From: Beijerinckiaceae bacterium
GTDB lineage: Bacteria; Pseudomonadota; Alphaproteobacteria; Rhizobiales; Beijerinckiaceae
Length of the DNA stretch: 64,000 bases
Assembly: GCA_027531565.1 (NCBI GenBank)
Contig: JAPZSB010000008.1
Location: 148,350-212,349 of the forward strand
Direction of reading: 5' to 3'
Shown here: piece by piece, positions 1-64,000 of the stretch
How positions within the stretch are numbered: position 1 is the stretch's first letter
Layout: each line of letters starts with the position of its first letter
Translations under genes and position numbers: made by a program
Notes under the pieces: model-generated
The model's input: only the letters and a program-made list of their open reading frames with translations
What the model was told of the DNA's origin: nothing
The model's database searches: none

Positions 1-186
1 GACGAAGAAGCCCGTGAGTTCCACGGCTTCTTCATGACGAGCTTCATCGGGTTCACCGTTGTCGCTGTCATCGCACACTTCTTGGTGTGGATGTGGCGCC
101 CCTGGTTTCCCAGCGTGAAGGGCTACGCATCGCTGCAGGACAGCGTGACGACAGCTGCTTCAGCGCTCGTCAACCTCATCACCTGA
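1..186 (+). CDS. pufB: Light-harvesting complex 1 beta polypeptide (5' end outside window)
   Basis: Frame-1 translation ..[37 protein letters not shown].. has the LH beta His ligand and WRPW motif. TGA at 184-186. Lies directly upstream of pufA-L-M. Confidence 0.9.
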
Positions 187-202
187 CGAAAGGAACGTCA
201 CC

Positions 203-415
203 ATGTGGCAGATCTGGAAGATCTTCGACCCGCGCCGTGCGCTGGTTGCACTGTTCACGTTCCTCTTCGGTCTGGCGATTCTGATCCATTTCATCCTGCT
301 CTCGACCGACCGGTTCAACTGGATCGAAGGTCCGCGCGCCGCCCGCAAGGCTGCGAGCATCACGATTGAAATGGTTCCGCCGACCCCGGGCATCGTCCTC
401 AAGACGATCGCCTGA
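203..415 (+). CDS. pufA: Light-harvesting complex 1 alpha polypeptide
   Basis: 70-aa [43 protein letters not shown].. is a canonical LH1 alpha core with a C-terminal tail. Position between pufB and pufL. Confidence 0.93.
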
Positions 416-435
416 TCGGAACGACAAAACCGGCA

Positions 436-464
436 GACGGGGTATCCTCCCCGGGTATCCCGTC
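436..464 (+). promoter_or_regulatory. pufA-pufL intercistronic mRNA stem-loop
   Basis: 436-447 pairs with 453-464 (12 bp including two G-U wobbles, 5-nt loop tcccc). It is in the position of the mRNA-stabilising hairpin known from Rhodobacter puf transcripts. Confidence 0.55.
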
Positions 465-521
465 CGCCTTTCCTCAACAACCTCGCCCGACGGGGGACCG
501 TCGGCCTTTGGGGAGGCGCAC

Positions 522-1370
522 ATGGCACTACTCAGTTTCGAACGCAAATACCGCGTACGCGGTGGAACGCTGATTGGCGGGGATCTTTTCGATTTCTGGG
601 TCGGGCCGTTCTATATCGGTTTCTTCGGCGTCACCGCGGCCTTCTTCTCGATCCTCGGCACCGCCCTCATCGTCTATGGCGCCAGCCAGGGTCCGACCTG
701 GAACATCTGGCTCATCAGCATCAACCCGCCTGACGTCTCTTACGGGCTTGGCTTCGCGCCGCTCGCCGAGGGCGGGCTCTGGCAGATCGTCACGATCTGC
801 GCCATCGGGGCCTTCGTGTCCTGGGCGCTGCGCGAGGTCGAGATCTGCCGCAAGCTCGGCATGGGCTACCATGTGCCGTTCGCCTTCGCCTTCGCGATCC
901 TCGCCTATGTGACGCTGGTGGTCTTCCGGCCCTTCCTGCTGGGCGCCTGGGGCCATGGCTTCCCCTACGGGATCTTCAGCCATCTGCAATGGGTGTCGAA
1001 TGTCGGGTACCAGTACCTGCAATTCCACTACAACCCGGCGCACATGATCGCGATCACGTTCTTCTTCACGACGACGCTCGCGCTCTCGCTGCATGGCGGG
1101 CTGATCCTCTCGGCCACCAACCCGGCCAAGGGCGAGCAGGTGAAAACCCCGGAACACGAGAACAGCTATTTCCGCGACACGATCGGCTATTCGATCGGCA
1201 CGCTCGGCGTGCATCGTCTCGGCCTGTTCCTGGCGCTGAGCGCGGTCTTCTGGAGCGCGGTCTGCATCATCATCAGCGGGCCCGTCTGGACCCAGGGCTG
1301 GGCCGAATGGTGGAACTGGTGGCTGAACTGGTCCTTCTGGGCCGATTCCGCCATCTCCCCGCGGTCCTGA
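522..1370 (+). CDS. pufL: Photosynthetic reaction centre L subunit
   Basis: The internal ATG at 522 of ORF 366..1370 gives [31 protein letters not shown].., the canonical L-subunit N-terminus. The ORF part upstream of 522 is Arg/Ser-rich junk overlapping pufA. Confidence 0.95.
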
Positions 1371-1398
1371 CAGCCGAACCTGAAGCGAGGATTGTATC

Positions 1399-2355
1399 AT
1401 GGCCTATTATCAGAACATCTTCACGCGGGTTCAGGTCCATGGTGACCCGGATCTGGGCGTGCCGCTGCCGGCGGGCCCGTCCGAACGCGGCAAGACCACG
1501 ACCCACAATTACTGGCTCGGCAAGTTCGGCGATGCCCAGCTCGGCCCGGTCTATCTCGGCTGGACCGGCGTCACCTCGATCGTCTGCGGCATCATCGCCA
1601 TCGAGATCATCGGGCTGAACATGTGGGCTTCGGTGGGCTGGGATCCCGTCCAGTTCATCCGCAAGCTCTTCTGGCTCACGCTGGATCCGCCGAAGCCGGA
1701 ATATGGCCTGTCCTTCCCGCCGCTGGCAGATGGCGGCTGGTGGCTGATCGCCGGCTTCTTCCTGACCACGTCCATCCTGCTCTGGTGGGTGCGCACCTAT
1801 CGCCGGGCCCGTGCGCTCGGCATGGGAACTCATGTCGCCTGGGCCTTTGCCGCCGCGATCTGGCTCTATCTCGTGCTCGGCTTTATCCGGCCGATCATGA
1901 TGGGCAGCTGGAGCGAGGCCGTGCCCTTCGGGATCTTCTCGCATCTCGACTGGACGCAGAATTTCTCGCTGCGCTACGGCAACCTCTTCTACAACCCCTT
2001 CCATGCGCTCTCGATCGCCTTCCTGTACGGATCGGCGCTCCTCTTCGCGATGCATGCGGGCACCATCCTTGCGGTCACCCGCTACGGCGGCGAGCGCGAG
2101 ATCGAGCAGATCACCGACCGTGGCACCGCCTCGGAACGTGCGGCCCTGTTCTGGCGCTGGACGATGGGCTTCAACGCCTCGATGGAATCGATCCATCGCT
2201 GGGCCTACTGGTTCGCCATCCTCTGCCCGATCACCGGCGGCATCGGCATCCTGCTCACGGGCACGGTCGTCGACAACTGGTACGACTGGGGGATCAAGCA
2301 CGGCATCGTTCCGGCCGATCCGAACTGGTGGCCGGCCACCCCGCCGGCGCAGTGA
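1399..2355 (+). CDS. pufM: Photosynthetic reaction centre M subunit
   Basis: 318-aa [43 protein letters not shown].. is typical RC-M. It starts 28 nt after pufL. Confidence 0.95.
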
Positions 2356-2448
2356 AGGCTTGACGGCATCCGGCCGGGGGGAGGGTTCCTTCTCCCGGCA
2401 TGCGAGGTAGGGCACACGAATCTCCCCTTGATCCCTGTGCCACGCCGG

Positions 2449-2480
2449 CGTCCCGCCCCTCCAGGCGGGACGTTGTCGTT
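2449..2480 (+). terminator. Probable puf operon terminator hairpin
   Basis: Perfect 9-bp stem cgtcccgcc / ggcgggacg (2449-2457 with 2464-2472), 6-nt loop, followed by ttgtcgtt. A second GC hairpin lies at 2497-2513, between convergent genes. Confidence 0.55.
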
Positions 2481-2513
2481 CGGGGGAAGGGAAGCCGGCC
2501 GCCGCCGGCGGCC

Positions 2514-3386
2514 TCAATCGGCGAGGCCGGAATCGAGTGCGAGAAGATGGCCGGTGACCAGGCTGGTCGGGTCGGCCATCTGCGCCAGGATCGTGAAATG
2601 ATCCTCTCCCTCGAGAGCGGCCCCGCTGACCGGCAGCCGCGCAGCCTCGCGGGCGGCAACATAGTCACGGCCCTGGCGTTGCAGTTCCGGCAGTTCGGCC
2701 CCGCCCCAGATCACCGAGACCGGTTTGGTGGCCTGCGCCACGCGATGGATCGGGCTCTGGAAATGCGCTTCCTCGGCACTCAGCCGGAGCGCGGCCTGCA
2801 GGTAGCTGTGGCGGATCGGCTCGAGATCGAAAATGCCGGAAATCGCCAGCGCCGCATCGACTTCCGGCATTTCCGACAGCCGGGCGGCGAGATGCCCGCC
2901 GGCCGACCAGCCGGCGACGATCAGCCGCGATTCCGCGACATTCATCGACGGGCCGACCACCCGGAGCAGGCGGATGGCCGTCTCGCATTCCTCGATGATC
3001 CGCGTCAGCGAGGCGTCCGGCGCCAGCGTATAGCCCGGCATCGCCACGTCGAACCCATGCGCCAGCGGCCCCTCGGCCAGCACGGAGAACATCTCCTTGG
3101 CATTGCGCTGCCAGTAGCCGCCATGGAGGAAAACCAGCATCGGTGCATGCGGATGGCCGCAGGCGAAAATGTCGATCGTCTGGCGCGGTCCGGGCCCATA
3201 GGCGAGGTCCAGCGCAATTGCTGACCGCTCGCGCGTTTTCGCTGACCGTTCGGTCAACGAATTCAGGATCTCGCCGGAACGGGCGACCGCCGCCGTGTTG
3301 TTATAGGCCGCGTCGAGTTCGCCCTGGCTGAATTGCCGCCATGCCGGAAGGTCACGTGTCATCGCCGCTCCCGAGATACCAGTCAT
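2514..3386 (-). CDS. Alpha/beta hydrolase (esterase/arylformamidase-like)
   Basis: HGGYW oxyanion-type motif and GWSAGGH nucleophile elbow. Last gene of the minus-strand operon. The alternative start at 3362 (MTRDLPAW) is equally plausible. Confidence 0.75.
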   Translation of the reverse strand: MTGISGAAMTRDLPAWRQFSQGELDAAYNNTAAVARSGEILNSLTERSAKTRERSAIALDLAYGPGPRQTIDIFACGHPHAPMLVFLHGGYWQRNAKEMFSVLAEGPLAHGFDVAMPGYTLAPDASLTRIIEECETAIRLLRVVGPSMNVAESRLIVAGWSAGGHLAARLSEMPEVDAALAISGIFDLEPIRHSYLQAALRLSAEEAHFQSPIHRVAQATKPVSVIWGGAELPELQRQGRDYVAAREAARLPVSGAALEGEDHFTILAQMADPTSLVTGHLLALDSGLAD

Positions 3387-4236
3387 GGAGGTCGCACCCC
3401 TGCAGGAAGGCGAGATCGCCCCGCGCGATCAGCTCGTCGAGCAGCGCCTCGAACAGGTCGATCCGGTGCGGCACGCCGGTAATGTAGGGATGGATCGCGA
3501 TGCTCATCACGGTGGCGCCGGCACCCGCCTTGGCCTCCCGCACCAGCCTGTCCGCGGTGCGCAGGGCGCGGCGTCCCAGCTCCTCGGCTGGGTGATGCTG
3601 GATCATGATGGTGGGAATGTCGTTGAGCTCCACCGTGTAGGGCATGGTCAGGACCGGGCCGTGCGCGGTCGCCAGCCGGCAGGGCCGGTCATCCACCACC
3701 CAATCGGCGATATAGCGGATGCCCGCCTCGGCGAGATGATCCGGTGTGTCGAGCGTCTCCGTCAGGCCAGGCCCCAGCCATCCGATGCAGGGTTTGCCGG
3801 TAAAGGCGCGGATCGTTTCCACCGTCTGGCTGATCATCGCGCGCTGGTCCTCGACGCGATGCGTCGGCACCTGCACGAAGCCATGGCCCATGAATTCCCA
3901 GCCCGCGTCATGGGCTGCTCCGGCCACGCGCGGATAGGCCTGGCAGACCGAGCCGTTGATCGACAGGGTCGGCCGGATCCCGCGTTTCCCGAACGCGGCG
4001 AGCAGCCGCCAGAATCCGGCCCGCATGCCGTATTCGTGCCAGGCCCAGTTGGCGATGTCGGGCTGGAGGGCGGCGCCGGTCGGCGCGACCAGCACCTGGC
4101 GGGGCATCGGATTGTCGATCAGCCAGTTCTCGACATTGACGATGAACCAGCAGGCCACATCCTTGCCGCCGGGCAGGGCCAGGGCCGGCCGGTCGATACT
4201 GGCGCGATAGGGCAGCCGGGCTTCGGGCCGCATCAC
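3352..4236 (-). CDS. Polysaccharide deacetylase family protein (PuuE/allantoinase-like)
   Basis: 294-aa ORF with NVENW...ANWAWHEYGMRAGFWRLL..., resembling divergent polysaccharide-deacetylase/PuuE proteins. The start (GTG 4236 or ATG 4233) overlaps the stop of the upstream ATPase gene. Confidence 0.7.
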   Translation of the reverse strand: MMRPEARLPYRASIDRPALALPGGKDVACWFIVNVENWLIDNPMPRQVLVAPTGAALQPDIANWAWHEYGMRAGFWRLLAAFGKRGIRPTLSINGSVCQAYPRVAGAAHDAGWEFMGHGFVQVPTHRVEDQRAMISQTVETIRAFTGKPCIGWLGPGLTETLDTPDHLAEAGIRYIADWVVDDRPCRLATAHGPVLTMPYTVELNDIPTIMIQHHPAEELGRRALRTADRLVREAKAGAGATVMSIAIHPYITGVPHRIDLFEALLDELIARGDLAFLQGCDLHDWYLGSGDDT

Positions 4237-5027
4237 GCGGCCTTCTTGGCGTGGTGCGAATGAAGCCGCGCCGAGAGATCGCGCCGGATCTCGTTGAATT
4301 CCGGCGAGGCCACGTCGCGCGGGCGCGGCAGGGTAAGGCGGTTGTCGCTGTCGATCCGGCCCGGCCCGGGCGACATCACCACCACGCGGTCGGCGAGGAA
4401 GATCGCTTCCTCGATCGCATGGGTGACGAAGACGACGGTGAGTTTCGTCCGCTCCCAGATCTCGAGCAGCTCGTCCTGCAGCCGTTCGCGGGTCATCGCA
4501 TCCAGCGCGCCGAACGGCTCGTCCATCAGCACCAGCTCGGCATCATTGGCGAGCACGCGGGCAATGGCCACGCGCTGGCGCATCCCGCCGGAAAGCTGGT
4601 GCGGATAGGCATTGGCGAATTTCTGCAGGCCGACCATCTCGATGAAGCGGTCGCAGATGTCCTTGACCTCGCCCGTCGAGCGCCCCTGCGATTTCGGCCC
4701 GAAGGCGATGTTGTTGCGCACGGTCAGCCAGGGGAACAGCGCATAATCCTGGAACACCATGCCGCGGCTCGGCCCGGGCTCGGTGATCGGCTTGCCCCAC
4801 ATCAGGGCCTCGCCGGCTGTCGGCTGCTCGAACCCCGCCATGATGCGCAGCAGGGTGGACTTGCCGCAGCCCGAAGCGCCGATCAGGCAGATGAATTCGC
4901 CCTTGCGGATCTGCAGGTTGGCGCCGGACAGGGCCTCGATCTTCTGCTCGCCGAGCCAGAACGTCTTGGAGACGTTCCGGATATCGATGATCGGCAGCGG
5001 GGCGGACAGGGTGTCGGTCTCAGCCAT
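4233..5027 (-). CDS. ABC transporter ATP-binding protein (NitT/TauT family)
   Basis: Walker A GASGCGKST, signature LSGGMRQR, Walker B LVLMDEPFGALD. 8-nt overlap with the permease gene. Confidence 0.9.
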   Translation of the reverse strand: MAETDTLSAPLPIIDIRNVSKTFWLGEQKIEALSGANLQIRKGEFICLIGASGCGKSTLLRIMAGFEQPTAGEALMWGKPITEPGPSRGMVFQDYALFPWLTVRNNIAFGPKSQGRSTGEVKDICDRFIEMVGLQKFANAYPHQLSGGMRQRVAIARVLANDAELVLMDEPFGALDAMTRERLQDELLEIWERTKLTVVFVTHAIEEAIFLADRVVVMSPGPGRIDSDNRLTLPRPRDVASPEFNEIRRDLSARLHSHHAKKAA

Positions 5028-5871
5028 GATGGGTCGGGCTCCAGCGCAGGAGATGGTTGCCGATCATCATCACGATCCGGTCGGACAGGTAGCCGACAAT
5101 GCCGATGACGATCATGCCGCAGATGACGAGTTCGGTGCGCGACAGGGTGCGCCCGTCCATGATGACGGCGCCGAGCCCCTGCGGCACCCCGGTCATCTCG
5201 CCGACGACGATGACGAACCAGGCGAGGCCGAGCCCGAGGCGCAGGCCGGTGAAGATCGAGGGCAGGGCGGCCGGCAGCACCACGCGGAAGAACTGCGCAT
5301 TGCCGCGGCAGCCGAGCATCGAGGCCGCCTCGAACAGCTTCGGGTCGACATTCTTCACCCCGAAGATCGTGTTGAGCAGGATCGGGTAGAACGCGCCGAG
5401 GAAAACCAGGCTGAAGGCCGATTTCGCGCCGAGCCCGAACAGGATCATCGAGAGCGGCAGCCAGGCCGTGACGGGGATCGGCCGCATCAGCTGGAAGAAC
5501 GGGTCGAGCGTCTTCCGGGCCAGCGGAATGCGCCCGATCAGCAGCCCGAGCGGCAGCGCGACCATGGCGGCCAGCAGGAAACCGCCATAGACGCGGCTCA
5601 TCGAGGCGAGGAGATGGATATGGAGCGTGGCCGAGAAGGCATCGTCATAGATGCCGCCAAAGGCGAAATCGACCATGTATTCGGCGGTCTCGCCCGGGGT
5701 GGGGATCAGCCGTGTCCAGCGCTGCGTCGTGGCGACATACCAGAGCAGCAGCAGCAATCCGGGCACGATCATCGCCAGCGCGAAATCCCGGGCCTTGCCG
5801 AGATGGGGAAGGCTGGCCTTCCGCGGCGGCGCCTCGTCGGCAGCCGGGGCGGAACTGGTCACATCCACCAT
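5020..5871 (-). CDS. ABC transporter permease (NitT/TauT family)
   Basis: 283-aa multi-TM protein with a BPD-transporter EAA-like loop (FEAASMLGCRGNAQFFRVVLPAALP). Confidence 0.88.
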   Translation of the reverse strand: MVDVTSSAPAADEAPPRKASLPHLGKARDFALAMIVPGLLLLLWYVATTQRWTRLIPTPGETAEYMVDFAFGGIYDDAFSATLHIHLLASMSRVYGGFLLAAMVALPLGLLIGRIPLARKTLDPFFQLMRPIPVTAWLPLSMILFGLGAKSAFSLVFLGAFYPILLNTIFGVKNVDPKLFEAASMLGCRGNAQFFRVVLPAALPSIFTGLRLGLGLAWFVIVVGEMTGVPQGLGAVIMDGRTLSRTELVICGMIVIGIVGYLSDRIVMMIGNHLLRWSPTHHG

Positions 5872-5944
5872 GAAACTCTCTCCGATCGGGAAAAGGGCCT
5901 GGGTTGGAAAGGCCCGCGCCGGAAAGCGGCGCGGGCCCGGAGCA

Positions 5945-6901
5945 TCAGGCCGTCTTGACGGCGTTCGAGAAGGACGGGTTCAGGAACTTCGGAAAGTCCG
6001 GCAGGGCGCGGATCTGCTTCAGGGCCAGCATCTGCTCGGCATAGGTGCGGGCCTGCTTGAGCACGGTCTCGTCGAGTTTCCAGATATACTCGACATTGTC
6101 GTTCTTCAGTGCGTTCTCGACAGCAGCCTTGTTGGCGCCGAGCTTGGCGACGGTCATCTCGGCCACGGCGTCCTTGTTCTTCATCATGAACTCGGAAGCC
6201 TTGGCATGCACGGTGAGCATGGTCTTCACCAGCTCGGGGTCCTTCGCCACCATCTCTTCCGAGGTCGCGAAGATCATGTTCAGCCCGCCCATCGCGGTGT
6301 TGTAGGGATATTCGACCAGCTGGCCGACTCCGGTCGCCAGCGAGAGGCCCGGGCCCGGCTCGGCGCCGACATAGGCGTCGATATCCCCGCGCGAGAGCAT
6401 GGCATGCATCTCGCCGAAGGGAACGCGGGTGGCCACCACGTCGCGGATCGACAGGCCCTCGAGGCGCAGCCGCTCCATGATGAAGACTTCCTGCGTCGAG
6501 CCCGGCCAGATGCCGACCTTCTTGCCCTTCAGGTCCTTGACGGTCTTGATGTCCGACCCGGCCTTGGCGATCACGCCCATGCCCTTGTTGCAGAAGGCGC
6601 CGACCACGACCACCGGCTCGCCGGCGGCAGCCCCGAGCGTCGCCGCGGCGATGCCGAAGCCGCCGAAATCGACCGATTTGGTCACCACGGCATTCTTGCC
6701 ATCGGTCGGGCTGTCGAAGGTGATGATCTCGATCTTGAGGTTCGACGGCGCGAATTTCTCGTAGAAATGCGGCGTCATCGAATGGATGAGCCGGAGCGAG
6801 CCCATCTTGACGGTGCGCGTCTGCGCCCGGAGGATGTTCGGCATGGCGATGACGCCGAGGCCGGCCCCGGCGCTGGCGAGAAGATGGCGGCGATTGATCA
6901 T
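5945..6901 (-). CDS. ABC transporter substrate-binding protein (NMT1/THI5-like) with a Tat-type signal
   Basis: The internal ATG at 6901 of ORF 5945..7858 gives MINRRHLLASAGAGLGVIAMPNILRAQ. The rest of that long ORF is read-through over the upstream genes in another frame. Confidence 0.85.
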   Translation of the reverse strand: MINRRHLLASAGAGLGVIAMPNILRAQTRTVKMGSLRLIHSMTPHFYEKFAPSNLKIEIITFDSPTDGKNAVVTKSVDFGGFGIAAATLGAAAGEPVVVVGAFCNKGMGVIAKAGSDIKTVKDLKGKKVGIWPGSTQEVFIMERLRLEGLSIRDVVATRVPFGEMHAMLSRGDIDAYVGAEPGPGLSLATGVGQLVEYPYNTAMGGLNMIFATSEEMVAKDPELVKTMLTVHAKASEFMMKNKDAVAEMTVAKLGANKAAVENALKNDNVEYIWKLDETVLKQARTYAEQMLALKQIRALPDFPKFLNPSFSNAVKTA

Positions 6902-6951
6902 GGTTCGGTCCTCGCTGTTGGATTTTTCGTTCGTTCTGGAGATCGGGCGCC

Positions 6952-7386
6952 TTACGCGGCGCTCGTCGTTGTCGCGGCGACGGCGGCCATGTAGGCGCGC
7001 CAGCCGCCGAATTCGGAAATGTCGGTCGCTCCGATCAGGCCCTCGGGCTCCACCAGGAAACCTTTCGGACTTGTCCCGTCCGCCAGCCGCACCGTGCCGA
7101 TGCAGAGCGGCGCGGGAATGCCGGCCACGAAGGTGCCGAAGCCCTCGGCCGGCAGCGCCCAGACCTCGACCGCGATGGCATGGCCCTCGCCCTCGGCGAT
7201 GCGGATCAGCCCCGGCCGCTTGGGCGGGCCGCCGGGCAGGGCGTTCAGCCGGTAGGACTTCGTGGTCTCGCCGGTCCGGCGCAACTGGCCACCGCGCGAG
7301 GTCAGCTCGCCATTGAGCGGCATGCCCGAGAGATGGGCGCCGACGACGACGATTTCGATCATCTCGGATGTCTGGACCGCGCTCAT
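6952..7386 (-). CDS. Allophanate hydrolase C-terminal domain as a separate ORF
   Basis: MSAVQTSEMIEIVVVGAHLSGMPLNGELT..YRLNALPGGPPKRPGL..EVWALP.. matches the C-terminal domain of full-length allophanate hydrolases. Its ATG overlaps the upstream TGA (ATGA at 7383-7386). Confidence 0.75.
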   Translation of the reverse strand: MSAVQTSEMIEIVVVGAHLSGMPLNGELTSRGGQLRRTGETTKSYRLNALPGGPPKRPGLIRIAEGEGHAIAVEVWALPAEGFGTFVAGIPAPLCIGTVRLADGTSPKGFLVEPEGLIGATDISEFGGWRAYMAAVAATTTSAA

Positions 7387-8753
7387 GCCGCGACCTCCTT
7401 GGTTGAGAAGCGTTCGCATCCGCCGATGCCGGGGAAGAACAGCCGGCCAAGCTGGACCAGCCTCTGGTCATGGCCGCGCGGGGCGAGGAGGGTGATGCCC
7501 GCCGGGAAGCCATCGCTCCGGAACGGGCCGGGCAGGGCGAGGCCGCACAGGTCGAGCAGGTTGACGAAATTCGTGTAGGTGCCCAGCCGCGAATTCGGCC
7601 CGACCGGATCGGCCTCCAGCTCGGCGAGGGTCGGCGCGATCGGGCAGGTCGGTACGGCGAGGCCATCCACCGCCAGCCAGAGCGGCTCGGTCTGCCGCCG
7701 AAGCGCCGCCAGCTGGTAGAAGGCCTGGAAGGTCTGCGTCGCCGTGATCCCGTCCGCCTTGCCGATGATCGCCCGGGTGACGGGATGCAGCGCACCGGGC
7801 TGCTGGTCCATGAAGGGCGTGAGCGCGGCGCGGCGCTCGGCAACCCACGGCCCCTCATAGAGCAGCCGGGCGACGGCGAAGAACGGCTCGAAATCCACTT
7901 CGCGCAAGGTGACGCCGAGGCTCGCCAGCCGGTCGAGGCTGGCCTCGTAGGCGCGGGCCATCAGCGTATCGCCGAAGAAATGCCGGTCCTTGCCGCCGGG
8001 AATGCCAACGATCCGCACCGCCTTGTCCGATTGTTCCGGCAGCGGGCGCGAATAGGGGTCGGCGGCATCATAGCCGGAGGCAATGCCGAGCACGCGCGCG
8101 GCGTCATCCACGCTCGCGGCGAAGATCGAGATCGTGTCGAGCGTCCGGCAGGCCGGCACCATGCCCCGGCCGGACAAGGCCCCGAGGCTGGGCTTGAGCC
8201 CGACGAGGTTGTTCAGCCCCGCCGGCACCCGGCCCGAGCCGGCCGTATCGGTGCCGAGGCTGAAACAGGCAATCCCCTGCGCGACGACAATGGCCGAGCC
8301 GGAAGAGGAGCCGCCGGGCACGCGTTCCGGATCGAAGGCGTTCCGCGGCACGGGGAAAGGCGAGCGTACGCCCACCAGCCCGGTGGCGAACTGGTCGAGA
8401 TTGGTCTTGCCGAGGCAGATCGCACCGGCGGCCAGCAGCCGCGCGACGACCGGGGCGTCGGTCTCGGGCACATAGGCGAAATCCGGGCAGGCCGCCGTCG
8501 TCGGCAGGCCGGCCACGTCGATATTGTCCTTCACGGCGAAGGGCACGCCCCAGAGCGGGTAGCGCGCAGGGTCGAAGGCCGGCAGCCTTCCGGCCGCGCC
8601 GAGGGCATCCGCTTCAGGAACCAGCGTGATGAAGATCCCGGGATCATTGACCGCCGCCAGCCGGGCATAGGCCGCCTCGATCGCCGCCTCGGGCCGGAGG
8701 CCCTGGCTGTAGCGCTGGTGCAGCGTGGCGATGGTTGGATGGCTGGTCGGCAT
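7383..8753 (-). CDS. Allophanate hydrolase amidase-signature domain (N-terminal part)
   Basis: FAVKDNIDVAGLPTTAACP..., GGSSSGSA, LGTDTAGSGRVPA are amidase-signature motifs. The start was chosen at MPTSHPTIATLHQRY (8753); 8768 is possible. The ORF-track start at 8987 would run through the intergenic region. Confidence 0.85.
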   Translation of the reverse strand: MPTSHPTIATLHQRYSQGLRPEAAIEAAYARLAAVNDPGIFITLVPEADALGAAGRLPAFDPARYPLWGVPFAVKDNIDVAGLPTTAACPDFAYVPETDAPVVARLLAAGAICLGKTNLDQFATGLVGVRSPFPVPRNAFDPERVPGGSSSGSAIVVAQGIACFSLGTDTAGSGRVPAGLNNLVGLKPSLGALSGRGMVPACRTLDTISIFAASVDDAARVLGIASGYDAADPYSRPLPEQSDKAVRIVGIPGGKDRHFFGDTLMARAYEASLDRLASLGVTLREVDFEPFFAVARLLYEGPWVAERRAALTPFMDQQPGALHPVTRAIIGKADGITATQTFQAFYQLAALRRQTEPLWLAVDGLAVPTCPIAPTLAELEADPVGPNSRLGTYTNFVNLLDLCGLALPGPFRSDGFPAGITLLAPRGHDQRLVQLGRLFFPGIGGCERFSTKEVAA

Positions 8754-8946
8754 GGCGTCGTCTCCCATGCCGGGTTGAGCAAGGCGCGTGCCAAGAGGGG
8801 CCGGTCCTGCCCGTCGATCCAAGGGGCCGGCGCGCGTGCCGCCGCGCGCCGGAATCCCGCCGGAAAACCCGGGAGGCGTCGCGCAAAGGCGGCACCACGC
8901 CGCCGATGTCGGGACCTCTCCATTGTATGCAGAAAGGTTAGAGAGG

Positions 8947-9615
8947 CTATTTTTTAGGCATGTCGCCTGAAGCGCGGGCGGGCGCAAGCGTCGCCAGTGT
9001 CTCCCGCGTGATCGTCAGGTGCCGGCGCATGGCATTGGCGGCTGCCTCGTGATCGCCGCGCAGGATGGCGGTGACGATCTCGCCATGTTCCAGATGCGAC
9101 TGGGCCAGTCGGGCCGGTGCCTCGAGCTGCACGCCGCGATGCGGGGCCAGCCGCTCCCGCGTCGAGAGCGCGATCTGCTTCAGATAGCCGTTGCGCGCGC
9201 CGTCATAGATCATCGTGTGGAACACGACATTTGCCGCCCGGTAGGCCGAGACGTCGGAATCGCGCACGATCGGCGCCATCGAGCGATGGAACATCTCGAG
9301 TTCGGCCCGCTGGGCGGCATTCATGGCCAGCGTGGCGCGCGAGGCGCAGAGGGCCTCGAGTTCGGCCATCACGTCGAACATCTCGGCCAGCCGGAGGTCG
9401 TTGGTCGGCGCGACCAGCGGCGCGCGGTGCGGCCGCAATTCCACCAGCCCGCTGGCCGCCAGCTGCCGGAGGGCTTCCCGGATCGGCGTGCGCGAGGCGC
9501 CGAATTGCTCCGCAAGGCGCGTTTCGTCGAGCGGCGTGCCGGGGGCCAGCCTCTTGCCGAGAATGTCCTGCGTCAGCCGCGTCAGGATCGTGTCGGTGCG
9601 CGTCGTCTTCTTCAC
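8947..9615 (-). CDS. GntR family transcriptional regulator (FadR/FCD subfamily)
   Basis: N-terminal wHTH LDETRLAEQFGASRTPIREALRQLAASGLVE plus a helical FCD-type C-terminal domain. Confidence 0.9.
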   Translation of the reverse strand: MKKTTRTDTILTRLTQDILGKRLAPGTPLDETRLAEQFGASRTPIREALRQLAASGLVELRPHRAPLVAPTNDLRLAEMFDVMAELEALCASRATLAMNAAQRAELEMFHRSMAPIVRDSDVSAYRAANVVFHTMIYDGARNGYLKQIALSTRERLAPHRGVQLEAPARLAQSHLEHGEIVTAILRGDHEAAANAMRRHLTITRETLATLAPARASGDMPKK

Positions 9616-9628
9616 CGATTTGCCTCTC

Positions 9629-10807
9629 CTACAGGCCGAGCCGCGCGGCCAGCGCGATCAGTTGCCGGTCCGAACCGGCAGGTCCGATCAGCGACAGCCC
9701 GAGCGGCGCGCCGTCAACCGTGCCCGCCGGCACCACCAGCTGCGGCAGGCCGGAAAGCCCGGCCGGGCACAGGAAGGCCATGGCCTCGTGGCGATAGGCA
9801 TCAAGCACCTGCGGGCTGTCATCGAGCCGCGGCGCCGGGCCCTGCACGGCCGGGCTGATGAGAACCCCGCGCGTCCCGAGAAGGGCGCGGAACCCTTCCG
9901 CGAACCGCGTGCGGACAAGGCGCGCTTCGGCGGCCTGCGCTTCGGTCAGCGTGCGGGCATAGGCGAAGCGGCCGGCGATCGGCGGGCCGAGCACCGGCTT
10001 CTGCTGCTCGAACCATGCCCCGTGCGACTGGTAGACCTCGTAGGATTGCAGCACCCGGAACGCATCGTAGATCGGGCCCTGCGGATCCGGATAGACAAGG
10101 GCCGGAGCCGGCTCGCCGGAAATCGCGGCGATCGCCGCAAGCCGCGGCGCCAGCGCGGCATGGCTGGCAGCGGGAAGCCGGGCGAAGAGATCCGCCGCTA
10201 CCATGAGATGCGGCGTCGACAGATCTGCCGTGTCGGCGGGCAGCAGCACCGAGGCCATCCGGCCGAACGTCGCGAGATCGCTGGCAAAGAAACCGCAGGT
10301 ATCGAAGGTGGGCGCCAGCGGCATACACGCGTCGAGCGTGATGGCGCCGAAAGTCGGGCGCAGGCCATAGAGCCCGCAGAAACTCGCCGGCGCCCGCACC
10401 GAACCGCCCGTATCCGAGCCGAGGGCGATGTCGCACAGCCCGGCCGCAACCGCGCTGGCCGAACCGGAGGAGGAGCCGCCGGGCACGCGATCCGGCGCGG
10501 CGGGGTTCAGCGGCGTGCCGAAATGCGCGTTGGTGCCATAGAGCGACCAGGCCAGCTCCTCGGTATGCGCCTTGCCGACGAAGCGCGCGCCCGCATCCAG
10601 CAGCGCCTGCACTGGCGGGGCATGGCGCGCGGCGACCGGCGATTGCGCCAGCTTCACCGGGTTGCCGCAACCAGTCCGGTAGCCGGCCACGTCGAACAGG
10701 TCCTTGACGGCAAAGGTCAGCCCGGCCAGTGGCCCGCCCGGGGCGTTGGGTACCGGCACAGCCGGGTAGGGCATGAAGGCGCGGGCGGGATCGTCGGGCA
10801 GCAGCAT
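9629..10807 (-). CDS. Amidase-signature family amidase
   Basis: FAVKDLFDVAGYRTGCG, GGSSSGSASAVAAG, LGSDTGGSVRAPA. Confidence 0.88.
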   Translation of the reverse strand: MLLPDDPARAFMPYPAVPVPNAPGGPLAGLTFAVKDLFDVAGYRTGCGNPVKLAQSPVAARHAPPVQALLDAGARFVGKAHTEELAWSLYGTNAHFGTPLNPAAPDRVPGGSSSGSASAVAAGLCDIALGSDTGGSVRAPASFCGLYGLRPTFGAITLDACMPLAPTFDTCGFFASDLATFGRMASVLLPADTADLSTPHLMVAADLFARLPAASHAALAPRLAAIAAISGEPAPALVYPDPQGPIYDAFRVLQSYEVYQSHGAWFEQQKPVLGPPIAGRFAYARTLTEAQAAEARLVRTRFAEGFRALLGTRGVLISPAVQGPAPRLDDSPQVLDAYRHEAMAFLCPAGLSGLPQLVVPAGTVDGAPLGLSLIGPAGSDRQLIALAARLGL

Positions 10808-10873
10808 GGTCTTCTCGTCAAACGGGGGCGCGGAGTTTGGCCTGCCGGGGCGAACCCGGCAAGCCGGCGGGCA

Positions 10874-11851
10874 TCAGGCCAGGGCCGGCTCGACGGCATG
10901 GATGCAGCGGACCATCCGCCCGGGATCGAAGCTGGCCACCGGGGGCCGCGCCGTCTCGCAGCCCTCCTGCCGGACAGGGCAGCGCGGCGCGAAGGAACAG
11001 GCCGTCGGCTTCGTTTCCAGCGCCGGCGGAGCGCCGGGAATGGCATCGAGGCGTTCGCCCTTGACGGCGCCATGCAGGTTCGCGGCGAGCAGCCCCTTCG
11101 TATAGGGGTGGCGCGGCTCGCGGATGATCTGGCGCACGGTGCCGGTCTCGACGAATTCGCCGGCATACATCACGGCGATCCGGTCCGAGACTTCGACGGC
11201 GACGCCGATATCATGCGTGACGAAGATCATCGCCATGCCGAATTCGCGCTGCAATTCGCGCAGCAGCAGCAGGATCTGGATCTGCACTGTCGCATCGAGC
11301 GCAGTGGTCGGTTCATCGGCCAGCAGCAGCTTCGGGCGGCAGGCGAGGGCCAGCGCGATCATCGCGCGCTGGCGCATCCCGCCGGACATTTCATGCGGAT
11401 AGGCCTTCATCCGCCGCTCCGGCGAGGGAATGCGCACGCGGGTCAGCATGTCGAGCGCGCGGGCGAGGCCGGCCTGCCGGCTCACACCCTCGTGCCGCAC
11501 CACCGCCTCGGCGATCTGGTCGCCGATCGTGTAGACCGGGTCAAGCGCGAGCATCGGATCCTGGAAGATCATCGAGACTACGCCGCCGCGATGATTGGCG
11601 AGCGCCCGCCCGTCCAGTGAAAGCACATCCGCCCCGGCCACGCGGACCTCGCCACCGATCGCTGTTCGGTTTTCGGGCAGGAGGCGGAGCAGGGTCTTCA
11701 GCGTCACGCTCTTGCCCGAGCCGCTCTCGCCGAGAATGCTGAGCGTCTCGCCCGGCATCAGGGTGAGGTTCACCCCGTTTACGGCATGGACCGTCCGCGC
11801 GCCGTCGAAGCGCACGGTGACATCCTTCATTTCCACCAGCGGCATCGTCAT
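10874..11851 (-). CDS. Peptide/nickel-type ABC transporter ATP-binding protein (DppD/OppD-like)
   Basis: GESGSGKSV, SGGMRQR, LLLADEPTTALD and a C-terminal oligopeptide-ABC extension with Cys motif. The start at MTMPLVEMKD makes an ATGA overlap with the upstream gene. Confidence 0.9.
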   Translation of the reverse strand: MTMPLVEMKDVTVRFDGARTVHAVNGVNLTLMPGETLSILGESGSGKSVTLKTLLRLLPENRTAIGGEVRVAGADVLSLDGRALANHRGGVVSMIFQDPMLALDPVYTIGDQIAEAVVRHEGVSRQAGLARALDMLTRVRIPSPERRMKAYPHEMSGGMRQRAMIALALACRPKLLLADEPTTALDATVQIQILLLLRELQREFGMAMIFVTHDIGVAVEVSDRIAVMYAGEFVETGTVRQIIREPRHPYTKGLLAANLHGAVKGERLDAIPGAPPALETKPTACSFAPRCPVRQEGCETARPPVASFDPGRMVRCIHAVEPALA

Positions 11852-12885
11852 GCGGGCATCTCCGCGAGGCTGTGGCCGGAGCCGGGAATCGCGGCGTGGC
11901 AGGCCACGAGATGCCGGTCGCTCGGCAGCTTGAACAGGCCCGGACTGCCGGCACTGCATACGCTCTCGGCGTTCCGGCAGCGCGGATGGAACCGGCAGCC
12001 CGAAGGCGGATTGATCGGGTTGGGCGGATCGCCGGTCAGCGGCGCTTCCTCGGTGCGCCGGTCCGGATCCATCGAGGGCATCGCGGCCAGAAGGGCGCGG
12101 GTATAGGGATGGGTCGGGTTCGCATAGAGCGTTTCGACCGGGCCGATCTCCGCCACCTCCCCGAGATACATCACCATCACGCGGTCGCTGATATAGCGGA
12201 CGACATTCAGGTCATGCGAGATGAAGATATAGGTCAGGCCCAGTTCCTTCTTGAGATCGGCGAGCAGGTTCAGCACCTGCGCCTCGACCGACTTGTCGAG
12301 CGCGGAAACGGCCTCGTCGAGGATGACGACCTTCGGCGAGAAGGCGAGGGCGCGGGCAATATTGACGCGCTGGCGCTGCCCGCCCGAGAGTTCATGCGGA
12401 TAGCGGCCGGCGAAGCGGCGCGGTTCCAGCCCGACCTTGGCGAGCAGCTCATGCGCCAGGGCCGTCGCCTTCGCGGCCGCCATGCCGTTGACGCGCGGGC
12501 CGAAGGCGATCGCGTCTTCCATCGTCAGCCGCGGATTCAGCGAGGCATAGCTGTCCTGGAACACCATCTGCACATGCCGGCGCAGTTCACGGACATCGAG
12601 ATCGACGCCGAGCCGGCGCGATTCCAGCAGGATCTGCCCGTCATCCGGGGTGATCAGATCCACCAGCAGCCGCGCCGTGGTGGATTTTCCGCAGCCGCTC
12701 TCGCCGACAATGCCGAGGGTTTCACCTTCGGCCACGTCGAAGGAAACGCCATCGACCGCCCGGACGACGCCGGTCGTCTGGCCGAACAGCCCGCCCTTGA
12801 GCGGGAAATGCTTGCGCAGGCCGTTGACCGAGAGCAGGGGCGGCTTGGGGGCCGTTTCCGGCAGGGAGGCAGGGGCCGGGTTCAT
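11848..12885 (-). CDS. Peptide/nickel-type ABC transporter ATP-binding protein (DppF/OppF-like)
   Basis: GESGCGKST, LSGGQRQR, VVILDEAVSALD. The start at MNPAPASLPE (12885) forms an ATGA overlap with the permease stop. Confidence 0.9.
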   Translation of the reverse strand: MNPAPASLPETAPKPPLLSVNGLRKHFPLKGGLFGQTTGVVRAVDGVSFDVAEGETLGIVGESGCGKSTTARLLVDLITPDDGQILLESRRLGVDLDVRELRRHVQMVFQDSYASLNPRLTMEDAIAFGPRVNGMAAAKATALAHELLAKVGLEPRRFAGRYPHELSGGQRQRVNIARALAFSPKVVILDEAVSALDKSVEAQVLNLLADLKKELGLTYIFISHDLNVVRYISDRVMVMYLGEVAEIGPVETLYANPTHPYTRALLAAMPSMDPDRRTEEAPLTGDPPNPINPPSGCRFHPRCRNAESVCSAGSPGLFKLPSDRHLVACHAAIPGSGHSLAEMPA

Positions 12886-13769
12886 GCCTTGATATCCATC
12901 GCCGAGCGCAATCCATCGGAAAGCAGGTTGAACGAGATCGAGGTGATGAAGATCATCAGGCCGGGCAGGGCCGCCACCCAGGGCTGCACATAGATCGCAT
13001 TGCGCAGGGTGTTGAGCATCAGCCCCCATTCGGGTTCCGGCGGTTTCACGCCGAGGCCGAGGAAGGAGAGGCCGGAGGCGAGGATCAGCGAGACAGAAAT
13101 CAGCCCCGTCGCATAGACGAAGATCGGCCCGATCACGTTGCCGAGCACATGCACCCGCACGATCCGGAAGGCCGAGGCACCGGAAGCACGCGCCGCCTCG
13201 ATATATTCGATCTTGCGAACTGCCGTCGTCACGCTTTCGGCGATCCGCGCGATGGGCGGCACGAAGACAATGGTCAGCGAGAGAAGCCCGTTGAAGATGC
13301 CGGCCCCCAGCGCACCGGACAGCGCGATCGCGAGCAGCACCGAGGGGAAGGCGAAGAACACGTCGATCGTCCGCATCAGCACCGTATTGACCTTGCCGCC
13401 GACAAAGCCGGCCGTGATCCCGATGGCGGAGCCGATGAAGAAGGCAATGAAGACCGGCGTCACGCCCATCAGCAGCGAGAGCCGCGCGCCATGGATCAGG
13501 CGCGAGAGCATGTCGCGGCCAAGCTCGTCGGTGCCGAGCGGAAAGCCCGGCGTGCCGATCGGCCGGAGGCGGCGGATCATCGAGGAGCGATAGGGATCGG
13601 CCGGCGCGATGAGGGGGGCGAAGATCGCCATCAGCACGAGGGCGAGCACGATGACGAGGGCGGCCATGGCGACGGGGTCGCGCCGGAACCGGCGGATGAC
13701 GCCGGCCCAGTAGCCGGGGGATTTCTCGATCGCGGCGATCGCGGTCAGGGCAGGGGCGGCGGCACTCAT
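12882..13769 (-). CDS. ABC transporter permease (DppC/OppC-like)
   Basis: 295-aa multi-TM protein with EAA loop YIEAARASGASAFRIVRVHVLGNV. Confidence 0.9.
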   Translation of the reverse strand: MSAAAPALTAIAAIEKSPGYWAGVIRRFRRDPVAMAALVIVLALVLMAIFAPLIAPADPYRSSMIRRLRPIGTPGFPLGTDELGRDMLSRLIHGARLSLLMGVTPVFIAFFIGSAIGITAGFVGGKVNTVLMRTIDVFFAFPSVLLAIALSGALGAGIFNGLLSLTIVFVPPIARIAESVTTAVRKIEYIEAARASGASAFRIVRVHVLGNVIGPIFVYATGLISVSLILASGLSFLGLGVKPPEPEWGLMLNTLRNAIYVQPWVAALPGLMIFITSISFNLLSDGLRSAMDIKA

Positions 13770-13770
13770 C

Positions 13771-14724
13771 TCAGGCCCTCTGGACGCGCGGATCGAGCAT
13801 CGACTGCACGATATCCACGATCAGGTTGAGCGCGACGAAGAACATGGCAAGCACGAGGATCGTGCCCTGCAGCAGGGGAAGGTCGCGCTGGAAAATGGCC
13901 TGGCCGAGCAGGAAGCCGGTGCCGGGCCAGGAGAAGACCGTCTCGATCAGGATCGAGCCGCCGAGCAGGTAACCCAGCTGCAGGCCCATCACGGCGAGGG
14001 CGGTCGGCGCGGCATTCTTCACGACATGGCGGAACACGCCGAAATCGAGCAGCCCCTTGGCCCGCAGGCCGGACACGAATTCCTGGCTGAGGATCTCCGC
14101 CACCAGCGCCCGGACCGTGCGGGCGATGATGCCCATCGGAATGACGGACATCGTCACGGCCGGCAGGATGAGATGGCGCACATGCACCCAGTCCCACGCC
14201 CATTCGGCGGAACCGCCCGGTCCGGCCCCGGTGGCGGGCAGCCAGTTGAGCTGCACGGAGAAGATGATCACCAGCACCATGCCGAGCCAGTAATGCGGCA
14301 CCGAGACGCCGATGATCGAGACGAAGGAGGCGAGACGGTCGATCCAGCTGTCGCGGAAATAGCCGGCCACGAAGCCGAAAAGGCTGCCGAACAGGAAGCC
14401 GATCATCGTGGCCAGCACGGCGAGCATGAGCGTGTTTCCGAGCGCCTTGCCGAGTTCCGACGCGACGGGCCGCCCGGTGGCGATGGAGACGCCGAGATCA
14501 CCCTGCAGCGTCTTCAGTACCCAGAGGCCATATTGCACCGGAAGCGGCCGGTCGAAGCCGTAGAGCTTGCGCATTTCCGCCTGGAGCTGCGCCGAGGCAT
14601 CCGGCGGCAGCACCGAAGTCAGCGGATCGCCCGGGGCAATATGGACCAGCATGAAGCAGACGATGCTCACGCCGAAGGCGACGGGAATGGTCAGGGCCAG
14701 TCGCTTGAGGATGTAGCTCAGCAT
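13771..14724 (-). CDS. ABC transporter permease (DppB/OppB-like)
   Basis: MLSYILKRLALTIPVAFGVSIVCFMLVHIAPGDP is a typical DppB N-terminus. Confidence 0.9.
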   Translation of the reverse strand: MLSYILKRLALTIPVAFGVSIVCFMLVHIAPGDPLTSVLPPDASAQLQAEMRKLYGFDRPLPVQYGLWVLKTLQGDLGVSIATGRPVASELGKALGNTLMLAVLATMIGFLFGSLFGFVAGYFRDSWIDRLASFVSIIGVSVPHYWLGMVLVIIFSVQLNWLPATGAGPGGSAEWAWDWVHVRHLILPAVTMSVIPMGIIARTVRALVAEILSQEFVSGLRAKGLLDFGVFRHVVKNAAPTALAVMGLQLGYLLGGSILIETVFSWPGTGFLLGQAIFQRDLPLLQGTILVLAMFFVALNLIVDIVQSMLDPRVQRA

Positions 14725-14743
14725 CGTCTGCTCTTCTGCCTGC

Positions 14744-16339
14744 TTACGGCGCCATCGAGATCGACGAGAAGTTCTGGAACCAGTTCTGCGCCTGCACGAA
14801 GCCCTTCACCTTGGGGCTCATCGCCCGGGCATTGACGTCATGCGTCACCATGAGGAACAGCGCCTCGTTGACGTATTTCTCGTGCACCTTCTCCAGCACC
14901 TTGTTCTGCGCCTCGGCATCGAAGGTGGTGCGGATCTGGTCGAACAGGCTCTCCATCTCCTTGTCGCAGTAATGGCCCCAGTTGGTGCCGGCCGGCGGCT
15001 GGAGGTTGCACTGGAGATGCCGGATGAAGCCGGTGAACGGGTCCTGGATGAAGTAGGAATAGTTCATCCCCGTCGCCCCGCGCGAGCTTTCATGCTTCGC
15101 CCCGGCGCGCCAGATATTGATGAGCGTGTTCCATTCCACCACTTCGAAATCGATCTTGATCCCGGCTTCGGCGAGGTTCTGCTGGATGAATTCATTCATC
15201 GGCAGCGGCTGCATCTGGCCCGAGCCCGAGGGCGAGATCAGGATCTTGGTCTGCAGCGGCTTGTTCGGACCATAGCCCGCCTCGGCCAGCAGCTTCTTCG
15301 CCTCGGCGAGGTCGCGCTTGAGCTTGAAGGTCGGCTTGCCGAACCATTGATGCCCCGGTGGCATGAAGCCCTCCGCCGGCACCATCAGCCCGCCGAGCAG
15401 TTCCTTCAGCCCCTCGCGATCCACCGCGAGATTGGCCGCCTTGCGGACGCGGACATCATTCCAGGGCGAGCCCTCCGCGCTCGAGAAATGCCAGGTCCAG
15501 TTATGCGGATAGACATTGGTGACGATCTGGAAGCCGTTGCTCTTCAGCGTCGGCACGGCATCCGGCGCGGGCGCCTCGATCCAGTCGACCTGGCCCGAGC
15601 GCAGCGCCGCGGTGCGGGCATTCGGCTCCGGCAGCGGGATGAGGATCAGCTTGTCGAGCTTGGGAATGCGCGTCTTGTCCCAGTGGTCCTTGTTCGGCAC
15701 GAGTTCGGCCCGCTCGCGCGGGGTGAAGCCGGCCAGTTTCCACGGCCCGGTGCCGGAAGGCTCCTTGGCCACTTCCTGCCAGTTCCGGCCCTTCTTCTCC
15801 CATTGTGCGGGCGAGGAAATGCCGATCCAGGCGAGCTGGTAGGGCAGGGTTGCATCCGGGGCGCGGGTGATGATCTCGAGCGTCAGCGGGTCGACGGCGC
15901 GGTAGCTGGCCACGGCGGGAATGCGTGAACGCCCCTGCGAGGCCTGGCGCTGGTCGAATTGCGGCGCGTCGGATTTCAGCAGCTTGTCGAAATTCCAGAC
16001 CACCGCATCGGCGGTCAGGGTCGAACCGTCATGGAACTTCACGCCTTCGCGGATCCTGAAGGTCCATTTCGTCTTGTCATTCGCATCGACGCTCCAGCCT
16101 GTCGCGAGGCCGGGAATGAGCCCCGAGGGCTTGTCCGAACGGGTCAGGTCCCAGGCGACGAGGGCATCGTAGAGCGTGAAACCCATGAAGCGCTGGCCTT
16201 CGCCGCCCTGGTCGGGCTGGCCGGTGGTCAGCGGAATATCGGACGCGGTCATGCCGATCCGGAGGGTGCCTTGCGCCAGGACCGGCGAGGCGAGGGTGAG
16301 GACGGTCATGGCCGTCAGGGTCTGCAGGGCGCGGCGCAT
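14744..16339 (-). CDS. ABC transporter substrate-binding protein, family 5 (copy 1)
   Basis: Signal peptide MRRALQTLTAMTVLTLASPVLAQ, then the family-5 SBP core (KWTFRIREGVKFHDGSTLTADAVVWN). Paralogous to the next gene. Confidence 0.88.
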   Translation of the reverse strand: MRRALQTLTAMTVLTLASPVLAQGTLRIGMTASDIPLTTGQPDQGGEGQRFMGFTLYDALVAWDLTRSDKPSGLIPGLATGWSVDANDKTKWTFRIREGVKFHDGSTLTADAVVWNFDKLLKSDAPQFDQRQASQGRSRIPAVASYRAVDPLTLEIITRAPDATLPYQLAWIGISSPAQWEKKGRNWQEVAKEPSGTGPWKLAGFTPRERAELVPNKDHWDKTRIPKLDKLILIPLPEPNARTAALRSGQVDWIEAPAPDAVPTLKSNGFQIVTNVYPHNWTWHFSSAEGSPWNDVRVRKAANLAVDREGLKELLGGLMVPAEGFMPPGHQWFGKPTFKLKRDLAEAKKLLAEAGYGPNKPLQTKILISPSGSGQMQPLPMNEFIQQNLAEAGIKIDFEVVEWNTLINIWRAGAKHESSRGATGMNYSYFIQDPFTGFIRHLQCNLQPPAGTNWGHYCDKEMESLFDQIRTTFDAEAQNKVLEKVHEKYVNEALFLMVTHDVNARAMSPKVKGFVQAQNWFQNFSSISMAP

Positions 16340-16402
16340 GGCGGCTCTCCGGAAACGGGGAAGGAAATCCCTGCCGGGAGCGACCCGGCAGGGCATGTCA
16401 CA

Positions 16403-18052
16403 TCAATCGATCGACATCGGCGCGATATCGATGAACCAGCTCTTCGGCTGCACGACGCCCTTGACCTTGGCGCTCATCGCACGCGGGCCGACGTCATGCG
16501 CCACCCAGAGGAACGGGGCCTCCTCGACGATGCGCTTGTGCAGGTTGGCGAGCGCGGCATCGCGGGCGGGACCGTCGAAGGTCGAGCGCGCCTTGGCGAT
16601 CAGCCCGTCGAACTCGTCATTGCCGAAATAGCCCCAGTTGTTCGAGACCGGCGGGAAGGTCTTCGTCGAGACGAAGCGCACCATCGCGAAGAACGGATCC
16701 ATCGTGGCGAAGGTCACGTTGATCGCATTCGCGCCCCGCGCCTTCGGGTCCTTGGCGCCCTCGCGCCAGTTGGTGAAGACCGCGTTCCACTCGATCACGT
16801 CCAGCTCGACATCGAAGAAGCATTCCTTCAGCGCCTGCTGGAGATACTCGTTCATGGTCACCGGCTGCATCTGGCCCGAACCCGAGGCCGAGGTCAGCAC
16901 CTTCACCTTGAGCGGCTTGGCAGCGGAATGGCCGGCTTCCGTCATGAGCTTCTTGGCGGTGGCGAGATCATACTTGATGTCGAAGCTGGGGTTGCCCCAC
17001 CACGGATGGTCCGGCGAGACCGAACCCTTCGGAATCCCCATCATGCCGCCGAGCAGCGTTTTCAGTTCCTCGCGGTTCACGCAGAGATTGGCGGCGTGGC
17101 GGACGCGCTTGTCGAGCCAGGGCGAGCCTTCCGCGAAGGAGAACTGCCATGGCCAGACATGCGGCTGCGGGTTGGAATAGATGGTGAAGCCGCCGGACTT
17201 GATGCGCGGCATGGCATCCGGCGCCGGCGCTTCCACCCAGTCAACCTGGCCCGAGAGCAGGGCGGCGGTACGGGCATTGGCATCCGCGAGCGGCAGCAGG
17301 ACGACGCGGTCGATCTTCGGCGTGCGCTTCGGATCCCAGTAGCCCTTGTTCGCCACCATCTCGAACCGCTCGCGCGGCTGCAGGCGGACGCCCCGGAACG
17401 GGCCGGTGCCCGAGGGCTCGGCCGCGAAGGCCACCCAGGCCTGCTTGGCGCGCTCGGCCGGATCGGTCACCGAGGCCGGCACGGCCGCCAGCTTGGCGTT
17501 CCAGTGGGCCGGGCTGGCAATGAAGAGGTTGGTCAGGTTGATCGGCAGGAAGCTGTCCGGCTCGGAGGTGGTCAGTTCGACGGTGAGATCGTCGATCTTC
17601 CGCGCGGAACGCAAGGTCGGCATCCGCGAGACCGTCACGCCGACCTGGCTCGCGTCGAAATGCGGCGCATCGCGCTTGAGCACCTTCTCGACATTCCAGA
17701 CGATGGCATCGGCGGTCAGGGCCGAGCCATCATGGAATTTCACGCCGGGGCGCAGCTTGAAGACCCATTTGGTCTTGTCATTCGCGTCGACCGCCCATTC
17801 CGTCGCGAGGCCGGGAATGACCACGCTGGCCTTGTCAGCCGAGGACAGGTCCCAGGCGGTCAGCGCGTCATACATCGGGATCCCGGTGAAGCGGTTGCCT
17901 TCGAAGCCCTGGTCGGGCTGGCCATGCGTGCGCGGAATGTCGGCGGCGGTCATCCCGATGCGCAGGACCTTTTCCTGCGCCATGGCGGGGGCGACCAGCA
18001 TCGAGCCGGCAAGCAGGCCGGCGGTGATGATCTGTCTGACGGTGAAGTGCAT
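16403..18052 (-). CDS. ABC transporter substrate-binding protein, family 5 (copy 2)
   Basis: Signal peptide MHFTVRQIITAGLLAGSMLVAPAMAQ. Shares many blocks with copy 1 (RIGMTA.DIP, GQPDQG, KFHDGS.LTADA.VWN). Confidence 0.88.
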   Translation of the reverse strand: MHFTVRQIITAGLLAGSMLVAPAMAQEKVLRIGMTAADIPRTHGQPDQGFEGNRFTGIPMYDALTAWDLSSADKASVVIPGLATEWAVDANDKTKWVFKLRPGVKFHDGSALTADAIVWNVEKVLKRDAPHFDASQVGVTVSRMPTLRSARKIDDLTVELTTSEPDSFLPINLTNLFIASPAHWNAKLAAVPASVTDPAERAKQAWVAFAAEPSGTGPFRGVRLQPRERFEMVANKGYWDPKRTPKIDRVVLLPLADANARTAALLSGQVDWVEAPAPDAMPRIKSGGFTIYSNPQPHVWPWQFSFAEGSPWLDKRVRHAANLCVNREELKTLLGGMMGIPKGSVSPDHPWWGNPSFDIKYDLATAKKLMTEAGHSAAKPLKVKVLTSASGSGQMQPVTMNEYLQQALKECFFDVELDVIEWNAVFTNWREGAKDPKARGANAINVTFATMDPFFAMVRFVSTKTFPPVSNNWGYFGNDEFDGLIAKARSTFDGPARDAALANLHKRIVEEAPFLWVAHDVGPRAMSAKVKGVVQPKSWFIDIAPMSID

Positions 18053-18120
18053 CCTGTTCTCCCTATGCCACCGTGCACGAGTTCTTGCGGCGGCCTGTGG
18101 AGCATGGGAAAGCAACGCCT

Positions 18121-18228
18121 ATGCCATGGCATGCCACGCGCAGGAGGGTGGCTTCGGGCCGGATTCACACGCGGGCGAGGCCCTCAATTGCATGCAATGT
18201 GGCGAATTGCCTGTTTTGTGGGCAATTC
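18121..18228. promoter_or_regulatory. Three palindromes in a divergent promoter region (candidate operators)
   Basis: ATGCCATGGCAT at 18121-18132 and ATTGCATGCAAT at 18187-18198 are perfect 12-bp palindromes. GAATTGCC-N9-GGCAATTC lies at 18204-18228. All sit between the SBP operon start (18052) and the racemase start (18254). Confidence 0.5.
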
Positions 18229-18253
18229 AGCGGGTCGTGAGGAAAAAACAGGC

Positions 18254-18979
18254 ATGAAGCGCGTTCTGGTCATCAATCCGAATACCCGGGTCGACATGAC
18301 AGCCATGGTCGTCGATGCGGCACGCCTCGCCTTGCCGGGAGTCGATATCCGGCCGGCGACGGGGCGGTTCGGCGGGCTCTACATTGCCAGCCGGGCAGCC
18401 TTCGCGATTGCCGGCCATGCTGCGCTCGAGGCTTTTGCGGAGAATGCCGAAGGCTGCGACGTGGTGTTGCTCGCCTGTTTCGGCGATCCCGGGCTCGATG
18501 CCCTGCGCGAGATCTCTCCCTTCCCGGTGATCGGACTGGTGGAGGCAGCGGCAATCGAAGCCTCGGCCGGTGGCGCGCGCTATGCCATCGTGACCGGCGG
18601 CCTGCGCTGGGGTCCGATGCTCGAGGAAATGGTCCGCCTGCGTCGGCTCGATGCGACCCTGGCCGGCATCCATACAATTCCGCCGACCGGGGGCGCTATC
18701 GCTTCGGATCCGGATGCGTTCCGCGATGTTCTCGCCGAAGCCTGCCGCCATTGCGTCGAAGCCTTCGGCGCCGAGCGCGTCATCCTAGGCGGGGCCGGCC
18801 TGATCGGCCTTGCCGCCCGGGTGCAGCCGCTCGTGGAGGTCCCGGTCATCTGCTCGGTCGAGGCGGGGTTCCGGGCGGTTGCGGCGGCGTTGGCCGCCCC
18901 GCCCGGTGCCATGCACGCGCCGAAGCCCGACGGCGTCGCCTCGATCGGCCTGACGGAAGCCCTTGCGCGGTATCTCTGA
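18254..18979 (+). CDS. Asp/Glu/hydantoin racemase family protein
   Basis: MKRVLVINPNT..VLLACFGDPGLDALRE..VIGL..ILGGAGL is the pattern of the Asp/Glu/hydantoin racemase family. It is the real part of the long ORF 15959..18979. Confidence 0.8.
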   Translation: MKRVLVINPNTRVDMTAMVVDAARLALPGVDIRPATGRFGGLYIASRAAFAIAGHAALEAFAENAEGCDVVLLACFGDPGLDALREISPFPVIGLVEAAAIEASAGGARYAIVTGGLRWGPMLEEMVRLRRLDATLAGIHTIPPTGGAIASDPDAFRDVLAEACRHCVEAFGAERVILGGAGLIGLAARVQPLVEVPVICSVEAGFRAVAAALAAPPGAMHAPKPDGVASIGLTEALARYL

Positions 18980-18996
18980 AGCGGCATGATGGCGGG

Positions 18997-19230
18997 ATGG
19001 CAACCGTGGTCTTCACCATCCTCGCCTTTTTCGCCGGCCTGATCGGGGGATGGGTGCTGGGCATGGCGGCCTATATCCTCCAGACCACGATGTTCGGCGT
19101 GGTCGACAGGGATGGCGGGCTCGCCATGGGCTATGCCTTCACCATCGGGCCATTCCTCGGCCTGATCCTCGGCACGGTCTTCGCGGTGCTGACGGCGCGC
19201 CGGATGCGCCGCGAGAAAGCCGGCCGCTGA
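18997..19230 (+). CDS. Small hypothetical membrane protein
   Basis: 77-aa ORF with two predicted hydrophobic helices and a basic tail (RRMRREKAGR). No recognisable family. Confidence 0.4.
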   Translation: MATVVFTILAFFAGLIGGWVLGMAAYILQTTMFGVVDRDGGLAMGYAFTIGPFLGLILGTVFAVLTARRMRREKAGR

Positions 19231-19233
19231 CGC

Positions 19234-19788
19234 TCAGAGGCTGGCTGCCGCGCGGGCAGCCTGATCGTAATGGCCGGACAGCGCGCGCATGCGCTGCGCG
19301 ACATCGTGGAGCACCGCCTCGTCCAGCCCCAGCGAGCGCACGGCCCTCACCAGCAAGGCCTCGCGGATCTCGCGATAGGCAAGGCAGGCTTTCTCGCCGG
19401 CCTCGGTGATCGTCACCGTCTTCTCCTTGCCTGCCCGGCCGGCTTTCAGCAGCTTGAGCCGCTCCAGCTTCTTCAGTGCATAGGAGACGGTATGGGTGTC
19501 CTCGACATTCAGCACGAGGCAGATATCGGCCAGTTTCTTGGCCCGCCCGCGATGATTGACGGTGTGAAGCACCAGCACGTCGAGCGGCGAGAGATCCTTC
19601 ACCCCCGCCGCCGCCATGCAGCGCACCATCCAGCGGTCGAAGGCATGCCCGACCAGGATGAGCCCGAACTCGAATTCCGACAGAGCCGGGCTGGCGCCGG
19701 AGGCCAGATGCGCCGAGGACACGATCGGACCGAGCAGGCTGGTGATCGGGGCCTGCGGCTCCGGCGCTGCGGTCTTTTCGTTCGCCAT
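19234..19788 (-). CDS. MarR-like winged-helix transcriptional regulator
   Basis: 184 aa. LSPLDVLVLHTVNHRGRAKKLADICLVLNVEDTHTVSYALKKLERLKLL is a wHTH. Last gene of the TRAP operon. Confidence 0.75.
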   Translation of the reverse strand: MANEKTAAPEPQAPITSLLGPIVSSAHLASGASPALSEFEFGLILVGHAFDRWMVRCMAAAGVKDLSPLDVLVLHTVNHRGRAKKLADICLVLNVEDTHTVSYALKKLERLKLLKAGRAGKEKTVTITEAGEKACLAYREIREALLVRAVRSLGLDEAVLHDVAQRMRALSGHYDQAARAAASL

Positions 19789-19808
19789 CGGCGCACCTCC
19801 TTTTCGTG

Positions 19809-21116
19809 TTACTTCTGCCCCAGCATCTGGTTCGGCAACCAGGTCACGAGGTCCGGCACCAGGATCACGACGAATACCATCGCCACCATGGCCAGGAAGA
19901 AAGGCAGGGCTGCCAGCGCGATATAGCCCATGCTGCGGCCCGTCAATCCTTGCAGGACGAACAGGTTGAAGCCGACCGGCGGCGTGATCTGTGCCATCTC
20001 GACAACCAGCACCACGAAGATGCCGAACCAGACGAGATCGATCCCCACCGCCTTGACGGCCGGCATCACCACCGCCGCCGTCAGCACCACCATCGAGATG
20101 CCGTCGATCAGGCAGCCGAGGATCATGTACACGATCATCAGCGCCAGGATCAGCTGGAACTGGCTGAGGCCGAGCGTGTTGATCCATTCCGCGAAGATGC
20201 GCGGCAGCCCGGTGAAGCCCATCGCGACCGTCAGGAAGGACGCGCCCGCCAGGATGATGCCGATCATCGCATTGGTGCGCACCGCGCCCATCACGCTGTC
20301 ATTGAGCATCTTCCAGGAGAAGGTGCCGGTCAGGACCGTGAGCAGGAGCGAGCCCACCACGCCCAGCACGGCGCTTTCGGTCGGCGTGGCGATCCCGGTA
20401 TAGATCGAGCCGAGCACGATGATGATCAGGCCGACGATCGGGATGAGCCGGCGGCTTTCGCTGAGCTTCTGCATGAAGGTCATCGGCGCATCCGGCGGCG
20501 GCACCTTCGACGGGTTCATGAGCGCCCAGGTGATGAGGACACCGGAGAAGACCAGCATCAGCACGATGCCGGGGATGATGCCGGCAATGAACAGCCGGGC
20601 GATCGAGACCTCGGCCGCCACCCCGTAGACGATCAGGATGATCGAGGGCGGGATCAGCAGGCCGAGCGTGCCGGACCCGGCAAGGCTGCCGATATTCATG
20701 AAATCGTCGTAGCCGCGCTTGCGCAGCTCCGGGATCGTCATCCGCCCGATCGTGGCGGCGGTGGCGGCCGATGAGCCGGAAATGGCCGCGAAGATGCCGC
20801 AGCCGAACACGTTGGTATGGAGCAGGCGGCCGGGAAGGCGCTGCATCCACGGCGCGAGGCCCTTGAACATGTCATCGGAAAGCGACGACCGGAACAGGAT
20901 CTCGCCCATCCAGATGAACATCGGCAGGGCAGTCAGAGTCCAGGAATTCATCGAACCCCAGATCGTCGTGGCGAAGGACAGGGCGGGGTCCTTCCCGGAA
21001 ATGAAGGCCAGCGAGAAGAAGCCGACGAAGCCGAGGCCGAGGCCGATCCAGACGCCTGTGGCCAGGCACAGGAACATCAGGCCGATCAGAAAGAGGGAAG
21101 CGGTTGCGGGATCCAT
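19809..21116 (-). CDS. TRAP transporter large permease (DctM family)
   Basis: About 435-aa polytopic protein starting at MDPATASLFLIGLMFLCLATG. Typical DctM composition. Confidence 0.9.
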   Translation of the reverse strand: MDPATASLFLIGLMFLCLATGVWIGLGLGFVGFFSLAFISGKDPALSFATTIWGSMNSWTLTALPMFIWMGEILFRSSLSDDMFKGLAPWMQRLPGRLLHTNVFGCGIFAAISGSSAATAATIGRMTIPELRKRGYDDFMNIGSLAGSGTLGLLIPPSIILIVYGVAAEVSIARLFIAGIIPGIVLMLVFSGVLITWALMNPSKVPPPDAPMTFMQKLSESRRLIPIVGLIIIVLGSIYTGIATPTESAVLGVVGSLLLTVLTGTFSWKMLNDSVMGAVRTNAMIGIILAGASFLTVAMGFTGLPRIFAEWINTLGLSQFQLILALMIVYMILGCLIDGISMVVLTAAVVMPAVKAVGIDLVWFGIFVVLVVEMAQITPPVGFNLFVLQGLTGRSMGYIALAALPFFLAMVAMVFVVILVPDLVTWLPNQMLGQK

Positions 21117-21123
21117 GGAAGCC

Positions 21124-21654
21124 TCACTTCTCGACCGGCATGTCGTCGCCGGCCGCGGCATGGGCGAGATGGCTCTGCGTGCCGCCCATGAGGTCGGTCA
21201 CGAGGTCGTCGACCAGCGCGATGAAAAACACGATGAAGCCGAAAGCCATCAACGTCTGCGGGTACCAGAGCTTGATCGGCAGGAGGCCCTGGCTGACCTC
21301 GTTGTAGATGTAGCTCTCATAGACAAAATGGATGCAGTTCCATGCAGCCCAGCCGACAAGCACGGCCGAAACGGCGGTCACGACGCGTTCGAGCAGCTTC
21401 CGCGCCGGCGTCCCGAGGGCGAAGCGCTCGATCAGCAGGCTGACGCGGATATGCGCGTTGTGGCGATAGGTCGGGGCGAGGCCCACGATGGTGGTGGCCA
21501 CCAGCGCGAAACCGGCGAAATCGTCGGCGGATTGCAGTTGCGATCCGAAGGCACGCAAGGACACTTGCGCAAGGATGAGGCCGGCAATCGCGATCAGGCT
21601 CGCCGCCGCAATCCAGGCCGTCAACAGATACAGGGCATCGAGCGCGCGTCGCAT
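21124..21654 (-). CDS. TRAP transporter small permease (DctQ family)
   Basis: 176-aa protein with 4 TM helices, MRRALDALYLLTAWIAAASLIAIAG.., placed between the DctP and DctM genes. Confidence 0.85.
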   Translation of the reverse strand: MRRALDALYLLTAWIAAASLIAIAGLILAQVSLRAFGSQLQSADDFAGFALVATTIVGLAPTYRHNAHIRVSLLIERFALGTPARKLLERVVTAVSAVLVGWAAWNCIHFVYESYIYNEVSQGLLPIKLWYPQTLMAFGFIVFFIALVDDLVTDLMGGTQSHLAHAAAGDDMPVEK

Positions 21655-21745
21655 GGCGGCCTCCGCGTTGAAATGTCGTCAGGGAAGGAAAACCAACCCT
21701 GCGGCACGGGCTGCGCCGCAGGGTCAGCCTCGGGAGAGAGGCGGC

Positions 21746-22717
21746 TTATTTCTTGAAATCGGCCACCAGCTTGGCGCCGTCCGGACCGGCCTTTTCAGCC
21801 CATTCCTTGGCCATGGTCTCGCCGATCTTCTGGATCTCGGCCTTCATGGCGGCCGTGGCCGGGATGACCTTCACGCCCTTGTCGGCGAGGGTCTTCTTGT
21901 AGCCTTCGTTGAGCTCCTCGCTCTTCTTCCAGCCCCGGTCCTCGGCGCGGGCGGCGGCTTCGAGCACGCCCTTCTTCACGTCGGCCGGCAGCGCGTCGAA
22001 CGCCTTCTTGTTCACGAAAACGAGGTTCTGCGGCAGGAAGGCCTGCGTGTCATAGTAATGCGTGAGATAGTCCCAGGCCTGCTGGTCGACGCCGGTGGCA
22101 CCCGAGGTGATCATCGCGTCCAGCACGCCGGTGCGGAAGGCCTGAGCGATTTCCGGCACCTGGATCGTCGTCGGAACCGCGCCGATCAGCTGCGCGAACC
22201 GGGCGGTGGCCGGGTTGAACGAGCGGAACTTGGTACCCTTCAGATCGGCCAGCGCATTGATCGGCGCCTTCGTGTAGACGCCCTGCGGCGGCCAGGCCAC
22301 CGAATAGAGATACATCATGCCCTGCTTTTCGAGGCGGGCGGCGATGGCCGGCTTGGCGAGATTGTGCAGCTTGCGCGCCTCGGCATAGGACGGGGCCAGA
22401 CCCGGGACCGATTCAAAGCCGAACATCGCATCTTCGTTCGCCAGCACCGAGATCAGGATCTCGCCGATCGGCGCCTGGCCCGACTGGATGGCGCGCTTCA
22501 TTTCCGGCATCTTTACGAGGCTGGCATTGGAATGCACCGTGATCTGCAGCTTGTCGCCGGTGGACTTGGCCACATCGGCCACGAATTCACGCACATTCAC
22601 CGTCTGGAACGTACCGTCCGAATAGGGGGTCGGCATGTCCCATTTCGTCTGCGCATTCGCCGAGCCGGCGAGGAGGGCAAAGCCGGCCGAAGCCAGCAGC
22701 ATGGTCGTCGTCTTCAT
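21746..22717 (-). CDS. TRAP transporter substrate-binding protein (DctP family)
   Basis: Signal peptide MKTTTMLLASAGFALLAGSANAQ, then a DctP-like core. Confidence 0.88.
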   Translation of the reverse strand: MKTTTMLLASAGFALLAGSANAQTKWDMPTPYSDGTFQTVNVREFVADVAKSTGDKLQITVHSNASLVKMPEMKRAIQSGQAPIGEILISVLANEDAMFGFESVPGLAPSYAEARKLHNLAKPAIAARLEKQGMMYLYSVAWPPQGVYTKAPINALADLKGTKFRSFNPATARFAQLIGAVPTTIQVPEIAQAFRTGVLDAMITSGATGVDQQAWDYLTHYYDTQAFLPQNLVFVNKKAFDALPADVKKGVLEAAARAEDRGWKKSEELNEGYKKTLADKGVKVIPATAAMKAEIQKIGETMAKEWAEKAGPDGAKLVADFKK

Positions 22718-22835
22718 CCCTGTTCTCCCATTTTGTGGCAACCGGCAGGGAAAGCCGGCATGCCAGAGCTTGTTTCACCGTCGGCCTTGCGGTCAACGGT
22801 CTGTGGCCGGACGCCCGGAGGCGGCCGGCCGTCCG

Positions 22836-23669
22836 TCACAACGCGGCAAGCCGCGAATTGCGCACATCGGTGATCAGCATCGATCCCGGGTAATGCGTGA
22901 TGGCGAAGTCGGGCCGGGCGGCTGCGATCACCGCCTGCGGTGTCACCCCGCAGGCCCAGAAGACCGGCAATTCGTCATCGTTGATCTCGACCGGGTCGCC
23001 GTAATCCGGCCGGGCGAGGTCCGTGATGCCGATCAGCTCGGGCTTGCCGAGATGGACCGGCGCACCATGCACGGCCGGAAAACGCGAGGTGATCTGCACC
23101 GCGCGGATCGCATCGGCGGGCTTCAGTGGCCGCATCGAGACGACCATCGGCCCGGCAAACGGCCCGGCGGGCGTGCAGGCGATCGACGTCCGGTACATCG
23201 CGACATTGCTGCCGCAGCTCACATGGCGGAGGGGAATGCCATCCTCGATCAGCGCTTCCTCGAAGGAGAAACTGCAGCCGATCACGAAGGCGACGAGGTC
23301 GTCACGCCAATGCGCGAGGAGATCGGTCGGCTCGTCGACCAGTTCCCCCTTCCGCCAGACACGGTAACGGGGAAGGTCGGTCCGGAGATCGATCCCGGCG
23401 CCGAGCATCGGCACATGCGGGCTGCCCGGCTCGCCCATGCCGATGATCGGGCAGGGCTTCGGGTTGAGCTGGGCGAAACGCAGGAAATCCGACGCGATGT
23501 CTTTCGGCAGGATGCAGAGATTGCCCTGGACCATGCCCGGCGCGAGGCCGCTGGTCGGGCCGGCATACTCGCCGGCGCGGATCACCCGGCGCGCAGCCTC
23601 GGCAGAAGCCCGGACATGGGCCGGCAGCGCCCGGGGCGCCTCGGCCACAGAACTCACCGCATGGCTCAT
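22836..23669 (-). CDS. UPF0317/DUF1445 putative hydro-lyase (D-glutamate cyclase-like)
   Basis: [53 protein letters not shown] is the characteristic DUF1445 pattern. GGGAG Shine-Dalgarno upstream. Confidence 0.85.
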
Positions 23670-23732
23670 GCGGATCTCCCTTCCTGTTCGTCCGGTCTTG
23701 ATGCCGGTTGAGGTTCACCGATCATCGGCGCC

Positions 23733-23810
23733 TGTGAATAAAGCTATCTCACATTTTCATCTTGTCAACAAATTATCGACGTTTTACATATGTGCCACAA
23801 GAACGGCACA
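23733..23810 (+). promoter_or_regulatory. Candidate promoter and operators for the oxoprolinase gene
   Basis: TGTGA-N11-TCACA at 23733-23753. TTGTCA-N17-TACATA at 23762-23790. TGTGCC-N8-GGCACA at 23791-23810. All lie in an AT-rich 156-bp divergent intergenic region. Confidence 0.45.
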
Positions 23811-23825
23811 ATCCGGGAGGCTGCG

Positions 23826-26800
23826 ATGTCCGCGACGAATAGGCCAAGCAACGAAAAAGTCTGGAATTTCTGGATCGATCGCGGGGGTACCTTCACCGAT
23901 GTGATCGGCTGTGATCCTGCTGGCAACCTGCATGCCAGGAAGATGCTGTCGGAAAATCCGCGCGTCTATCGGGACGCGGCAGTGCAGGGCATCCGCGAGC
24001 TTCTCGGCCTCGAAACCGGCGCGCCGATCCCCGCCGGGCTGGTCGGCGAAGTGCGCATGGGAACGACGGTGGCCACCAATGCCCTGCTCGAGCGCAAGGG
24101 CGAGCCCACCGTCCTGATCACGACCCGTGGCTTCCGCGATGCCCTCGAACTGGGCTATCAGGCGCGGCCGGATATCTTTGCCAAGGAAATCATCAAGCCG
24201 GAACTGCTCTATTCCGACGTTGTCGAGGTCGACGAGCGCATCCTGACGGACGGCACCGTGGAAACGCCGCTCGACGAAGCCGGAACGCGGAAGGCGCTGG
24301 AAGCGCTGAAGGCGCGCGGCGTCCAGGCTGTGGCGATCGTCTTCATGCACGCCTATCGCTACCCCGCCCATGAGCGGAAGGTGGCGGAAATGGCCCGGAC
24401 CCTCGGCTTCCCGCAGGTTTCGGTCAGCCATGAGGTCTCCCCGCTGGTCAAGCTGGTTGGCCGCGGCGATACCACGGTCGTCGATGCCTATCTCTCGCCG
24501 ATCCTGTCGCGCTATGTCCGCCAGGTCTCGGAGGAACTCGATGTCGACCGGACCGGCATCCGGCTGATGTTCATGATGTCCTCCGGTGGCCTGACCGCCG
24601 CCGAGCTGTTCCAGGGCAAGGATGCCATCCTCTCCGGCCCGGCGGGTGGCGTGGTGGCCCTCGCCGAGACCGGAAAATCCGCCGGTTTCGGCCGCGTCAT
24701 CGGCTTCGACATGGGCGGCACCTCGACCGATGTGGCCCATTATGACGGCGTGTTCGAGCGCGCCTTCGAGACCGAGGTGGCCGGCGTCCGCATGCGCGCG
24801 CCGATGATGCGCATCCATACGGTCGCGGCCGGTGGCGGCTCGATCCTGCATTTTGATGGCGCCCGTTTCCGCGTTGGCCCGGATTCCGCCGGCGCCAATC
24901 CCGGCCCGGCCTGCTACCGCAATGGCGGCCCGCTCGCCGTGACCGACGCGAATGTCATGGTCGGCAAGCTCAACCCGGATTTCTTCCCCGCGATTTTCGG
25001 CCCGAAGCGCGACGAGCGCCTCGATGTCGAAGCGGTGAAGGCGAAATTCGCCGAACTCGCCGCCAAGGTGCCCGGCAAGAGCGCCGAGGAAATCGCCGAC
25101 GGCTTCATCGCCATCGCCGTGATGAACATGGCCAATGCGATCAAGAAGATCTCGGTCGAGCGCGGCTATGATGTCACGCGCTACGCGCTCAACTGCTTCG
25201 GCGGGGCCGGCGGCCAGCATGCCTGCCTCGTGGCCGATCATCTCGGCATGACCGAAATCCTGATCCATCCCTATTCCGGCCTGCTCTCGGCCTACGGGAT
25301 GGGCCTTGCCTCGATCCGCGCGACGCGGCAGGTCGCCTCGGAAGTGCCGCTGGCCGGTGACGTGGCCGAGCATGTGCGCAAGGCCGAGACGACGATCGGC
25401 GCCGAAGCGGTGTCGGAAGTGGCAAAGCAGGGCATTGCGCGCGAGGCTGTCCGCCTCGTGATCGAGCTTCACCTGCGCTATGCCGGCACGGACAGCCCGA
25501 TCGAGATCACCTGGAAGCCGGGCGATGGCCCGCAGGCCCTCCGCTCGCGCTTCGAGAGCGCGCATCGCGCCCGGTTCGGCTTCACCGACAGCGCCAAGCC
25601 GGTCGTGATCGAGGCGATCTCGGTCGAGGCCATCGGCGGCGGCTCGGGCTTCGAGGAGCCGAGCGTGGCGGCGCCGGAGTCGAGCCCGGCGGCCCGCCAT
25701 CGGACGCGCTTCTTCAGCCAGGGCGCGTGGCAGGATGCGGCGATCCATCTCCGCGCCGATCTGAAGCCCGGCGCCCGCTTCATGGGCCCGGCCATCCTGA
25801 TCGAGCCGAACCAGACCATCGTGGTCGAGCCGGGCTGGGAGGCCCGCGTCACGCCGAAGGACCACGTTGTCCTGACCCGGCGCGAGGAACTCCGCCGCGC
25901 CAAGGCCATCGGCACGGAGGCCGATCCGGTGCTGCTGGAGATCTTCAACAACCTCTTCATGTCCATTGCCGAGCAGATGGGCGTGGCGCTGCAGAACACG
26001 GCCTATTCGGTCAACATCAAGGAGCGGCTGGATTTCTCCTGCGCCGTCTTCGACCATGAAGGCCGGCTCGTCGCGAATGCGCCGCACATGCCCGTGCATC
26101 TCGGTTCGATGGACCGCTCGGTCGAGAGCATCATCAAGGGCAATCCCGTCATCAAGCCGGGCGATGTCTACGCGATCAACGCTCCCTATAATGGCGGCAC
26201 GCATCTCCCCGACATCACGGTCTGCACGCCGGTCTTCGACCCCGAGGGCGAGAAGCTGCTCTTCTGGGTCGCCAGCCGCGGCCACCATGCCGATATCGGC
26301 GGGATCGCGCCGGGCTCGATGTCGCCGCTCGCGGTGAATATCGAGGAGGAAGGTGTCTATATCGACAATTTCAAGCTGGTCGATCAGGGCACGTTCCGCG
26401 AGGAAGCGCTGGTGAAGCTCCTGACCGGCGCGAAATATCCGGTCCGCAACGTGGTCCAGAACGTCAACGACCTGAAGGCGCAGATCGCCGCCAATGCCAA
26501 GGGTGTGGCGGAACTCGAGAAGATGATCGACGGGTTCGGCCTCGATGTCGTGCAGGCCTATATGGGCCATGTGCAGGACAATGCCGCCGAGAGCGTGGCG
26601 CGGGTCATCGCCCGGCTGCATGATTCCGTCTTCGAATACGAGATGGATCAGGGCTGCCGCATCAAGGTGAAGATCACGGTCGATCGCGAAAAGCGCGAGG
26701 CCACGGTCGATTTCACCGGCACCTCGCCGCAGCGCGACGACAATTTCAACGCGCCCGAGCCGGTAACCCGCGCAGCAGTGCTCTACGTGTTCCGCGTGAT

Positions 26801-27458
26801 GGTGGAGGACAGCATCCCGATGAATGCGGGCTGCCTCCGGCCGATCCGGATCATCGTGCCGCCGGGAACCATGCTCACGCCGAAATACCCGGCCGCCGTG
26901 GTGGCCGGGAATGTCGAGGTCAGCCAGGCTGTCACGAACTGCCTGTTCGGCGCGCTCGGCGCCATGGCCGGCGCCCAGGGCACCATGAACAACCTGACCT
27001 ATGGCAACGACAAGTATCAGTATTACGAAACGATCTGCTCCGGATCGCCCGCTGGCCCGGGCTGGCACGGAACGCCGGGCGTCCATACCCACATGACCAA
27101 CTCGCGCCTGACCGATCCCGAGATTCTCGAATTGCGGTTCCCGGTCGTCCTCGAGGATTTCCATATCCGCCGCGGCTCCGGCGGCGCCGGCAAGTGGCGG
27201 GGCGGCGATGGCACGCATCGACGCATCCGGTTCCTCGAGACGATGGATTGCGCGCTGCTCTCGGGTCATCGCCGGGTTCCGCCCTTCGGCCTCAAGGGCG
27301 GTGGCAATGGCCTAGTCGGCAGGAACAGCGTCCGCCGTCTCTCCGGCGAGATCGACGTGCTCAAGGGCTGCGACCAGACCGTGCTGCAGCCCGGCGAGGC
27401 GATCATCATCGAGACGCCGACCCCGGGCGGCTATGGTCGCGCGGAAGCGGCGGAATGA
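23826..27458 (+). CDS. 5-oxoprolinase (ATP-hydrolysing), fused hydantoinase A/B type
   Basis: About 1210 aa. N-terminal [14 protein letters not shown] and DMGGTSTDV (HyuA) and C-terminal HyuB-type half ([12 protein letters not shown]). GGGAGG Shine-Dalgarno 6 nt upstream of the ATG at 23826. Confidence 0.92.
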
Positions 27459-27464
27459 CATGAT

Positions 27465-27500
27465 GGCAGCGGCGCCCGGCCTGGTCCGGGCGCTGCTGCC
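27465..27500 (+). terminator. Strong GC hairpin just after the oxoprolinase stop
   Basis: 15-bp stem (one G-U) 27465-27479 with 27486-27500, 6-nt loop. No T-tract. Confidence 0.5.
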
Positions 27501-27580
27501 GCCTTCAGCCCGGAGGCCGGACATCCGATTTCCGTCAGCCCGGCCGGCTTTTGTTGATGGCCTCCCTGACCCTTCAAGAA

Positions 27581-27620
27581 TGCCGTCCTAGCCCGTGATG
27601 GACTAGGCGGCATTTTTGTT
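27581..27620 (+). terminator. Canonical intrinsic terminator
   Basis: tgccgtcctag / ctaggcggca stem (10 bp, 1-nt bulge), 11-nt loop, then tttttgtt. Confidence 0.65.
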
Positions 27621-27694
27621 GGGGAATCCGTTTTTCGGGTTGTCTGTCAGGAAGATGGCTGTTTCAATCCCGCGCGAGAACAGGGGTTGGGACC

Positions 27695-28270
27695 ATGAAG
27701 AGAATGATCGCGGCCGGCATGCTGGCCTTTGCGCTCGGCGGCTGCACGCCGGAGCTCCAGCTGCAGACGGAGCCGGCCTATTCACCGGCTTGGTGCCAGG
27801 CCGCCAAGGCCTTCCCGCGCTCGGGCACCTATCTCTACGCGGTGGCGCAATGCCATCAGCGCGGCGTTGCCGGCTTCCCGCAGGAAGAGAATGTCATCGT
27901 CTATTACCTGAACGAGGCGGCCCGCTGGGGCAATACCGAGGCCGGCGCGGCATTGGCCTCGCGCGGGCTGCCGATCCCCGATGACGATCTGCGCCGGGAA
28001 GCGGCTGACCGCCGCGATGCCGAACGCAACCGGCAGGCGCTGATCCAGGCGCTGAACCCGCCGCGGCCGGCACCGCGCCCGCAGACCACGGCGCCGGTGG
28101 TGCGCCCCGCTGTCGTGCAGCCGCCGCGCCCGACCAACGTGAATACCAGCACGTTCCAGCGCGAGAACCGCTCGACCTCGACCAAGCGCAATTGCGTGAA
28201 CAATGTCTGCCGGATCGAGACGACGACCTGCGTCGACGGCCGCTGCACCACAACGGTCACGAACCAGTAG
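27695..28270 (+). CDS. Hypothetical lipoprotein
   Basis: Lipobox MKRMIAAGMLAFALGGC. Sel1-like segment, Pro-rich linker and a C-terminal four-Cys motif NCVNNVCRIETTTCVDGRC. Confidence 0.6.
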   Translation: MKRMIAAGMLAFALGGCTPELQLQTEPAYSPAWCQAAKAFPRSGTYLYAVAQCHQRGVAGFPQEENVIVYYLNEAARWGNTEAGAALASRGLPIPDDDLRREAADRRDAERNRQALIQALNPPRPAPRPQTTAPVVRPAVVQPPRPTNVNTSTFQRENRSTSTKRNCVNNVCRIETTTCVDGRCTTTVTNQ

Positions 28271-28285
28271 CGACCGGACTGTTGT

Positions 28286-28317
28286 CCCCGCCGCAACCGA
28301 AACCCTCCGCGGCGGGG
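28286..28317. terminator. Hairpin between convergent genes
   Basis: ccccgccgc (28286-28294) pairs with gcggcgggg (28309-28317). Lies between the lipoprotein and gloA stops. Confidence 0.45.
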
Positions 28318-28336
28318 TGCCTTTCCGGGGAGGCCG

Positions 28337-28777
28337 TTACCAGCTGCCGGTGTTCGGCATGCTCGCCCAGGGCTCGGCAACCGGCAGGTTGTCGCCCTTC
28401 TGGAGCAGCTCGACCGAAATGCCGTCCGGTGATTTCACGAAGGCCATCCGGCCCTCCCGGGGTGGACGGTGGATCGTGTAGCCCATTGCCTGGATATGGG
28501 CGCAGGTCTCGTAGATATTGTCGACGCGATAGGCGAGATGGCCGAAATTGCGCCCGCCCGTATAGGCCTCGTCATCCCAGTTATAGGTCAGCTCGACTTC
28601 CTTGGACTTGTGCGCCCTGGCGTGCTCGACATCGCCCGGCGCGGCCAGGAAGATGAGCGTGAACCGCCCTTGTGCGTTGTCGATCCGCCGGGTTTCGACG
28701 AGACCGAGGGCATCGCGGTAGAAGCGGAGGCTTTCCTCGACATTCCGGATGCGCACCATCGTGTGCAGATATTCCAT
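28337..28777 (-). CDS. gloA: Lactoylglutathione lyase (glyoxalase I)
   Basis: MEYLHTMVRIRNVEESLRFYRDALGL..ELTYNWD..GHLAYRVDNIYE..SPDGISVELLQ is a classic GloA/VOC pattern. Confidence 0.88.
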   Translation of the reverse strand: MEYLHTMVRIRNVEESLRFYRDALGLVETRRIDNAQGRFTLIFLAAPGDVEHARAHKSKEVELTYNWDDEAYTGGRNFGHLAYRVDNIYETCAHIQAMGYTIHRPPREGRMAFVKSPDGISVELLQKGDNLPVAEPWASMPNTGSW

Positions 28778-28872
28778 GATCTTTCCTCAGCTGGATGCTT
28801 GCGCCGGGAGGGCGCTCGGGGATAACGCTTTGTGCCTCACTTGGTGTCGCGCTTCCAGCCCTCAAGGTGCCC

Positions 28873-29508
28873 ATGACTGTCCTCCCGCGCTTTTCCCCGC
28901 TCCTTGGCAAGGCCCGCGTCATTCCCGTGATCACGCTCGACCGTGTGGAGGATGCCGTGCCGCTGGCCCGGGCCCTCCAGGCCGGGGGGATCGACGTTGT
29001 CGAGGTGACGCTGCGCACGGACGCCGCGCTGCGCGGCTGCGAGGCCATTGCCCGCGAATGCCCCGATCTCGTGCTGGGCATCGGAACGGTTCTCACGCCC
29101 TCGCAGATCGGCGAGGCGAGGGATGCCGGCGCGCGTTTCCTTGTCACGCCGGGGACCTCGGAGAAGCTCGGCCTTGCGGTCGCGGCCAGCGGCATTCCGT
29201 GCCTGCCCGGCGCGGCAACCGTGTCGGAAATGGTCGCGCTGATGGAAATGGGCTTCCATGAACTGAAATTCTTCCCGGCCGAGGCCGCAGGCGGTGTCGA
29301 CTACCTGAAATCCGTCGCCGGCCCGCTTGGCGACCTGCGCTTCTGTCCGACGGGCGGCATTTCGCCGGCCAATGCCGGCACCTATCTTGCCCTTGGCAAC
29401 GTGCTCTGCATCGGCGGCTCCTGGATGGTGCCAAAGGCGGCTGTCGCTGCCGGTCACTGGGATGAGATCACGGCCCTCTCCCGGGCGGCGGCCGCCCTCG
29501 GGCAATGA
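28873..29508 (+). CDS. eda: 2-dehydro-3-deoxyphosphogluconate / 4-hydroxy-2-oxoglutarate aldolase
   Basis: VIPVITLDRVEDAVPLARALQAGGIDVVEVTLRT..LKFFPAEAAGG..CPTGGI are Eda motifs. Start chosen at the internal ATG 28873. Confidence 0.88.
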   Translation: MTVLPRFSPLLGKARVIPVITLDRVEDAVPLARALQAGGIDVVEVTLRTDAALRGCEAIARECPDLVLGIGTVLTPSQIGEARDAGARFLVTPGTSEKLGLAVAASGIPCLPGAATVSEMVALMEMGFHELKFFPAEAAGGVDYLKSVAGPLGDLRFCPTGGISPANAGTYLALGNVLCIGGSWMVPKAAVAAGHWDEITALSRAAAALGQ

Positions 29509-30251
29509 GCGCGGCGCCGGCTGGCCTGCTCGAGACCGTGGCGAAGGCGCGCCGGATCGTCGCCTTCACCGGAGCGGGCATGTCGACCGAAAGCGGCGTG
29601 CCCGATTTCCGCTCGCCCGGCTCGCCCTGGATGGCGAACAAGCCGATTCCCTTCGAGGCCTTCGTCAGCAACGCCGCGGCCCGCCGCGAGGCCTGGCGGC
29701 GCAAGTTCACCATGGATGATCTCTACCGGGATGCGCAGCCCGCCGATGGCCATCGCGCGCTGGTCAACCTCCATCGCGCGGGGCGCCTCGCCGGCCTCAT
29801 CACCCAGAATATCGACGGGCTCCACCAGGCGGCTGGCCTGCCGCCGGAGCAGGTGGTCGAGATCCATGGCAACGGCACCTATGCCACCTGCCTCGAATGC
29901 GGCCAGCGCCACGAACTGGGCCCGATCCGCGCCCATTTCGAGACGCATGGCCATGCCCCGGCCTGCGAGGCCTGCGGTGGCCTCGTGAAAAGCGCGACAA
30001 TCTCCTTCGGACAGCGCATGCCGGCGGAGGCCATGGCGCGGGCGGTCGATCTCGCGCGGTCCTGCGATCTCTTCCTCGTCGCCGGCTCGTCGCTGGTCGT
30101 CTACCCCGCCGCCGAACTGCCCGTCCTCGCCCGCCGGAACGGCGCCACTCTGGTCATCATCAACCGCGAGCCGACCCCGCTCGATGACCTGGCGGATCAT
30201 GTCTGGCGCGGCGAGATCGGCCCGATTTTCAGGCAGATTGACGCGGTCTGA
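29505..30251 (+). CDS. cobB: NAD-dependent protein deacylase (Sir2 family)
   Basis: FTGAGMSTESGVPDFRS, QNIDGLH, Zn motif CLECG...CEACGG. ATGA overlap with eda. Confidence 0.9.
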   Translation: MSAAPAGLLETVAKARRIVAFTGAGMSTESGVPDFRSPGSPWMANKPIPFEAFVSNAAARREAWRRKFTMDDLYRDAQPADGHRALVNLHRAGRLAGLITQNIDGLHQAAGLPPEQVVEIHGNGTYATCLECGQRHELGPIRAHFETHGHAPACEACGGLVKSATISFGQRMPAEAMARAVDLARSCDLFLVAGSSLVVYPAAELPVLARRNGATLVIINREPTPLDDLADHVWRGEIGPIFRQIDAV

Positions 30252-30446
30252 AGCGAAGATCGGCAAAAGCGAAAGTGGCCGTGGATATTCATCGCTCCTG
30301 ATGCTTCCGCGTGATGTTTAGGGATTGCCGAAGTCACGGAGTTGAAGGCATGGTTAATGCAGGAGAAAGATTCGTTGTGCGTCGGTGATCTCCGGCCCGT
30401 TCGGAGAGTACCGGCACAACGAACGGAACGCGGGCCGTGTGTTGCG

Positions 30447-31058
30447 ATGGGTGAAGATTTCGGCGCCAAGGGATTTGGCAATCGCTTCCTGGTTCCGGGA
30501 TCGGCCGGGGAGGCTGATCTGCGGCAGGATGACCAGCCGCTCGACCTTGTCGAGATTTCCGGCCGGATCAAATGGTTCGATGTCTCCAAGGGCTTCGGCT
30601 TCATCATCCCGGATAACGGCATGCCGGATGTGCTGCTGCATGTGAGCTGCCTCCGGCGGGACGGCTACCAGACGGCGCCGGAAGGCGCGCGCATCGTGGT
30701 CGAGGCCATCGAGCGGCAGCGCGGCTACCAGACCTTCCGTATCCTCTCGATGGATGTCTCCACCGCCACCCATCCCTCGCAATTGCCGCCGGCCCGCACG
30801 CATGTGCAGGTGACGCCGACGGGCGGTTTCGAGCGCGTCGTCGTCAAGTGGTTCAACCGGCTGCGCGGCTTCGGCTTCGTCACAAGGGGGGACGGGACGG
30901 AGGACATTTTCGTCCATATGGAAACCCTGCGCCGCACCGGCATCGCCGAACTGGTGCCGGGCGAAGTGGTCTATGTCCGGTTCGGGAACGGGCCGAAGGG
31001 GCTGATGGCCTCGGAGGTCCGGATCGCCGAGGATGGAAATCCCCCGGCATCGCATTGA
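30447..31058 (+). CDS. Cold-shock protein with two cold-shock domains
   Basis: Two CSD cores: GRIKWFDVSKGFGFI and VVKWFNRLRGFGFV. Start uncertain (30447 chosen; the ORF extends to 30342). Confidence 0.8.
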   Translation: MGEDFGAKGFGNRFLVPGSAGEADLRQDDQPLDLVEISGRIKWFDVSKGFGFIIPDNGMPDVLLHVSCLRRDGYQTAPEGARIVVEAIERQRGYQTFRILSMDVSTATHPSQLPPARTHVQVTPTGGFERVVVKWFNRLRGFGFVTRGDGTEDIFVHMETLRRTGIAELVPGEVVYVRFGNGPKGLMASEVRIAEDGNPPASH

Positions 31059-31196
31059 CCCGACTCGGGTTCTCGCGTCGCGGTTGAATTAATTTTTTAA
31101 CATAATCGTGGATAGTTGCTTGGGAAGGCGGCCCGAAAGGGCGGCCTTCCGAGTGCAACCCTGATTGGAAGGGCGCCGGGAAGCGGCGTCGGCAAC

Positions 31197-31778
31197 ATGA
31201 GCGAGAAGCTGGATCACACGAAGGCGGTCGAGCGGGGCAAGACCCGGTCCCGCGTCTTCATCTTCGGGTTGGTTGTCGTTCTGGTCGGCGTGATCGGAAT
31301 CTCCCTGACGACCAACCTGAACCGCATGTACCAGAAATGGGACGAGACGGCGAAGAACAATCAGGGCGCGAGCGGGCAGGGCGGCAGCGTGGCCGGCGCC
31401 GGCCAGCTCGAGCGGCTCGAGATCATCTCCGGCGACCGCCGCCACATCGTCAATGTCGAGGTCGCGCGGAATGATGCCCAGCGGGCGCGGGGCCTGATGT
31501 TCCGGCAATCCATGCCGCAGGACCAGGGGATGCTGTTCGATTTCGAACGCGACCAGATGGTCACGATGTGGATGAAGAACACCTATATCTCGCTCGACAT
31601 GATCTTCATCTTCGCGGATGGCCGGGTCCACCGGATCGAGAGCCGGACGGAGCCGGAATCCGAGAAGATGATCTCCTCCGGCGTGCCGGTGCGGGCCGTG
31701 CTCGAACTCAACGCCAATGTCGCCAACCGGCTCGGCCTGAAGCCCGGCGACCGCATCGTCCATCCGATGTTCCGCTGA
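31197..31778 (+). CDS. DUF192 domain-containing membrane-anchored protein
   Basis: N-terminal TM helix, then VEVARNDAQRARGLMFR..MPQDQGMLF..MWMKNTYISLDMIF, which are DUF192 hallmarks. Confidence 0.8.
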   Translation: MSEKLDHTKAVERGKTRSRVFIFGLVVVLVGVIGISLTTNLNRMYQKWDETAKNNQGASGQGGSVAGAGQLERLEIISGDRRHIVNVEVARNDAQRARGLMFRQSMPQDQGMLFDFERDQMVTMWMKNTYISLDMIFIFADGRVHRIESRTEPESEKMISSGVPVRAVLELNANVANRLGLKPGDRIVHPMFR

Positions 31779-31859
31779 AAGGCGGGGCGGGCCGGCCGCA
31801 TGCCGGCTTGTCGCGCTCCGGCAGGCATGGTAGCCGGACAGCCTCGGCCGTCGGGCTGA

Positions 31860-31936
31860 CGGGGTATAGCGCAGTCTGGTAGCGCGGTAGTTTTGGGTAC
31901 TACAGGTCGTAGGTTCGAATCCTGCTACCCCGACCA
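31860..31936 (+). tRNA. tRNA-Pro (anticodon TGG)
   Basis: Manual cloverleaf: acceptor CGGGGTA/TACCCCG, D-arm GCGC..GCGC, anticodon stem GTAGT/ACTAC with loop TTTGGGT, T-arm GTAGG-TTCGAAT-CCTGC, encoded CCA. Confidence 0.9.
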
Positions 31937-32150
31937 TCTTCGCAAGTCCCACCCTTTTGCCGCGCTTCACCGGTTCGGTCCATGGCAGCGGTTGACGCGC
32001 CCCGCGCGAGCGTGCAAACGCCTGACCATCGGAATCCCGTTGATCCCGCCCGGTCCTTGGGCCAGCGTTTCGACTGGAACGTCCGGCCGCGAATCGGCCC
32101 CGCCGGACGCGTTGCGTGAAGAGGGTCCACCTGAAGAAGGGTCCACGGCC

Positions 32151-32459
32151 ATGACCGCCAGAATCTATTGCCCGGCCAAGACGGCCATGCAGTCCGGAAC
32201 GGCGAAGACCGGGCGCTGGCTGCTCGAGTTCGAGCCTGCCCGGCAGGCGCGCAGCATCGAGCCGCTGATGGGCTGGACCAGCTCGGCCGACACGCTGTCG
32301 CAGGTCAAGCTGTGGTTCGAGACGAAGGACGAGGCCATCGCCTATGCCACCCGCAACGGGCTGCCCTACCGTGTCGAGGAACCGCGCCAGGCCTCGCGCC
32401 GGCCGATGGCCTATTCAGACAATTTCCGGTTCGACCGGATCGGTACCTGGACGCATTGA
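32151..32459 (+). CDS. ETC complex I subunit conserved-region protein (NDUFS4-like)
   Basis: MTARIYCPAKTAMQSGTAKTGRWLLEFEP...PLMGWTSSADTLSQVKL.F..KDEAIAYA is a typical alphaproteobacterial NDUFS4 homologue. Confidence 0.85.
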   Translation: MTARIYCPAKTAMQSGTAKTGRWLLEFEPARQARSIEPLMGWTSSADTLSQVKLWFETKDEAIAYATRNGLPYRVEEPRQASRRPMAYSDNFRFDRIGTWTH

Positions 32460-32480
32460 ATTCGGCGCCCCGCGCCGTTC

Positions 32481-32557
32481 GGCCCCTTAGCTCAGCTGGA
32501 TAGAGCGCGTGCCTTCTAAGCATGAGGTCGCAGGTTCGAGCCCTGCAGGGGTCGCCA
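32481..32557 (+). tRNA. tRNA-Arg (anticodon TCT)
   Basis: Manual cloverleaf: acceptor GGCCCCT/AGGGGTC (one G-U), D-arm GCTC..GAGC, anticodon stem CGTGC/GCATG with loop CTTCTAA, T-arm GCAGG-TTCGAGC-CCTGC, encoded CCA. Confidence 0.9.
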
Positions 32558-32594
32558 AAATCCCATGGGTAACAAAGCGTTATCCATGGATTTT
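32557..32594 (+). terminator. Hairpin plus T-run after tRNA-Arg
   Basis: aaaatcccatgg / ccatggatttt (11 bp with 1-nt bulge). The 3' arm ends in tttt. Confidence 0.55.
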
Positions 32595-32766
32595 CATAAA
32601 TTGATTCCGCGACTTCATGTGCCGCGTGAGGCGAATGGAGCGGTCTTCTGGGTCGATCGTGCCGGGAAGTCGCCGGTCCGGACCGCCCGGGGCCGCGGCA
32701 GATAGACTCGGCGATGTTAAGATTCGGTTGCAGGCCGGCTGTCGCGACTTTCTGTCATTGCTGTCT

Positions 32767-32856
32767 TGAATCAAAATCTCATCGGGCGCACATACGCGTC
32801 CGAAGGCCACATGATCGATGCCGGACGGCGCGTTGATTCTGCTGGTGAATCAAAAT
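32767..32856 (+). promoter_or_regulatory. AT-rich repeat motifs upstream of the ArnT-like gene
   Basis: The exact 11-mer tgaatcaaaat occurs at 32767-32777 and 32846-32856. A perfect inverted repeat TTGATTC-N7-GAATCAA lies at 32833-32853. Confidence 0.45.
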
Positions 32857-32925
32857 GTGAGCGGCATCCGGCCCCGGGGGAATTTCCGCCTCGGACCGGA
32901 GCGCCGGCCAAGCGAGTGACCGCTG

Positions 32926-34671
32926 ATGTCCAATCCCGTCTCGGCCCTGTTCCAGCATGATTGGCGCGGTGTCCTTCATGCCCTGACCCGCACGCACCGG
33001 CGGGCCATGCTGGCGCTGGTGCTGGTCTCGGCCTGCTTCTTCCTGCCGGGGCAGATGTCGCTCCAGCCGATGGACCGTGACGAGCCGCGTTTCGCGCAGG
33101 CCTCGAAGCAGATGCTGGAGACCGGTGACTTCGTCGATATCCGCTTCCAGGAAGAGGCCCGCCACAAGAAGCCGGTCGGCATCTACTGGATGCAGAGCGC
33201 GGCCGTTTCCATCGGCGAATGGCTCGGCGTGCCGGATGCCCGGCGGACGATCGGCCTCTACCGCGTGCCCTCCTTCCTCGGCGCGATCGCGATGGTCCTG
33301 CTGACCTACTGGGCGGCCCTGGCCTTTCTGTCGCGCGAGGGGGCGCTGCTCGCCGCCCTGATGATGGCAGGTTCGATCCTGCTCGGGGTCGAGGCGCGCC
33401 TCGCCAAGACCGACGCCGTCCTCGGCGCGCTGAGTGTCGCGACGCTCGGCTTCATGGCGCGGGCCTATCTGGCCAGCCGATCGCCGGGAATTGCCCCCGG
33501 CCTGACGCAACGCCATCTCGTCCTGTTCTGGCTGGTCATCGGCGTGGCCGTGCTGGTCAAGGGCCCGATCACCCCACTGGTCGCCGCGCTTGCCATCGCG
33601 GTCCTCGCCTGGCGCGACCGGGATCTCGGCTGGGCGAAGGGCATGCGTCCGGGCCTCGGCCTCCTCATCGTCGCGCTGGTCGTGCTGCCCTGGCTGTCGC
33701 TGATGCTCGCCAAGGCCGGTAGCAGCTTCTTCGCCGAGTCGATCGGCAAGGACATGCTCGCCAAGGTCGGCTCCGCGCAGGAAAAGCATGGCGCTCCGCC
33801 CGGCACCTATCTCGGCGTGTTCTGGCTGACCTTCTGGCCGGCTGCCCCGCTGGCCTTGCTGGCCATTCCCTTCGCCTGGCGCGAGAGGCGGGATGACGGC
33901 GTGGCCTTCCTCCTCGCCTGGATCGTGCCGTTCTGGCTGATCCTCGAGGCCGTGCCGACCAAGCTGCCGCATTACGTCCTGCCGGTCTATCCGGCCATCG
34001 CCATCCTGATCATGATCGCGGCCGAACGCTCGGGCCTGATGCAGCAACGCTGGGCGCGCGGGCTGGCGGCTTTCCTGCTGCTGCTGGTTCCGCTGGTCCT
34101 GCTGGTCGGCGTGCCCGGCCTTTTCCTTCTGCTCGAGGAAGGTCTCGCCATCCTCCGGCTGCCGTTCCTCGCCTTGCCCTTCCTCGTCGTTGCCTTTGCC
34201 CTCGGCGCCTATGGCACCTGGATGCTGGCGCGCCGGGCCAAGCCCGTCCGCGCGCTGGTGGCCGGCCTTTCCGCCAGCCTGATGCTGACGCTGGCCGCCT
34301 ATCCGAACGGCCTGCCGATGCTGAAAGCCTTCAACCTGTCGCCCCGCCTCGCCGAGGCGGCCCGCGCCACCGGCTGCGTCAGCCCCGCCTATGCGACCGT
34401 CGGCTATCGCGAGCCGAGCCTTGTCTTCCTCACCGACACCGCGTTGCTGATGACCGATGCCGCTGGCGCCGCAGCCTTCATCGACCGCGAGGGCGAGGGC
34501 TGCCGCATCGCCTTCATCGAGCGGGCCTCGGAGGAGGCGTTCCGCGCGGCCCTGCAGGGCCGCACCGCCCCGGCCCTCGTCACCCGTGTGCGCGGGGTCA
34601 ACATCAATGCGGCGCTCGACAAGCAGCGACGGTTGCGCGTGCTCGATATCGCCGTGTATGTCCGCCGCTGA
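32926..34671 (+). CDS. ArnT-like glycosyltransferase (GT39/GT83, polyprenyl-phosphate-sugar dependent)
   Basis: 581-aa polytopic protein with DEPRFAQASKQMLETGDFVDIRFQEEARHKKPVGIYWMQ, the conserved first periplasmic loop of ArnT/PMT-type enzymes. Confidence 0.85.
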   Translation: MSNPVSALFQHDWRGVLHALTRTHRRAMLALVLVSACFFLPGQMSLQPMDRDEPRFAQASKQMLETGDFVDIRFQEEARHKKPVGIYWMQSAAVSIGEWLGVPDARRTIGLYRVPSFLGAIAMVLLTYWAALAFLSREGALLAALMMAGSILLGVEARLAKTDAVLGALSVATLGFMARAYLASRSPGIAPGLTQRHLVLFWLVIGVAVLVKGPITPLVAALAIAVLAWRDRDLGWAKGMRPGLGLLIVALVVLPWLSLMLAKAGSSFFAESIGKDMLAKVGSAQEKHGAPPGTYLGVFWLTFWPAAPLALLAIPFAWRERRDDGVAFLLAWIVPFWLILEAVPTKLPHYVLPVYPAIAILIMIAAERSGLMQQRWARGLAAFLLLLVPLVLLVGVPGLFLLLEEGLAILRLPFLALPFLVVAFALGAYGTWMLARRAKPVRALVAGLSASLMLTLAAYPNGLPMLKAFNLSPRLAEAARATGCVSPAYATVGYREPSLVFLTDTALLMTDAAGAAAFIDREGEGCRIAFIERASEEAFRAALQGRTAPALVTRVRGVNINAALDKQRRLRVLDIAVYVRR

Positions 34672-34691
34672 GCCAAAGGACGGAGCGCCGC

Positions 34692-35483
34692 GTGGACCAG
34701 AGTGACAGCAAGACCGGGGAATCCGAGGCCTCCGCCAAGGTGGCGGCACCGCTGGTTTCGGTCGTCGTTCCGGTCCGGAACGAGGAAGGCAATGTCGCGC
34801 CGCTTCTTGCCGAGATCGTCGCTGCGCTCGAAAGCGGCCCGGCTTTCGAGGTGATCTTCGTCGATGACGGCTCGACCGACGAGACGCCGACCATCCTCGC
34901 CAACCTGCGCGGCACCTATCCGCAGCTCCGCCAGCTGCGCCATGGCCGGAGCGGCGGCCAGTCTGCCGCGATCCGCTCGGGCGTCCGCTTCGCCAACGGC
35001 ACCTTTATCGCGACGCTTGATGGCGATGGCCAGAACAACCCGGCCTTCATCCCGCAGATGATCCGCCTGTTGCAGGATGGCGAGGGAAAAATCGGGATCG
35101 TCCAGGGCCAGCGCGTCGGCCGCAAGGACACCGCCTTCAAGCGCTGGCAGTCCCGGACGGCAAACCGCATCCGCGGGGCCATCCTGAAGGACGGTACGCG
35201 TGATACCGGCTGCGGTCTCAAGGCCTTCCCGCGCGAGGTCTACCTCGCCCTGCCGTATTTCGACGCGATCCATCGCTTCATGCCAGCCTTGGTCAAGCGC
35301 GAGGGCTATGCCGTGGCGCATCTCGACGTGGTCGACCGGCCGCGCGGCTCCGGTGTCTCGAATTACGGGTTCTGGGGCCGCCTCCGGGTTGGCGTGCTCG
35401 ATCTCGCCGGCGTGTGGTGGCTGATCAAGCGCAAGCGCCCGACGCCGCCGGTGGCCGAGATCGGCGTGGAGCCGGGGGGCTGA
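34692..35483 (+). CDS. GT2 polyprenyl-phosphate glycosyltransferase (ArnC/DPM1-like)
   Basis: VSVVVPVRNEEGNV..., FVDDGSTDET, LDGDGQN, and C-terminal TM helices. GTG start. Confidence 0.85.
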   Translation: MDQSDSKTGESEASAKVAAPLVSVVVPVRNEEGNVAPLLAEIVAALESGPAFEVIFVDDGSTDETPTILANLRGTYPQLRQLRHGRSGGQSAAIRSGVRFANGTFIATLDGDGQNNPAFIPQMIRLLQDGEGKIGIVQGQRVGRKDTAFKRWQSRTANRIRGAILKDGTRDTGCGLKAFPREVYLALPYFDAIHRFMPALVKREGYAVAHLDVVDRPRGSGVSNYGFWGRLRVGVLDLAGVWWLIKRKRPTPPVAEIGVEPGG

Positions 35484-35484
35484 C

Positions 35485-35829
35485 ATGCTGATCCAGCTCT
35501 CGACCCACCTCAACTCCTTCCTGCATGATGTGTTCATCACCAATTTCACGTGGTGGGCCGTGCTGGGCGTATTCGGGCAATTGCTGTTCGCCGCCCGGTT
35601 CATCGTGCAATGGCTCGCCAGCGAGCGGGCGGGGCGCTCCGTCGTGCCGCTGGCCTTCTGGTTCTTTTCCATCGGCGGCGCCGCGATCGTGCTGGCCTAT
35701 GGAATCCACAAGCGCGACCCCGTGATCATCCTCGGGCAGGCGCTCAGCTTCTTCATCTATTTCCGCAACCTCGCCCTGATCGCGAAGGAACGGCGCGAGC
35801 GCGGGAAGGTGGCCTCGCAGGGGGATTGA
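35485..35829 (+). CDS. Lipid-A-disaccharide synthase N-terminal domain (LAB_N) membrane protein
   Basis: 114 aa. WAVLGVFGQLLFAARFIVQWLASERAGRSVVPLAFWFFSIGGAAIVLAYGIHKRDPV is typical LAB_N. Begins 1 nt after the GT2 stop. Confidence 0.8.
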   Translation: MLIQLSTHLNSFLHDVFITNFTWWAVLGVFGQLLFAARFIVQWLASERAGRSVVPLAFWFFSIGGAAIVLAYGIHKRDPVIILGQALSFFIYFRNLALIAKERRERGKVASQGD

Positions 35830-35831
35830 GC

Positions 35832-36437
35832 GTGCAGCAGCCGGTCCTGTCGCCCTGGGATGATCTCGACGCCACGCTGGCGGAGGTCTGGCGCTGCCTC
35901 TCCGCGGGGGCTTCGACCCGCCGCTCGGCCTTCCACCATCCCTCCATCGCCACGATCGGCCCCGACGGCGCGCCCCGTGTCCGGACGATGATCCTGCGCG
36001 GCGTCGAGCCGGAACTCCGCCGCCTGCGGCTCCATACCGATATCCGCGGCGGGAAGGTGGCCGAGATTGCCGCCGGGCCCCGCCTGGCGGTGCATGTCTA
36101 TGATCCCGGCATGAAACTGCAGGTTCGCATGACCGGCCTCGCCACGATCCACCACGGCGACGAGGTCGCCCGCATGGGCTGGCAGCATTCCCAGCCGATG
36201 AGCCGGGCCTGCTACGGCACGGTACCGCCGCCGGGCACCGCGATCGATGCCGGCGGCGATTTCGCCCTGCCCGCCTCGCATTCGCCCGAACTGGCTGCGG
36301 GCGAAGCCAATTTCGCCGTCCTTCGCATCACGGTGGAGACGATGGAAACGCTCTATCTCGCGCATGGCGGGCATCGCCGCGCTGCCTTCGCATGGGAAGG
36401 CGCGAGCCTCGTCCGCAGGACATGGCTCGCGCCCTGA
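35832..36437 (+). CDS. Pyridoxamine 5'-phosphate oxidase family protein
   Basis: The GTG start at 35832 gives about 201 aa. FHHPSIATIGPDGAPRVRTMILR is a PNPOx-like split-barrel signature. Confidence 0.65.
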   Translation: MQQPVLSPWDDLDATLAEVWRCLSAGASTRRSAFHHPSIATIGPDGAPRVRTMILRGVEPELRRLRLHTDIRGGKVAEIAAGPRLAVHVYDPGMKLQVRMTGLATIHHGDEVARMGWQHSQPMSRACYGTVPPPGTAIDAGGDFALPASHSPELAAGEANFAVLRITVETMETLYLAHGGHRRAAFAWEGASLVRRTWLAP

Positions 36438-36443
36438 CCGGGC

Positions 36444-37628
36444 TTACGCCTTGGGCATCGCCGCCAGGGCGGCGTCGAGATCGGCGATCAGATCGGCCGG
36501 GGTCTCGAGCCCGATATTCAGGCGGATCGCCCGCCCGCCCGGGCTGAACGGCGTCGCCGAACGGTAGGTCGTGCAGTCGAACGGCACGGCGAGGCTCTCG
36601 AACCCGCCCCAGCTGTAGCCCATCCCGAACAGCTTCAGGTGGTCGAGGAAGGCGATGACCTGGGCATCCGTCTCGGCATCAAGCACGATCGCGAACAGGC
36701 TCGAGGCGCCCTTGAAGTCGCGCTTGAAGAATTCATGGCCCGGGCAGGACGGAAGGGCCGGGTGCAGCACGCGGCGGATGCGCGGATGCTGGTCGAGATG
36801 CCGCGCCACGGCGAGCGCATTCGCCCCCTGCTCGCGCAGGCGCAGCGGCATGGTGCGCAGGCCGCGCAGGGTGAGGAAGATGTCGTCGGGACCGAGATAG
36901 AGCCCGAGATCGCCATGGGTCGCCTGAAGCGCCGGCAGCGCCTGCGCATTGGCGGCCACGAGACCGATCAGCACATCCGAATGGCCGGACGGATATTTCG
37001 TCGCGGCATTGATCGACAGGTCGACGCCGTAGTCGAGCGGCCGGAACAGCAGCGCTGTTGCCCAGGTATTGTCGATCAGCGTGGTGATCCCGTGCTTCTT
37101 GGCCACCGCGACGATCGCGGGCACATCCTGCACCTCGAACGTCTGCGAACCCGGGCTCTCCATGTAGATCGCCCGCGTATTCGGCCGGATCAGCGCCTCG
37201 ATCCCGGCGCCGATCATCGGATCGTAGTAGGTTGTCTCCACGCCGTAGCGGGTCAGCAGCCCGTTGCAGAGCGCCCGGGTCGGCCGATAGGTCGAATCGA
37301 CCATCAGCAGGTGATCGCCGGCCTTGAGGCAGGAGAGCAGGGCGGTCGAACAGGCCGAGGCGCCCGAAGGGCAGATCACGGTGCCCGCAGCGCCTTCGAG
37401 TTCGGACCAGGCCAGTTGCAGCGCTTCCATCGTCGGGTTGCCGCGGCGGCCGTAGGTGAAGCGGTTGCGCCCGGCAAGGCAGGATTCGGCATCCGGGTAG
37501 ACGACCGTCGAGCCCCGGAACGGCGGCACGTTGACGAATCCGTGCGTCTCTCCCGTGTTGCGGCCGGCGAGGACAAGCCGGGTATCGTCACCCATGGATC
37601 GTTTTTCTTCAGGAGTGAGCAGTTTCAT
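36444..37628 (-). CDS. metC: Cystathionine beta-lyase
   Basis: Cys/Met-metabolism PLP enzyme. SINAATKYPSGHSDVLIG contains the PLP lysine. Overall MetC-like pattern. The start may be the downstream ATG at 37595. Confidence 0.85.
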   Translation of the reverse strand: MKLLTPEEKRSMGDDTRLVLAGRNTGETHGFVNVPPFRGSTVVYPDAESCLAGRNRFTYGRRGNPTMEALQLAWSELEGAAGTVICPSGASACSTALLSCLKAGDHLLMVDSTYRPTRALCNGLLTRYGVETTYYDPMIGAGIEALIRPNTRAIYMESPGSQTFEVQDVPAIVAVAKKHGITTLIDNTWATALLFRPLDYGVDLSINAATKYPSGHSDVLIGLVAANAQALPALQATHGDLGLYLGPDDIFLTLRGLRTMPLRLREQGANALAVARHLDQHPRIRRVLHPALPSCPGHEFFKRDFKGASSLFAIVLDAETDAQVIAFLDHLKLFGMGYSWGGFESLAVPFDCTTYRSATPFSPGGRAIRLNIGLETPADLIADLDAALAAMPKA

Positions 37629-37782
37629 AACATTATTCTCATTTGGAGTTCTGAACCGGAAAAATTCTCTTATGTCGGATCATATCAGCGGGCAAGAGTT
37701 TTTCAAGGGAACCCGGCCCTCGCCTCGAATTTGGTCGGATTGCCGTTTTGCCTCTCACCCTGCCGAATTTTCACCAATTGCA

Positions 37783-37886
37783 TCCGGAAATCCGGAAATC
37801 GTGGTCCGGAATTTCACGTTTCGGCACATCGGCAGGGCAAAATTGCCCGATTTGCCCTTGACCTTTCGTCTAAGATCGCCTGCAAT
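37783..37886 (+). promoter_or_regulatory. Repeat motifs, palindrome and candidate promoter upstream of aapJ
   Basis: TCCGGAAA at 37783 and 37791 and TCCGGAAT at 37805. Perfect 14-bp palindrome GGGCAAAATTGCCC at 37835-37848. TTGACC-N17-TGCAAT at 37858-37886. Confidence 0.45.
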
Positions 37887-37976
37887 GAAAACTCCTGTCG
37901 CAATTGGGATCAACCTGAAGGCGCCGTATCCGGTCGCCTGCGACGGGAGCAATGAAACACTCGGGGAGACGAGTTA

Positions 37977-38993
37977 ATGAAGAAAGTACTGATGTCGGTT
38001 GCCGTTGGCGCCGCCTTCGTGATGGCGGCCGGTTCGGCTTCCGCGCAAACCCTCAACCAGGTCAAGAGCCGTGGCGTGCTGCAATGCGGCTCGAATACCG
38101 GTCTTGCCGGGTTCGGCCAGCCGGACGCGCAGGGTAACTGGACGGGCCTCGACGTTGACTATTGCCGCGCGATCGCTGCGGCCATCTTCAACGATGCCAG
38201 CAAGGTCAAGTTCGTTCCGCTTTCCGCGAAGGACCGCTTCACGGCGCTCCAGTCCGGCGAAGTGGACGTCCTCGTCCGCAACACCACCTGGACCATGTCG
38301 CGCGATACGCAGCTGGGCCTCGAATTCGGCCCGGTCAACTATTACGACGGCCAGGGCTTCATGGTCCGCAAGAAGCTGAAGATCGCCTCGGCGATGGAAC
38401 TCTCGGGCGCCTCTGTCTGCACCCAGCAGGGCACCACCACCGAGCTGAACCTCGCGGACTTCTTCCGCGCCAACAAGCTGAAATATGAAGTCGTTGCGTT
38501 CGCCTCGTCGGACGAGACGATCAAGGCCTATGATGCCGGCCGCTGCGACGTCTTCACGACGGACGCCTCGGGCCTCTACGCCGAACGCCTGAAGCTGACG
38601 GCCCCGGACGACCATATCGTCCTGCCGGAAATCATCTCGAAGGAGCCGCTCGGTGCCGCCTGGCGCCATGGCGACAACCAGTGGGGTGATATCGTCAAGT
38701 GGACGCATTACGCGATGGTGACGGCCGAGGAACTCGGCGTGACCAAGGCCAATGTTGACGAGATGCTCAAGTCCACCAACCCGGACGTGAAGCGTCTGCT
38801 CGGCACGGAAGGCAAGTTCGGTGAAGCCATCGGCCTCACCAATGACTGGGCCTACCGGATCATCAAGCTCGTCGGCAATTACGGCGAGTCGTTCGACAGG
38901 AACGTCGGCGCCGGTTCGCGCCTGAAGATCGCCCGCGGCGTCAACGCGCTGTGGTCCAAGGGCGGCCTGCAATACGCTCCGCCGATCCGCTGA
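37977..38993 (+). CDS. aapJ: General L-amino acid ABC transporter substrate-binding protein
   Basis: Signal peptide, then LNQVKSRGVLQCGSNTGLAGF..GLDVDYCRAIAAAIF is AapJ/BztA-like. Followed by aapQMP. Confidence 0.9.
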   Translation: MKKVLMSVAVGAAFVMAAGSASAQTLNQVKSRGVLQCGSNTGLAGFGQPDAQGNWTGLDVDYCRAIAAAIFNDASKVKFVPLSAKDRFTALQSGEVDVLVRNTTWTMSRDTQLGLEFGPVNYYDGQGFMVRKKLKIASAMELSGASVCTQQGTTTELNLADFFRANKLKYEVVAFASSDETIKAYDAGRCDVFTTDASGLYAERLKLTAPDDHIVLPEIISKEPLGAAWRHGDNQWGDIVKWTHYAMVTAEELGVTKANVDEMLKSTNPDVKRLLGTEGKFGEAIGLTNDWAYRIIKLVGNYGESFDRNVGAGSRLKIARGVNALWSKGGLQYAPPIR

Positions 38994-39006
38994 GGATCGC
39001 CAATCC

Positions 39007-39047
39007 GGGGGATGGCTGCTGTCGGCCATCCCCCTTTTTATTGTTTT
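39007..39047 (+). terminator. Intra-operon intrinsic terminator after aapJ
   Basis: Perfect 10-bp stem gggggatggc / gccatccccc, 8-nt loop, then tttttattgtttt. Confidence 0.8.
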
Positions 39048-39209
39048 CGGGGGAGGGCGACTGCCATAGACCGTCGAACGGTCAATGTCGGTCGCTGGCG
39101 TAGCACCACGGCCCTGATGGATGGGCCCTGGCAGGGTGGTCGCCGGGTGTGCAAGCATAGGTTGCGGGCGCATGCATCTCCCCCACAGAGTTGAAGTGGG
39201 GAGACTTCA

Positions 39210-40418
39210 ATGAGTTCGGTGGATGCCCCGAAGCTGGGCGGTACGGGCGGGGACGAAAAGCCGCACGTGGCCTTCTGGAATGATCCGGAAAAACGCGGCT
39301 ACCTGTTTCAGGCGCTACTTTTCGTTGTTGTTGGATATCTTGTCTATGCCGCGGCGACGAACGCCATTGACAATCTGACCAAGCAGAAGATCGCCACCGG
39401 TTTCGATTTCTGGAACAACACGGCCGGCTTCGATATCGGCCAGCGCCTGATTCCGTACGAGACCACGTCCAGCTATGGCCGCGCCTTCTGGGTCGGGCTG
39501 GTCAACACCCTGCTGGTGGCCGGCATCGGGATCATCTTTGCGACGATGCTGGGCTTCATCATCGGCGTGGCGCGCCTCTCGAAGAACTTCCTCGTCAACA
39601 AGCTGGCCGCCCTCTATGTCGAGGTGATCCGCAACACGCCGCTGCTGCTGCAATTGCTGTTCTGGTACAATGCGGTGCTGAAAGCGCTGCCGGAAGTGAG
39701 GGATTCGGTCGCCATGCCCGGCGGCTTCTTCCTCAACAACCGCGGCCTTTTCATGCCGGAGCCGGTCTTCGGGGCCAACTTCTCGTGGGTCACATGGACC
39801 CTGGCCGCTGGTCTGATGGCCTATTTCGCCTATGGGCGCTGGGCCAGGAAGAAGCAGGAGAGAACCGGGCAGCAATCGCCGGTGCTGCTGGTCGGGCTCG
39901 GTCTCGTCATCCTGCTGCCGCTCCTCGCGTTCTTCGGGGCCGGGCAGCCGCTGAGCTTCAACATCCCGGATCTCGGCCGCTTCAATATCCGTGGCGGCGT
40001 GCAGATCTACCCGGAATTCGTCGCGCTGCTGATGGGCCTCGTCATCTACACCGCGGCCTTCATCGCCGAAGTGGTGCGCGCCGGCATCCAGGCCGTGTCC
40101 AAGGGACAGACCGAGGCGGCCTATGCCCTCGGGCTGCGTCCCGGCCCGACGCTGGACCTCGTCGTCATCCCGCAGGCGATGCGCGTGATCATTCCGCCGC
40201 TGACCTCGCAATATCTGAACCTCACGAAGAATTCCTCGCTGGCGGTTGCCGTCGGCTATCCGGATCTCGTGCAGGTCTTCATGGGCACGGTGCTGAACCA
40301 GACCGGGCAGGCGGTCGAGGTCATCGCCATTACCATGGCAGTCTATCTCACCATCAGTCTTTTCACCTCGCTGGTGATGAACTGGTACAATTCCCGCAAG
40401 GCCCTGGTCGAGCGCTGA
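39210..40418 (+). CDS. aapQ: General L-amino acid ABC transporter permease
   Basis: 402-aa polytopic His/Glu/Gln/Arg-type permease with a long N-terminal extension, as in AapQ/BztB. Confidence 0.88.
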   Translation: MSSVDAPKLGGTGGDEKPHVAFWNDPEKRGYLFQALLFVVVGYLVYAAATNAIDNLTKQKIATGFDFWNNTAGFDIGQRLIPYETTSSYGRAFWVGLVNTLLVAGIGIIFATMLGFIIGVARLSKNFLVNKLAALYVEVIRNTPLLLQLLFWYNAVLKALPEVRDSVAMPGGFFLNNRGLFMPEPVFGANFSWVTWTLAAGLMAYFAYGRWARKKQERTGQQSPVLLVGLGLVILLPLLAFFGAGQPLSFNIPDLGRFNIRGGVQIYPEFVALLMGLVIYTAAFIAEVVRAGIQAVSKGQTEAAYALGLRPGPTLDLVVIPQAMRVIIPPLTSQYLNLTKNSSLAVAVGYPDLVQVFMGTVLNQTGQAVEVIAITMAVYLTISLFTSLVMNWYNSRKALVER

Positions 40419-40428
40419 GGAGGAGCGA

Positions 40429-41586
40429 ATGAATACCCAAGTCGTTTCTGCCTCGTCGAAGGCCTATGTCCGGCAGGTTCCTGCCGAAGTGCTGCCGCCG
40501 CCGGGGAGCCTGATCGGCCCCCTGGCCTGGGTCCGGGACAACCTGTTCTCGTCGCCGGCCAATATCCTGCTCACGGTTGTTGCGGCCTTCGTGGCCTATA
40601 TCTCCATTCCGAGCTTCCTGAACTTCCTCATTTTCGATGCGGTCTGGACAGGGGCGGACCGCGAGGCCTGCATCGCGAAGAACGGTGTCGTGCCGGGGGC
40701 CTGCTGGGCTTTCGTGCGCGAGCGCCTCAACTTCTTCATCTACGGCTTCTACCCGGTCGACCAGCGCTGGCGGGTGGACCTGTTCTTCGTCCTCGGGGCG
40801 ATCGGCGTGGCCTGGATGCTCTGGCTGAAGGCCCCGCGCCGCGATATCGGCATGATCTATTTCCTGGTCGTGCTGCCGGTTGCCTCCTACTACATCCTGG
40901 GCGGCGCAAACTGGCTCGGCCTCCAGCCCGTCGATACCGCCCGTTGGGGTGGCCTGATGGTCACGCTGGTGGTGGCCGGGGTCGGCATCGTCGCCTCCCT
41001 GCCGCTCGGTATCCTGCTTGCGCTCGGCCGGCGGTCGAAACTGCCGGTCATCAAGTTCTTCTCGGTGCTCTTCATCGAGTTTGTCCGCGGTGTGCCGTTG
41101 ATCACGGTGCTCTTCATGGCGAACACGATGCTGCCGCTATTCCTGCCGGACAACATCACGGTGGACAAGCTGCTGCGGGCGCTGGTCGGGATCGGGCTCT
41201 TCGCCTCCGCCTACATGGCCGAGGTGGTGCGCGCCGGCCTGCAGGCCCTGCCGAAGGGGCAATATGAAGGCGCGATGGCCATGGGCCTCGGCTATTGGCA
41301 GATGATGCGCCTCATCATCCTGCCGCAGGCGCTGAAGGTCACGATCCCCAATATCGTGAACACCTATATCGGCCTGTTCAAGGATACGTCGCTGCTGCTC
41401 ATTGTCGGCATCTTCGACTTCCTCAAGGCAATCGAGACCGCTCGGATCGACCCGCAATGGGCTGCACCGACGACCTCGACGACAGGCTATGCCTTCGCCG
41501 CGATCATCTATTTTCTGTTCTGCTATGGCATGGCAAGCTACGCCCGCGCGATGGAGCGGCGGCTTTCCGTGGCTGACAAGAGGTAA
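40429..41586 (+). CDS. aapM: General L-amino acid ABC transporter permease
   Basis: 385-aa polytopic protein. EAA loop QYEGAMAMGLGYWQMMRLIILPQALK. Confidence 0.88.
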   Translation: MNTQVVSASSKAYVRQVPAEVLPPPGSLIGPLAWVRDNLFSSPANILLTVVAAFVAYISIPSFLNFLIFDAVWTGADREACIAKNGVVPGACWAFVRERLNFFIYGFYPVDQRWRVDLFFVLGAIGVAWMLWLKAPRRDIGMIYFLVVLPVASYYILGGANWLGLQPVDTARWGGLMVTLVVAGVGIVASLPLGILLALGRRSKLPVIKFFSVLFIEFVRGVPLITVLFMANTMLPLFLPDNITVDKLLRALVGIGLFASAYMAEVVRAGLQALPKGQYEGAMAMGLGYWQMMRLIILPQALKVTIPNIVNTYIGLFKDTSLLLIVGIFDFLKAIETARIDPQWAAPTTSTTGYAFAAIIYFLFCYGMASYARAMERRLSVADKR

Positions 41587-41598
41587 GGGAGTAACCTC

Positions 41599-42369
<771 letters not shown>

Positions 42370-42394
42370 GGGCGAACGGCCCCTGACGAAACCG

Positions 42395-42420
42395 AAAGGG
42401 CGCCCCGGGGCGCCCTTTCT
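42395..42420. terminator. Bidirectional terminator between aapP and sseA
   Basis: aaagggcgcc-ccgg-ggcgcccttt is a perfect 10-bp stem flanked by A/T runs on both strands. Confidence 0.7.
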
Positions 42421-42446
42421 GCGTTGACATGCTGCCGCGGGAAGGT

Positions 42447-43313
42447 TCAAGCGCCCTTCGGCGCCCCCGTTCCGAGCGGAAGATCATGCCGGCTGCCCCA
42501 TTCGGCCCAGGAGCCGTCATAGATCGCCGCCACGGGCACATCGGCCCGGCTCATCGCCATGGCGATGATGCAGGTCGAGACGCCGGACCCGCAGGAGCAG
42601 ATGACCGGCTTCGCAGGGTCGATCCCGGCCGCGCTGATCGCTTCGCGCAAGGCGGCCGGGTCCTTCAGCGCGCCATTGGCGGTGATGGCGTCGAACGGCA
42701 GGTTGAGGCTGCCCGGCATGTGGCCCGCCCGGACGCCGGGGCGGGGCTCCGGCGCATCGCCACGGAAGCGGGCGGCTGGCCGGGCATCGACAACCTGCGC
42801 CGAGCCGTTCTGGAGGGCCTCCGCCACGCGGTCGAGATCGGCCACGCTGGAGCGGTCGAGACGGGCGGTGAAGTGCGCCGGTGCAGGGTTGGCGGCACCG
42901 GCTTCGACCGGGCGCCCCTCGGCCTTCCAGCGCGGCAGGCCGCCTTCCATGATCCGGACATCGCGGGCGCCGTAGAGGCGGAGCATCCACGCCACGCGCG
43001 GCGCGGTGAACAGGCCGAGCTGGTCATAGACCACGATCGTGTCGCTTTCCGAGAGGCCGAGCGCGCCGGCCTTCTCGGCGAAGAAGGCGGGTTCCGGCAG
43101 CATATGCGGCAGGGAACTGGCGGGGTCGGAGATGACATCGATATCGAAGAACACCGCCCCCGGCAGATGGGCATCGAGAAACTCCGCCGCGCCCTTCCGG
43201 CCCGTCGGCGGCAGGTGCCAGGACCCGTCGACCACCCGGATGCCGGGCTTGCCGATCATCCCGGCGACCTCCGTCGTGGTGACGAAGGGAATATCCTTGA
43301 AGATGTTGATCAT
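42447..43313 (-). CDS. sseA: 3-mercaptopyruvate sulfurtransferase (tandem rhodanese)
   Basis: Two rhodanese domains. Active-site loop CSCGSGVSTC. GHLPGAVFFDID motif. Confidence 0.85.
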   Translation of the reverse strand: MINIFKDIPFVTTTEVAGMIGKPGIRVVDGSWHLPPTGRKGAAEFLDAHLPGAVFFDIDVISDPASSLPHMLPEPAFFAEKAGALGLSESDTIVVYDQLGLFTAPRVAWMLRLYGARDVRIMEGGLPRWKAEGRPVEAGAANPAPAHFTARLDRSSVADLDRVAEALQNGSAQVVDARPAARFRGDAPEPRPGVRAGHMPGSLNLPFDAITANGALKDPAALREAISAAGIDPAKPVICSCGSGVSTCIIAMAMSRADVPVAAIYDGSWAEWGSRHDLPLGTGAPKGA

Positions 43314-43330
43314 GCTGCGTGTCCTTGTGC

Positions 43331-44077
43331 TCAGGCGAAGCCGATCCGCACCCGGCGGTTCTGCTTGCCCTTCTTCTCGATATTGGTGACGACCATCGGG
43401 CCGATCTCGCGCGTGTTCCGTACATGCGTGCCGCCGCAGGGCTGGAGGTCCAGCCCGGCAATCTCGACCAGCCGCACCTTGCCCGAACCGCGTGGCGGCT
43501 TGACCGACATGGTCTTCACCAGTTGCGGATTGGCGTCGAGTTCCTCGTCGGTGATCCAGCGCGACGTGATCTCGGCCTCCTGCCCGATCAGCCGATTGAG
43601 TTCCGCCGTGATCGCCTCCTTTTCGAGCCCCGCTTCGGGAATGTCGAAATCGAGCCGGCCATCCTCGAGGCCGATCGCCCCTCCCGTCACCGGATAGGGC
43701 AGGGCGACGGAGAGCAGGTGAAGCGCGGAATGCACGCGCATCAGGCGGTAGCGACGTTCGAAATCGAGCTCCATGGCGATCTCCGCGCCGTCCCAGGCGG
43801 CAGGGTCCCCGCCCTCGGGCAGCCTGTGGCCGACGACGGTTTTCGCTGCGTCAAGATAGCGCAACTCGCCCACCGGCAGGCTGTGTCCACCGGATTTGAC
43901 AATGACCCCCGCATCCGAGGGCTGCCCGCCCGAGGCCGGATAGAACAGGGTACGATCGAGGATCAGGAAGTCCGCAGATCGGCCGATGACCCGCGCCTTG
44001 GCGCTTTTCAGGTAGGCATCGTCGCGAAAAAGCAGGTGCGTCGGCGGAAAGGGCGGCAATTCGGGCGTTTCGGTCAA
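43331..44077 (-). CDS. Alanyl-tRNA editing protein (AlaX-M-like)
   Basis: HSALHLL and CGGTHV zinc motifs of the AlaRS second additional/editing domain. There is no in-frame ATG near the conserved N-terminus, so a TTG at 44077 is proposed (uncertain). The ORF-track start is 44257. Confidence 0.75.
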   Translation of the reverse strand: MTETPELPPFPPTHLLFRDDAYLKSAKARVIGRSADFLILDRTLFYPASGGQPSDAGVIVKSGGHSLPVGELRYLDAAKTVVGHRLPEGGDPAAWDGAEIAMELDFERRYRLMRVHSALHLLSVALPYPVTGGAIGLEDGRLDFDIPEAGLEKEAITAELNRLIGQEAEITSRWITDEELDANPQLVKTMSVKPPRGSGKVRLVEIAGLDLQPCGGTHVRNTREIGPMVVTNIEKKGKQNRRVRIGFA

Positions 44078-44249
44078 GGCCGGTCTCGCTGGCAAGGAGG
44101 GGATTGGTCCGGCACTATACCGGAGAGCCGGCGGGATTGAAGCCGGGCCGCGCGAGCCGTCCACCCCTGTTTCTGCGGCAATGGGCCCCGTTGCATGGCT
44201 GGCCCGCGCGGGATTACGCCTTATTTCCAGATGCACGACTCGCCGCCAA

Positions 44250-44277
44250 TGATCCAAAATGGGTTGCAGGGCGTAGA
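44250..44277 (+). promoter_or_regulatory. ECF sigma-E (ChrR-partner) type promoter motif
   Basis: TGATCC (44250-44255), a 16-nt spacer, then CGTAGAG (44272-). It lies about 85 nt upstream of the ChrR-like gene. The consensus TGATCC-N16/17-CGTA(AGA) is recalled from Rhodobacter sphaeroides work, not computed. Confidence 0.5.
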
Positions 44278-44360
44278 GCGAGCAGATAGGTGCACGATCT
44301 TCGACACCCAGTCGTCAATCGCGCAGGACGCTTTTCGGGAACGGGCAGGAGCAGGACTTC

Positions 44361-45011
44361 GTGGAAACGATGAACCAAATTCAGGACGGACAGCCCCTCG
44401 AGCTGATGCTCGCGGGCTATGCCGCCGGCACCCTGCCTCGGGCCCTGCACGCGCTGGTCGGTGCACATCTCGAATTGTCTCCGGTCAACCGCGGTTTTGT
44501 CGCGCGGCTGGAGGATGGCCTCTCCCGCGCGGTCGTCGCGCAGGAGCCGGCGGCGATCCGCGGGCGTGATGCCCGGCTGGACGCGATCTTCTCCGCCGGC
44601 CCGGTCGAGGCCGCGATCGCCGAGCGCAACGCGCGTGAACCGCGTGCCCTGCGCCATCTTTTCGGCAAGTCGATCGATGATCTCTCGTTCCGGACCGTGC
44701 TGCCCGGCGTCAAGGAATTCCGTCTGGAGACCGATGACGAAACCCGCGCGGTCCTCTACCGCATCCGCGCCGGCCGCAAGATGCCGCAGCATTCGCATGA
44801 AGGCGCGGAAGTCACGCTCGTCCTGCAGGGCGGCTTTACCGACGAGACCGGCCATTACCGCCGCGGCGACATGGTCATCGCCGACGAGCATCTTGACCAT
44901 GTCCCCGTGGCCGATGCGGATGAGGAATGCATCTGCTTCGCCGTGATGGATGCGCCGCTGCGCCTCACCGGAACGTTCGGCCGTCTGGTCAATCGCTTCG
45001 TAAGCCATTGA
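44361..45011 (+). CDS. ChrR-like anti-sigma factor / cupin protein
   Basis: N-terminal LMLAGYAAGTLPRALHALVGAHLELSPVNR resembles the ChrR anti-sigma domain. C-terminal cupin with HSHEGAEVTLVLQG...GHYRRGD. GTG at 44361 (ATG at 44370 is the alternative). Confidence 0.8.
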   Translation: METMNQIQDGQPLELMLAGYAAGTLPRALHALVGAHLELSPVNRGFVARLEDGLSRAVVAQEPAAIRGRDARLDAIFSAGPVEAAIAERNAREPRALRHLFGKSIDDLSFRTVLPGVKEFRLETDDETRAVLYRIRAGRKMPQHSHEGAEVTLVLQGGFTDETGHYRRGDMVIADEHLDHVPVADADEECICFAVMDAPLRLTGTFGRLVNRFVSH

Positions 45012-45808
45012 AACCCGTTTTCTCGAAACCGGAAGACGGGCTTTTCTGGATCACGGGCGCCAGCTCGGGCATCGGCTATGCCGTCGCGCTCGAGGCGGCC
45101 CGCCGGGGCTGGCGTGTCGTCGCCACGGCCCGCCGCCCGGATGAACTCGCCGCGCTGGCTTCCGCCGCGGACGGACTTCCCGGCCGCATCATTCCGGCCC
45201 CGGCCGATGTGACCGATGCTGCCGCACTGGCGGATCTTGTCCGGCAGGTCGAGGCGGAACACGGCCCGATCACCCGTGCTTTTCTCAATGCCGGCATCTA
45301 TCTGCCCGTGCGGCTCTTCCCGTTCGAGGCCGGCAAGATGCATCGCAGCTTCGCGGTCAATGTCGGCGGCGCGATCAACGCGCTCGACGCGCTGGTGCCG
45401 CATATGGTGCCGCGGGGCAGGGGGCAGATCGTGTTCAATGCCTCGGTAGCCGGGTATTCCGGCCTGCCCACCTCGGCCGGCTACGGGGCCACCAAGGCGG
45501 CCCTGATCAACATGGCCGAGTCGCTCCGGCTGGACGGCGATCTCTCGGGCATCCTGATCCAGGTGGTCAATCCGGGCTTCATCCGGACGCCGGCCACTGA
45601 TACCAACCCCTTCCCGATGCCCTTCCTGATGGATGTCGAGCCGGCTGCGATCCGCGTGCTGGACGGCATGGACAGCACCGCGTTCGAGATCACGTTCCCG
45701 CGGCGCTTCACCTTTTTCCTGAAGTTCCTGCGCATGCTGCCCCGCCGCTGGTACCTGCCGCTCGTCAGCTGGTCGACCGGCTGGAACGACAAGGGCAAGG
45801 TGAACTGA
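45008..45808 (+). CDS. Short-chain dehydrogenase/reductase
   Basis: ITGASSGIGYAVALE (TGxxxGxG) and NASVAGYSGLPTSAGYGATKAA (YxxxK). The proposed TTG start at 45008 overlaps the upstream TGA. The ORF-track start at 44927 would overlap the ChrR-like gene by 85 nt. Confidence 0.8.
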   Translation: MKPVFSKPEDGLFWITGASSGIGYAVALEAARRGWRVVATARRPDELAALASAADGLPGRIIPAPADVTDAAALADLVRQVEAEHGPITRAFLNAGIYLPVRLFPFEAGKMHRSFAVNVGGAINALDALVPHMVPRGRGQIVFNASVAGYSGLPTSAGYGATKAALINMAESLRLDGDLSGILIQVVNPGFIRTPATDTNPFPMPFLMDVEPAAIRVLDGMDSTAFEITFPRRFTFFLKFLRMLPRRWYLPLVSWSTGWNDKGKVN

Positions 45809-45901
45809 GGCCAGCCGAATCAAGGTCAGGCAAATTGGCTGGCCTGCCGGACAACGCCGCCATCTGACAGGCAAGGCCGCATGGGCCCTGCCTCTCTTCG
45901 C

Positions 45902-47143
45902 TCAGGCCCGCCGGTACACGATCTGCCGGACGTCGATCGTGGCGACATCGAACCCCGCCTCGCAATAGCAGAGATAGTAGCGCCAGAGACGGCGGAACCG
46001 CTCGTCGAAGCCCATCGGCAGCAGCCGCGGCCAGGCCTGTTCGAAATTGTCACGCCATTGCCGCAGCGTCTCGGCATAGTCTCCGCCGAACACGCGCTCG
46101 CCCTCCAGCTTGAGGCCGACATCGCGCGCCAGTTCGCCGAGGCGGGAGGGGGAGGGCAGCATGCCGCCCGGGAAGATGTGTCGCCGGATGAAATCGACGT
46201 TCTTCCGGTAATCCTCGAAGAAATGGTCGGGGATCGTGATGATCTGCAGCCCGGCCGTGCCGCCCGGCTTCAGCCGCTCCCGGAGCGTCCGGAAGAAATG
46301 CGGCCAGTAGCTCTCCCCGACCGCCTCGAACATCTCGATCGAGCCGATCCGGTCATAGGTGCCGGTCTCGTCCCGGTAATCCTGGAAGCGGATCTCGACC
46401 TTGTCGGACAGGCCGGCTTGGGCAATGCGCTCGCGCGCATAGTCGAATTGCTCTCGGCTGATCGTGAGCGCGGTCACGCGGGCCGAGCGTTCCCGGGCCA
46501 GGAATTCCGCGAAACCGCCCCAGCCGCAGCCGATCTCGAGCACGTGATCGCCCGGCCGCACGCCCATGGCATCGGCGAGGACGCGGTATTTCCGGTCCTG
46601 CGCGGCGGTCAGATCGTTGTCGCCCGGCTCGAAGATCGCCGAGGAATAGGTCATGCCCCGGTCGAGCCAGCTGGCGTAGAAGCGGTTGCCGAGGTCGTAA
46701 TGCGCCGAGATGTTCCGCTTCGACCCCGATTTCGTGTTCCGGTTGAGCACGAGATGGCGGAGCCGCAGCGCGAACCGCGCCAGCGGTGACCGTTCGAGGA
46801 AATTGTCGACGAGATCGGCATTGGACGCGAACAGCGCGACAACGGCGGTCACGTCGGGGCTGTCCCAGTCCCCATCGCGGTATGTTTCGCCAAGGCCGAC
46901 ATCCCCTGCGAACATCACGCGGCGCGCGAAACGCCAGTTCAGCACGCGCAGTTCGGCCTCCGGGCCGGCTTCCGGTCCGGCAATCCGGAAATGCTGCCCG
47001 GTCGGCAGGATGAAATCGATCCGGCCGCGCCGGATTCCCGTGGCAAAGCGCAAGGCGGCCTGCATCGTGCGCGGCAGGCCCTGCGTGGCCTTGCCGACAT
47101 TCCCGGCCGTCAGCACAACGGGTTGCTGTGTTTCAGGCTGCAT
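45902..47143 (-). CDS. cfa: Cyclopropane-fatty-acyl-phospholipid synthase
   Basis: NISAHYDLGNRFYASWLD, VLEIGCGWGGFAEFLA (SAM motif), YYLCYCEAGF tail. Start at MQPETQQ (47143). Confidence 0.9.
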   Translation of the reverse strand: MQPETQQPVVLTAGNVGKATQGLPRTMQAALRFATGIRRGRIDFILPTGQHFRIAGPEAGPEAELRVLNWRFARRVMFAGDVGLGETYRDGDWDSPDVTAVVALFASNADLVDNFLERSPLARFALRLRHLVLNRNTKSGSKRNISAHYDLGNRFYASWLDRGMTYSSAIFEPGDNDLTAAQDRKYRVLADAMGVRPGDHVLEIGCGWGGFAEFLARERSARVTALTISREQFDYARERIAQAGLSDKVEIRFQDYRDETGTYDRIGSIEMFEAVGESYWPHFFRTLRERLKPGGTAGLQIITIPDHFFEDYRKNVDFIRRHIFPGGMLPSPSRLGELARDVGLKLEGERVFGGDYAETLRQWRDNFEQAWPRLLPMGFDERFRRLWRYYLCYCEAGFDVATIDVRQIVYRRA

Positions 47144-48014
47144 GTCCGGTCTCCCCTGGCCCGGTTGTGCCGGGCTTCGTCCCCAAATGATAGCCGTCCA
47201 GAAACCGCCCGTCATGACTGATGGCCGGCGGGCGCGCCGGACGGGAGAAAAAGCGTATCCCCTTCAGCCAGAGCCGCAAGGCCTCGAAATGGATCCCGGC
47301 GACGACCTTCAGGGTCATCAGCGGCATCCTGAAGGTCAGGCGCAGGCAGGCACGATCGGTGATCGGCTCGGGCTGGCCGGTGAAGGTCGCGGCCAGCATC
47401 GGCCCGGCGGGATCCGTTTCGAGAATCCGCAGGCTGAGTCGTTCGCCGCCCGGCGGCAAGACCCGGAAGAGATACCGCATGGTCTGGTCGAGGAAGGGCG
47501 AGACATAGAACAGCTTGCTCGCGCTCTGCCGAAGGCCGGCGGGGCTGATCTCGCCCTGCCGCACCGGCGCGACATAGGAATGCCGTTCGCCGAACGTGTT
47601 CCGCACCTCATAGACCACGCCGATGAGCCGGTCGCCCGCCCCATAGGCGAAATAGACGGAGAGCGGATTGAACACGAAACCCATAACCCTAGGATAGCAA
47701 AGAAGAAAAACCTTCTCCACCGACTCGGCCAGACCGGCCTCTTCCAGCATACGGGGGATCGCCCGGCGTGGATCATCGCCCGGACGGGGCCCGTGCGGCC
47801 TCAGGTCGAACCCGATCAGGTTGAACCGCCCGACCGAGAAGAACCGCGACAGCCGGCCGGCTTCCTCCAGCCGGTCGAGATCGACCAGCAACGAGAAGAC
47901 CTGATACTGGAAACGATGCGGAACCGGCCGGAACCGGGCATGCATCACCGGGCCGACATAGAAGACGGCCGGAACATCCGGCGGCGGAAAGGCCATGTCG
48001 TCGGCGCGTGTCAT
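47133..48014 (-). CDS. DUF1365 family protein
   Basis: VMHARFRPVPHRFQYQVFSLLVDLD is the DUF1365 signature. Conserved neighbour of cfa and the amine-oxidase gene. Confidence 0.85.
   Translation of the reverse strand: MTRADDMAFPPPDVPAVFYVGPVMHARFRPVPHRFQYQVFSLLVDLDRLEEAGRLSRFFSVGRFNLIGFDLRPHGPRPGDDPRRAIPRMLEEAGLAESVEKVFLLCYPRVMGFVFNPLSVYFAYGAGDRLIGVVYEVRNTFGERHSYVAPVRQGEISPAGLRQSASKLFYVSPFLDQTMRYLFRVLPPGGERLSLRILETDPAGPMLAATFTGQPEPITDRACLRLTFRMPLMTLKVVAGIHFEALRLWLKGIRFFSRPARPPAISHDGRFLDGYHLGTKPGTTGPGETGHAA
47750..47775 (-). promoter_or_regulatory. Second TGATCC-N16-CGTA motif, internal to the DUF1365 gene
   Basis: The minus strand reads TGATCC acgccgggcgatcccc CGTA. It has the same architecture as the motif at 44250 and is oriented toward cfa. 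Confidence 0.35.
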
Positions 48015-48024
48015 CGGGCTCCCT

Positions 48025-49326
48025 TCAGGCGACAGCCTGATCGGCGGCCACGCGATGGCCGGCATGGTCGGCAATCAGCCGCGCCGCCGCATCGAAGCCG
48101 GCCCGCAGGCCATCCTCGTGGAAACCATACCCCATCCAGGCCCCGGCGAAATACAGCTTTCCACGGCCCTGCAGCCCCGGTATCCGGCCCTGCGCGGTGA
48201 TCGCCGCCTGGTCGTATTGCGGATGGGCATAGCGGTAATGGCCGAACACCATGCCTTCCGCCGGCGGCTCCGGCGGGTTGAGCGTGACGAAGAGCGGCCG
48301 GGCCGGGTCGATTCCCTGCAGCCGGTTCATCCAGTAGGTCACGGTCACCGGGGCGGCATCACGCGCCGGCTTCCTCAGCACGTTCCATGCGGCCCAGGCC
48401 CGCTTGCGCCGTGGCATCAAGGCCGGGTCGCGATGGAGAAACACATCGGCCTCGGCATAGCGGATATCGGCGACAACCGCCGCTTCCTCGGGCCAGTGGG
48501 CGGCGATCAGTTCGGCCGTGGTGTCGGAATGGGTGGCCATCACGACGGCATCGAAAGGCTCGATCCGGCCGCTTTCCAGCACGATCCGCACGCCGTTGCC
48601 GTCGCGCTGCACTTCGAGCACGGGATCGCCATAGACCGTCTGGTGACCCGAGCGGCCGACCAGCGCCCGCACATAGTTCCGGCTGCCTCCGGTCACGGTG
48701 CGCCAGCGCGGCCGCGAGACATGCAGCAGCCGGTGGTTGTTGAAGAAGGCCACGAAACTCTGCGCCGGGAAATCCAGGACCGCGGAGGAGGGCATCGACC
48801 AGATCGCGGCGCCCATGGGCAGGATGTAATTGTCGCGGAAATAATCGCCATAGCCGCCGGCGGCGATGTAATCGCCCAGCCGGATGCCGGCGAGCCGGCC
48901 GGCCTCGAGATCCTTCACGGCCCGCGCGTTGAAGCGCATCATGTCGGCCAGCATCCGCCAGAAGGCGGGCCGTAGCGCGTTGGAGGGCTGTGCGAACATC
49001 GAGGCAAGCACATCCTTGTCCTGGCCCGACCATTCGAAGGCACCGTCATCCAGCGACAGGGCAAAGCCCATATCGGAGAGCTGTGTCTCGACGCCGAGTT
49101 CGGCGAACAGGGCCGTCATCAGCGGATAGTTCAGCTCGTTATAGACGATGAACCCGGTATCGACAGAAATCGGCGTCCCGTCATAGACAATGTCCACCGT
49201 CGCGCTGTGCCCCCCGGGGCGGTTTTCCTTCTCGAAGACGGTAACGGCGGCAGCTCCGTAGGCCTTGGTCAACTGGTAGGCGGCGCCATGGCCGGCAATG
49301 CCGCTCCCGATAATCGCAATACGCAA
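48025..49326 (-). CDS. FAD-dependent oxidoreductase (amine-oxidase-like)
   Basis: RIAIIGSGIAGHGAAYQL is a dinucleotide-binding fold. The proposed TTG start at 49326 has an AAGGA Shine-Dalgarno and lies 9 nt after the photolyase stop. Confidence 0.8.
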   Translation of the reverse strand: MRIAIIGSGIAGHGAAYQLTKAYGAAAVTVFEKENRPGGHSATVDIVYDGTPISVDTGFIVYNELNYPLMTALFAELGVETQLSDMGFALSLDDGAFEWSGQDKDVLASMFAQPSNALRPAFWRMLADMMRFNARAVKDLEAGRLAGIRLGDYIAAGGYGDYFRDNYILPMGAAIWSMPSSAVLDFPAQSFVAFFNNHRLLHVSRPRWRTVTGGSRNYVRALVGRSGHQTVYGDPVLEVQRDGNGVRIVLESGRIEPFDAVVMATHSDTTAELIAAHWPEEAAVVADIRYAEADVFLHRDPALMPRRKRAWAAWNVLRKPARDAAPVTVTYWMNRLQGIDPARPLFVTLNPPEPPAEGMVFGHYRYAHPQYDQAAITAQGRIPGLQGRGKLYFAGAWMGYGFHEDGLRAGFDAAARLIADHAGHRVAADQAVA

Positions 49327-49337
49327 GGCGTGTCCTT

Positions 49338-50825
49338 TCAAAGAGACTCCCCGGAGAGGGACTGGAAGGCGGCAAGCGCACGCTGGCGGGCATGTTCGTG
49401 CTGGACCACCGGTTTCGGATAGGTCTGTCCCAGCATGATACCCGCAGCCTGCCGGATCGGATGCGGCGCTTCCCACGGTTTGTGGATGAACTTGTCCGGA
49501 AGCCGGGCCAGTTCCGGAACGAATTTACGGACATAGACGCCGTCCGGATCGAATTTCTCCCCCTGCGTGACCGGATTGAAGATCCGGAAATACGGCGCCG
49601 CATCGGCGCCCGACCCCGCGACCCATTGCCAGCTTGCCGCATTGTTCGCCGGATCCGCATCGCACAGCGTATCCCAGAACCAGCTTTCGCCAAGCCGCCA
49701 ATCGATCATCAGGTGCTTGATCAGGAAGGATGCGACAATCATCCGCACCCGGTTATGCATGAAACCGGTCTGCCAGAGTTCGCGCATGCCGGCATCGACG
49801 ATCGGATAGCCCGTCAGGCCGCGCTGCCAGGCCGCGAGACCCGCCGGATCGTCCTGCCACGGAAAGGCATCGAATTTCGGCTGGTAGTTCGCCGTCGGCA
49901 GTGTCGGGAAATGGAACAGCAGGTGATGCGAGAATTCCCGCCAGCCCAGCTCGGAGAAGAATTTCCCGATATCCTCTTCATTGCCCGCCGCCTGCCCGGC
50001 CATCCGCGCGGCTTCGGTGGCGTGCCAGATCTGGCGGGGCGAGATCTCGCCGAAGGCCAGATGCGGCGAGAGCCGCGAGGTGGAGACAGAATCTGGCCGG
50101 TTGCGGTTCTCGCCATAATCGCGGAGCGGCCCGGACAGGAACTCCGCCAGTCTTGCCGAAGCCCCGGCCTCGCCCGGCTGCCAGCTGGCGCGGAGCCCTC
50201 CCGCCCAGTCCGGCCGGGTCGGCAGCAGCTCGAGCGCGGCCAGCGGGACGGCACCTTCCGGCATCACCGGCACGGGGGGCGGCAGCCTCTCCGGCGCGGC
50301 GACCGGCCGGGCTGGGTCCCTCAGGGCCCGGCAGGCCCGCCAGAACGGCGTGAACACCCGCATCGGGCCGCCGGCCTTCGAGCGGATCTCCATCGGCTCG
50401 TAGAGCAGGGCGCCGTTGAAGCTCTCGGCGATCACGCCATCGGCCTTGAGGGCTGCCTTGATGCCGGCATCCAGGTCCCGCTCGGGCTGGCCGTAGCGCC
50501 GGTTCCAGAACACGCGGCCCGCGCCGGCCTGTCGGGCGAGAGCCGGAATGATCTGCCGCGAATCCCCCTTGAGGATCAGCAGCGTCTGGCCCCGTTCCGC
50601 GAGGCTGCGCCCGAGGCTCGCCAGCGAATGATGCAGCCACCAGCGGCTGGCGCCGCCGCGCGGCCGAAGCCCGTCCTGCATTTCCTCGACGAAGACGAAC
50701 AGCGCTTCCCGTGCCGCGAGGGCGGCGGTGACGGCGGGGTTGTCGGTGAGGCGGAGATCGCTGCGGAACCAGACGAGGGCCCGGTCGGGCGAGGGGGCGA
50801 CAAAAGCAGAGGCGAGGCGTGTCAT
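49338..50825 (-). CDS. phrB: Deoxyribodipyrimidine photolyase (class I CPD type)
   Basis: LVWFRSDLRLTDNPA, GWREF, TGYPIVDAGMREL, HNRVRMIVASFL, DADPANNAASWQW. Start at MTRLASAF (50825); 50843 is also possible. Confidence 0.92.
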   Translation of the reverse strand: MTRLASAFVAPSPDRALVWFRSDLRLTDNPAVTAALAAREALFVFVEEMQDGLRPRGGASRWWLHHSLASLGRSLAERGQTLLILKGDSRQIIPALARQAGAGRVFWNRRYGQPERDLDAGIKAALKADGVIAESFNGALLYEPMEIRSKAGGPMRVFTPFWRACRALRDPARPVAAPERLPPPVPVMPEGAVPLAALELLPTRPDWAGGLRASWQPGEAGASARLAEFLSGPLRDYGENRNRPDSVSTSRLSPHLAFGEISPRQIWHATEAARMAGQAAGNEEDIGKFFSELGWREFSHHLLFHFPTLPTANYQPKFDAFPWQDDPAGLAAWQRGLTGYPIVDAGMRELWQTGFMHNRVRMIVASFLIKHLMIDWRLGESWFWDTLCDADPANNAASWQWVAGSGADAAPYFRIFNPVTQGEKFDPDGVYVRKFVPELARLPDKFIHKPWEAPHPIRQAAGIMLGQTYPKPVVQHEHARQRALAAFQSLSGESL

Positions 50826-50944
50826 CGCCCCGAGATATCGCATCGCGCTGCAAAGGAAAGGCCGTCGCGGCAATGTGAATCGCGCCGCCGGGCCGCCATG
50901 CTAGTCTCTGTCGCGGTGCCATGAGGCTGTTGGGAGGCTGGCCG

Positions 50945-51616
50945 ATGATCGGGACGCGGAGAGGGATGATCGCGCTTTCGGCCGGTGCCGTGTGCCTGCT
51001 GCCGCTGGCGGCCCGCGCCGGCGACCAGGCTTCCGCGCTGGCCATGATCCACGCCGCCGCGTCCGGCGATGCCGATGCGGTCGCGCGGTTCCTCGGTATC
51101 GGCGTGCCCGTGGATGTGCGCGACAGGACCGGCCGGACGGCCCTGCTGGCCGCGGTCCAGGGCAATCATGTCGAGGTGGCGCGCATCCTGATCCAGGCCG
51201 GTGCCGATGTGAATGCGAAGGATTCGATCAGCGATTCACCCTTCCTTCTTGCCGGCGCAAGGGGCCGGCTCGAGATTCTCGAGATGACGCTGGCCCATGG
51301 CGCGGACCTCGCCTCGACCAATCGCTATGGCGGCACGGCGCTGATCCCGGCCTGCCATTACGGCCATGTCGAGGTGGTTTACCGGCTGCTCAAGACCTCC
51401 ATCAATGTCAACCACGTCAACCGCCTCGGCTGGACGGCCCTGCTGGAGGCGGTCATCCTCGGCGATGGCGGTCCGGCCTATGTCGAGATTGTCGACGCCC
51501 TGCTCGAAGCCGGTGCGGATCCGCGCCTTGCCGATCGCGAGGGCGTGACGCCGCTCGACCATGCGCGGCGCCGCGGCTTCCGGCTGATCGCCGCGCTCAT
51601 CGAGAAGAAGGTCTGA
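50945..51616 (+). CDS. Secreted ankyrin-repeat protein
   Basis: Signal-like N-terminus MIGTRRGMIALSAGAVCLLPLAARA. About five ANK repeats (GRTALLAAVQGNHVEVARILIQAGADVN etc.). GGGAGG Shine-Dalgarno 7 nt upstream of 50945. Confidence 0.8.
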   Translation: MIGTRRGMIALSAGAVCLLPLAARAGDQASALAMIHAAASGDADAVARFLGIGVPVDVRDRTGRTALLAAVQGNHVEVARILIQAGADVNAKDSISDSPFLLAGARGRLEILEMTLAHGADLASTNRYGGTALIPACHYGHVEVVYRLLKTSINVNHVNRLGWTALLEAVILGDGGPAYVEIVDALLEAGADPRLADREGVTPLDHARRRGFRLIAALIEKKV

Positions 51617-51652
51617 GAAACCCGGTTCCGGCACCGGCCGGTCTGGATGGCC

Positions 51653-52681
51653 TCAAGGGTCCAGATGGACGGGCAGGCCGGTCCGGCCTGTTTCCAGCAG
51701 GGCATCGATCACCCGGTGGACATGCAGCACCTCCCGGCCGGGAATGCGCGGCGGCCGCTTCCCGCGCAGCGATGCGGCGAAATCGGCGATCACGCCCCGG
51801 TGGTAATCATGCGGGAAGGCCATCGGATCCGCGCCTGTTCCGCCGGGGGAAGCGTCCGGACGGACGGTTTCATGCCCGCCATCATGGGTATGGATATCGA
51901 GCGAGGAGCCGGCGAGGATCGCCGTCCCGTGCCGGCAGATCAGCTCGATCCGCTCCGGAAACCCGGGAAAACAGGCGGTGGTCGCATCCAGCGTTCCCAC
52001 CGCTCCGGAGGCGAAGCGCAGGCTGGCCGTCACAAGGTCTTCGGTTTCCATCCGGTGGACGGGGCTGGTCAGCGCATCGCCGCAGACCCGGCTCACCGGC
52101 CCGGCCAGGCTGATCATCAGGTCCAGCGTATGGATCCCCTGCGTCAGCAGCACACCGCCGCCGTCCCGCGCCCGCGTGCCCCGGCCGGGCTCGTCGTAAT
52201 AGGCTTGCGGCCGCCAGAGCGGGATGGCCGCGCTGCACCGGATCACCGGCCCGAGGCGACCCTCCCGGAGGCGGGCCGCAAGGCGTTCCGCCGCCGGCTT
52301 GAACCGGTGCTGGAGCATGATCGCCAGCGTCACGCCGGCCCGCTCGCACGCCGTGACCAGCCTCTCCGCCCGGGCTGTCGAGATGTCGAGCGGCTTTTCC
52401 AGCAGGATGGCCTTGCCCGTGGCGGCGATGCGCTCGACCAGTTCGAGATGGGTGTTCGGCGGGGTCAGCACCATCACGGCGTCGAGACCCGGGTCCTCGA
52501 TGATGTCCTCGATCCGCCCGCAGGTGGGAAAGCCGAACGCCTGCGAGAAACCGGCCCGCCGCGTCTCGCTGGGGCTGAAGGCATGCACGAGCTCGATCTC
52601 GTCGGCGAGATCCTGCAGGCTCCGGGCATGCGGTGCCACCGCCATGCCGAGGCCGATCATTCCGAAGCGCAGGCGTGTCAT
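51653..52681 (-). CDS. Gfo/Idh/MocA family oxidoreductase
   Basis: LRFGMIGLGMAVAPH Rossmann start and the EKPL motif (AILLEKPLD). Confidence 0.85.
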   Translation of the reverse strand: MTRLRFGMIGLGMAVAPHARSLQDLADEIELVHAFSPSETRRAGFSQAFGFPTCGRIEDIIEDPGLDAVMVLTPPNTHLELVERIAATGKAILLEKPLDISTARAERLVTACERAGVTLAIMLQHRFKPAAERLAARLREGRLGPVIRCSAAIPLWRPQAYYDEPGRGTRARDGGGVLLTQGIHTLDLMISLAGPVSRVCGDALTSPVHRMETEDLVTASLRFASGAVGTLDATTACFPGFPERIELICRHGTAILAGSSLDIHTHDGGHETVRPDASPGGTGADPMAFPHDYHRGVIADFAASLRGKRPPRIPGREVLHVHRVIDALLETGRTGLPVHLDP

Positions 52682-52917
52682 CGGGCTGCTTTCCTGCCAC
52701 CACCAAGGGGCGATGCAGTCGAAACGGTTCGCCCCGGGGCGTCAAGCGGGCGCGCCGCCGGTTCGCCGCCACAAAATGAGACGCTGGGATATGGGCGGTT
52801 TCGGGGTTGAACGGCAGCCTTCGATCAGGCGCGGCTGAAGATCGCGCTGCGAGGCGAGCAGGCCCGGAAACGGCGTTACGGCCGAAGGGACCTGCCACGT
52901 CACAGGGAGGAACACCT

Positions 52918-54183
52918 ATGCGCAAGACTTTGCTCGGAGCCGTTGCGATCACCGCCCTCATGCTGCCCGGCGCAGCCATGGCGCAGGGCGGCACCATCAA
53001 GATCGGCATTCTCGTCGCGCTTGAAGGCGCGTTCGCGACCGGGGGCCAGGATGGCGTCCGCAACGTCGAACTCGCCCTCAAGCAGATCAACAACACCATT
53101 GCCGGCAAGAAGGTGGAGACGGTCGTCGCGCCGACCGACACCAAGCCGGACACCACCATCCGCATGGCGCGCAAGCTGATCGAACAGGACAAGGTCGACA
53201 TCATCATCGGCCCGCTTTCCGGCTCGGAAGGCATCGCGATGCGCGATTTCGCCAAGACCATTCCCAACAACGTGGTGATCAACGGGATTTCCGGTGCGCT
53301 GGAGACCACCTGGGTCGATCCCGCACCGAATTTCTACCGGTTCAATCTCGATGGCGCCCAATGGGGCTACGGCCTTGGCTCCTATGCGGTCAAGACCAAG
53401 GGCTTCAAGCGGATCGCCACCATCGCCGCGGATTACTCGTTCGGCTACACGAACTTCATGGGCTTCGCGGTCGATTACTGCAAGGCGGGCGGTGATATAG
53501 TCCAGCGCTTCTGGCAGCCGCTCGGCCAGTCCGATTTCGGCGGCATCATCGCCCAGCTGCCGGAAAACGTGGATGCGATCTATCTCGGCCTCGGCGGCAC
53601 CGACGCGATCAACTTCCTCAACCAGTATCAGCAGGCCGGCGAGAAGACCCGCCTGATCGGCGGCACCATCCTCGCCGACCAGACCGTGCTGACGGCCCGT
53701 GGCAAGGCCAAGGACGCGCTCAAGGGCACGCCGGTTTCCGGCCCCTTCGCGGCCGACAACAAGGATCCGGCCTGGACCTCCTACGTGAAGCTCTACCAGG
53801 ACTCGTTCCCGGCCAACCAGCGCCTGCCGTCGCCGTCGCTCTTCGGCCTGGGCTACTACACGGCCACGCTCGCGGCCATCAAGGGGCTGGAAGCAGCCGG
53901 CGGTGACCTGTCGAATGGCCAGGCCAAGTTCAAGGAAGCCCTCAACAAGCTCCAGCTGGACAGCCCGGTCGGCAAGATCACGCTCAACGAGAACCGCCAG
54001 GCGACCGGCACGGTGTTCATCAACGAGGTGGTTGACGGGCCGGATGGCAACATGACCACCAAGATGGTGGCGAAGTCCGACAACGTCACCCAGACCCTGG
54101 GCATGACGGCGGAACAGTTCCGCGCCCTCGGCCTGCCGTCACGCAACGTGGTGGATTGCGCCAAGCTGCGCTCGGGCGGCTGA
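52918..54183 (+). CDS. ABC transporter substrate-binding protein (LivJ/Peripla_BP_6-like)
   Basis: Signal peptide MRKTLLGAVAITALMLPGAAMAQ, then IKIGILVALEGAFATGGQDG. GGGAGG Shine-Dalgarno upstream. Confidence 0.85.
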   Translation: MRKTLLGAVAITALMLPGAAMAQGGTIKIGILVALEGAFATGGQDGVRNVELALKQINNTIAGKKVETVVAPTDTKPDTTIRMARKLIEQDKVDIIIGPLSGSEGIAMRDFAKTIPNNVVINGISGALETTWVDPAPNFYRFNLDGAQWGYGLGSYAVKTKGFKRIATIAADYSFGYTNFMGFAVDYCKAGGDIVQRFWQPLGQSDFGGIIAQLPENVDAIYLGLGGTDAINFLNQYQQAGEKTRLIGGTILADQTVLTARGKAKDALKGTPVSGPFAADNKDPAWTSYVKLYQDSFPANQRLPSPSLFGLGYYTATLAAIKGLEAAGGDLSNGQAKFKEALNKLQLDSPVGKITLNENRQATGTVFINEVVDGPDGNMTTKMVAKSDNVTQTLGMTAEQFRALGLPSRNVVDCAKLRSGG

Positions 54184-54299
54184 ACCGCCTCCCTCATCGA
54201 CACGCTGACATGCGGCTGGCCCTCCCGGGCCAGCCGTTCTCTCCTTCGCGAAGACCAGAAACGGGCGGCATCAGATCGCCCTCGCCGGGAGTGTTGCCG

Positions 54300-55355
54300 A
54301 TGACCCTGATAGGCTATCTGACCCGGACCCATTTTGCCGAGGCGGCCATCGAGGATGCGCTGCCCGAGGAAGCCGGCGCGCTCTCGGAAGCCCTGGTGCT
54401 GGCCGACGACGAGCCCGGCGCCGGCGCTGCGCTCGAGCGGGTCCGCGAGGCGCTCGACCGGATCCCGCTGACGGTCCATGTCCTTCCGCCCGGCGCACCG
54501 TCGCGCGGGGAGACCCGCGCCCTCATCGCCCGCCTGCGGCAGGTCGGCACCTCGACCTTGCTCGCTGTCGGCGGGGCCCAGGCGGTCGGTCAGGCCCGGC
54601 TGGTGGCCGCCGAGGCGTCCCGGCAGGGCGATCGGCTGACCGTCATCGCCGTGCCGGTCGGGCTGTTCGATCTCGGCCTCGGCCGCCATGTCCGGCCCCG
54701 CGATGGCCGTCCGGCGCCGTGTCCGCGCCCTGACCGGGTGATCGTCGATCCGACCGTGCTGGAACAGGTGCCGATCCGCCGGATCGCCGCTTCGGCCATG
54801 GAGATCATGGTCCATGCGATCGAGGCCTATGCGAGCCCGAGCTACAACCCGCCGGCCGATGGCCTCGCCCTCGAGGCGGTGCGCCGCATGACGCATTGGC
54901 TGCCGGTTGTTCTGGACGTGCCCGGCCATCGCGAGGCGCGGCGCGAGATCATGGCGGCGGCGATGACGGCTGGGCTCGCGCTCGAAAAGGCCGTGGGCGG
55001 CGTCGATGCGCTGGCCTTTCCCATCGAACCGGAGCTGCAATCCGGCTTCCTGCCGGGGGATCTTCACGCCCCGCTTCTCGCGGCCATGGCCGATTTCAAT
55101 GCGCAGGCGGTCGGGGAGCGCTATGCCGCCCTCGCCGTGACGCTGGCCCGGCGCGACGGGCAGGTCTCGCTCAGCACGGAGATCGGGGCTTTCGCGCGCG
55201 GCCTCGGCCTGCCGACGAGCCTGCGCGAGATTGGCATCGACCGCCGCCGCTTCGACCGTTTTGCCGAGATGGCGGCAAATGATCCCGCCGCTCTGGCCAA
55301 CCCGCGCCGCCTCACCCCGGGCGACTGCCGATTGATCCTCGAGGCCGCATGGTGA
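54300..55355 (+). CDS. Iron-containing alcohol dehydrogenase family protein (divergent)
   Basis: Fe-ADH-like blocks (LLAVGGAQAVG, VIVDPTVL, MEIMVHAIEAY), but several canonical motif positions look substituted. Confidence 0.65.
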   Translation: MTLIGYLTRTHFAEAAIEDALPEEAGALSEALVLADDEPGAGAALERVREALDRIPLTVHVLPPGAPSRGETRALIARLRQVGTSTLLAVGGAQAVGQARLVAAEASRQGDRLTVIAVPVGLFDLGLGRHVRPRDGRPAPCPRPDRVIVDPTVLEQVPIRRIAASAMEIMVHAIEAYASPSYNPPADGLALEAVRRMTHWLPVVLDVPGHREARREIMAAAMTAGLALEKAVGGVDALAFPIEPELQSGFLPGDLHAPLLAAMADFNAQAVGERYAALAVTLARRDGQVSLSTEIGAFARGLGLPTSLREIGIDRRRFDRFAEMAANDPAALANPRRLTPGDCRLILEAAW

Positions 55356-55452
55356 GCCGGCTGCCGCATCCGCCCCAATCACCGGTTGCCAGTTCTCCGG
55401 GGGCCTATACATTCGTCGTAATCCGCGAAGAAAAACAAGCGGGAGGAAACCG

Positions 55453-56289
55453 ATGAGCATCGCTCACGCTGTCGCACATGGTGCGTTCGGGCGGGCTTGC
55501 CTCTACGAGCTGGACCGGCCGATGGTGCCGCATGCCCATCGGGAAGGGCATCTGATCTTCCATGTCCGCGGGCCGGCGGCCAAGGTGGTCATCGATGGCC
55601 GGGCCTACCCGCTCAATCCGTTCGAGGCGACCGCCATCAGCCCGTGGCAGCCGCATTATTTCATGCCGGTGGACCGCCGCGTCCCGACCCTGACGCTGGT
55701 GCTCTATATCCGCCCCGGCTGGTTCGTCGAGGCCAGCGGGCAGGCCTCGGAAATCCTGCGTTTCGGCCGTCCCGTCGTCAGCATGGATGACCATATCGCC
55801 CGCCTTGCCGCCGAAACGGCGCGGCAGCTTGCTGCCTATTCCGAGGGCGACGGCAATTTCGAGGACCGGCTCAGCGCCCTGACACAGGCCGCCTTCGACC
55901 AGACCTGGCAATGGCAGGCGGGCGGGCAGGCCGGTGACCGGATGCGCTTCGGCTTCCGCGATTTCCGCATCCGGCGGGCGATCAGCCTGATGGGCGAAAC
56001 CCTCGGCGAGCCGATCGACCTGAGCGTCGTCTCGCGCGCGGCCGGCCTGTCGCGGCCGCATTTCTTCAAGCTGTTCCGGGAACAGGTGGGCCTGCCGCCG
56101 ACGCTCTATCTCAACGCGCTCCGCATGGAACGCGCGATCGAACGGCTGGCGCGCGGGGAGGAGACGGTTTCGGAAATCGGCCTCGATCTCGGCTTCGCGA
56201 CACCGGCCAGCTTCTCGCGGTTCTTCATCGCCAACGGCGTCGTGCCCCCCAGTGCCTACCGGCGCAGCGTGCTCGGGGCCGTCCATTGA
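55453..56289 (+). CDS. AraC family transcriptional regulator
   Basis: C-terminal double HTH (LSVVSRAAGLSRPHFFKLFREQVGLPPTLYLNALRMERA...GFATPASFSRFF) and an N-terminal cupin-like sensor. Confidence 0.88.
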   Translation: MSIAHAVAHGAFGRACLYELDRPMVPHAHREGHLIFHVRGPAAKVVIDGRAYPLNPFEATAISPWQPHYFMPVDRRVPTLTLVLYIRPGWFVEASGQASEILRFGRPVVSMDDHIARLAAETARQLAAYSEGDGNFEDRLSALTQAAFDQTWQWQAGGQAGDRMRFGFRDFRIRRAISLMGETLGEPIDLSVVSRAAGLSRPHFFKLFREQVGLPPTLYLNALRMERAIERLARGEETVSEIGLDLGFATPASFSRFFIANGVVPPSAYRRSVLGAVH

Positions 56290-56301
56290 GCGAGGCCCCG
56301 C

Positions 56302-56331
56302 CTTTCCCGAAAGAAAAGACGTTCGGGAAAG
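56302..56331 (+). terminator. Perfect hairpin after the AraC gene
   Basis: ctttcccgaa (56302-56311) pairs with ttcgggaaag (56322-56331), 10-nt loop. No T-tract, so function is uncertain. Confidence 0.4.
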
Positions 56332-56457
56332 CGTGCCGCGGGGCGCTCATTCTAGTCTTGGCCGAGAGGGATGGCGAAAGGGCGCCATCCGGGCCCGGCA
56401 AATCCCTGCGAAGACAGGATGCCGGCCCGAGGACAGGGTCTTCCGAGACACGCCGCG

Positions 56458-57474
56458 ATGGATGACATCATCAAGCGCAATCCGCTCCGGAGCCTGATCA
56501 TCGCGATCCTCATCGCGGTCTTCCTCTGGCTTGTCTTCGCGCCCTGGCCGCCGGAACTGGTGGCGAAATGGGGCCGGAAGCAGATCTTCCTCAACGCGCT
56601 GCTTGGCGGCATCACCCTCGGCGCGCTGTATTTCCTCGTCGCCGCCGGCTTCACGCTGATCTTCGGCCTGATGCGGGTGGTCAACCTCGCCCATGGCTCG
56701 CTCTTCCTGCTTGGCGGCTATCTCGGCTACGAGATTTCCAGCCTCACCGGGTCCTGGTTCATCGCCTTTCCGGTCGTATTCCTCGTCGTCGGCCTGCTCG
56801 GCCTCCTCATGCAGCGCTTCATCTTCTCGAAGATGGAGGGCGAGGAACTGCGGCAGACGCTGGTCAGCATCGGCATTTCCATCGTTCTCGCCGATCTCAT
56901 GCTCTGGCTCTGGGGCGGCCAGTCCTACTCGATCCTCGCGCCCGGCTTCCTGACCGGGCCGATGGAACTGCCGATCATCAACTCGATCAATGCCAGCACG
57001 GGCGCCACCAACTGGCTGCGCTACCCGGCCGTGCGGGTCTGGATCCTGATCGCCGCAATCGTGATCGGCGTGGCGATGTGGCTCGTCCTGAACCGGACCG
57101 CCCTGGGCATGCTGATCCGCGCCGGCGTCGATGACCGCGAGATGCTTGCCGCTTCCGGCGTCCGCATCCAGCTGGTCTTCCTCGCCGTGTTCGGCTTCGG
57201 CGCCGGCCTCGCCGGCATGGCCGGCATCATCGGCGGTACGTTCCAGTCGCTCTCGCCGGGCGAGGATACCCGCTTCCTGCTGGCCAGCCTCGTGGTCGTC
57301 ATCGTCGGCGGCATGGGCTCGATTGTCGGCGCGGCCATCGGCTCGCTCATCATCGGCGTCACCGAGCAGATGGGCTTCGTCTACGCGCCCACCTATTCGG
57401 TGGTCTTCACCTTCCTGATCATGGCGGCGGTGCTGGCCTTCCGGCCGCAGGGCCTGCTCGGGGCGAGGCGCTAG
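56458..57474 (+). CDS. Branched-chain amino acid type ABC permease (LivH-like)
   Basis: LNALLGGITLGALYFLVAAGFTLIFGLMRVVNLAHGS is a canonical LivH N-terminal block. Confidence 0.9.
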   Translation: MDDIIKRNPLRSLIIAILIAVFLWLVFAPWPPELVAKWGRKQIFLNALLGGITLGALYFLVAAGFTLIFGLMRVVNLAHGSLFLLGGYLGYEISSLTGSWFIAFPVVFLVVGLLGLLMQRFIFSKMEGEELRQTLVSIGISIVLADLMLWLWGGQSYSILAPGFLTGPMELPIINSINASTGATNWLRYPAVRVWILIAAIVIGVAMWLVLNRTALGMLIRAGVDDREMLAASGVRIQLVFLAVFGFGAGLAGMAGIIGGTFQSLSPGEDTRFLLASLVVVIVGGMGSIVGAAIGSLIIGVTEQMGFVYAPTYSVVFTFLIMAAVLAFRPQGLLGARR

Positions 57475-57477
57475 ACC

Positions 57478-58539
57478 ATGGCGATGACCGATCAGGCCCC
57501 CCGCTTCGTCAACCGCGCCGACCAGAAACTCTGGTTCGAGCGCATTCCCGCGCCCTGGTGGGCACTGGCGGTGGTGCTCGTCTTCCTGCCGGTCGTGGCG
57601 AACAGTTTCTGGCTGTTCCAGGTCATGGGCTGGACCTTCATCCTCGGCATGATCGGCCTCAGCCTGATGTTCCTCGCCGGCTATGGCGGCATGGTCAGCC
57701 TGCTGCAGATGACGGTGGCCGGCGTGGCGGGTTACATGGTCGCCATTCTCGGCACGTCCGGCACGGTCACGGTCAGTCTCGGCCTCGTCTGGTGGATCGT
57801 GATCCCCGCCGCCTTCCTGATCGCCGCGCTTTTCGCGACAATATCCGGCGCCCTCGCGGTCAGGACCGAGGGCATCTACACGATCATGATCACGCTCGCC
57901 ATCGCGGCGGCGTTCTTCTACTTCACGCGGCAGAACTACACGATCTTCAACGGCTATTCCGGCTTCAACCTCGTCCTGCCGCCGCAGCTTTTCGGGGTGA
58001 ACTGGCGCGAGCCGGTGCCCTTCTACTATCTCAGCCTCGTGCTGGCGGCCCTGTCCTACGGCGCGGTGGTCTATGTCTCGCGCTCGCCCTTCGGCCTTGC
58101 GCTGCAGGGCGTGCGCGACAATCCGCGCCGCATGGCGGCGCTCGGCTTCAACGTCACGGCGCATCGCGTCGCGGCCTATGCCCTGGCCAGCGTCTTCGCC
58201 TCGGCCGGCGGCATCCTGCTGGTCTGGCAGAATGCGCAGATCGCGCCGGGCACCATCGGCATGTCCGCCGCGATCGACGTGCTCGTCGTGGCCGTTGTCG
58301 GTGGCATGCGCCGGCCGCTCGGGCCTTTCATCGGCGCCTTCATCTACGTGCTCCTGCAGGTCTTCTCGCCGGATATCCTCGGCTTCTTCGGCTTCTCGGC
58401 AGAGCGCTTCAAGCTGATCATCGGCCTCGGCTTCCTCGCGGTCGTGCTGTTCTCGCCCGATGGCGTACTCGGCCTCTGGGACCGCTGGCGCGCGCGCCGC
58501 CGCCAGCAGGGCGGGCAGGCGGGGGGAGGGGTCGCATGA
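57478..58539 (+). CDS. Branched-chain amino acid type ABC permease (LivM-like)
   Basis: 353-aa polytopic protein. LSLMFLAGYGGMVSLLQ and VRDNPRRMAALGFN are LivM blocks. Confidence 0.9.
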   Translation: MAMTDQAPRFVNRADQKLWFERIPAPWWALAVVLVFLPVVANSFWLFQVMGWTFILGMIGLSLMFLAGYGGMVSLLQMTVAGVAGYMVAILGTSGTVTVSLGLVWWIVIPAAFLIAALFATISGALAVRTEGIYTIMITLAIAAAFFYFTRQNYTIFNGYSGFNLVLPPQLFGVNWREPVPFYYLSLVLAALSYGAVVYVSRSPFGLALQGVRDNPRRMAALGFNVTAHRVAAYALASVFASAGGILLVWQNAQIAPGTIGMSAAIDVLVVAVVGGMRRPLGPFIGAFIYVLLQVFSPDILGFFGFSAERFKLIIGLGFLAVVLFSPDGVLGLWDRWRARRRQQGGQAGGGVA

Positions 58540-59339
58540 ACGCCCCGGTCACCCCGCCGCGTCCGGTTGCCCTCGGGCAGAGCCATGTCAGCGCCGGCAA
58601 CGCGCTGGAACTGCGCGGCATCACCAAGATGTTCGGCGCGCTCGCCGCCATTTCCGATGTCACCCTGTCCGTCCGCCCGGGCGAGCGCCGCGCCGTACTG
58701 GGCTCCAATGGCGCCGGCAAGACGACGTTGTTCAACTGCATTACCGGCGATTTCCTGCCCACAACCGGGCTGATCCGCTTCTTCGGCGAGGATGTCACCA
58801 CCTTTCCGCCGCATGAGCGGATCCGCCGGGGCCTGCGCCGCACCTACCAGATCTCCTCGCTTTTCGCCGGCCTCTCGGTGATCGACAATGTCTATCTCGC
58901 CTGCCGGGGCGTTTCACGGAACCGCTTCTCGCTGATCCGGCCCCGACGCGACGATGCCCTCGTCCATGCGGCGGAAACGCTTGTCGAGGCCGTGCACCTC
59001 ACGGCGGAGAAGGACCGTCTCGTCGGCGAACTCGCCTATGGCCAGCAGCGCCAGCTCGAAATCGCGCTCGCCCTGTCGGGCGCGCCGCGCTTCATCCTGT
59101 TCGACGAGCCCGCGGCGGGCCTCTCGCCCACCGAGCGACGCGACCTTGTCTCGATCCTGACCACGCTGCCGACCCATATCGGCTACATCATCATCGAGCA
59201 CGACATGGATGTGGCGCTGCGCGTCGTCGAGAGCGTGACGATGATGCATAACGGCCGCATCTTCAAGGAAGGCCGCCCGGAGGAGATCGAGGACGATCCC
59301 GAGGTGCAGGAACTCTATCTCGGAGGCGGCCATGAGTGA
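58536..59339 (+). CDS. Branched-chain amino acid type ABC ATP-binding protein (LivG-like)
   Basis: [37 protein letters not shown] overlap with the LivM-like gene. Confidence 0.9.
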
Positions 59340-61557
59340 GCGCCTCCCGCGCGGTGCCAGCGCGCCGATCCTGCAACTCCAGGGCGTCAACGTCTTTTAT
59401 GGCCGCTCGCATGCCGTGCAGGGCGTCGATCTTTCCCTCCATTCCGGCGTGCTTTCGGTGGTCGGGCGGAACGGCATGGGCAAGACCACCATGTGCAAGG
59501 CCATCATGGGCCTTGTGCCGGTCTCGTCCGGCTCGATCCGTTTCATGGGCGAGGAACTGGTCGGCCGCACCTCGGCCGAGATCGCCCGGATGGGGATCGG
59601 CTATGTGCCGCAGGGGCGTCGCCTCTGGCGCTCGCTGACGGTGGACGAGCATCTCCGCCTGATGTCGCGCGGGAAGGGCGCCTGGACGCCGGAGCGGATC
59701 TACGAGGTCTTCCCGCGCCTGGCCGAGCGGCGCCGCAATGGCGGCGGCCAGCTCTCGGGCGGCGAGCAGCAGATGCTGGCGATCAGCCGTGCCCTGCTGA
59801 TGAACCCGCGCCTGCTCATCATGGACGAGCCGACCGAGGGCCTTGCCCCGGTCATCGTCGCCCATGTCGAGGAAACCCTCGTCCGCCTCGCTGCGGAGGG
59901 CGATGTCTCGATCCTCGTGATCGAGCAGAATATCGGCGTCGCGACGCAGATGTCGGACACGATCGCCATCATGGTCAACGGCCGGATCCACCGGGTCATC
60001 GCCTCGTCCGTGCTTGCCGCGGACCGTGATCTCCAGCAGCGCCTGCTCGGCGTCGGCCGCCACAGCCACGAGGAGGCTGAACCCGGCGCCGGCGCGGCAC
60101 CGTCCGGTGAGCCGCGCCCGGCCGCCCCCGCGCCGCAGGGCCCGATCCGGGTCTACAATGCCAACCCGGTCCTGCCGACGCGCTGGTCGCAGGATGTGCC
60201 GGCGGCCCGCATCGAGGCGCAGGCCCGCACCATCTCCCGGCCGACGCTGGCCACGATCGACGGCCGCCGCGTCGGCGATGTCTCGCCGCTCGCCGCCCGC
60301 GCGCCGCAGGAGCCGCATGTCATCATCGCCGGCACGCTCGACACCAAGGGCGAGGAACTGCGCTTCCTGCGGGACCTTATCAAGGCCGCCGGCCTGCGCA
60401 CCCGCCTCGTCGATCTCTCGACCAATGGCCGCAACCAGGGCGCGGATGTCTCGGCGCAGGAAGTGGCTCTGGCCCTGCCGACCGGTTCCGCCGGCATCGC
60501 CTCGGGGGATCGTGGCAAGGCGGTGGCCGCGATGACCGAGGCCTTCCGCGCCTGGATGGCGCGACAGCAGGGCGTGATCGGCATCCTCTCGGCCGGTGGT
60601 TCGGGCGGCACGGCCATTGCCACCGCCGGCATGCAGGCCCTGCCGGTCGGCGTGCCGAAGCTGATGGTTTCGACCATGGCCTCGGGCAATGTCGCGGCCT
60701 ATGTCGGCGCGACCGACATCACCATGATGCATTCCGTGACCGATGTTCAGGGGCTGAACCGCGTCTCCCGCACGGTGCTCGGCAATGCCGCGCAGGCCAT
60801 GGCGGCCATGGCGCGGAGCTTCCACGAGCAGCAGCACGGGCCGGCAACGCGCCGCGCCGAACCGGAGAAACCGCTGGTCGGGCTGACCATGTTCGGCGTC
60901 ACGACGCCCTGCGTGCAGCAGGTGGCGCGGCTGATCGAGCGCGAATGGGAGCCGCTGGTCTTCCACGCCACCGGCACCGGCGGCCGCTCGATGGAAAAGC
61001 TGATCGATTCCGGCCTCGTGCCCGGCGTGATCGACGTCTCGACCACCGAGATCTGCGACATGATGATGGGCGGCATCCTGCCCGCTACCGAAGATCGCTT
61101 CGGCTCGGTGATCCGCACGAAGATCCCGTATGTCGGATCTGTCGGCGCGCTCGACATGGTCAATTTCGCCGCGCCCGACACCGTGCCGGCGCAATATCGC
61201 CACCGGCTCTTCTATCCGCATAACCCGCAGATCACGCTGATGCGGACGACGGCCGAGGAAAACGCCCGCATGGGCCGCTGGATCGGCGAACGCCTCAACC
61301 TCATGGAGGGGCCGGTACGCTTCCTCCTGCCGGAAGGGGGCGTCTCGGCGCTGGATGCGCCTGGCCAGCCCTTCTGGGATCCCGCCGCCGATGCCGCCCT
61401 GTTCGACTCCCTGGCCTCGACGGTCCGCGTCACCGCGACAAGGCAGCTCATCCGGCTGCCCCATCACATCAACGACCCCGCCTTCGCGGCGGCGCTCGTG
61501 CAGCATTTCCGTGCGCTGCATCAGGGCCGCTTCCGGGGCGCTACCGGCAGGACCTGA
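59332..61557 (+). CDS. Fusion protein: LivF-like ABC ATPase + Pro/Ala-rich linker + Tm-1-like UPF0261 ATP-binding domain
   Basis: Single 741-aa frame. N-terminal [34 protein letters not shown]-terminal [40 protein letters not shown]. Confidence 0.85.
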
Positions 61558-61560
61558 GAC

Positions 61561-62415
61561 ATGCCCCGCTTCGCCCGCTCCGAGTTGCTGGACCGCTACC
61601 GCGCGATGATCGCGCGGGGGGAGCCGATTGTCGGCGGCGGTGCCGGCACCGGGCTCTCCGCGAAATGCGAGGAAGCCGGCGGCATCGACCTGATCGTCAT
61701 CTACAATTCCGGCCGGTTCCGCATGGCCGGGCGCGGCTCGCTTTCCGGCCTGATGCCCTATGGCGATGCCAATGCCATCGTCATGGACATGGCCAGCGAG
61801 GTGCTGCCGGTTGTCAAGAAAACCCCGGTCATTGCCGGGGTCTGTGGCACCGACCCGTTCCGTTCGATGGATGTCTTCCTCGATGATGTCGCGCGGATCG
61901 GCTTTTCCGGCGTGCAGAATTTCCCGACCGTCGGGCTGATCGACGGCGTCTTCCGGCAGAATCTCGAGGAAACCGGCATGGGCTTCGGCCTTGAGGTCGA
62001 GATGATCCGCCTCGCCCGGCAGAAGGGCCTGCTGACGACGCCTTATGTGTTCTCCGAGGCCGATGCCGCGGCCATGGCCGGGGCGGGGGCGGATATCATC
62101 GTCTGCCATCTCGGGCTGACGACCGGTGGCTCGATCGGCGCGGAAACCGCGCTCAAGCTGAAGGATTGCCCGGTCATCGTCGATGCCTGGGCGGCAGCGG
62201 CTCTCGCCGTCAAGCCGGACGCGATCATCCTCGTCCATGGCGGCCCGGTGGCCGAGCCGCCGGATGCCGATTTCATCATGAAGAACACCCGCCATTGCCA
62301 CGGCTTCTATGGCGCCTCCTCGATGGAGCGCCTGCCGGTGGAAGTGGCGATCCGCGAACAGACCAGGGCTTTCAAGACAATCAGCCGCACGGGCGGCGCG
62401 CCGGGTCCGGCGTGA
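61561..62415 (+). CDS. Phosphoenolpyruvate hydrolase-like TIM-barrel protein (Tm-1 C-terminal-half homologue)
   Basis: [74 protein letters not shown]. Starts 3 nt after the fusion gene. Confidence 0.85.
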
Positions 62416-62444
62416 GGCAGGCAGGCTGAGGGGAGGAACGTGAC

Positions 62445-64000
62445 ATGACGGGGCAACTGATCGGAACCCTCATTCTCTGGCTCATCGTGGCGGTGATCGT
62501 CATTGCGATCATCGTCTACCTGGTGAACTGGCTCTATCGCCGCTCGTCGAAGGAGGTGTCCTTCGTGCGCACCGGCCTGTTCGGCGAAAAGGTGGTGATC
62601 AATGGCGGCGCCTTCGTGCTGCCGATCATCCATGATGTCACGCCGGTGAACATGAATGTCCTGCGTTTGGCCGTCACGCGAGCCAACCAGGATGCGCTGA
62701 TCACGCGGGACCGGATGCGCGTCGATATCGATGCCGAATTCTATGTCCGCGTCCGCCCGGACCGGCCCTCGGTCTCGATCGCCGCGGCCACGCTTGGCCG
62801 GCGGACCCTGCAGCCTGATCAGCTCAATGCCCTGCTCTCCGGCAAGTTCATCTCGGCCCTGCGCTCGGTCGCCTCGGAAATGTCGATGGAGGAGATGCAC
62901 GAGCAGCGCGGGCTCTATGTCCAGCGCGTTCGCGATGCCGCCGTCGACATGATGGAGCAGAACGGCCTCGTGCTTGAATCGGTGGCGATCACCGATCTCG
63001 ACCAGACCGACCTGCAGTATTTCAACCCGTCCAACCGGTTCGACGCCGAAGGTCTGACGCGGATCATCGAGGAGATCGAGGAGAAGCGGAAGCTCCGCAA
63101 CGATATCGAACAGGATTCGATGATCCGCATCCGCACCCGCAATCTCGAGGCGGAACGGCAGGCGCTGGATATCGAGCGCGAGAGCGAGACCGCCCGGCTG
63201 GAGCAGCAACGCGAAATCGAGATCCGCCGGGCGATGCAGCGGGCCGAGGTGGCCCGCGAGCGCGCGGCCCGGGATACCGAGGCCGAACAGGCCCAGATCC
63301 TCTCCCGCGAGGAGATCGAGAAGGCGAAGATCGCCAATGAGCGCGCGATCAGCGAGGCGCGGATCTCGTCGGACCGTGAGGTCCGCCAGCGCGAGATCGA
63401 GCGCACCAAGGCCGTGGAATCGGCCGAGATCCTCGCCCGCGAGGAGATCGAGAAGGCCCGGATCTTCAACGACAAGACGATCCAGGCCGCGCGAATCGCC
63501 TCGGAACTGGAGACACGCCAGAAGGAGATCGAACGGACCCGGTTGCTCGAGGCGGCGGAAATCGCCGCCCGGGAGGCCACCGAGAAGGCCCGCATCGCGC
63601 AGGAAGCGCTCGTCAGTGCCGAGCGGATCGGCCGCGAGCAGGAGATCCGCAATCTCGAGATCGCCCGCAACCGGGCGCTGGACGAGGCCGAGATTGCCGC
63701 CCGCGAGGCGGTGGAGAAGGCCCGGATCGCGCAGGAAAATGCGGTGACGGCCGAGCGGATCAGCTTCGAGGAAGGCCGCCGCAAGCTGGAAATCGAGCGC
63801 AACAAGGCGGTCGAGACCGCCGAGATCACCGCCCGCGAAGCCACGGAAGCGGCCCGGATCGCGCAGGAAAAGGCCATCGCCGCCGAGCGGATCGCCTCGG
63901 AACTCGAAACGCGCCGGCTGGAAATCCGCCGGACGGAGGAACTGGAAGCCGCCGAGATCCAGCGCCGCGACGCGGTCGAGCGGCAGCGCATCGCCGCCGA
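62445..64000 (+). CDS. Flotillin/SPFH (band 7) family protein, 3' end outside window
   Basis: Not in the ORF track because there is no stop in the window. My translation from ATG 62445 (GGAGGA Shine-Dalgarno) gives an N-terminal TM helix, an SPFH core (VRTGLFGEKVVINGGAFVLPIIH...) and a long Glu/Ala/Arg-rich coiled coil. Confidence 0.85.
   Translation, partial: MTGQLIGTLILWLIVAVIVIAIIVYLVNWLYRRSSKEVSFVRTGLFGEKVVINGGAFVLPIIHDVTPVNMNVLRLAVTRANQDALITRDRMRVDIDAEFYVRVRPDRPSVSIAAATLGRRTLQPDQLNALLSGKFISALRSVASEMSMEEMHEQRGLYVQRVRDAAVDMMEQNGLVLESVAITDLDQTDLQYFNPSNRFDAEGLTRIIEEIEEKRKLRNDIEQDSMIRIRTRNLEAERQALDIERESETARLEQQREIEIRRAMQRAEVARERAARDTEAEQAQILSREEIEKAKIANERAISEARISSDREVRQREIERTKAVESAEILAREEIEKARIFNDKTIQAARIASELETRQKEIERTRLLEAAEIAAREATEKARIAQEALVSAERIGREQEIRNLEIARNRALDEAEIAAREAVEKARIAQENAVTAERISFEEGRRKLEIERNKAVETAEITAREATEAARIAQEKAIAAERIASELETRRLEIRRTEELEAAEIQRRDAVERQRIAA
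63291..64000 (+). repeat. In-frame 132-bp (44-aa) tandem repeats within the flotillin gene
   Basis: Units start at 63291, 63423, 63555, 63687, 63819 and 63951, each beginning A(E/Q)I..RE..E.A.I... DNA blocks such as gcccggatcgcgcaggaaa recur. Confidence 0.8.

Follow-up and report, generated by a model that had tools for sequence, protein, structure and literature searches.

Gene organization of the locus

The stretch of DNA analysed here (the window, 64,000 nucleotides) carries towards its 3' end the genes of a LIV/HAAT-type ABC importer in which one of the ATPase genes is fused to a UPF0261 module. The features, all on the + strand, are listed below.

52918..54183 (+), periplasmic binding protein, LIV/HAAT type (Peripla_BP_6, PF13458, 204 bits)
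54297..55355 (+), divergent Fe-ADH-like protein, an optional member (PF25137 C-domain, 88 bits; N-domain, 26.8 bits, below the cut-off of 31.3)
55453..56289 (+), AraC-family regulator with a cupin-type ligand domain (HTH_18, 69 bits; AraC_binding)
56458..57474 (+), LivH-like permease (BPD_transp_2, 103 bits)
57478..58539 (+), LivM-like permease (BPD_transp_2, 102 bits), after a 3-nt gap
58536..59339 (+), LivG-like ATPase (ABC_tran and BCA_ABC_TP_C)
59332..60048 (+), fusion residues 1-239, LivF/UrtE-type nucleotide-binding domain (ABC_tran, with Walker A, signature, Walker B and IEQN motifs; modelled as folded by AlphaFold2)
60049..60306 (+), fusion residues 240-325, disordered tether (low pLDDT)
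60139..60240 (+), fusion residues 270-303, conserved 34-residue motif within the tether (from the alignment)
60307..61557 (+), fusion residues 326-741 and stop codon, UPF0261 (Tm-1/MarK-type) ATP-binding kinase-like module (PF06792, PF23189, NF002673)
61561..62415 (+), PEP-hydrolase-like TIM barrel (PF09370 PEP_hydrolase, 427 bits; PDB 2P10, Mll9387, 396 bits)
62445..64000 (+), flotillin-like SPFH protein, 5' part only, running off the window

The importer genes overlap or lie 3 nt apart: LivG begins before LivM has ended, the fusion begins before LivG has ended, and no terminator-like site was found on the + strand in any gap from LivH to the flotillin-like gene. The longest LivH reading frame starts at 56371; matches to homologues begin about 90 nt inside it, and translation probably begins with the Met at 56458. 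GGAGG lies a few nucleotides 5' of the fusion ATG and also precedes the flotillin-like ATG at 62445.

Pfam identifies the binding protein, the AraC regulator, the two permeases, the LivG-like ATPase, the Fe-ADH-like protein and a Gfo/Idh/MocA oxidoreductase, and every locus of adequate length keeps the gene order, which bears out the initial annotation of a LIV-type importer with a binding protein and a regulator of its own. The binding protein, which among solved structures is closest to LIV-family binding proteins, is the leftmost member of the cluster wherever the locus is complete and is approximately 48% identical to its counterparts in the Thermomicrobium roseum and Variovorax clusters; the AraC gene sits between it and the permeases throughout the alphaproteobacterial loci. 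Two further proposed members fare less well. The Gfo/Idh/MocA gene is present solely in the closest relative (L049) and is thus not part of the unit. The Fe-ADH-like gene belongs to the cluster in some lineages (window-type loci, L090, L092 and L101) but is absent from the Bosea and most Bradyrhizobium loci; when its product is aligned with PDB 8ZRL, the canonical metal-ligand Asp is replaced by Glu and one His by Asp. Nor is the unit self-contained within 52918-62415, as had been suggested, since the flotillin-like gene at 62445 continues past the end of the window and further genes follow in relatives.

The fused gene is genuine, old and widespread

The ORF at 59332..61557 is a single uninterrupted frame of 741 amino acids. 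Domain searches of the product detect ABC_tran (residues 30-168, E 2.8e-26), the UPF0261 N-domain (residues 328-497, E 1.7e-60) and UPF0261_C (residues 513-729, E 1.1e-87), and the NCBIfam model NF002673 scores 606 bits over residues 328-731, against a cut-off of 520 bits; the proposed composition of LivF-type ATPase, linker and a UPF0261 region of about 400 residues is thus upheld. The ATPase part carries Walker A (45), the LSGGEQQ signature (141), the Walker B sequence IMDEPTEG (163) and IEQN (197). Its nearest NCBIfam models are UrtE (222 bits) and LivF (149 bits), each score being below the model's own cut-off. The UPF0261 part carries DTKG (337), GGSGGT (422), STMASG (447) and FHATG (544).

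A frame of this composition could in principle be an error in this contig, two genes having been joined by a frameshift introduced during sequencing or assembly or by the loss of a stop codon, and the region 60000-60350 had been singled out for this reason. The only point in favour of such an artefact is that the high G+C content makes long open frames frequent in the window. However, G+C at the third codon position stays at 0.80-0.96 across the entire ORF, with the pattern unbroken through the junction and the linker, and the linker is itself conserved at the protein level. Furthermore, the same three Pfam domains recur in 120 of 120 top-ranking homologues (693-758 aa, 77-100% identity), which come from many independent contigs and complete genomes. 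Each of the 80 genome loci fetched matches in both modules, the fusion being complete in 74 and cut by a contig end in the others. Eight remoter fused representatives that were looked up each lie on a separate contig of their own. These comparative data refute the artefact, to which we assign practically no probability. The fusion is retained in Alpha- and Betaproteobacteria, in proteins as little as 40% identical, with carriers that include Bradyrhizobium, Bosea, Rhodobacterales and Variovorax; we found no description of the architecture in the literature. Many of the carriers are soil and water bacteria.

A disordered tether with an invariant motif

The AlphaFold2 model of the fusion has two folded domains joined by a stretch with pLDDT below 35, and the single-chain model displays no docking of the tether motif or of the two domains on one another. 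Residues 240-325 (about 85 residues, pLDDT 24-32) are predicted to be disordered. The linker therefore has the length originally estimated, but its description as Pro/Ala-rich is too simple. While residues 246-269 are variable, with a mean column identity of 0.39, residues 270-303 reach 0.83, equal to the folded domains, and within them Pro282, Thr283, Arg284 and Trp285 (PTRW) are invariant across 33 fused proteins of 48-96% identity. The motif was not found in unfused homologues, nor in one fused clade (P0143/P0159).

The UPF0261 module resembles MarK and Tm-1

The initial annotation held that neither the UPF0261 family nor the TIM-barrel family has an assigned bacterial function; for UPF0261 this is outdated. 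MarK (Saro_1862 of Novosphingobium aromaticivorans, PDB 9MPY) is a kinase that converts ATP to ADP and phosphorylates acetovanillone and other phenolics; catalysis has been demonstrated for no other UPF0261 protein (PMC12624787; JBC 2025). Its D14-T15-K16 region is the proposed ATP site and His219 touches the phosphorylated oxygen (PMC12624787). The module in the fusion belongs to the same two-domain fold family and aligns with MarK over its whole length (211 bits). D14, T15 and K16, His219 (in VFHATG) and His304 (in YPHNPQ) are all conserved, and in a comparison of 111 sequences, fused and unfused alike, about 96 keep them too; the module looks catalytically competent on these grounds. The ketone-binding His348 of MarK is Leu here, indicating a substrate different from that of MarK. 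Kinase activity is a prediction for this subfamily: MarK, a free-standing homodimer encoded in an acetovanillone carboxylase cluster, has no TIM-barrel partner (PMC12624787) and falls in NF002674, whereas the window's module falls in NF002673 and is additionally fused to an ABC ATPase.

The closest solved structure by sequence is that of tomato Tm-1 (plant Tm-1-like; PDB 3WRV-3WRY; 315 bits for 3WRY), in which UPF0261 is joined to the TIM-barrel family encoded next to the fusion here (P0187; PMC5028733). Plants thus fuse UPF0261 to the TIM barrel, while in the window its fusion partner is a transporter ATPase and the TIM barrel is a protein of its own. The recognised role of Tm-1 is the binding of viral replicase rather than metabolism; it binds ATP and no catalysis has been described for it (PMC12624787).

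The TIM-barrel partner and its loss

As first annotated, the TIM-barrel partner lies directly downstream: the fusion, stop codon included, extends to 61557, and the TIM ORF, identified by Pfam, starts 3 nt later at 61561. The two genes adjoin in all loci with intact kinase motifs save one (L096), where the TIM gene is found approximately 3 kb upstream on the opposite strand. In at least seven separate 50%-identity clusters a full-length UPF0261 domain persists without the DTK, GGSGG and FH motifs, and in all five such degenerate fusions whose context was looked up (P0124, P0130, P0142, P0143 and P0159) the TIM gene has been lost. Adjacency, the plant Tm-1 fusion and this joint loss indicate that UPF0261 and the TIM barrel act as a pair.

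The degenerate, TIM-less lineages retain the importer and the flotillin gene, and most retain SRPBCC and xanthine dehydrogenase (XDH) family genes, which shows that the UPF0261/TIM chemistry is dispensable for the rest of the system. Between these lineages the UPF0261 part is only 16-42% identical, against 60-81% for the ATPase domain; that so fast-evolving a domain is kept at full length hints that its physical presence is at least as important as catalysis. The TIM-less lineages also keep (P)TRW, except for the P0143/P0159 clade, which lacks SRPBCC genes as well.

Fused loci are marked by a flotillin-like gene

The flotillin-like protein begins with an N-terminal hydrophobic helix followed by a long Glu/Ala/Arg-rich repeat region, encoded by 132-nt tandem repeats; its orthologue in L049 has Band_7 and Flot domains. 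In every fused locus with enough flank, in Alpha- and Betaproteobacteria alike, a flotillin-like gene immediately follows either the TIM-barrel gene or the fusion, and none was found in seven unfused UPF0261-TIM loci, so that the fused state and the downstream flotillin gene correlate perfectly. In relatives, SRPBCC proteins follow the flotillin, often with an XDH-family molybdenum enzyme and AAA and VWA helpers.

Unfused and related arrangements

T. roseum (NC_011961) encodes the system unfused and in the same order, LivH-LivM-SBP-LivG-LivF-UPF0261-TIM. Its TIM barrel is 66% identical to that of the window, but LivF (244 aa) and UPF0261 (412 aa) are separate proteins with neither tether nor PTRW, the UPF0261 protein scores best on NF002674, and the flotillin and SRPBCC genes are absent. 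In Qingshengfaniella a UPF0261-TIM pair directly follows the UgpC-type ATPase gene of a sugar importer; in NGR234 the two are separated by one short reverse-strand PEP-hydrolase gene. Such rhizobial pairs with CUT1 importers (pNGR234a, the pMLa locus with Mll9387 (PDB 2P10), and Qingshengfaniella and Bosea plasmids) belong to the same subfamily as the window's module (NF002673; 666 bits in NGR234), have TIM barrels 66-74% identical and often an SRPBCC gene after them; they differ in being unfused, in their UgpC-type importer, in having no flotillin, and in the cupin, Gfo/Idh/MocA and TIM-domain regulator genes alongside. The T. roseum order and the pairs that follow UgpC-type ATPases back the functional link between transporter ATPase and UPF0261/TIM originally proposed. 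Second TIM matches (33-37% identity) occur inside regulator-sized genes of 578-609 aa in L081, L082, L084, L085 and L089, which suggests that the TIM barrel is able to sense ligands.

Discussion

We tentatively propose, with slightly less than even confidence, that the kinase/TIM pair, held to the importer by the tether, processes the incoming substrate, probably an aromatic or hydrophobic one, within a flotillin-organised assembly. The binding protein and LivH/LivM would import an organic compound, probably aromatic, heteroaromatic or otherwise hydrophobic. The tethered UPF0261 module and the TIM barrel may then phosphorylate or otherwise activate it at the transporter exit at the expense of ATP, the entire machine being held in a membrane assembly that the flotillin-like protein would organise. 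SRPBCC ligand-carriers, perhaps docking on PTRW, could hand the compound to downstream enzymes, which in the window's lineage would be an XDH-family molybdenum enzyme. The constant company of a flotillin gene points to uptake machinery that processes its cargo directly at the membrane. Neighbouring genes across lineages encode XDH-family hydroxylases, Amidohydro_1, FAH, VOC and cyclase proteins and a PPDK-type dikinase, and in the related R. palustris LIV-type binding proteins mostly bind aromatic acids, fatty acids and dicarboxylates rather than branched-chain amino acids (PMC3223731). The occurrence of UPF0261-TIM pairs with sugar-type importers means that membership of the family does not by itself imply an aromatic substrate.

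Importer ATPases such as MalK, MetN, ModC and OpuA are well known to carry regulatory domains at their C-termini. By analogy, the UPF0261 module, with the TIM barrel as its sensor for ligands, could read ATP or a pathway metabolite and switch LivG/LivF on or off, leaving the cargo unaltered; the TIM domains at the N-terminus of regulators beside unfused pairs, and ATP binding without described catalysis in Tm-1, fit such a role. However, the classic modules are small ligand-binding domains that directly follow the ATPase, dimerise beneath the ATPase dimer and bring about inhibition by cytoplasmic substrate, whereas here a 400-aa enzyme-type domain hangs on a disordered tether of 85 residues from one of two different ATPase subunits. 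The strict retention of the MarK catalytic residues in the main clade, and the working-looking transporters of lineages that lack both motifs and TIM gene, also argue against a regulatory appendage, which we regard as unlikely. Alternatively, the domain and its PTRW tether may serve to organise the flotillin/SRPBCC assembly, perhaps clustering transporters through UPF0261 dimerisation, with TIM catalysis optional. Flotillin as the one partner common to all fused loci, the persistence of motif-less UPF0261 domains and of (P)TRW where the TIM gene is gone, and the homodimeric state of MarK speak for a scaffold. Yet the drift of the degenerate domains resembles relaxed selection more than a structural role, the catalytic residues are clearly constrained in the window's own clade, and the correlation between motif and SRPBCC genes stems from a single evolutionary event; a mainly organising function seems rather improbable to us.

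It is also conceivable that related neighbouring genes were fused by chance and are merely expressed in equal amounts, the tethering having no mechanistic effect. The T. roseum arrangement shows that the same genes are workable as separate proteins, and the length and disorder of the tether also speak for this reading. Against this stand the maintenance of the fusion across two proteobacterial classes, the invariant motif that unfused proteins lack and the perfect tracking of the fused state by flotillin, and we consider a role in co-expression only to be quite unlikely. Under the preferred reading, a tethered kinase acting on the incoming molecule would physically link its phosphorylation to its uptake, much as the sugar phosphotransferase system does; the likeness is one of concept only, as there is no homology, and the window's system would use ATP rather than PEP, in separate domains of an ABC system.

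The fusion protein and its importer

The open reading frame at 59332-61557 on the forward strand encodes, as the initial annotation proposed, one uninterrupted product of 741 amino acids, in which a LivF-type ATPase is linked by a tether of about 85 residues to a UPF0261 module. Pfam domains are found at residues 30-168 (ABC_tran), 328-497 (UPF0261 N-domain) and 513-729 (UPF0261_C); the UPF0261 profiles score 204 bits (PF06792) and 293 bits (PF23189) against a cut-off of 27 each, and residues 328-731 reach 606 bits on the NCBIfam model NF002673 (cut-off 520), which places them in the UPF0261/Tm-1-like family. The profile searches thus bear out the identity first given to the C-terminal part, and the Walker A, signature, Walker B and UPF0261 hallmark motifs quoted for this protein were all found. 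Among NCBIfam models the N-terminal part is nearest to UrtE (TIGR03410, 222 bits against a cut-off of 286) and LivF (NF008626, 149 bits against 441); as both equivalog scores fall under the cut-off, orthology to LivF of branched-chain amino acid transport, or to UrtE of urea transport, is ruled out, and the ATPase is LivF-like in type only, a likeness that implies no substrate.

The assignment of the locus to a LIV-type importer also stands: Pfam identifies two BPD_transp_2 permeases, LivG with BCA_ABC_TP_C, the LivF-type ATPase and a Peripla_BP_6 binding protein, so that all five components of a LIV/HAAT importer (TC 3.A.1.4 type) are encoded together by overlapping genes that run in the same direction. 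From LivH through the TIM barrel, neighbouring genes either overlap or are 3 nt apart, and the ATG of the fusion lies within the end of the LivG gene, preceded by GGAGG. The next frame begins, as noted at the outset, 3 nt past the fusion stop and encodes a full-length PEP_hydrolase-like TIM barrel (PF09370, 427 bits, profile positions 2-267 of 267; 396 bits to Mll9387, PDB 2P10).

Features of the locus
52918-54183, forward strand: binding protein
54297-55355, forward strand: Fe-ADH-like protein
55453-56289, forward strand: AraC regulator
56458-57474, forward strand: LivH
57478-58539, forward strand: LivM
58536-59339, forward strand: LivG
59332-61557, forward strand: ATPase-UPF0261 fusion
61561-62415, forward strand: TIM barrel
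62445-64000, forward strand: 5' part of a flotillin-like gene; ATG after GGAGG, 29 nt past the TIM barrel; runs off the window

Assembly or frameshift error as the source of the join, a concern raised with the initial annotation, is ruled out by comparison of homologues and loci and by the codon-position G+C: all 120 of the best homologues carry the same three Pfam domains, and third-codon-position G+C is high and unbroken across the ATPase/UPF0261 junction. These best 120 matches, from a collection of 5.8 billion proteins, are 693-758 amino acids long and 77-100% identical to the window protein, and include sequences from Beijerinckiaceae, Rhabdaerophilum, Bosea, Pseudolabrys, Bradyrhizobium, Prosthecomicrobium, Phreatobacter and others. 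When one genome per species was scanned, at least 587 stretches were confirmed; the 80 loci kept, among them Bradyrhizobium japonicum, Rhodobacterales, Hoeflea, Roseomonas and one Burkholderiales genome, all match across both modules at 63-96% identity, with the whole fusion present in 74. Full-length fused proteins extend down to 40% identity among 1.84 billion cluster representatives, and a plasmid collection added fusions in Shinella, Yoonia and the betaproteobacterium Variovorax paradoxus. A different kind of fusion is seen in one metagenome representative (P0138, 718 amino acids): its UPF0261 module is intact, and the ABC domain that precedes it is LivG-like, with a degenerate-looking Walker A region.

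The architecture is already visible in databases, where JGI labels the homologues 'UPF0261 family / ABC-type branched-chain amino acid transport ATPase'. The NCBI label for the fusions (homologues P0002-P0120), 'ABC transporter permease', is wrong, since no permease domain is present, and misleads.

The UPF0261 module and the tether

The view that neither the UPF0261 nor the TIM-barrel family has an assigned bacterial function is outdated for UPF0261, since MarK (Saro_1862) of Novosphingobium aromaticivorans is a kinase (PMC12624787). This homodimeric enzyme (PDB 9MPY) converts ATP to ADP and phosphorylates acetovanillone and related aromatic compounds at the phenolic hydroxyl; its ATP site has been proposed at D14-T15-K16, and His219 touches the phenolic oxygen (PMC12624787). 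Residues 337-339 of the fusion, within LDTKGEEL, and His545, within VFHATG, align with D14/T15/K16 and His219, and an alignment with MarK and Tm-1 shows that the counterpart of MarK His304 is kept (YPHNPQ). The ketone-binding His348 of MarK is replaced by Leu in the fusion (GVSALD), as it is in Tm-1, and MarK belongs to NF002674, whereas the window module, the Variovorax fusion and the unfused protein of NGR234 belong to NF002673. These two differences rule out a MarK orthologue; judged by the alignments, the module is related to MarK, keeps the framework of the active site intact and probably acts on another substrate.

The tether is not uniform. Across 33 aligned fused proteins (48-96% identity), residues 246-269 vary, with a mean column identity of 0.39, while residues 270-303 are conserved like the folded domains (0.83) and contain the invariant motif P282, T283, R284 and W285 (PTRW). 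AlphaFold2, given this alignment as input, predicts folded structures for residues 10-239 (ATPase domain) and 326-732 (UPF0261 module) and leaves the intervening residues 240-325 at a pLDDT of 24-32, with a sole short helix at 291-300; in this single-chain model the two domains have no fixed packing (pTM 0.43), and the motif contacts neither of them, so that its partner is not revealed. No segment like the tether is present in unfused UPF0261 and LivF proteins. An invariant motif within a predicted disordered tether resembles a docking site for another protein, and we infer that the PTRW segment is a putative site of this kind.

Extent of the unit

The extent of the unit was assessed by matching the window proteins to the 80 loci and clustering the flanking ORFs. 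The order binding protein, (Fe-ADH-like protein), AraC, LivH, LivM, LivG, fusion and TIM barrel is constant. The Gfo/Idh/MocA gene (51653-52681), originally counted in the unit, was seen only in the closest relative among these loci and is ruled out as a member; genes 5' of the binding protein are not conserved. The Fe-ADH-like gene keeps its place in part, being present in some loci and absent from those of Bosea and most of those of Bradyrhizobium. Its product has a weak N-terminal nucleotide-binding domain, under the Pfam cut-off, and compared with PDB 8ZRL its canonical metal ligands are altered (Glu replaces Asp in AMEIMVHAIEAY, and Asp replaces His in GGVDALAF); the protein is possibly not a typical iron alcohol dehydrogenase.

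Nor is the stretch from 52918 to 62415 self-contained, as had been supposed, for same-strand genes continue downstream in every locus with enough flank. In these loci the TIM barrel is followed by a flotillin-like gene, by one or two SRPBCC (Polyketide_cyc2) genes, by an XDH-family enzyme (with FAD and 2Fe-2S subunits and a molybdopterin subunit encoded by two separate ORFs) and by a MoxR/CoxD-like AAA ATPase with a VWA_CoxE protein. The XDH-family part falls past the end of the window.

XDH-family enzyme regions, 3' of the flotillin-like gene in three compared loci
L049: 16494-22362
L090: 14948-21966
L088: 18774-25963

The XDH-family halves score best on models of xanthine dehydrogenase (PucD) and 4-hydroxybenzoyl-CoA reductase. 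Of the two ORFs of the split subunit, one carries the hammerhead and MoCoBD_1 domains (with a Pro/Ala-rich tail in locus L021) and the other MoCoBD_2. The NCBIfam model nearest to the AAA ATPase is named MadB, and a literature search on MadB returned unrelated papers only.

Of the flotillin-like gene the window covers the first 518 residues, comprising a hydrophobic N-terminal helix, which resembles a membrane anchor, and a repeat region with 132-nt (44-residue) tandem repeats at 63290-63894. At the loci with enough flank its product has about 870-1140 amino acids with Band_7 and Flot domains; the length in relatives ranges from 515 to 1142 amino acids, varying chiefly in the repeat region. 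The full-length orthologue of locus L049 scores 59 bits on Band_7 and 117 bits on Flot, and 25 bits on the FloT equivalog, for which the cut-off is 700; a sequence search found no relatives of solved structure. The reverse-strand ORF at 62915-63991 is an antisense shadow of this gene.

Similarity patterns between clades differ for the block from the binding protein to LivM and the block from LivG onward. Bosea and B. japonicum-type loci are 36-66% identical to the window in binding protein, AraC and permeases, 80-91% in LivG and 63-79% in the fusion; the pattern is reversed in loci L042-L048 (binding protein 89-90%, fusion 68-69%). These differences suggest a mosaic history, in which left and right cassettes would have been exchanged with a breakpoint near the LivM/LivG border. 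Promoter and terminator scans carried little information in the high-G+C DNA of the window. Two genes unrelated to the unit were read by eye from their translations, one DNA photolyase-like (49338-50873, reverse strand) and the other ankyrin-repeat-like with a signal peptide (50921-51616, forward strand).

Distant relatives

Comparison with distant relatives highlights three regularities: intact UPF0261 motifs accompany the TIM gene, the fused state accompanies flotillin, and the tether motif accompanies the SRPBCC genes, the last resting on a single loss event.

Gene content of fused and unfused loci (P numbers are cluster representatives)
Fused, intact kinase motifs (P0121, P0122, P0123, Variovorax, Yoonia): TIM gene kept; flotillin and two SRPBCC genes
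Fused, degenerate motifs (P0124, P0130, P0142, P0143, P0159): TIM gene absent in five of five; importer and flotillin kept
Unfused UPF0261-TIM pairs (seven loci): flotillin in none of seven

The XDH-family enzyme is absent from the P0121, P0122, P0123 and Variovorax loci, and those of P0122 and P0123 hold the importer, the TIM barrel, flotillin, two SRPBCC genes and nothing more, which by gene content appears to be the smallest form of the unit. Seven separate 50%-identity clusters lack the DTK, GGSGG and FH-histidine motifs (P0124, P0126, P0130, P0131, P0142, P0143 and P0159; loci L090-L094 and L100-L102), and genomic context was looked up for the five in the table. Their ATPase domain is conserved, at 64-74% identity to the window, and their UPF0261 part evolves fast (20-47% to the window, 16-42% between lineages), remaining full length. 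The (P)TRW motif is kept in TIM-less lineages, with the sole exception of the P0143/P0159 clade; SRPBCC genes, too, are lacking in this clade alone.

The unfused loci are those of T. roseum, NGR234 and MAFF303099 and plasmids of Azospirillum, Bosea, Rhizobium and Qingshengfaniella; an SRPBCC or cupin gene directly follows the TIM barrel in four of the seven. The closest unfused UPF0261 representatives (P0137 and P0144) lie on contigs too short for this comparison. Beside unfused pairs there is also a gene for a protein of 578-609 amino acids (L081, 14644-16473; L082, 8508-10337; L084, 6079-7905; L085, 10524-12260; L089, 11575-13323), annotated as a sigma-54-dependent regulator or 'phosphoenolpyruvate hydrolase family protein'. 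The N-terminal part of these proteins is 33-37% identical to the TIM barrel, whose fold thus seems to serve them as a sensor domain.

Discussion

UPF0261 proteins and their TIM-barrel partners range from bacteria to plants, and the plant virus-resistance protein Tm-1 is made up of the two. A reaction is known for one UPF0261 member only and for none of the TIM barrels, and our literature search found no description of one for the latter family. The fusion provides an experimental handle on this long-open function, as it ties the pair to a specific transporter, the ligand of which is a direct lead to the substrate of the pair. Kinases in uptake operons commonly act on imported molecules. In T. 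roseum, which belongs to another phylum, the genes for LivH, LivM, binding protein (48% identical to that of the window), LivG, LivF, UPF0261 and TIM barrel are separate and follow the order seen in the window, so that the fusion arose by the joining of adjacent genes. A sugar importer of Qingshengfaniella has its UgpC-type ATPase gene immediately before the UPF0261-TIM pair, and in NGR234 a single short reverse-strand PEP-hydrolase gene lies between the two. The presence of the pair alongside two unrelated importer families is consistent with an enzyme whose substrates are imported.

As to the class of substrate, LIV-family binding proteins of R. palustris bind mostly aromatic acids, fatty acids and dicarboxylates, not branched-chain amino acids (PMC3223731). 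The neighbouring enzymes are an XDH-family hydroxylase in the window lineage and most Alphaproteobacteria; two Amidohydro_1 proteins, a FAH-family protein, an alpha/beta hydrolase and a VOC protein in Variovorax; and a cyclase, FAH and VOC proteins and a PPDK-type dikinase pair in T. roseum. Together with the phenolics of MarK, these analogies suggest a rather hydrophobic substrate, either aromatic or N-heteroaromatic. Solved structures were dropped as a guide to the ligand of the binding protein: the best PDB matches were weak (at most 129 bits), and the literature did not confirm their ligands.

Our best reading, which we hold tentatively, is that the importer would pass its substrate to the kinase/TIM pair, that the tether would hold this pair at the transporter, and that flotillin would organise the assembly, with SRPBCC carriers serving it. 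Three main rivals are to be set beside it. The UPF0261 module could be a regulatory appendage; in MalK and MetN a small regulatory domain directly follows the ATPase and sits at the dimer interface, whereas here the module lies behind an 85-residue disordered tether, and an ATPase of the MalK/MetN type is rejected on this difference, on the UPF0261 identity of the module and on the lack of fixed packing on the ATPase domain in the model. It could also be mainly a structural scaffold, in favour of which are the persistence of degenerate UPF0261 domains and the universal flotillin link among fused loci. The loss of UPF0261/TIM chemistry from lineages in which the transporter, flotillin and usually SRPBCC persist indicates that catalysis is not the sole reason for the domain. 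Finally, the fusion might matter for co-expression only.

A bolder extension of our preferred reading, which we consider unlikely, joins importer, tethered kinase/TIM pair, SRPBCC proteins and flotillin in one membrane machine, in which a flotillin oligomer would fence or cage the cytoplasmic face and the hydrophobic import would be phosphorylated or activated there and passed on by PTRW-docked SRPBCC carriers, never diffusing freely. Such a machine, if real, would be the ABC-importer equivalent of group translocation and would give bacterial flotillins a new role.

An ABC importer ATPase with an accessory C-terminal module is of a known kind; unusual are the type of enzyme appended, the tether motif and the conserved partners. 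The literature on the UPF0261, PF09370 and Tm-1-like families gave only the MarK paper and one on the origin of plant Tm-1, with no description of an ABC-UPF0261 fusion, and no paper was found on the flotillin/SRPBCC association; an enzyme-type domain on the disordered tether of an importer ATPase is undescribed as far as we searched. The strict pairing with flotillin offers a genetically tractable bacterial flotillin with a defined client machine, and the cluster is found in cultivable, genetically accessible bacteria, among them Bradyrhizobium, Bosea and Variovorax.
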